This document shows positions 1 through 32,000 of a stretch of DNA of 32,000 nucleotides, one piece after another. Position numbers and translations under genes: made by a program. The notes under the pieces were generated by a model, which saw only the letters and a list, made by a program, of their open reading frames with translations, was not told the origin of the DNA and made no database searches. This DNA comes from Pantanalinema rosaneae CENA516 (GTDB lineage Bacteria > Cyanobacteriota > Cyanobacteriia > Leptolyngbyales > Leptolyngbyaceae): contig NZ_JBLZFZ010000032.1 in assembly GCF_050753385.1 (NCBI RefSeq), positions 50,594-82,593 on the forward strand, read 5' to 3'. Each line of letters begins with the position of its first letter. Position 1 is the stretch's first letter.

Positions 1-1242
1 AATTACATGGGGAATCTGCAACGGGGCTGGTTAGGCACTCGTCCCGTCACCGATGTGATTGTCAAACTGGATGCGATCGCGCAGGATTATGATTTTGGCG
101 GCACTCGCCTCTCGCCCTTAGCAGAATTCGATCGGCAGTTAAGTGTGATCAATGCCCGTTACCGCACAGGGGATGGTACAGGAGCCGCCAATGTGACTCC
201 GGCAACCTCCTGTGTGCAGGACTCTAACCAGGCATTATTTCTGACGATTCAACGAATTCGGGAGACGGTTGCCGCTAATCCGACGATTCAAAACTGGTGG
301 TCATCTCACCCGGATGATCCTACGGTGAAGCGGTTTGAGCGGTTAGTCGCCTTGGGGAATGATCTGGAAACCCAATTAATGCCCTTTGGCATTGTCCGAG
401 GCGATTGGAAATCGAATGCGAATGCGCTATCGGGAACCCAAATTCAGCCAGAGAACTTTACGCGTAGCGACTCAAATCTGCCAGAAAATACTCTCGCAGC
501 GTTCACCAGTTGGCGCACCATTCTGCCCCGACAGGCACAGGATGAACTCAGTATTCTATTTCTGCGTCACGGAGCCACATTATGGTTCTTGCAAACCAAT
601 CAAGTTGGGGGACGGAATCCGGCGATTCTACCGATCGCCCCAACGCAAGCCTTTGCCCGGTGGACAATTCCCGGTACGACAGTCCCGATCGTGTCTGTTT
701 TGTTTACGCGCATTTTAGGCTCCTTGAAACTCCCGAGCCTGTGGGACTGGAGTGTGACCTTCGGGATGTTGTTGGGGTATGGGGTTCTGGCAACGACGAT
801 CGGATTTGCTCACGGTTGGTTGCAGGTTAAACCCTGGTCTGCCTCAAAACAACGCTATTTCCTGTTAATGGGACGGGTGTTTTTCCTCCCGGCTCTCTTA
901 GAAGAATGGGTGTTTCGCGTGTTACTGCTGCCCTATCCACGGGCGGGTGTCACCGGACAAATGTGGATTACCTGGGCGATCGTCAGTCTGATTCTTTTCG
1001 TGGCTTACCATGCGATCGTGGCTAGAACGGTAGCCAAACAACAGCGTACTTCTACCCTGTTACATCCGATCTTCCTGATCCTGACCGGCTTACTCGGAGT
1101 TGCCTGCACCCTGACCTACTGGCTGACTGGTTCGTTGTTACTGATTACCCTGATTCATTGGGTGGTGGTTGTCGTCTGGTTAACCCTATTTGGCGGCATA
1201 GAGAAACTGCAACGATCGTCGCGATATAGTTTCTCCCGGTAG
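1..1242 (+). CDS. CPBP (CAAX protease / Abi) family intramembrane endopeptidase with a large N-terminal domain of unknown function; probably 5'-truncated by the window edge
   Basis: The frame is open to base 1, with no stop upstream of the ATG at 7. The C-terminal ~150 aa are hydrophobic helices carrying CPBP motifs EEWVFR (EExxxR) and FVAYH (FxxxH), plus a later His (LIHW). I recognise no motif in the N-terminal ~260 aa. Confidence 0.7.
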   Translation, partial: NYMGNLQRGWLGTRPVTDVIVKLDAIAQDYDFGGTRLSPLAEFDRQLSVINARYRTGDGTGAANVTPATSCVQDSNQALFLTIQRIRETVAANPTIQNWWSSHPDDPTVKRFERLVALGNDLETQLMPFGIVRGDWKSNANALSGTQIQPENFTRSDSNLPENTLAAFTSWRTILPRQAQDELSILFLRHGATLWFLQTNQVGGRNPAILPIAPTQAFARWTIPGTTVPIVSVLFTRILGSLKLPSLWDWSVTFGMLLGYGVLATTIGFAHGWLQVKPWSASKQRYFLLMGRVFFLPALLEEWVFRVLLLPYPRAGVTGQMWITWAIVSLILFVAYHAIVARTVAKQQRTSTLLHPIFLILTGLLGVACTLTYWLTGSLLLITLIHWVVVVVWLTLFGGIEKLQRSSRYSFSR

Positions 1243-1247
1243 TTTGC

Positions 1248-1682
1248 CTATTGAGTTGGCAACACATTCTCCTGCATTAAGCGGGCAACCATGGCGGCGC
1301 GAGAGGTGACTCCCAGCTTCATAAAGATGCGGCGGAGATAGGTGGAGACGGTACAGGGACTGATGGCAAGTCTTCTACCGATCGTTTTGTTGGGTAATCC
1401 CTGGGCGATTAATTGCGCGATCGCCATCTCGCGAGGACTTAAACAGATCGATGAGTCACTGGTATGTTTACGCCGAACGACATAATATTCGGTTTCATCA
1501 ATGCGTAATTCAAAAATCACTTCGTGGATGGCTCCGGCTGTCTCCCGTAACACTTTAATAGGCTTCCAGGGAACCTCTGTTTGACTGAGCGATCGCACTA
1601 ATAAATCCTGTTCAATTTGAGCTACATCAGGGGTTTTTGACAACGGTTTGGATAATTCTTGGGTATTCATCATTTGACTCAA
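1248..1682 (-). CDS. LuxR/GerE-family helix-turn-helix transcriptional regulator (small, 144 aa)
   Basis: The C-terminal segment LSPREMAIAQLIAQGLPNKTIGRRLAISPCTVSTYLRRIFMKLGV is a typical LuxR-type HTH. The gene is convergent with the CPBP gene (5-nt gap). It is divergent from the 2.2-9.6 kb operon across a ~560-nt AT-rich spacer. Confidence 0.8.
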   Translation of the reverse strand: MSQMMNTQELSKPLSKTPDVAQIEQDLLVRSLSQTEVPWKPIKVLRETAGAIHEVIFELRIDETEYYVVRRKHTSDSSICLSPREMAIAQLIAQGLPNKTIGRRLAISPCTVSTYLRRIFMKLGVTSRAAMVARLMQENVLPTQ

Positions 1683-2241
1683 GCATGTAGATCAGGGGGG
1701 CATAACACAGGTTTGAGCTTGGGAATCTGGTGAATGAATGATGGTCACGGGGTTGTTCAGTGGCAATGCCAATGCAACCCTGAAGGGAGAGAATTTTTTC
1801 TATGACGACTAGATCTCTCATGAAAGTTCCCTGACTGGAGCAGAACACGAGGCTAGATGAGTCGTTATCAGTCAAGGATCTGATCGTCAATCAAATAAAT
1901 CAACGTGAACAGAGTGTCTACGGATTGAACATGGTCAAAAAGCTGCATCTTCCTACCTCAATTCCGTCAGAATTGTGAGTGCGTGATCAATGCTGAATTT
2001 GTAGATGCTGAGTTTGTTTCTGTTGCGGCTCAGTGAATGGATTTATCGTGGCTGAGGAATTATGCCGCTGCTGATCAAGCTGTTCTTATTTAAGCGATCG
2101 TTCACCGGAGTTGCCGTCACCCTAACGGGTACTTTTGCAGTCATGTCATTTAATTAGATGTCATTCATTTTGATGACTTGATCTCTCTGTCACCTAAAAA
2201 TAGGACTGCTCAAATCTTGCTCCTGTTGGTTATAGCTAGAG

Positions 2242-3129
2242 ATGAACCGCATTTCCATTGGGAGTAATGCAATGTTGGATGGAGAAACCCTACAACACGA
2301 ACTCGAAAGTGAGCTTGACAACGAGTTTGAATATGAACTGCAAAACGAATATGACATGCAGCATGAATATGAAGGTGAAGAGTTTTTGGGCGGTCTGGTG
2401 GGTGGAGCTATGAACGCTTTGGGATTAGGGGAAGGCGAAGGTGAGTATGAAGGTGAGTACGAAAGTGAAGCCTTTCTTGGAACAGTACGCAAACTCGCCA
2501 GTCGCTTAAAGCAGGTTGTTCCCAAAGTCGCGCCCTATGCTGCCCGCCTGGTTGGGACAGCGATCGGGGGGCCCCAACTGGGTGCCACCTTAGGGCAGGT
2601 GGCGCGGCAGAGTGAGTTTGAATTTGAGTTTGAAACCGTGGGACAACTCGAATTTGAAGGGGAACTAACAGGTGAATTTGAGTTTGAAACCATGCCCCAA
2701 ATGGAAACCCTGGCAGAAGCGTTGGCTGGAGCCGCTACCAAAGTCCAAAACGAAGCGGAAGCCGAAGCCTATATAGGAGCGGCTGTCACCCGAGTGCTAC
2801 CTGCAAAGTCGGTGGCGGTGCAAAAACAGGTTCCGGCGATCGTCAAAGCATCGGCTGAACTAGCTCGGGGTTTACGGAAACATCCGAGTACCCGTCCTCT
2901 AGTGCGGATTCTGCCGACTGTGGCGCAACGGGCTGGACAAGTTCTGGCACAAAAAGCCGCGCAAGGGCAACCCATTACGCGCCCAGTAGTTGCCCAGGTA
3001 ATGGCAACACAAACGCGAAACGCCCTTAAAAGTCCGATCGCAACGGCGCGAATTGTTGCAACTTCAGCGAAAGTGGCACAAAAAATTACCCAACCTGCTC
3101 CTACATCTCGCAGGAAGGTACGGAGTTAA
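2242..3129 (+). CDS. Hypothetical modular protein A1: three acidic (E-aromatic-E)n tracts, each followed by a hydrophobic/cationic segment, then a long basic Ala/Gln/Arg-rich C-terminus
   Basis: Long ORF. The likely true start is ATG 2272 (GGAG 7 nt upstream), which aligns LQHELESELDNEFEYE with the paralog's YQHELEMLDRELESEFE. Tracts include EFEYELQNEYDMQHEYEGEE, EGEGEYEGEYESEA and SEFEFEFETVGQLEFEGELTGEFEFE. It is a paralog of the next gene, sharing EAEAEA-[FY]IG, TRPL[VI]R..PT[VI]A and A[KA]QGQP. Confidence 0.7.
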   Translation: MNRISIGSNAMLDGETLQHELESELDNEFEYELQNEYDMQHEYEGEEFLGGLVGGAMNALGLGEGEGEYEGEYESEAFLGTVRKLASRLKQVVPKVAPYAARLVGTAIGGPQLGATLGQVARQSEFEFEFETVGQLEFEGELTGEFEFETMPQMETLAEALAGAATKVQNEAEAEAYIGAAVTRVLPAKSVAVQKQVPAIVKASAELARGLRKHPSTRPLVRILPTVAQRAGQVLAQKAAQGQPITRPVVAQVMATQTRNALKSPIATARIVATSAKVAQKITQPAPTSRRKVRS

Positions 3130-3190
3130 TTACGACAGTTGAGTGTCACTACGTCCAGATACAACCTATTTACTCAGGAGAAATTCACTC

Positions 3191-4015
3191 ATGTATCAGC
3201 ATGAACTAGAAATGTTAGATCGAGAACTGGAATCGGAATTTGAAACTGGCGTGATGGGAGAAACCGATCGCGAATTTGAATACGAGTACGAGAGCGAAGA
3301 GTTTCTGCCCTTGTTGGCTCCAGTTTTGAAAGCAGCGGCTCCTATGGCAATTCGCGCGATCGGTGGACTGTTTCGGCGGCGGCGTAAGCGGGGTCAGCGA
3401 GAATTTGAACTGGAATTTGAAACCCCGTTACAGGAGTTTGAATTGGAAGGTGAATATGAAGGTGATCCCTTCATTGGTAATCTGCTGCGGACGCTGGGCA
3501 GTGCCGTGGGTGGCGAGGGTGAATTTGAGTTTGAGCAACATCCAGAAGCGATGCCAGAGTTTGAAACTACGCCTGCCAATGAATATGAAGTGACGGCAGA
3601 ACACCTGGCGCACATGGCTGCGAATAGCCAGAGTGAAGCGGAAGCGGAAGCCTTCATTGGTTCACTGATTCCGATGGTGGCGCGGGGCATTAGTGCGGCG
3701 GCTCCGGCGCTAACTCGGATTGCCCCGCAGGTGATTCGACCAATGGCACAGGCAGGGCGGGCGTTATTCCGCAATCCCCGCACTCGTCCGTTAATCCGCA
3801 CCTTTCCGACGATCGCCCGTTCTACTATGTCTACTCTGGCGCGGCAAGCCAAGCAAGGACAACCGCTCAACGATCGAGTGGCGGCTCGGGCAGTGGCTAG
3901 CAATGTGGCTAAGGTATTGGGGAGTCCCCGCCGGACGGCATCTGTGCTGCAACGATCGCGGCAAGTTCACGGTCGGCATTGCTCCTGCGGGGCAAATCAG
4001 CGCCCCCGGTTCTAA
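3191..4015 (+). CDS. Hypothetical modular protein A2, paralog of A1 (acidic EFE tracts alternating with hydrophobic/cationic segments; basic C-terminus)
   Basis: ATG 3191 is preceded by AGGAG 10 nt upstream; the track's GTG 3143 start is less likely. Tracts include ELESEFE, REFEYEYESEE, REFELEFETPLQEFELEGEYEGD and EGEFEFEQHPEAMPEFE. There is a polybasic RRRRKRGQR run. The C-terminal half is collinear with A1. Confidence 0.7.
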   Translation: MYQHELEMLDRELESEFETGVMGETDREFEYEYESEEFLPLLAPVLKAAAPMAIRAIGGLFRRRRKRGQREFELEFETPLQEFELEGEYEGDPFIGNLLRTLGSAVGGEGEFEFEQHPEAMPEFETTPANEYEVTAEHLAHMAANSQSEAEAEAFIGSLIPMVARGISAAAPALTRIAPQVIRPMAQAGRALFRNPRTRPLIRTFPTIARSTMSTLARQAKQGQPLNDRVAARAVASNVAKVLGSPRRTASVLQRSRQVHGRHCSCGANQRPRF

Positions 4016-4054
4016 TTCCACCGTTAATGTCGGAGTGCAACCAGGAGTTGTGGC

Positions 4055-5413
4055 ATGAATTGGTTGATGAATACGGTGGAGAATGGGGCGGCGAGTCGAG
4101 TGACTCAACGGGCGTTGGCAGAGCTATATCAGGAAACGGCTCCTGAAAGCTGGGTCGAGCCGCCTAACTTAGATCCCTGGTTACGGGCGCAGGCAATTAA
4201 TGTGGTGCGTCATGTGGAGGCACTGCGTCCCTTTCGTCCAGGGGAGTTTGGGACGGAGGCTGCCAGTCCCAGTGATGCCCACATCGATGCAGCAAACCAA
4301 CTGATTGCCCGCCTGCGATCGCACCTGCAACGGGTAGCTACCACTGTAACCAGCAGTGTTCAGGTGGCGATGCATCAACCGGAAACGGTGTATTTGCAAC
4401 GGATGCTTGCCCGTAAGGATCGGGCGCATGATCTGGTGCGGATGATCGAGCAAATCTGGGATTTTTACTTTGAGTTGTTTGGGCAGCGCCAGAGTCAGTT
4501 TGGCACCTGGTTACTGGGGTGCGATCGCATTGCGCTCGACTGTTATCAGGATGTGTATATGGGCTTGGGTAAAGCGAAGTCGATTCCGGCACCACCGCCG
4601 TTCTCCTATGTCAAAACGGGATTTTCGCCTGCCACCTTCCGGCGCGGCATTCCCCTGACCAAGTTGAGTCAGCAATTGAATCCCTTTCCCCTGATCCAAT
4701 TGCCCTATCACCGCCTGGTCAACCCCTGGACATTGGGAGCGATCCTGCATGAGGTGGCACATAACCTGCAAACCGATTTAGGCTTACGCCAAACCATTCC
4801 CAAGGCGATCGCAGCGCGTTTATTAAAGGCGGGCATGTCTCCTGAGGTGGCAGCGATCTGGACAAAGTGGCACAGTGAAACCTTTGCCGATCTGTCGGGC
4901 TTGCTGTTGGGAGGCCCCTATATTGTGGCTTCCCTGATGGATATTGCTTCGCGATCGCCCCAGAGTACCTTTGCTTTTCATCCCGGTGCGCCCCATCCTA
5001 CGCCTTATCTGCGGGTGTTTATCAGCACCGAACTTTTGCGACGGATGGGGTTTCCCAAAGCGGCAGATCATTACAACCGCATCTGGAAACGGCTGTATCC
5101 CAATCCTCGGACGGGTAATATTCCAGCCGCCATGCTCAATACCTTCGATCGGGCACACAAACTGGTAGTGGATACGATCTGCTACACGCCCTATGCCGAA
5201 CTGGGTAACAAGTCATTGGCGGAGGTGACGGGATTCCGACCGCATCACCAGCAAATGATTGAGGAAGCCGGACGACGGTTAGCGCAGGGCAACGATCCGG
5301 GCATCATTCCCGAACGCTTGCTCATCTGTGCCTCCCGCCATGCGATCGAGCGCCGACTGGCAGCACCGGGAGTGATTACGGAAAACTTCTATAAAGCTTT
5401 AGCAAGGAGATAG
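4055..5413 (+). CDS. Putative zinc metallopeptidase (HExxH motif, possible gluzincin), family not recognised
   Basis: AGGAG lies 8 nt upstream of the ATG. The single HExxH is in GAILHEVAHNLQTD. About 35 aa downstream is a candidate third ligand Glu (WHSETFADLSG). No signal peptide or TM segment is seen. Confidence 0.6.
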   Translation: MNWLMNTVENGAASRVTQRALAELYQETAPESWVEPPNLDPWLRAQAINVVRHVEALRPFRPGEFGTEAASPSDAHIDAANQLIARLRSHLQRVATTVTSSVQVAMHQPETVYLQRMLARKDRAHDLVRMIEQIWDFYFELFGQRQSQFGTWLLGCDRIALDCYQDVYMGLGKAKSIPAPPPFSYVKTGFSPATFRRGIPLTKLSQQLNPFPLIQLPYHRLVNPWTLGAILHEVAHNLQTDLGLRQTIPKAIAARLLKAGMSPEVAAIWTKWHSETFADLSGLLLGGPYIVASLMDIASRSPQSTFAFHPGAPHPTPYLRVFISTELLRRMGFPKAADHYNRIWKRLYPNPRTGNIPAAMLNTFDRAHKLVVDTICYTPYAELGNKSLAEVTGFRPHHQQMIEEAGRRLAQGNDPGIIPERLLICASRHAIERRLAAPGVITENFYKALARR

Positions 5414-5419
5414 TACAGC

Positions 5420-7129
5420 ATGAAACGATATCGAATTCGGGGGAGGGTTCAGCCGAACGTTGGCGACTACGAAGCTGGTTTACGGGTGGAAGCCTGGGAT
5501 GAGGATCGGCAATATGATGATCTGTTGGATGCCGTTCGCACTGATACCCGTGGCGTATTTGAAATTACGTTCGATGAGGATGACTTCCAGCAGGAGCCGA
5601 CTGAGACAGAACCTAGACCTGACCTATATTTCAAGGTGTTTCGAGGTGAGGAATTATTAGGGCGGACTCCCACCCAGGCAGACTTTTTACTCGATGAATT
5701 TGACGATGCTTCAGAACAACCTCGATTTTCCTTCCCCATCGCTTTGCCCAATCAAAATCCGGGTTCCTGGCTACAGCTCTTGGAATTACGGCAGACCAAT
5801 TTCCAGCCGGAAGACGGTCGTCCTCCGAGCCACTTCCCAGAGACAGGGTCGGTGCATGTGGTGGATGTATTGCCCAGTCTCGATCAAATTCAGCGATCGG
5901 GCAGAATGGCGACTGTTTCGACTCCCACCCATTCCGGTGGTGACTTACAGGGCATTGTGGAAGGGGCATTAGGCACCATTCTTGGCAATACAGCGAGAAC
6001 CGATGATGCCAAGACTCTGGTGAATACCCTGACCCAAACCTTTGTGGCTCGTCAGGTGGATGGCAGAACGGTGTACGACTGGAATCCCCGATCGGTGGCA
6101 GTCCGAGCCTCTGACCTGGGGGGTGGCATTACCGGAGCGCAGGCCAGTCTTTACCATCGAGCCAAAACGGCAATTCAGGATGGCATTCAGTTGCTGAACA
6201 GTCTCTATCCCCTCAAATCAGCGGCGGATAAGGAGAACATGGAAGCGACGCGAGCGATCGTCCGGACTGAAATGCAGGAATTGTTAGCCGAACTAGGAGC
6301 GCGGGGGGGCCCCCGGATTTTGCGGGTCGATAATTTATTTCAACTGCTGCTGGGTGGAGAGGAGATCAATGGTAATCAGCGAGTTGGCGGGCAACTGAAG
6401 CGATTGATGGAGTTCTTTGGGTTGCTGCCCAGCCAAATTAACACCGTGGAAGAAGAACAAAATTACAGTAATTTCCTGACGCTCAAGGATTACCTGCAAT
6501 CGCTCCAGAGAAGCTGGGTGGACTACAAACGTAGCCAGGATTCCAGTGCCGGAGCCTATATTGGGACTCAATTAGTCCGATTGGCACAGGCGCTTGCTGT
6601 GGTTGGTGAGTCGGTGCAGGAAGTGTACCGGATTATGGAACTATTCTTCCTGGGCCCAGAGGAGCGGCTGTCGGTCTATATCGACTTCACCCGGGCGCGG
6701 GCTGAGACGTTTTCAGATAGCCTGCCAGGAGCCGCAAGTTCCCAAACTGGAGCCTTTCCGTTACCGGATGGGACGGCGTATCCAGTGCGTGATACCGCTC
6801 AACTACGCGACTCGATGACAGTAGAAGGGTTGCTGAATTGGGTGTGGCGGTTTGCCACCGAGGAAGGACCGTTATTAGCGAAATCGGGTGGCAAGTTAGG
6901 CATTCAAGTAATTGCCGAAACCAGCGATCGCTTGATGATTCTGACCCAAGCCGCGACCTATACCCCGATTCCCAATGCCGCATTCCGGCGGGAAGGTGTG
7001 ATTCGGGCACTGCGAGATCTAGCATTCCAGCTTTACCAGGTGCGCCAATTAGCCGACCAGGTGAAACTCCCGATCGGGGATCAGCCCGATGATCTCGATT
7101 TTGCCCCGTCACTGCTCCGTCTGACCTAA
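5420..7129 (+). CDS. Hypothetical protein with an N-terminal prealbumin/carboxypeptidase-regulatory-like beta-sandwich signature
   Basis: The start is 6 nt after the upstream stop, with AGGAG overlapping that stop (translational coupling). The N-terminal ~85 aa read RIRGRV..G..EAGLRVEAWDEDRQYDDLLDAVRTDTRGVFEITF...PDLYFKVF. This has the spacing typical of transthyretin-like or carboxypeptidase-regulatory domains. The remaining ~480 aa are unrecognised and mostly helical-looking. Confidence 0.6.
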   Translation: MKRYRIRGRVQPNVGDYEAGLRVEAWDEDRQYDDLLDAVRTDTRGVFEITFDEDDFQQEPTETEPRPDLYFKVFRGEELLGRTPTQADFLLDEFDDASEQPRFSFPIALPNQNPGSWLQLLELRQTNFQPEDGRPPSHFPETGSVHVVDVLPSLDQIQRSGRMATVSTPTHSGGDLQGIVEGALGTILGNTARTDDAKTLVNTLTQTFVARQVDGRTVYDWNPRSVAVRASDLGGGITGAQASLYHRAKTAIQDGIQLLNSLYPLKSAADKENMEATRAIVRTEMQELLAELGARGGPRILRVDNLFQLLLGGEEINGNQRVGGQLKRLMEFFGLLPSQINTVEEEQNYSNFLTLKDYLQSLQRSWVDYKRSQDSSAGAYIGTQLVRLAQALAVVGESVQEVYRIMELFFLGPEERLSVYIDFTRARAETFSDSLPGAASSQTGAFPLPDGTAYPVRDTAQLRDSMTVEGLLNWVWRFATEEGPLLAKSGGKLGIQVIAETSDRLMILTQAATYTPIPNAAFRREGVIRALRDLAFQLYQVRQLADQVKLPIGDQPDDLDFAPSLLRLT

Positions 7130-7193
7130 CGCCCTGCTATCTCACAGCATTCATAGCTTGGTCATTTGACCCCGTTGATTCAGGAGAATTTCG

Positions 7194-8318
7194 ATGTCCA
7201 CAACTGGAGAAAATCAAGATTTACTCGATCGCATTGCGGCGTTAAAAGAAACGCTGGTCGATCAACTCGGTTCCCAACTGATTCAAAATCCTCAACTTGC
7301 CGATGCCCTCACACAACGGATTGAGGATATGTTAAGTCAGGCGATCGCGGCGAATTCAGCCATGCCTACCCCTGCCGATGGGGGCTTGGCAGAACTGATT
7401 GGGTTGGGGAAAGATGCCGCGAAAACGGTGACGGAAACCCGCTTGCCCCAAGGGGTAGAAGACTATGACGAACAGGTTGCCAGCGATCGCATTCTGTCGG
7501 TAGCGGATCTGTACTACCTCTACCAGATGGAGAAGGTGGGAGTCTTTCGAGTAGTTCGCAAACTACAGGAGTTATTTGATGCCGGAGCGGTGCGGCTGTC
7601 TACGGGGGATGGAGCCTACGGGCTATATCGCTTCGATCGCCGCAGCACTCTGCGCTACACGGAACGCAACCGGATGCAAACCTACCGCCGGGTGTTTGGC
7701 TATACCACGATTCCGCCGATGCCGAGCGCCAAGCCCAATACCCAGTTCCACGGTATGTTTACCCAATTCATTAACAGTGTGGCAGCCTTCTGGCGTGATA
7801 AGCGGATTTCCGATGTGATTCGGGAACGGGCTTACGATCCCAGTTTTGGCAGTATTGCCACAGTCCGACGAGCCGGATTGGATTTACGCAATAACTTGAA
7901 ATGGAATTCCTATGGACACATTAATGTGTTCCGAATTGAAACCCTGCAACTGTTGGATGAAGCCTTCCGAATTCTGGGAGCAGACGATGTCCGGAAGTTA
8001 TTTGGTGCTGACAATGCCTGGGATGTGGTGGAAGAGGTGATGTTGCGTTACTTCAACAAACAGGTGAATGCCTCCCAACGGCATCGGATGGCAACCTCTG
8101 GTCGATCGATGATTCGCTGGTTGGCACAAAAGTATATTCTCAATACATCACGGGCAGAATTTGAGGCCTTGCTACGTGAGATTGCCGATGTGGCGGAAGA
8201 GTGGCTGACCAGTGCAGAAGTGTTGGGGATTGCCTTTCGGGGAAATGTGCAACGCGTTGCACCGATCGCAGCGAATCGCGATGGCGGTGTCATGCCTCTA
8301 CGTGCCGGACAAGGGTAA
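7194..8318 (+). CDS. Hypothetical protein (374 aa), no recognisable motif
   Basis: AGGAG lies 8 nt upstream of the ATG. It is on the same strand and in the same operon as its neighbours. Codon usage resembles the neighbours, and it contains HIP1 sites at 7341 and 7483. Confidence 0.6.
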   Translation: MSTTGENQDLLDRIAALKETLVDQLGSQLIQNPQLADALTQRIEDMLSQAIAANSAMPTPADGGLAELIGLGKDAAKTVTETRLPQGVEDYDEQVASDRILSVADLYYLYQMEKVGVFRVVRKLQELFDAGAVRLSTGDGAYGLYRFDRRSTLRYTERNRMQTYRRVFGYTTIPPMPSAKPNTQFHGMFTQFINSVAAFWRDKRISDVIRERAYDPSFGSIATVRRAGLDLRNNLKWNSYGHINVFRIETLQLLDEAFRILGADDVRKLFGADNAWDVVEEVMLRYFNKQVNASQRHRMATSGRSMIRWLAQKYILNTSRAEFEALLREIADVAEEWLTSAEVLGIAFRGNVQRVAPIAANRDGGVMPLRAGQG

Positions 8319-8393
8319 GTGCCGATCGGGTGGGCACTGCCCACCAAGCTTGGATCGCGGTGATGATTCTGTTAGTAGAAGGAAGGCTAGGCA

Positions 8394-16292: not shown

Positions 16293-16403
16293 AATTATAA
16301 ACTTCTAAAACCTGACTGGATTCACAGACTTTGTTTTATCAAGACGTTTAGCTAAACCTCTTTCTCAAGCATACCTTCGTTGGTAAAAAAACGGCTGTAA
16401 TCC

Positions 16404-17048
16404 TTAATAGCCAGACGCACTCCGACTTTTTTTGCGCTGCTGTTTTCTCTCCTTCGGCGCTTTCAATGCCCTCGACTCCAAGCGAAATTCAGGAATATCT
16501 TGCAGTTGATCATCCTCTAAATTGTATTGTTCACACACCACACTCAGCCGCATTCCCGCACTCGTCACCGGATTCACCGAATGCATTAAATCCCCTTGAA
16601 AGATTAGTAACGTATTCGGTTGGGGTCGCACCTGTCCCACCTGGCGTTTATGCGATCGCAATACCAGCTCACCCCCGACTAAATCTGGTGGAACTTGGAC
16701 ATACAGAACACTGACGACGACTGGAGGCTCAATTGTTTCGCAGTAGGAACGCAACGAGCGATCGATATGCGGATCGACCCGTGAGCCTTGCTGGAGCAAT
16801 AAGGGATTCAGGTAAAACGCATTACAGTCAGGTTGTAACGCTTGCTGGAGATAGAGCTTCAGGTAAGGAAATTGCCGCTCCACTTCCGCTAAATGGGAAC
16901 GGCGAAACACGATCGAAAATCCCTTCGTGCCGACAAAATCACGGTTCAAATTGTTAACAGCAAAGTAAGGACATGACAAAATTTGTCCTTGCAATTCACT
17001 CAGGTAAGTCGAGGGAAATGCCTGGGGCTGTTGATGATAGTAAGACAA
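16404..17048 (-). CDS. 2OG-Fe(II) oxygenase superfamily protein
   Basis: The HxD...H arrangement is present (DPHIDRS ... GGELVL ... LMHSVNPV), typical of prolyl-hydroxylase-like 2OG oxygenases. The start is TTG at 17048, so the start is uncertain. Confidence 0.55.
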   Translation of the reverse strand: MSYYHQQPQAFPSTYLSELQGQILSCPYFAVNNLNRDFVGTKGFSIVFRRSHLAEVERQFPYLKLYLQQALQPDCNAFYLNPLLLQQGSRVDPHIDRSLRSYCETIEPPVVVSVLYVQVPPDLVGGELVLRSHKRQVGQVRPQPNTLLIFQGDLMHSVNPVTSAGMRLSVVCEQYNLEDDQLQDIPEFRLESRALKAPKERKQQRKKSRSASGY

Positions 17049-17075
17049 CCGACTAGCTCAACTTAACGTACAGAA

Positions 17076-18185
17076 TTAAACGGGAATCGCGGGTTCTAAA
17101 CCCAATTCTTGAATCAGCCGATCGAGATCAAAGTGTTGTGCCATCAGTTGATACAAATTCCGAACTTTCACCGGTTCCTGAATCCGCACCTGACCGATCG
17201 CCCGATCGACAATTTCCACCGTCGTTAAGGTATCCAGATCAACGGACAGAATCGGGATCTCTAAATCCTCCGCTCGATGCAAGACATCCTTCGAGGGCGG
17301 CATTTGTCCGGTCAGAATTAAACACTGTGTTGAGGTTTCCAGGGCTGCGAGTTGAATATCGGTGCGATCGCCGCCCGTAATCACTGCCATATTCCGCCCT
17401 TTGCGGAAGTATTTCAAGGCTGAATTCACATTCATTGCCCCAATACTCAGGCTTTCGACCATCAAATCCAAGCGATCGGCACGACATAAGACTTCGGCAT
17501 GGAGTTGTTGTGCCAGTTGACCGACGCTGACACTGCGGAGCAAATCACTGCGCGGCATAATCCCTAAGATGCGAATCCCCTGCCGTTCTAAAAAGGGCTT
17601 CAGCGTTGTGGTGACTTCTTCCAGCCGATCCTCTGGGACATCATTAATCACGGCTCCCAATAAGCGATCGCCGAGCCGCCGATGGGCTGACATAATGGCT
17701 CCAGCCACAAGCAACGAGTGGAATCGAGCGACCAGAAGGACTTGGGCATTCAGGGCTTCTGCCATTTGTTGCAACGATAGATTAAAAATACTGCCTTCCT
17801 CCAGATTGGCGGTGCCTTCCAGCAACACGAGATCGGCATTCCGAGGTTGGTAATACTCTGTCAGGGTTTGTTGATAATTAATCTGATTTTGTCCCAAAAT
17901 CCGTTGCTGAATCGACTGGTCATCTAACGCCAAGATGGTTGGCAACACGCGATCGGAAGGGAGATTCAGCGTTTGGGCGACAAACTGCACATCTTCTTCC
18001 ACCCCGGTTCCAGGCGTACCTCGCCAGAAGCTGCCTAACGGTTTGCCATAGGCAATTTTAATTCCTCGTTCCTTCAATTGATGGGCAACGCCTAACACGG
18101 TGGCTGACTTACCACTGTAAGCTTCGGTTGACCCAATCAATAAGCACTTTGCGGACTCTGGCACACTTCTACTCCTGGCAATCAA
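17076..18185 (-). CDS. Phosphotransacetylase-N-terminal-like protein (CobQ/DethiobiotinSynthase-like P-loop domain + DRTGG domain)
   Basis: The N-terminal LLIGSTEAYSGKSATVLGV P-loop-like segment and overall layout resemble the cyanobacterial DRTGG-domain or Pta N-terminal family. The start is TTG, so the start is uncertain. Confidence 0.55.
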   Translation of the reverse strand: MIARSRSVPESAKCLLIGSTEAYSGKSATVLGVAHQLKERGIKIAYGKPLGSFWRGTPGTGVEEDVQFVAQTLNLPSDRVLPTILALDDQSIQQRILGQNQINYQQTLTEYYQPRNADLVLLEGTANLEEGSIFNLSLQQMAEALNAQVLLVARFHSLLVAGAIMSAHRRLGDRLLGAVINDVPEDRLEEVTTTLKPFLERQGIRILGIMPRSDLLRSVSVGQLAQQLHAEVLCRADRLDLMVESLSIGAMNVNSALKYFRKGRNMAVITGGDRTDIQLAALETSTQCLILTGQMPPSKDVLHRAEDLEIPILSVDLDTLTTVEIVDRAIGQVRIQEPVKVRNLYQLMAQHFDLDRLIQELGLEPAIPV

Positions 18186-18260
18186 GCTTCACAAGAACCG
18201 CGCTACTGGAACGGTTTATCCCCCATTGTACGGGTAGAAAGTAGTTTACGACCTGTGAAT

Positions 18261-19298
18261 CTATATCCGATGACGATCGTTCGATAACTGATGTTGATGA
18301 TCGGGCGGTAGCAAATTTAGATCGGGGGCAGGTCTTCGGGAGATCACTGTTTGGTCAACAACCATGCAGCCATCAACTTCACTCAGGGTATAGAGGGGAC
18401 GGTTTTTTACCTCTTCGTAAATCCGCCCAATATATTCGCCTAAAATGCCAATGCTAAACAGTTGCACCGCCCCAATAAAGAAGATGGCAACGGCGATCGC
18501 GGCATATCCGGTCAATGGCGAAGTGGGATAGAACAAGCGCCAATAAATGACTAATCCTGCCATGACGATCGCCAGCACCGATGCCAGCAGTCCAATATAG
18601 GTCGAGATCCGGAGGGGCACTTTGGAGAATGACACTAACCCATTCACTGCCAGCGATAGCGACTTACCAAAGGTGTACTTGACTTCTCCCGCAAACCGAG
18701 GATCCCGTTCAAACATTACCGCCGTTTGGCGAAATCCCACCCACGATCGTAGACCGCGAATATAGCGGTTCCGTTCTGGCATCGCATTCAGCACCTCCAC
18801 CACCCGCCGATCCATTAAGCAGAAATCCCCCGTGTCTGTGGGAATATCAACATCTGCCAATTGCTTTAACAATCGATAAAACAGGTAAGCGGTACTGCGT
18901 TTAAACCAATGTTCCCGGTGACGCTGGCTGCGTTGGGCATACACCACGTCATACCCCTGCTGCCACTGTTCAATCAGCGTCGGAATCAGTTCCGGCGGAT
19001 CTTGCAGATCGGCATCCAACACGACTACGGCCTGCCCTCGGGCAAAATTTAATCCGGCTGTGACGGCCACCTGATGCCCAAAGTTGCGGGCTAGACTCAG
19101 GTAACAAACCCGCTCATCCTGTTCTCGTAAACTCCGGATCAGCGCCAGGGAGCGATCGCGGCTGCCATCATTGACTAAAATCAACTCCACACTCCCAGCC
19201 AATTGATCCATCACCGGACTCAGACGACGATATAACTCCCTGAGGGAGTCGGCTTCGTTATATACCGGAATGACGATGGAATAGGTGACAACTGTCAT
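18261..19298 (-). CDS. Family 2 glycosyltransferase (polyprenyl-phosphate glycosyltransferase, GtrB/ArnC/DPM1-like)
   Basis: Signatures are [20 protein letters not shown] and [10 protein letters not shown], with two C-terminal TM helices. Its ATG overlaps the upstream gene's TGA (ATGA at 19295-19298). Confidence 0.85.
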
Positions 19299-21352
19299 AG
19301 GTTAGTCGGCGGCGTTGGGGCAGAGGCTTCCGGCGGGGACATGGCTTCCGTGGGGTCTGCCTCCGGAGCGGGGACGCATCGTTCGGGAATGGGGGCAAGG
19401 TCAGGAATGGATTCGGGAATGGGTTCTGGGGAGGGGGGAGCGGGAATATTTTCGACCTCTGGCAGCTTTTCCGGTGTTAACCGCGCCTGCCCCGATCCTG
19501 ATAATACTTTTAATAATTTAGGTTTGGGATTATGTAACAGATAAATCAAGCGATCGCCCACTTGCCAGGACTCTTCCAGCGTCACCACTTGTAATCGCTC
19601 ATCCCGTTCAACCAGTAAGGGCAGCAGTTCCCCATTCTGGATCAAGGTCTGTAAATGGGCTTGTTGTGCCGCCAATTCCGGCTCGTGTAAAATCGTTTCT
19701 CCCAACTTAACGGCGGTATCGGTCAGATATTGATTCCAGGTTTTTAGCGACATTTGGGGCATAAATGCCTGCTGCGTTTTAATCGAATTACTCTCAGCGC
19801 TGGTTTCTGGATCACGAGGAAAGATCGCCAAAACGCGAGGCGGCTCAAATTCCTCCACTGCCCGTTGGGCAATCACCCGATTCACTTCACCATTGCTGGT
19901 CATGGCGAGAAATGTACCGATCGCCCCCAGTCCGGCTCGTTCCAACACATCGGCATCTAAGGCACTGCTAATAAAAATCGGAATCTGTTCCCGTTCCGCC
20001 TGTTCCCGGGCTTCTGCTGCCGTGTCGATTAAGGTGACGGATTCGCCCCGTTCCTTAAACAATCGGGCGATCAACAAACTTAAGGGATTACAGCCGACAA
20101 TCACGGCTCCTGTGGCTTGCCGCGAGGTGATTTGTAGCAGGTTAGCGATCCATTGGGCGGTGAGTGCCTGCAAACAAACGGTCAGGATAATCGTGAGAAA
20201 CACCAGATTTTTAATTGAGTCGCCGCCATTAATCCCGCGTTGGGTCAGGACGATCGCAAACAGGGAAGCCACCGAAGCTGAGACAATTCCCCGAGGCGCG
20301 ACCCAACAGAGAAACAGTTTTTGCCGCCAGTTCAGCCCACTATTCCAGGTACAGACCCAAATATTGACGGGGCGTACCAGAAACATCAGGGCTAACACAG
20401 CTAGAACGCCACCCCACCCGAGGGCTGCAACCCCCGCGATCGAGAGATCTGCGGCTAACAAAATAAATAGGACAGAAACCGCCAGAATGCTCAGTTGTCC
20501 TTTAAACCGTTTCAGCAGCCGTTCTTCGGGTAAGGAAGAGGCCCGTAACACAATCCCGGCGGCGACGGTTGCCATTAGCCCTGATTCGCTGACGATCGTT
20601 TGCGCCAGTCCGAACCAGCCCCATAATCCGGCTAAAACCACCAGGGTTTTGAGATCATCAGATAAAAATTGCGCTCGTTTGAGTAACCAGCCTAATAACC
20701 AGCCGCCTAATACACCAATGCCGCCGCCAATCCCTAACCGCAGCATCAGCCCACTGATCACTCGCAGGGGTTCGGCATCTCCATTCAGCAGAATCCCCAG
20801 TACCACAACGGCGAGAATCGCTCCAACGGGATCGATCAATACCCCTTCGCCTTCCAGCAAGGTAGACACCTGCCGATCGACCTTGACCTGCCGCAGCAAG
20901 GGGTTGATGACGGTTGGCCCCGTGACCACCACCAGGGAGGCATACAGAAAGGCGATCGACCAGGGAAATTCGCTCAGCCAGTGTGCCGCCATGCCACCCC
21001 CCAGCAGGGTGATCAGCGTCCCGATCGTGACTAAATTTCTCAGGCTACCAGAAACTCGCCCTAAATCCCGCAGTTGGAGATTAAACCCCCCTTCAAACAA
21101 AATCAGGGCAACCATGAGGGCAACCATCACCTCTAGCCCCACGCCCAGGCGATCGGGATGCAGCCAGCCCAAGCCACTCGGCCCCAGCAGAATCCCTAAA
21201 ATCAGCAGAAAGACGATACCGGGCGCTTTGAGAAACTCCGCCAACACCTGGGCGCCAATCCCTGCAATGACCGTGAGGATCACTTGCAGAGTGATGTCTA
21301 GCGGTGCTTCCATAAATCCACTATCGCTACGAACACTCCCTGCCCCTGACAC
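19295..21352 (-). CDS. Cation:proton antiporter (Na+/H+ exchanger family) with a C-terminal TrkA-N/RCK-like domain and a Pro-rich tail
   Basis: There are ~12 hydrophobic helices, followed by [28 protein letters not shown] (Rossmann-like RCK). The track start is GTG 21352. ATG 21312 ([10 protein letters not shown]) is the more likely start. Confidence 0.85.
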
Positions 21353-21495
21353 AGAACGGCGATCAGGGGAGAAAAAATTCCCGCGATCGCAGTCAAAACC
21401 AATTGGGGTATCAACGCTCTATTTTAATGGGATTAGGGCAATCATACCTGAGTGCGCTCACCATAGGACGCGCTAACAGGTAAGCCGTCACTGCG

Positions 21496-22116
21496 CTAAT
21501 CGGGATTTTTGGCTAAAACGCCATTGAGGAAAATATCGGCAAGTCCTTCTGCCATTTCCTGCATTTCGGCGATCGCGGCTCCGGGCGGCATAATGGTGCT
21601 TTGACTAAAGCCCGCCACAGCAAACATGCCCAAAAACACCTGAGCCACAATTTTGGGATTCATCGGTCGATAGACACCCTGATCCATCGCGGTTTGAAAG
21701 AAGGCTTCTGCCACATCCGTCATTTTGGTGATCACTTCCGATTGAATGCGATCGCGTAAATCGGCATGGAATTGTGCCTCCATAAAGCAGACTTTCAGCA
21801 CATCGGCATTTTGATGTAAATGCAACATCCGCCGCCGCATCACCTGAGCCACGGCTTTATAGCTACCCATCCCACTTAATTCGGTTAACAAATCTGTTAA
21901 TAGCTCCACCCATCCCTGGCTGGCAACTTCAATCAGAATGGCTTTTTTATTTGGAAAATGACGAAATAAAGTGCCTTCTGCGACCTCTGCCGCTTCTGCC
22001 AAATCCCGTGTGGTCGTACCGTCATAGCCTTGTTGGGCAAACAGCCGCAGGGCGGACTTTAAAATGCGATTTCGGGTGACAGATTCTGTCGGAGGTAGGG
22101 GATTAAATGTACGCAT
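21496..22116 (-). CDS. TetR/AcrR family transcriptional regulator
   Basis: The N-terminal HTH is RNRILKSALRLFAQQGYDGTTTRDLAEAAEVAEGTLFRHFPNKKAIL. Confidence 0.85.
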   Translation of the reverse strand: MRTFNPLPPTESVTRNRILKSALRLFAQQGYDGTTTRDLAEAAEVAEGTLFRHFPNKKAILIEVASQGWVELLTDLLTELSGMGSYKAVAQVMRRRMLHLHQNADVLKVCFMEAQFHADLRDRIQSEVITKMTDVAEAFFQTAMDQGVYRPMNPKIVAQVFLGMFAVAGFSQSTIMPPGAAIAEMQEMAEGLADIFLNGVLAKNPD

Positions 22117-22149
22117 AGCAAAGAAATCGCCTTAGGGTGACTTGGGCTT

Positions 22150-22172
22150 TAGGGCTATTGTGCAATGCCCTA
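22150..22172. promoter_or_regulatory. Imperfect inverted repeat, candidate TetR operator
   Basis: TAGGGC-T-ATTG-TG-CAAT-GCCCTA lies 34 nt upstream of the TetR start, in the divergent spacer towards the pentapeptide-repeat gene. This is positional inference only. Confidence 0.3.
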
Positions 22173-22504
22173 TCCAGAAATCAACAGAAGTGTCACAGAT
22201 CATTACAGATTTGCCTGCAAAAGTGAGAGTAAAATTGTCAGGAAGGGCACAATAAATCAGCATTTGTTAACGTTTCAGTTGGCTGAATTTCCGCCTTTCT
22301 GTCTACGATCGAGTTCATCCTCCCGAATGAAGCCGATCGAGCCAATTTATGCGATCCTAATAGTAGGACTTTTACAACTTTTGGTTGACCTACTATTAAG
22401 TAAATGTCATTTTTTTGGCATTAAACTAAACATTAATCCGAATTTTGTAAAAGAGCTGTTGTAGTAGCCTACTGAACGTGGCAATTCTCCAGGAGGCAAA
22501 GAAG

Positions 22505-22939
22505 ATGAAAGTTACCGTTCTCTCGATCGTGGCTTTGTTAGCCAGCTTAACTCTACCCCTCGCGGCGCGGGCGGAAGATCCAGCCCATGTGCAGCAATTG
22601 TTAACTACGGGAGCCTGTGCTGGCTGTAATTTAGCCGGAGCCGATCTAACAGGAGCGCATTTAATTGGGGCAGACCTGCGAGATGCGAACCTGCGGAATG
22701 CGATTTTAGTAGAGGCAAACCTGGAGGGCGCTGATCTGACGGGAGCCGATTTACAAGGGGCGGATTTGACGGGAGCCTTTGCCACGAATGCCGTGATGAA
22801 TGATGCCAATCTGACGGCTGTAAACTTAAGCGATGCCCAGATGATTAATGCGCTGACCTTTGGGGCAACCTTAAGCAATATTAATATCTCTGGAGCCGAT
22901 ATTTACGGCAGTGGCATTGGGGTTGGTGGCGAACAGTAG
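22505..22939 (+). CDS. Secreted/periplasmic pentapeptide-repeat protein
   Basis: ATG 22505 has AGGAGG 8 nt upstream. The signal peptide is MKVTVLSIVALLASLTLPLAARA. Tandem A(D/N)LxG pentapeptides follow (GADLTGAHLIGADLRDANLRNAILVEANLEGADLTGADLQGADLTGA). Confidence 0.85.
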   Translation: MKVTVLSIVALLASLTLPLAARAEDPAHVQQLLTTGACAGCNLAGADLTGAHLIGADLRDANLRNAILVEANLEGADLTGADLQGADLTGAFATNAVMNDANLTAVNLSDAQMINALTFGATLSNINISGADIYGSGIGVGGEQ

Positions 22940-23100
22940 CTCCTTGCCGATGATTGGGAACTGTCTCGGGCAAGCATTTAAGGGCTGAGAATTTAGCTGC
23001 CTATTCTGCTGTAATTTTCAATGGCTTAGATGCTATAGGTTCGATAGATAATTATATATGCTTAGCATAGAATTTTATTGCAGAGCGACCTGCCGTTTCT

Positions 23101-23823
23101 ATGCGAAAGCTTCTTAAAGGGGTTCATCAATTTCAGATGAACTACTTCAGTAGTCACCGAGAGTTTTTTGAGCAACTATCTCAGGGGCAGCATCCTAGAA
23201 TTCTGTTTATTACCTGTTGTGACTCCCGGATTGATCCGAATCTGATTACCCAAACCGAACCGGGGGAACTGTTTATTATCCGGAATGTCGGTAATATTGT
23301 GCCGCCCTTTGGTGCCCACGCCAACGCCGAAGCTGCCGCGATCGAATACGCGATCGATGTGCTGGGAATTCAGGAAATTGTCGTCTGTGGGCATTCCCAT
23401 TGCGGGGCAATTAGTGGGTTGCTGAAGGGGAATCGACTGTCGGATCAATTACCGTCCGTTCATGCCTGGTTACGGTATGCTGAGTCTACCCGTCGGGTGG
23501 TGTTAGAAAACTATCAGGCATTAGAAGGGGAAGCTTTGTTAAATGCCGCGATCGAAGAACATGTGTTGATCCAGCTTGAAAATCTACGCACCTATCCTGC
23601 CGTTCACGCCAGACTCTATCGGGGGCAACTGAATATCCATGCCTGGGTCTATAAGATTGAAACCGGTGGCATCATTGTTTATAGCGCAGAACGCTGCACT
23701 GTCCGAGCCGACCCTGCTAGCCGCTTCACTGAGCCTAAACTGGATGAGTTAGATGTTGACGATGACTCTGCTAACTATCATCTCGATCCGCATACGGTTT
23801 CAACGTCTCTCGCAGTGGAGTGA
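23101..23823 (+). CDS. Beta-class carbonic anhydrase
   Basis: The zinc-ligand motifs CCDSRIDP (CxDxR) and GHSHCGAI (HxxC) have the correct spacing. Confidence 0.85.
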   Translation: MRKLLKGVHQFQMNYFSSHREFFEQLSQGQHPRILFITCCDSRIDPNLITQTEPGELFIIRNVGNIVPPFGAHANAEAAAIEYAIDVLGIQEIVVCGHSHCGAISGLLKGNRLSDQLPSVHAWLRYAESTRRVVLENYQALEGEALLNAAIEEHVLIQLENLRTYPAVHARLYRGQLNIHAWVYKIETGGIIVYSAERCTVRADPASRFTEPKLDELDVDDDSANYHLDPHTVSTSLAVE

Positions 23824-23874
23824 CCAGGTTGTTCCCAGATTGGCTAATGCCGTCAGTCCCCATTTCAAGCTAAA

Positions 23875-23905
23875 AGCCAGGGATTTACTGGTATAAACCC
23901 TGGCT
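23875..23905. terminator. Bidirectional hairpin terminator candidate between convergent carbonic anhydrase and rplY genes
   Basis: The 8-bp stem AGCCAGGG / CCCTGGCT has a 15-nt loop. It is flanked by AAAA on the left (a U-run for the minus-strand transcript) and CTCTTT on the right. Confidence 0.45.
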
Positions 23906-23923
23906 CTTTGCAATCTAATTTAC

Positions 23924-24511
23924 TTACTCGGATTCGCTGGCAGCTTCACCGCCGCCACGACCTGCTAAGACGCTCGCCACGATCCGATCGGGTTCACCCG
24001 TTGCTACGACTCCGGAGGGCAGGTTTAATTCGTTCACATGCAGACCGCCACCGACATCCAGATCAGATACATCAATATCGATCGTATCGGGAATGCTATC
24101 AGGAGCGCAACGAACCCGGAGGGAAGTCAGGACTTGATCCAGTGTTCCACCCGATAATCTTACGCCTTTTGGCTCTCCGACTAACCGCAGGGGAATATCA
24201 ACTTCCAGGCTGGCATGACTACCAATGGCAAAGAAACTGAGATGATACAGTGATTTTTTCCAGGGATGAGCCTGGACTTCCCGCAACAACGCTTTACCAT
24301 TCCAGGACAGGTCAGGAATGGTCACATCAATCAAACTGCTGTTGACAGCGGCGCTACGAATCAGGTGTTCCGCGGTCTTGGTATTGACTGCCAGTTCCAG
24401 AGACTCAGTGCCATTGTGACCATATAACACGGCAGGTGTTAAACCAGAACGACGCAAGGCATTGGGTTTGCTGCCTGCGGGACGAGATTGACATTCGATC
24501 GTAAGTTCCAT
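23924..24511 (-). CDS. rplY: 50S ribosomal protein L25 / general stress protein Ctc
   Basis: MELTIECQSRPAGSKPNALRRSGLTPAVLYGHNG... matches the L25/Ctc N-terminus, and there is an acidic Gly-rich tail. The start is taken at ATG 24511, not the upstream ATG of the track ORF (24565). Confidence 0.8.
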   Translation of the reverse strand: MELTIECQSRPAGSKPNALRRSGLTPAVLYGHNGTESLELAVNTKTAEHLIRSAAVNSSLIDVTIPDLSWNGKALLREVQAHPWKKSLYHLSFFAIGSHASLEVDIPLRLVGEPKGVRLSGGTLDQVLTSLRVRCAPDSIPDTIDIDVSDLDVGGGLHVNELNLPSGVVATGEPDRIVASVLAGRGGGEAASESE

Positions 24512-24594
24512 AATGCTCAGGGCGAAGGATAAAGGATCAATCAGACAGTCAACACCACCGATCAAACGATCGTTTGATGGTTGGCTTTTAACGT

Positions 24595-25959
<1,365 letters not shown>

Positions 25960-26082
25960 TTATAAGCGCTAGAGTTTGCACAAACATCCATTATCAGGAG
26001 CATTTGTGCATGATGTCAACCGTTCCATGATAAATTCGCTCGATGCGGCTCAACGTCAGCCAGGGAGGGACGATCGCGACGT

Positions 26083-27078
26083 TCACCGTCCCAGGAAGGT
26101 TTTCAGTTTATTGACCACCCGTTGTTTGAAGGAGGGATTGGCGAACTGTTGCTGAATTTTTGTCAAGGTGGTGTGGGTACTGGCATCTAGAGGCGGTAAC
26201 TCCAATGCTTTCAGGGCATCCTGGTATTCGGCAATGGTTTTGCTGCCCAGCACGATCGTATGAGTAGTCTCAAAGTCTAACAGGTAGCGGAGGGCAAGGG
26301 CACTCATCGGATAGCCCGGTGGCACAAATTGTTCGTAGATCTGGTAGCGTTCCGTGTTGACGGTATTTAGCCAATGGCTACGGATATCTTGATCGGATAA
26401 TTGCGGACGTTGCCGAAAGTACTTACCAGACAGTAACCCATTCGCGAAAGCACCTCGGACGATCGTCCCTAGATTGTGGGCTTGCACATACTTCAGCATA
26501 CTGACGGGTTCTAACAGGAGCGATCGGGCAAACATCACCACCTCCGCCGCCTCTTGGTGGACGAGGTGCATCAGGTCAGCCGGACGATCAGTTGAGATGC
26601 CATAGGCTCGAATTTTCCCTTCCTGCTTTAAAGTGTCTAAAACTGCTTTGCCTTCAGCGATCCAGGCGGTTTCGGGTGGGGTGTGGTAGAGGTAGATATC
26701 AATATAGTCCGTTTGTAGACGTTGTAAGCTGCCCTCTAAACTGGTGCGAATGGTATTGGGACGACAATCGGTAATTCGTTCACCCTGGTCACCCTGGCGA
26801 TAACCGAATTTTGTACTGATCACCCAGCGATCGCGCCGTCCCTGTAATGCGGCTCCGGTGCGGCGTTCTCCCTCCCCTGCCCCATACAATTCTGCCGAAT
26901 CAATATAGTTAATGCCAAACTCCTCGCAAGCATGAATTAATCGGATGGCTGATTCTCGCCCGACATCGGCATAGCCGTCCGCCTGCCCATCTAGACTGAG
27001 GGGACCGCTCAGTTGCCAGGTACCTACTCCGATCGCAGACACCTTCAGACCAGTACAACCCAAGGTACGATATTCCAT
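26083..27078 (-). CDS. Aldo/keto reductase family oxidoreductase
   Basis: MEYRTLGCTGLKVSAIGVGTWQL is the N-terminus, and DSAELYG and VISTKFG motifs are present. Confidence 0.85.
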   Translation of the reverse strand: MEYRTLGCTGLKVSAIGVGTWQLSGPLSLDGQADGYADVGRESAIRLIHACEEFGINYIDSAELYGAGEGERRTGAALQGRRDRWVISTKFGYRQGDQGERITDCRPNTIRTSLEGSLQRLQTDYIDIYLYHTPPETAWIAEGKAVLDTLKQEGKIRAYGISTDRPADLMHLVHQEAAEVVMFARSLLLEPVSMLKYVQAHNLGTIVRGAFANGLLSGKYFRQRPQLSDQDIRSHWLNTVNTERYQIYEQFVPPGYPMSALALRYLLDFETTHTIVLGSKTIAEYQDALKALELPPLDASTHTTLTKIQQQFANPSFKQRVVNKLKTFLGR

Positions 27079-27663
27079 CGCGTCAACTCCTGATTTGAAT
27101 CATGCCCGTTTGACCTGTTGCATCCAGTCAGTGATGATTGCCTGGGACGACCAATTTTCTCCCAAATACTTGAGGCGATCAACCTGGCGATGGAATTTTG
27201 CCTCTATGCAGCCAGATCAGGGAAACGTTATTTATGATGAAGAGAAGTCATTTTAATCAATAGGACGGATGCCAAGTGTCTTCCCGTCTGTTAATCGGTG
27301 GTGGCGATGCCTATCTAGCCCATCTCTATCACTATGGATGAATTGAATCATGCCAGTCGGTTTGGTTAACGAAAAGGCAAATTTAGCTTAGTTGCTCTGG
27401 TTCTTCTTGGTTCATTCATTGCTCGATTAGCAATCAACCATTTAGCTGTTCTCAAGATCGATTCACTGGCTCTAGCGATCGCAATCCTGATGGGTTGTTG
27501 AGGGGTCTTCCTATAGAAACTTCCTGATCATCCATTGCCATCGGCTCAGTCAGTGATGCCAGCGGTAATCCTGCTGACCAGGATGAATGTTCGCCTAGCA
27601 ATAAGCGAACGGTTGATGCTTCTTATCCCTGTAAACCCTTTATTTTGATTTCCAGAGGTTGTT

Positions 27664-28716
27664 GTGGCTCTTTATGCTGAATTGCACCGTCATTTAGGTG
27701 GTTCTGTTGTTCCCAGGGTATTGTGGCGCTACCTGCAACGACATGATGCTGATCTGATCGCGCGGTTTCCCGACTATGCCGAGTTTGAGGATTTTTACAC
27801 CCGTCCGCGTAATACATTGGATGAGTATTTGGAACTCCATACGCTGGTAGAAGGGGTGCAAACGGCGGAAGCCCTGCCGTATTTCATCTATCGGTTGATG
27901 CGAGGAGCCTACATTTTCGAGAATCTCGCCTACTTGGAATTGCGCTATACCCCCTATCTGCGGACTCCAGAGCATTTACCTCAGACCCAGCGCATCGATC
28001 GCATGGCAGAAATCGTTGAGGTCGTCGGCAAAGCCAGTCGTCTGAATGAGTACCCGATCGTCACCAGTCAGATTTTATGTATGCACTCTCGTCTGCCCTA
28101 TGAGGTGAATCGGGCGATCGTCGATCTGGCTGCCCAGAATCGAGATTATGTATGTGGGATCGATGTGGCTGGAGGCGATAACCACTACGGCGAACGGTTA
28201 TCTGAGTTTGTGGAGTTGTATGCCTACGCGCGATCGCTCGGACTCAATACTACCGGACATTTGTATGAAACCCGTGAGGGCTGCTATGCAGAATTGCTAC
28301 CCTACTTGATGCGGATTGGGCATGGGATTCAGATTCCATTGCGCTACCCCCATCTGCTCCAGCAGGTAGCAGACCAACAGCAATGTTTAGAAGTTTGTCC
28401 CACTACCTATCTGAAAACTGGAACTCTGGACGAGATTACCCAACTAAAGACCGTCTTTGATCGCTGCTTTGAAGCTGGAGTGGATATTGCCATCTGTACC
28501 GATAATGCGGGACTCCATAACGTGCGCTTGCCGTTTGAGTATGAGAATCTGTTAACTTACGATATCATTGGCTTTAAGGAATTGCAGGCGTGTCAAGATG
28601 CGGCTTTCCGCCATGCCTTTGCCTGGCCTTATCGTCAGCGTCCCGCTTCGTTGCTGAATGGCTTGTTGCAACCGACGGCGGCTGTAGAGTCCGATCGCGA
28701 CTTGCTGCGACTCTAA
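27664..28716 (+). CDS. Adenosine/adenine deaminase family (amidohydrolase) protein
   Basis: ELHRHLGGS (the HxH metal site) lies near the N-terminus, and HGIQI and ICTDNAG (in place of the usual TDDP) are also present. The start is GTG. It is a divergent member, so substrate specificity is unknown. Confidence 0.7.
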   Translation: MALYAELHRHLGGSVVPRVLWRYLQRHDADLIARFPDYAEFEDFYTRPRNTLDEYLELHTLVEGVQTAEALPYFIYRLMRGAYIFENLAYLELRYTPYLRTPEHLPQTQRIDRMAEIVEVVGKASRLNEYPIVTSQILCMHSRLPYEVNRAIVDLAAQNRDYVCGIDVAGGDNHYGERLSEFVELYAYARSLGLNTTGHLYETREGCYAELLPYLMRIGHGIQIPLRYPHLLQQVADQQQCLEVCPTTYLKTGTLDEITQLKTVFDRCFEAGVDIAICTDNAGLHNVRLPFEYENLLTYDIIGFKELQACQDAAFRHAFAWPYRQRPASLLNGLLQPTAAVESDRDLLRL

Positions 28717-28876
28717 TCCAGTCAGAGTGAGAGGATAGGGAAACTGATTCCTGCCCTATCTTGCCGATCTCCCTAATCTTTTAGGCGAGGGACTAGGAAA
28801 ACTGGCTCACATACGATAAAAATTAAATATGAGAGCCATTCAAGAATCTTTATTAATCAAGTGAGAGGTACTCGAT

Positions 28877-28990
28877 ATGGACTGGCGGTTACTGATTGTG
28901 GTTTTGCCCTTGGCATTGGCATTGGGTTGGGTGGCAAAAAATATCGGACAACAAGCGCTGAAGCAAGGTCAAGACTTTATCTCTAAGTAA
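28877..28990 (+). CDS. psbY: Photosystem II protein Y
   Basis: This 37-aa ORF is not in the track. MDWRLLIVVLPLALALGWVAKNIGQQALKQGQDFISK closely follows the cyanobacterial PsbY pattern (MDWR..VV.PL....W.A.NIG..A..Q.QD). GAGAGG lies ~8 nt upstream. Confidence 0.75.
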   Translation: MDWRLLIVVLPLALALGWVAKNIGQQALKQGQDFISK

Positions 28991-29019
28991 GTTCTTGCTG
29001 ACGTACCCATTGATCAAGG

Positions 29020-29052
29020 GCGATCGCTGTTACTAAACGGCGATCGCTTTTT
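29020..29052 (+). terminator. Rho-independent terminator candidate after psbY, formed by two HIP1 palindromes
   Basis: GCGATCGC (29020-29027) and GCGATCGC (29040-29047) can pair as an 8-bp stem with a 12-nt loop. TTTTT (29048-29052) follows immediately. Confidence 0.45.
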
Positions 29053-29177
29053 ATTTAAGGAATATTTCTACTTCGACATACTAGGTGAGGTAGTGATGCG
29101 GATAAGCGTGAATATTTGCATCAATTCCGCCGATTTCTCAGAATGATCCGGAGCAACGCTCAGCTTTGTGAATTCAG

Positions 29178-30374
29178 GTGACAGAGGCGACTATACAATC
29201 TCTTCACAATTTATTACTAGAAGAATTGTCAGCCGTCGATGACATTGTTGGATGCATGGAGGTGAGCATGGTAACGCAGGACTCCGTTTATGTTCTAGGT
29301 GTTCCCGATGGAGCGATCGAGGTTTCTGTAGACGCATTACGTGGCATCTTCAGGCAAATTGAAACCGAACTCTGTCGCAGTGAACCCTATGAACGGGTGA
29401 TGGCAGAGTTGGAAACCATGCCTAGTGAATTAAGTAAGCAAGTACAACTGATGGTGCGATCGGTCGGTCGGGAAGCGATTCGCTTAGTGTTTCGTAAATT
29501 AATTCGTCGCAAAGACGCGATCGATGTGCAGCCTGAGCAACAACCTGCTATGAATCTAGCGGCAGTGGCTCACTTCAATGCGACTCCTGCGATCGTGCCT
29601 CCCCCCCCACCCCCCCAAAATCCCCATCCTGAAAGTTTGCTCATGACCGAATCTACCCATGAGTCGTCGCTCTCTGCTATGCACTTAGAGGCATCACTAG
29701 CGTTAGAATCAGTCCCCCAGGCTTGTTTGGCAAACTCCCCTCATGGGAATGTGGCGCAGGGCACGACTACGACCAAACCCACTAAACCCACCAAACGATT
29801 AAGTAAAGCAGAACAGGCGGCTCAAGCTCTATTACAAGCGCGAGAAACGCGATTACAGGAATTGGGTGAGGAAATTCGGCAGCTCCGGCAGGCTAGAAGC
29901 ATGTCTCTGTATGAGCTTCACTGCAAGACCCTGATTCCCATGCATCAACTAGAAGCCTTGGAAACCGGACAAATCGATCGCCTGCCAGAGGATATTTATA
30001 TCCGAGGGTTTATTCGCCGGTTAGGCGATGCTTTAGGGATGGATGGGATGGCATGGGCAGAATCGATTCCCCATCTTGATCCAGCGAAAGCCGCGATTCC
30101 AAGCTGGTATAAACCGCGAGTCAAGTCGAAAATGCCATCCGCGTATTTATTCTTGGGCTATGCGGCTGTCATGGCGGCTGGCTTAGCCTGGGTGTCTCGG
30201 CAAACTCTACCAACCAACTCTTCTCCTACCTCAGCACCGTTCATTCCTGAGGAAGAGGCTTCTGCTCAACCCAACCTCAGTACTAAGATCGGTGCTAAGG
30301 AGCAATCTACTGTACCGGCACCAGTATCGCCGCCGGAAGCGAAGCCAACAAAACGGCAATGGGCGAATCGGTAA
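29178..30374 (+). CDS. RodZ-like helix-turn-helix (HTH_25) membrane protein with a long N-terminal extension
   Basis: The HTH segment is MSLYELHCKTLIPMHQLEALETGQIDRLPEDIYIRGFIRRLGDALGMDG. One TM helix follows (AYLFLGYAAVMAAGLAWV). The GTG start is uncertain. A poly-Pro run lies at aa ~140. Confidence 0.6.
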   Translation: MTEATIQSLHNLLLEELSAVDDIVGCMEVSMVTQDSVYVLGVPDGAIEVSVDALRGIFRQIETELCRSEPYERVMAELETMPSELSKQVQLMVRSVGREAIRLVFRKLIRRKDAIDVQPEQQPAMNLAAVAHFNATPAIVPPPPPPQNPHPESLLMTESTHESSLSAMHLEASLALESVPQACLANSPHGNVAQGTTTTKPTKPTKRLSKAEQAAQALLQARETRLQELGEEIRQLRQARSMSLYELHCKTLIPMHQLEALETGQIDRLPEDIYIRGFIRRLGDALGMDGMAWAESIPHLDPAKAAIPSWYKPRVKSKMPSAYLFLGYAAVMAAGLAWVSRQTLPTNSSPTSAPFIPEEEASAQPNLSTKIGAKEQSTVPAPVSPPEAKPTKRQWANR

Positions 30375-30384
30375 ATTACCTCTG

Positions 30385-30410
30385 AAGGGGCGAACGGCCG
30401 TTCGCCCTTA
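30385..30410. repeat. REP-like perfect palindrome / bidirectional terminator candidate
   Basis: GGGCGAACGGCCGTTCGCCC (30388-30407) is a perfect 20-nt palindrome. It lies between the convergent RodZ-like and DUF790 genes. There is no clear U-run. Confidence 0.5.
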
Positions 30411-30435
30411 CATATAGTGGAAAATTGTATTTAGT

Positions 30436-31665
30436 CTAAAGTCCAATCGCATCGATCGCAGCGAGAACGGCTTTAGGAGCAAGTTGGTCTTTAAACCAGA
30501 CGATCGTCGCTGGGGTTTGATCAACTTTGATCCCGGCATGATCCAGATTCAGCCGCTCGGAAATTGCCAGTACCAAATCATCGCGCCCTGACTGCCGGAC
30601 TTGGGAAAACTTTTTCTTCAGGTATTCGGGTCGCCAGTAACCAACAATTTCCAACAATAGTGTCCGACCATCGGGATGAACCAGCCGGAAATCGGGAATC
30701 ATCACACTGCCCGGAATCGGAATCAGATCCACCTCTCGTTCCAACTTCCACTCGGTTTTTGCCTTTGCCCACCGTTCCACAAATCCCGCTTCTAACATGC
30801 TGTCGTAGGTTTTGCCAGGGGGATAATGGCTCACCAGCCCATTGTCAGATTCCAGTGTAAAGCGCCCCGATCGCACTGTCCCGGAGTAACTATCCTTCAT
30901 CTGTAAGGTAGCCGCTAAACTCCACTTAGTCACATGCAGCAGAGCAGGCAGCATCATCGCCAGTTTGAGCCCATAGTGGGTGTTGGGTTTAAACAGGCTC
31001 GTCGGACCATCGATCGTCAGTGTAAACCCATGATCCGCATCCCCTTCGATGTAGGTCATCAGCCCAAATAGCTTGAGATACCGGAATAACAGTTTGTACT
31101 CGCCTGGATCGTTGCGGTGGGCATTCAAAACGACCTGGCTGGCGCGGTAAAACACCCCTTGTACCTGAGACAGGTTGTAGCGGTGGAGTAGGGCTTCTGG
31201 GGTGGGGGCATCAAACTCGGTCAGAATTTGATTATCTGATAAATCAGCATACAGTCCGGCTTGAATTTGAGTCGGCAATACTTCATGCCCCAGTTCTGCC
31301 GTCAGGCGATCGGCTAAGGTCTGTAGTGTCGTTTGGGTTGCCTGGGGGTGGGGAGCCGTTTGAGCGGACAGGGCAAACACCCGTTGCCGCAGCATGGGTG
31401 GATCGAGGGGACTGATCGTTTCAAACTTGCTAAAGGTATCGCTACTCAGGAGATGCGCCAGCCCTCGCTTAATCCGATAGTCGGTACTTTCGCCTTCCAG
31501 TTCTTGCAGTTGGCGGTTGAGTTCTCCCCGAGTGCCGCCTTTGGCTTCCTGATATAGGGTAATTAATTCTGTCGCGATCGCCAGGTTCTCCTGATTCAGG
31601 CTTAACCGTTTGGGAATCACGGTTTCACCACTATAGCGATGCATCAGCAGATCACTGGGTAACAT
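30436..31665 (-). CDS. DUF790 (Bax1-like) family endonuclease
   Basis: The N-terminus is MLPSDLLMHRYSGETVIPKRL. The C-terminal segment MIPDFRLVHPDGRTLLLEIVGYWRPEYLKKK is PD-(D/E)xK-like and characteristic of DUF790. Confidence 0.8.
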   Translation of the reverse strand: MLPSDLLMHRYSGETVIPKRLSLNQENLAIATELITLYQEAKGGTRGELNRQLQELEGESTDYRIKRGLAHLLSSDTFSKFETISPLDPPMLRQRVFALSAQTAPHPQATQTTLQTLADRLTAELGHEVLPTQIQAGLYADLSDNQILTEFDAPTPEALLHRYNLSQVQGVFYRASQVVLNAHRNDPGEYKLLFRYLKLFGLMTYIEGDADHGFTLTIDGPTSLFKPNTHYGLKLAMMLPALLHVTKWSLAATLQMKDSYSGTVRSGRFTLESDNGLVSHYPPGKTYDSMLEAGFVERWAKAKTEWKLEREVDLIPIPGSVMIPDFRLVHPDGRTLLLEIVGYWRPEYLKKKFSQVRQSGRDDLVLAISERLNLDHAGIKVDQTPATIVWFKDQLAPKAVLAAIDAIGL

Positions 31666-31732
31666 GGGGCAGAAAACACGAATCAGTGATCAATAAGTCC
31701 ATTGGTAGCCGATCGGGGTGATCTCGATCGCC

Positions 31733-32000
31733 TCAGGATAATTTAGCTAACTCATTGGCTTTGGTTGCCAGGTCAATATCTTTCGCCGTGATCCCGCCGG
31801 AGTCGTGGGTGGTGAGGTCGATCGTCACCCGATTGTAGACATTAAACCACTCTGGGTGATGTCCCATTGCCTCTGCAACCAATGCCACACTAGACATAAA
31901 CCCAAAGGCTTCCACAAACGAGCCAAATTGAAATTGTCGATGGAGCTTGCCATCTTTGATACTCCAACCGGGTAATTGGCTTAAAGCTGCACTGAGTTGA
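31733..32000 (-). CDS. Pterin-4-alpha-carbinolamine dehydratase (PCD/DCoH), 5' end beyond the window
   Basis: ...[64 protein letters not shown] contains the GHHPE and THD motifs. The frame stays open to the window edge. Confidence 0.85.

Follow-up and report, generated by a model that had tools for sequence, protein, structure and literature searches.

A conserved, hitherto unannotated operon of Glu/aromatic-tract proteins and variable tagged enzymes: a candidate polymorphic-effector system

The tandem genes A1 and A2 are genuine conserved genes of a compact, hitherto unannotated bacterial operon, in which they form an ancient tandem pair with one A1-type and one A2-type member. We propose, with a probability of about 0.4, that this operon is an undescribed polymorphic-effector system in which A1 and A2 would be constant, latent membrane-active pro-proteins and their acidic tracts a common handle. 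Should this mechanism prove wrong, the conservation of the operon and the tagging of its effector slot would still stand as solid observations. Unless another locus is named, nucleotide positions refer to the window, the whole stretch of 32,000 nucleotides from Pantanalinema rosaneae CENA516 that was analysed, in which the operon and its neighbouring regulator are laid out as follows.

1248–1682, minus strand: LuxR/GerE-type HTH regulator (Pfam GerE, E 6.8e-18), divergent from the operon
2272–3129, plus strand: A1, first gene of the tandem pair
3191–4015, plus strand: A2, second gene of the pair
4055–5413, plus strand: invariant HExxH protein, with the motif HEVAH at 4748–4762
5420–7129, plus strand: short form of the 'large' protein, with an N-terminal transthyretin/CarboxypepD_reg-like domain and a conserved ~380-aa C-terminal domain
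7194–8318, plus strand: conserved 374-aa all-alpha protein
8394–9620, plus strand: the window's slot effector, with a ~135-aa N-domain bearing a DLEFEDE tag, an EAEWEFE linker, an EAEA/F junction and a candidate hydrolase toxin domain

The operon runs in the order A1, A2, HExxH protein, sometimes a small helical protein, an Ig-repeat 'large' protein, the 374-aa protein and a variable slot. Loci of Streptomyces, Anaerolineae, Blastocatellia, Scytonema and Paraburkholderia share this arrangement, and the operon is present in at least nine bacterial phyla, including Cyanobacteria, Acidobacteriota, Chloroflexota, Actinomycetota, Planctomycetota, Deinococcota and Pseudomonadota. The core genes co-occur in 73–83 of 83 loci, and in 70 of 83 sources the HExxH gene immediately follows exactly two A-type ORFs (A1-type/A2-type). 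Homologs of the LuxR-type regulator adjoin the operon in 61 of the 83 loci, and the regulator is also found at those of the five lineages named above. The 'large' protein was found in 73–75 of the 83 loci; the window's copy, which gave a weak TTR-52 match in Pfam, is 35–38% identical to the C-terminal part of 976–980-aa proteins with CarboxypepD_reg/SpaA-like repeats. The 374-aa protein retains ~60% identity between cyanobacteria and Streptomyces or Anaerolineae and has more than 3288 homologs (a lower bound), none of which carries an annotation; 22 of 80 family members end in an E-x-E-x-E tail at the extreme C-terminus. Its AlphaFold2 model is poor (pLDDT 59) and yielded no fold match in Foldseek.

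No match was obtained for A1, A2 or the HExxH, 374-aa and small helical proteins in Pfam, NCBIfam, PADLOC or PHROGs, and the 'large' protein received no family assignment there beyond weak domain-level matches; in PADLOC and PHROGs all core proteins gave zero matches. Searches of the PDB by sequence and profile found nothing for any core protein or the A family, and tblastn against 50,697 phage records found no match. Full-text literature searches returned no description of the operon or the acidic tag, and neither turned up in targeted readings of PMC3482391, PMC7159879 and PMC9054023. Promoter and terminator scans gave fewer sites than the shuffled expectation and were therefore uninformative.

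The first-pass annotation had described A1 and A2 as tandem paralogs in which acidic tracts alternate with cationic segments. The two proteins align with 33% identity over 216 columns (E 5e-29), confirming the paralogy. Their starts at 2272 (MLDGET...) and 3191 (MYQHELE...) are backed by homologs, and A2 is 100% identical to an NCBI protein of 274 aa (P0001). The claimed Glu alternation is about six times as frequent as shuffling predicts: A1 contains 21 non-acidic E-x-E triplets and A2 contains 22, whereas 5000 shuffles gave 3.6±1.7 and 3.7±1.7 with maxima of 11 and 12. For E-[FYWL]-E triplets the counts are 12 and 16, and the shuffled values 0.6–0.7±0.8. Glu content is very high, at 35 of ~280 residues. 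Charge is segregated as described, with the N-terminal halves carrying a net −4 to −8 per 20 residues and the last ~120 residues +2 to +5. The three modules assigned to each protein were verified by translation, starting FLGG, FLGT and YIGA in A1 and FLPL, FIGN and FIGS in A2. The principal parts are listed here.

2383–2430, plus strand: A1 short glycine-rich module FLGGLVGGAMNALGLG, starting FLGG, with acidic tracts on either side
2473–2613, plus strand: A1 long cationic glycine-zipper module (FLGTVRKL...VGTAIGGPQLG...), from translation
2752–2769, plus strand: A1 EAEAEA junction, with YIGA from 2770 onward
2770–3126, plus strand: A1 Arg/Ala/Pro-rich basic C-terminal domain, from conservation and A1/A2 paralogy
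3302–3400, plus strand: A2 module 1 FLPLLAPVLKAAAPMAIRAIGGLFRRRRKRGQR, starting FLPL and containing RRRRKRGQR, net charge +8
3470–3514, plus strand: A2 module 2 FIGNLLRTLGSAVGG, a short glycine-rich unit starting FIGN after EGDP
3635–3652, plus strand: A2 EAEAEA junction, with FIGS from 3653 onward
3653–4012, plus strand: A2 basic C-terminal domain (TRPLIRTFPT...LARQAKQGQPL...), from homolog alignment

The basic C-terminal domain defines a real family, with 1023 representatives at 50% identity, 350 of them at E<=1e-30; a word-index search gave 334 matches, and an HMM of the A1-type domain retrieves the A-type ORFs of related loci. Conservation of the module boundaries, singled out beforehand as a point on which the precursor idea could fail, extends across 302 tract-to-segment transitions in 157 homologs. 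The tract ends in EE or AE, an optional A, Q or P follows, and the segment then opens with [F/M/Y/W]-[L/F/I]-[G/R]. No other positions of the N-terminal half are as well conserved as these junctions; among homologs the tracts differ in length, and the modules differ in number in the manner of cassettes. The most conserved motif of the family is SEAEAEA[F/M/Y]xGA, which takes the form EAEAEA-[Y/M]xGA in A1-type and ...MEHLxHxAxxxxSEAEAEAFIGAL... in A2-type proteins, and E149, E151, A152, E153, A154 and G157 of the A2 junction region are invariant. EAEAEA had been taken for a spacer preceding the last module; its position holds in both A1 and A2, but it is not merely another spacer. Judged by composition it appears to lie in an Ala/Glu-rich, helix-like stretch, and because of this context and its place as the family's most conserved motif we regard it as an element distinct from the E-aromatic-E tracts.

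Conservation is also seen within the segments. The A1 module FLGGLVGGAMNALGLG fits a family-wide 14-residue unit, [F/W]LGx[I/L]xxxxGxLLG; the AAPxVGTAIGGP core of the A1 long module is nearly invariant among A1 orthologs; and A2 module 1, FLPLLAPVLKAAAPMAIRAIGGLFRRRRKRGQR, is homologous to EEF[F/L]xxLAxLARRA... of other phyla. The segments are net basic, as had been noted, with long modules averaging a charge of +8, and 124 long modules contain 624 GxxxG-type glycine-zipper motifs, (G/A/S)xxxG, against 250±17 when shuffled. They are amphipathic as helices, and the helical hydrophobic moment of FIGNLLRTLGSAVGG (0.63) was reached by 0 of 500 shuffles. Cationic, helically amphipathic segments with glycine zippers would fit membrane activity. 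Examples of such segments are FLPLLAPVLKAAAPMAIRAIGGLFRRRRKRG and FIGNLLRTLGSAVGG. The cationic tail is basic and conserved as stated, but its C-terminal ~120 aa form a conserved domain, not a peptide, and in some extra A copies this domain bears further C-terminal extensions.

The acidic tracts, for which amphipathic beta-strands had been predicted, do compute as amphipathic in strand form, with one acidic and one aromatic face. Their strict alternation of Glu with Phe, Tyr or Leu is that of (FE)n/FEFEFKFK and EAK16-type peptides, which are designed, self-assembling amphipathic beta-strands used as synthetic materials; we know of no natural use of such strands as a protein tag. In some lineages the tracts are E/H-rich or show ELHE periodicity instead of strict alternation, a composition that could suit a metal or pH role as well as that of a pro-piece.

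The HExxH protein is 58–86% identical across phyla and occurs in 265 of 185,579 species genomes, within a family of more than 2,800 homologs (a lower bound). H232, E233, H236, E275 and D279 are invariant among 34 sequences from several phyla and are putative metal ligands. The AlphaFold2 model is fair and predicted all-alpha (pLDDT 69; 70–97 in the C-terminal half), and places the motif in a helix at 224–241 and E275 in a helix at 273–286, so that the predicted arrangement is the zincin/gluzincin one of a motif on a helix with a downstream Glu as third ligand. Neither a zincin fold, which combines a mixed beta-sheet N-subdomain with an active-site helix, nor a peptidase family was recovered, there being no Pfam, NCBIfam, PDB sequence or profile match; Foldseek comparison of the model with the PDB and BFVD gave nothing at E<=0.001, and the invariant region immediately ahead of the motif (145–226) has a pLDDT below 50. 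We therefore speak of a putative peptidase, on the basis of its motif.

Turning to the variable slot, a strict E-hydrophobic-E-x-E motif is present in 22 of 69 slot ORFs, compared with 53 of the 1969 remaining ORFs in these loci (odds ratio 17, p 2e-16). Fourteen of the 22 carry it in their first 45 residues, and the acidic tracts of slot proteins are either N-terminal or in inter-domain linkers. Slot genes encode peptidoglycan hydrolases, trypsin-OmpA proteases, nucleases and Het-C-like proteins: a Pfam census found PG_binding_1 in 12 ORFs, PG_binding_3 in 6, Trypsin in 6 and OmpA in 5, and S8, M15, M74, VanY, SLT, CHAP, phage lysozyme, Endonuclease_NS_2, GIY-YIG and Het-C in one or two each. 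Acidic stripes like those of A1 and A2 also tag the operon's wall-degrading enzymes, proteases and nucleases, and the operon therefore looks like an undescribed toxin/effector system.

Alignment revealed one ~135-aa N-domain with its acidic linker fused to three different C-terminal regions, namely that with the motif HLIQDSYSPAH in the window, one that is GIY-YIG-like by eye (locus L006) and one that is unclassified (locus L018). A conserved N-module with variable C-terminal domains in close relatives is characteristic of polymorphic toxin systems. The window's slot protein shares its EAEA/F junction with A2, and its toxin domain gave weak VWA7_N matches in Pfam. The H-x3-D-x5-H pattern of its motif resembles that of zinc phospholipase C. 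The pattern is also in line with a Het-C/PLC relationship proposed in PMC3482391. That survey, by Zhang, Aravind and colleagues (2012), of polymorphic toxins and their releasing peptidases describes three features shared with the operon: a conserved N-terminal carrier with interchangeable C-terminal domains, an abundance of peptidoglycan hydrolases, nucleases, proteases and Het-C, and a metallopeptidase-like protein, here putative. Unlike those systems, the operon has no T2SS/Sec signals, T5–T7SS, PVC/eCIS, RHS, PAAR, LXG or HINT, its conserved core proteins lack a family assignment and no immunity genes were recognised. The trafficking signals described in the survey do not include acidic E-x-E tags. 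A parallel to the tag, described in PMC9054023, is the N50 signal of PVC Pdp1/Pnf, an N-terminal packaging signal of contractile-injection payloads: both are short N-terminal peptides common to unrelated operon-end effectors. Unlike N50 as described there, the acidic tag is also internal and in multiple copies, and no sheath, tube, baseplate or Pvc15-type ATPase is linked to the operon, save at one coincidental Streptomyces locus.

In the proposed mechanism, A1 and A2 would probably form a heterodimer via their homologous C-terminal domains, and the acidic tracts, as the system's common handle, would neutralise the cationic segments and keep them soluble. The HExxH neighbour would recognise the tracts and most likely cut at the junction, whereupon the freed glycine-zipper segments would insert into a membrane and allow the co-encoded enzymes to reach the envelope of a competing cell or of the producer itself. 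The same logic operates in bacterial gasdermin, a latent membrane permeabiliser from which an adjacent protease removes an inhibitory piece. No sequence or fold relationship links the two. In the operon several acidic tracts inside the A proteins would do the inhibiting, the supposed protease is an HExxH protein of no recognised class, and PADLOC gave no match. The first-pass annotation had compared A1 and A2 with eukaryotic peptide precursors. Frog dermaseptin/temporin-type prepropeptides and promelittin carry an acidic pro-region ahead of a cationic amphipathic peptide that frequently begins FL- or GL-, and eukaryotic antimicrobial-peptide precursors hold multiple copies, in which Glu-Ala spacers also occur. 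The likeness lies in charge segregation and is convergence at most: A1 and A2 have no signal peptide (by eye) and no dibasic KR sites, their tracts are Glu/aromatic, they carry a large conserved C-terminal domain and the same tracts tag enzymes. The pro-peptide idea is partly supported: the family is real, its junctions are conserved, its cationic glycine-zipper segments would suit membrane activity and the HExxH gene is an invariant neighbour. That neighbour lacks a peptidase match, however, and the tracts also tag enzymes and must therefore be more than a charge mask.

More tentatively still, the operon could be an unrecognised, phylum-spanning arming or deployment system for antibacterial or suicidal effectors, with the Glu-aromatic tracts as a new class of pro-piece or targeting tag, the A1/A2 heterodimer as a protease-activated glycine-zipper translocon, and five or six core proteins unrelated to known secretion, injection or defence machinery. 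If true, this would be a new effector system without homology to T1–T11SS, CIS, Tc, Rhs or umbrella particles, in soil and mat bacteria whose antagonism is poorly known (Acidobacteriota, Chloroflexota, filamentous Cyanobacteria, Planctomycetota, Actinomycetota). It would also provide a bacterial counterpart of anionic-pro-piece/cationic-peptide precursors, give context to large unannotated families (374-aa, HExxH, A family), and make (E-aromatic)n a simple, transferable cargo-marking peptide tag that could serve engineering.

The strongest competitor, which we judge unlikely but take seriously, dispenses with cleavage. The tracts would be beta-strand 'stickers' that bind Arg-rich C-terminal domains or form sheets with divalent cations, A1 and A2 multivalent scaffolds or adaptors, and the HExxH protein would have another role; tagged enzymes would collect in a particle or condensate of which the 374-aa and Ig-repeat proteins are further components. 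Tags on many unrelated enzymes and on the 374-aa C-terminus are in keeping with this, as is the pairing of acidic and Arg-rich repeats inside single proteins (locus L025, 14556–16205; locus L029, 14311–15963), where EYEGE repeats are followed by RRPAPAA or RKAAPAA repeats. A2-like domains of slot copies are extended C-terminally, like a carrier module, and the HExxH protein has no peptidase fold match. Slot proteins also conserve the junction poorly: [F/M/Y/W][L/F/I] follows only 12 of 76 tracts, and a common cleavage site in these proteins is for that reason unsupported. Against a scaffold, the tract flavour of A and slot proteins matches weakly per locus (cosine 0.57 for the same locus vs 0.50, p 0.05, marginal), and such a role leaves unexplained both the strongly conserved glycine-zipper segments with the E-[E/A]-F-[L/F]-[G/R] junction of A1/A2 and the invariant HExxH...E signature of an obligatory neighbour.

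Regulated self-lysis or cell death is less probable again. A1 and A2 would act holin-like on the producer's own cytoplasmic membrane under LuxR control, and signal-less hydrolases, nucleases and proteases would then destroy the cell, in abortive infection, developmental lysis or public-goods release. No signal peptide was seen by eye in the operon proteins, no transporter or ATPase is conserved near the operon, no conserved immunity gene was recognised, and no secretion or delivery genes (Sec/T2SS, T5SS, T6SS, T7SS, PVC/eCIS) are conserved within ±10 kb in 82 loci, yet slot proteins have peptidoglycan-binding and OmpA domains. These absences weigh against the main proposal, which leaves export and self-protection unexplained. 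Nuclease, protease and phospholipase-like (Het-C) domains in combination recall the effector sets of abortive infection, a distant HExxH homolog lies on a Bradyrhizobium plasmid amid patatin and PLD phospholipases and CHAT proteases, and filamentous or multicellular lineages are enriched among carriers. However, no PADLOC defence model matched, a polymorphic, recombining slot whose proteins keep conserved N-terminal carrier domains is met more typically in antagonism between cells, and the Ig-repeat 'large' protein has the look of a component for binding or adhesion.

We give little credence to metal-, calcium- or pH-responsive acidic proteins for buffering, storage or mineral scaffolding, with functional tracts on a structural anchor and no toxin role. 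The metal-binding alternative, raised at the outset, finds a hint in the His-substituted tracts of Gemmataceae, Beijerinckiaceae and Paraburkholderia (HHExHHE, GELHE repeats) and in the abundance of Glu, but hydrolytic effector domains dominate the operon context, enzymes bear the tags, transporter or mineralisation genes are not linked, and the glycine-zipper and junction motifs go unexplained. Caulobacter CdzC/CdzD and the two-peptide class IIb bacteriocins are membrane-targeting agents of bacterial antagonism, under ~100–150 aa, with secretion leaders, an ABC/T1SS exporter and an immunity gene; A1 and A2 resemble them as adjacent paralogous genes with GxxxG/glycine-zipper-rich products, but no leader or exporter is linked and no immunity gene was recognised. 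A secreted bacteriocin or RiPP-type multi-core precursor (cyanobactin-like or class IIb), suggested by tandem GxxxG-rich paralogs, short cassettes in variable number and an adjoining putative protease, is rejected as highly improbable because the A proteins are too large (250–400 aa, with the conserved 120-aa C-terminal domain and no double-glycine leader) and ABC/C39 transporters, YcaO, radical-SAM, lanthipeptide and PatA/PatG-type enzymes are absent from the window operon and its conserved neighbours.

Two flanking genes were considered and set aside. The Streptomyces locus has a contractile-injection sheath gene 2 kb downstream, which we take for a coincidence, since tblastn finds it in no other locus. 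The upstream CPBP/Rce1-like protease (7–1242) was rejected as the processing enzyme because a homolog is present in only 1 of 83 loci. Downstream of the slot no conserved small gene family that could supply cognate immunity was recognised, and the next gene of the window (9886–10380) most likely belongs with the NB-ARC/TPR gene after it.

ORF calling in the window places two plus-strand ORFs over the acidic Glu/aromatic repeats. Their true starts were set by comparison with homologs:

2272, plus strand: start of A1, MLDGETLQHELESE...
3191, plus strand: start of A2, MYQHELEMLDRELESEFE...

The two proteins are paralogs (33% identity, E 5e-29), and A2 matches at 100% identity an NCBI 'hypothetical protein' from Pantanalinema rosaneae CENA516. 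Non-acidic E-x-E triplets number 21 in A1 and 22 in A2, against 3.6-3.7±1.7 expected from 5000 shuffles, and E-[FYWL]-E triplets 12 and 16, against about 0.7±0.8. Charge is strongly negative over the N-terminal ~150 residues and strongly positive over the final ~120. Translation bore out the module starts given by the first-pass annotation (FLGG, FLGT and YIGA in A1; FLPL, FIGN and FIGS in A2), and the EAEAEA that it placed before the last module is seen in both proteins. The hydrophobic moment is significant as strand type in the acidic tracts and is of helical type in the intervening segments. Examples of segments that follow an acidic tract are FLPLLAPVLKAAAPMAIRAIGGLFRRRRKRG, FIGNLLRTLGSAVGG and FLGGLVGGAMNALGLG.

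A word-indexed search returned 334 A-family relatives in Cyanobacteria, Chloroflexota, Streptomyces and Solirubrobacterales, annotated as 'hypothetical' throughout and none carrying a Pfam domain. When 1.84 billion cluster representatives were searched exhaustively with a profile, 1023 matched at E<=1e-3 and 350 at E<=1e-30; Pfam, NCBIfam, PADLOC, PHROGs and PDB hold no relative. The family alignment contains the (near-)invariant motifs EYESEEF[L/F] and SEAEAEA[F/M/Y]xGA, and a C-terminal domain with the invariant or near-invariant pattern ...AAPxxxRxAPxLxRG...TRPLVRTxPTxxRRT...LARQxxxGxPVT.... The first-pass annotation had staked its reading on module boundaries being conserved in homologs, and they are kept across the 302 tract-to-segment transitions that we scored in 157 A proteins. 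The tract ends in AE in 120 of these and in EE in 88, followed by an optional A/Q/P, then [F/M/Y/W], [L/F/I] and [G/R]. The N-terminal half is best conserved at the consensus junctions EGEEFLG, EGEEFFRR and SEAEAEAMxGA/FIGAL, and its tracts vary freely in length. Short segments are 14-residue glycine-rich units, [F/W]LGx[I/L]xxxxGxLLG, present in 0-3 copies per protein and at times in tandem. Long segments are cationic (~50 residues, mean charge +8), with a near-invariant A1 core, AAPxVGTAIGGP, and GxxxG-type motifs are 2.5-fold enriched in them (624 against 250±17 shuffled). CxxC-rich tails close many A2 orthologs.

The gene order of the window recurs around distant homologs in Streptomyces and Anaerolineae. 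A divergent LuxR/GerE regulator is followed by two A-type genes, a ~450-aa HExxH protein, a small helical protein (absent in cyanobacteria), a CarboxypepD_reg/SpaA-like Ig-repeat protein with a conserved ~380-aa C-terminal domain and a ~375-400-aa protein, and then often by an M20 peptidase and an Amidohydro_2 protein. Orthology to the window genes by BLASTP is at 59-66% identity for 4055-5413 (HExxH protein), 35-38% over the C-terminal domain for 5420-7129 (Ig-repeat protein) and 59-62% for 7194-8318 (374-aa protein). With the HExxH protein as probe, relatives were found encoded in 265 of 185,579 species genomes. The 80 loci kept cover Cyanobacteria, Acidobacteriota, Chloroflexota, Actinomycetota, Planctomycetota, Deinococcota, Binatia, one Heliomicrobium-labelled MAG and Pseudomonadota, and a complete operon lies on a Paraburkholderia chromid. 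The core genes are found together in 73-83 of 83 loci, and exactly two A-type ORFs immediately precede the HExxH gene in 70/83 sources, counts that rest on mechanically called ORFs and take in loci truncated at contig ends, many being MAG contigs. The order of the pair is fixed, the first gene always being A1-type (EAEAEA-M/Y) and the second A2-type (MEHLGHAA...EAEAEAFIGAL). The duplication is therefore ancient, with both copies retained, a pattern suggestive of a heteromer.

The flanks of the operon vary between genomes, and those of the compared loci contain no conserved transporter, ATPase or injection-system gene. A sheath gene near the Streptomyces copy was found at that locus only. The CPBP/Rce1-like intramembrane protease at 7-1242 (plus strand), which has a ~270-aa N-terminal extension and adjoins the LuxR gene, has a homolog in 1/83 loci; since it is not conserved beside the operon, it is probably unrelated to it. 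The M20 peptidase and Amidohydro_2 pair, 3' of the variable genes, is the regular operon end outside cyanobacteria, in about half of the loci (e.g. related loci L001, L003, L084 and L086); the window has neither gene. The substrates of the pair might be released peptides, which it would break down, or the stem peptides of the cell wall.

In the HExxH protein, H232, E233, H236, E275 and D279 are invariant in every aligned sequence and, as judged from this alignment, form a gluzincin signature. Pfam and PDB sequence and profile searches gave no match to any peptidase family or structure. The AlphaFold2 model is all-helical, with a mean pLDDT of 69 and values of 70-97 over residues 230-452; the invariant stretch 145-226 before the motif is modelled without confidence, and Foldseek found no neighbours of the model in PDB or BFVD. 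A putative metallopeptidase is a reasonable reading, one made from the motif and short of family membership because no family or structure matched. A distant homolog (27% identity) lies on the Bradyrhizobium quebecense plasmid pBq66S1MBa (locus L087, 5064-13136), clustered with a patatin-like phospholipase, a DUF2252 protein, a PLD-like protein and two CHAT-domain proteases. The locus, likewise uncharacterised, is conflict-type and distinct from the operon described here, and its setting gives a weak hint that the HExxH family is part of conflict systems.

Acidic tracts also occur outside A1 and A2, at the very C-terminal end of the 374-aa protein (22/80 family members) and in the variable genes that follow it, either at the N-terminus or as a linker from a conserved N-domain to the C-terminal one. 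The strict tag motif is found in 22/69 ORFs of this variable slot versus 53/1969 other ORFs of the same loci (odds ratio 17, p 2e-16), and 14 of the 22 carry it inside their first 45 residues. Pfam matches in the slot are PG_binding_1 (12 ORFs), PG_binding_3 (6), Trypsin (6), OmpA (5), Peptidase_S8, M15, Het-C, Endonuclease_NS_2, GIY-YIG and VWA7_N (2 each), and single matches to M74, VanY, SLT, CHAP, phage-tail lysozyme and papain, by prediction an antibacterial or cell-death effector repertoire. The window has one such gene:

8394-9620, plus strand: variable-slot gene; DLEFEDE tag, conserved 135-aa N-domain, EAEWEFE linker, EAEA/F junction, HLIQDSYSPAH domain

Its EAEA/F junction is identical to that of A2, and its H-x3-D-x5-H resembles the zinc-PLC motif. 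In relatives the N-domain and linker are joined to other C-terminal domains, one GIY-YIG-like by eye. Exchangeable C-terminal domains of this kind match the architecture of polymorphic toxins as set out in PMC3482391. The same paper connects Het-C with zinc phospholipase C and S1-P1 nucleases. Cyanobacterial slot proteins with extreme repeats (loci L025, 14556-16205 and 16540-18036, and L029, 14311-15963) repeat EYEG dozens of times and then RRPAPAA or RKAAPAARKAAS dozens of times, and one has a weak Josephin-like C-terminus (E 0.0013); they look like acid/base repeat pairs inside a single protein. Third, A2-like copies with unclassified C-terminal extensions stand in the slot at three further loci (L014, 14704-15852; L013, 13679-14608; L056, 9182-9898), and it looks as if the A2 domain could serve as a carrier module.

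We tentatively propose, with a probability of about 0.4, that A1 and A2 are latent membrane-active components. The acidic tracts would neutralise them and double as the shared element for recognition or processing, the HExxH protein would cut between E-[E/A] and [F/M/Y/W], and the freed segments would permeabilise a membrane and so give the co-encoded enzymes access to a cell envelope. Thermolysin-type enzymes typically cleave before a bulky hydrophobic residue. The main rival, which we regard as rather unlikely, is a tag-and-scaffold arrangement without cleavage; it draws on the poor conservation of the junction in slot proteins (12/76), on single proteins that pair acidic with Arg-rich repeats and on the extra C-terminal extensions of A2-like domains. 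If A1 and A2 are membrane-active, their target could be the producer itself, in a holin-like self-lysis favoured by the lack of export signals and immunity genes, or a competitor, as favoured by the polymorphic slot and the Ig-repeat protein. A metal or pH trigger acting on the tracts is also in play, given their His-rich variants: in Gemmataceae, Beijerinckiaceae and Paraburkholderia (loci L057, 1055-2134; L072, 347-1297; L086, 6784-7797) the A1 tracts are His/Glu repeats (HHExHHE, HEFEQHE, GELHELGELHE), a rewriting that suggests metal or pH responsiveness.

The likeness to polymorphic toxin systems, protease-activated pore formers, paired glycine-zipper toxins and eukaryotic anionic-pro-piece AMP precursors is one of logic only, and the operon has none of their defining components. 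Because full-text literature searches with targeted reading turned up neither the operon nor the A family nor the tag, we rate the system as categorically new, every functional statement on it being drawn from sequence and context.

Elsewhere in the window, a stretch of lower GC (13929-16053, minus strand; 0.43-0.46 against about 0.53) and the window edge carry the following genes:

13929-15098, minus strand: fatty-acid desaturase, in the lower-GC stretch
15646-16053, minus strand: PIN-domain VapC-like toxin, in the lower-GC stretch
30436-31665, minus strand: full-length DUF790 protein (E 3.6e-155), at the window edge

The list of ORFs of 120 aa or more contains no antitoxin next to the toxin, and the usual helicase partner of the DUF790 protein, if present, lies beyond the edge. 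At 9886-10380 (plus strand) a small gene with no family match stands just upstream of an NB-ARC (STAND) NTPase (10443-13901, plus strand), and its product may be a partner of the NTPase; adjacency of NTPase and operon was found in no other genome. The antisense 622-aa ORF called at 11695-13563 is an artefact of the repeats. The NTPase domain is followed by 17 TPR_10/TPR_12 stretches, about 14 of them near-identical 42-aa units (GRYAEAEPMYQQALALRQRLLGEDHPDVATSYNNLAALYYSQ), an array that is either a very recent expansion or prone to assembly collapse.
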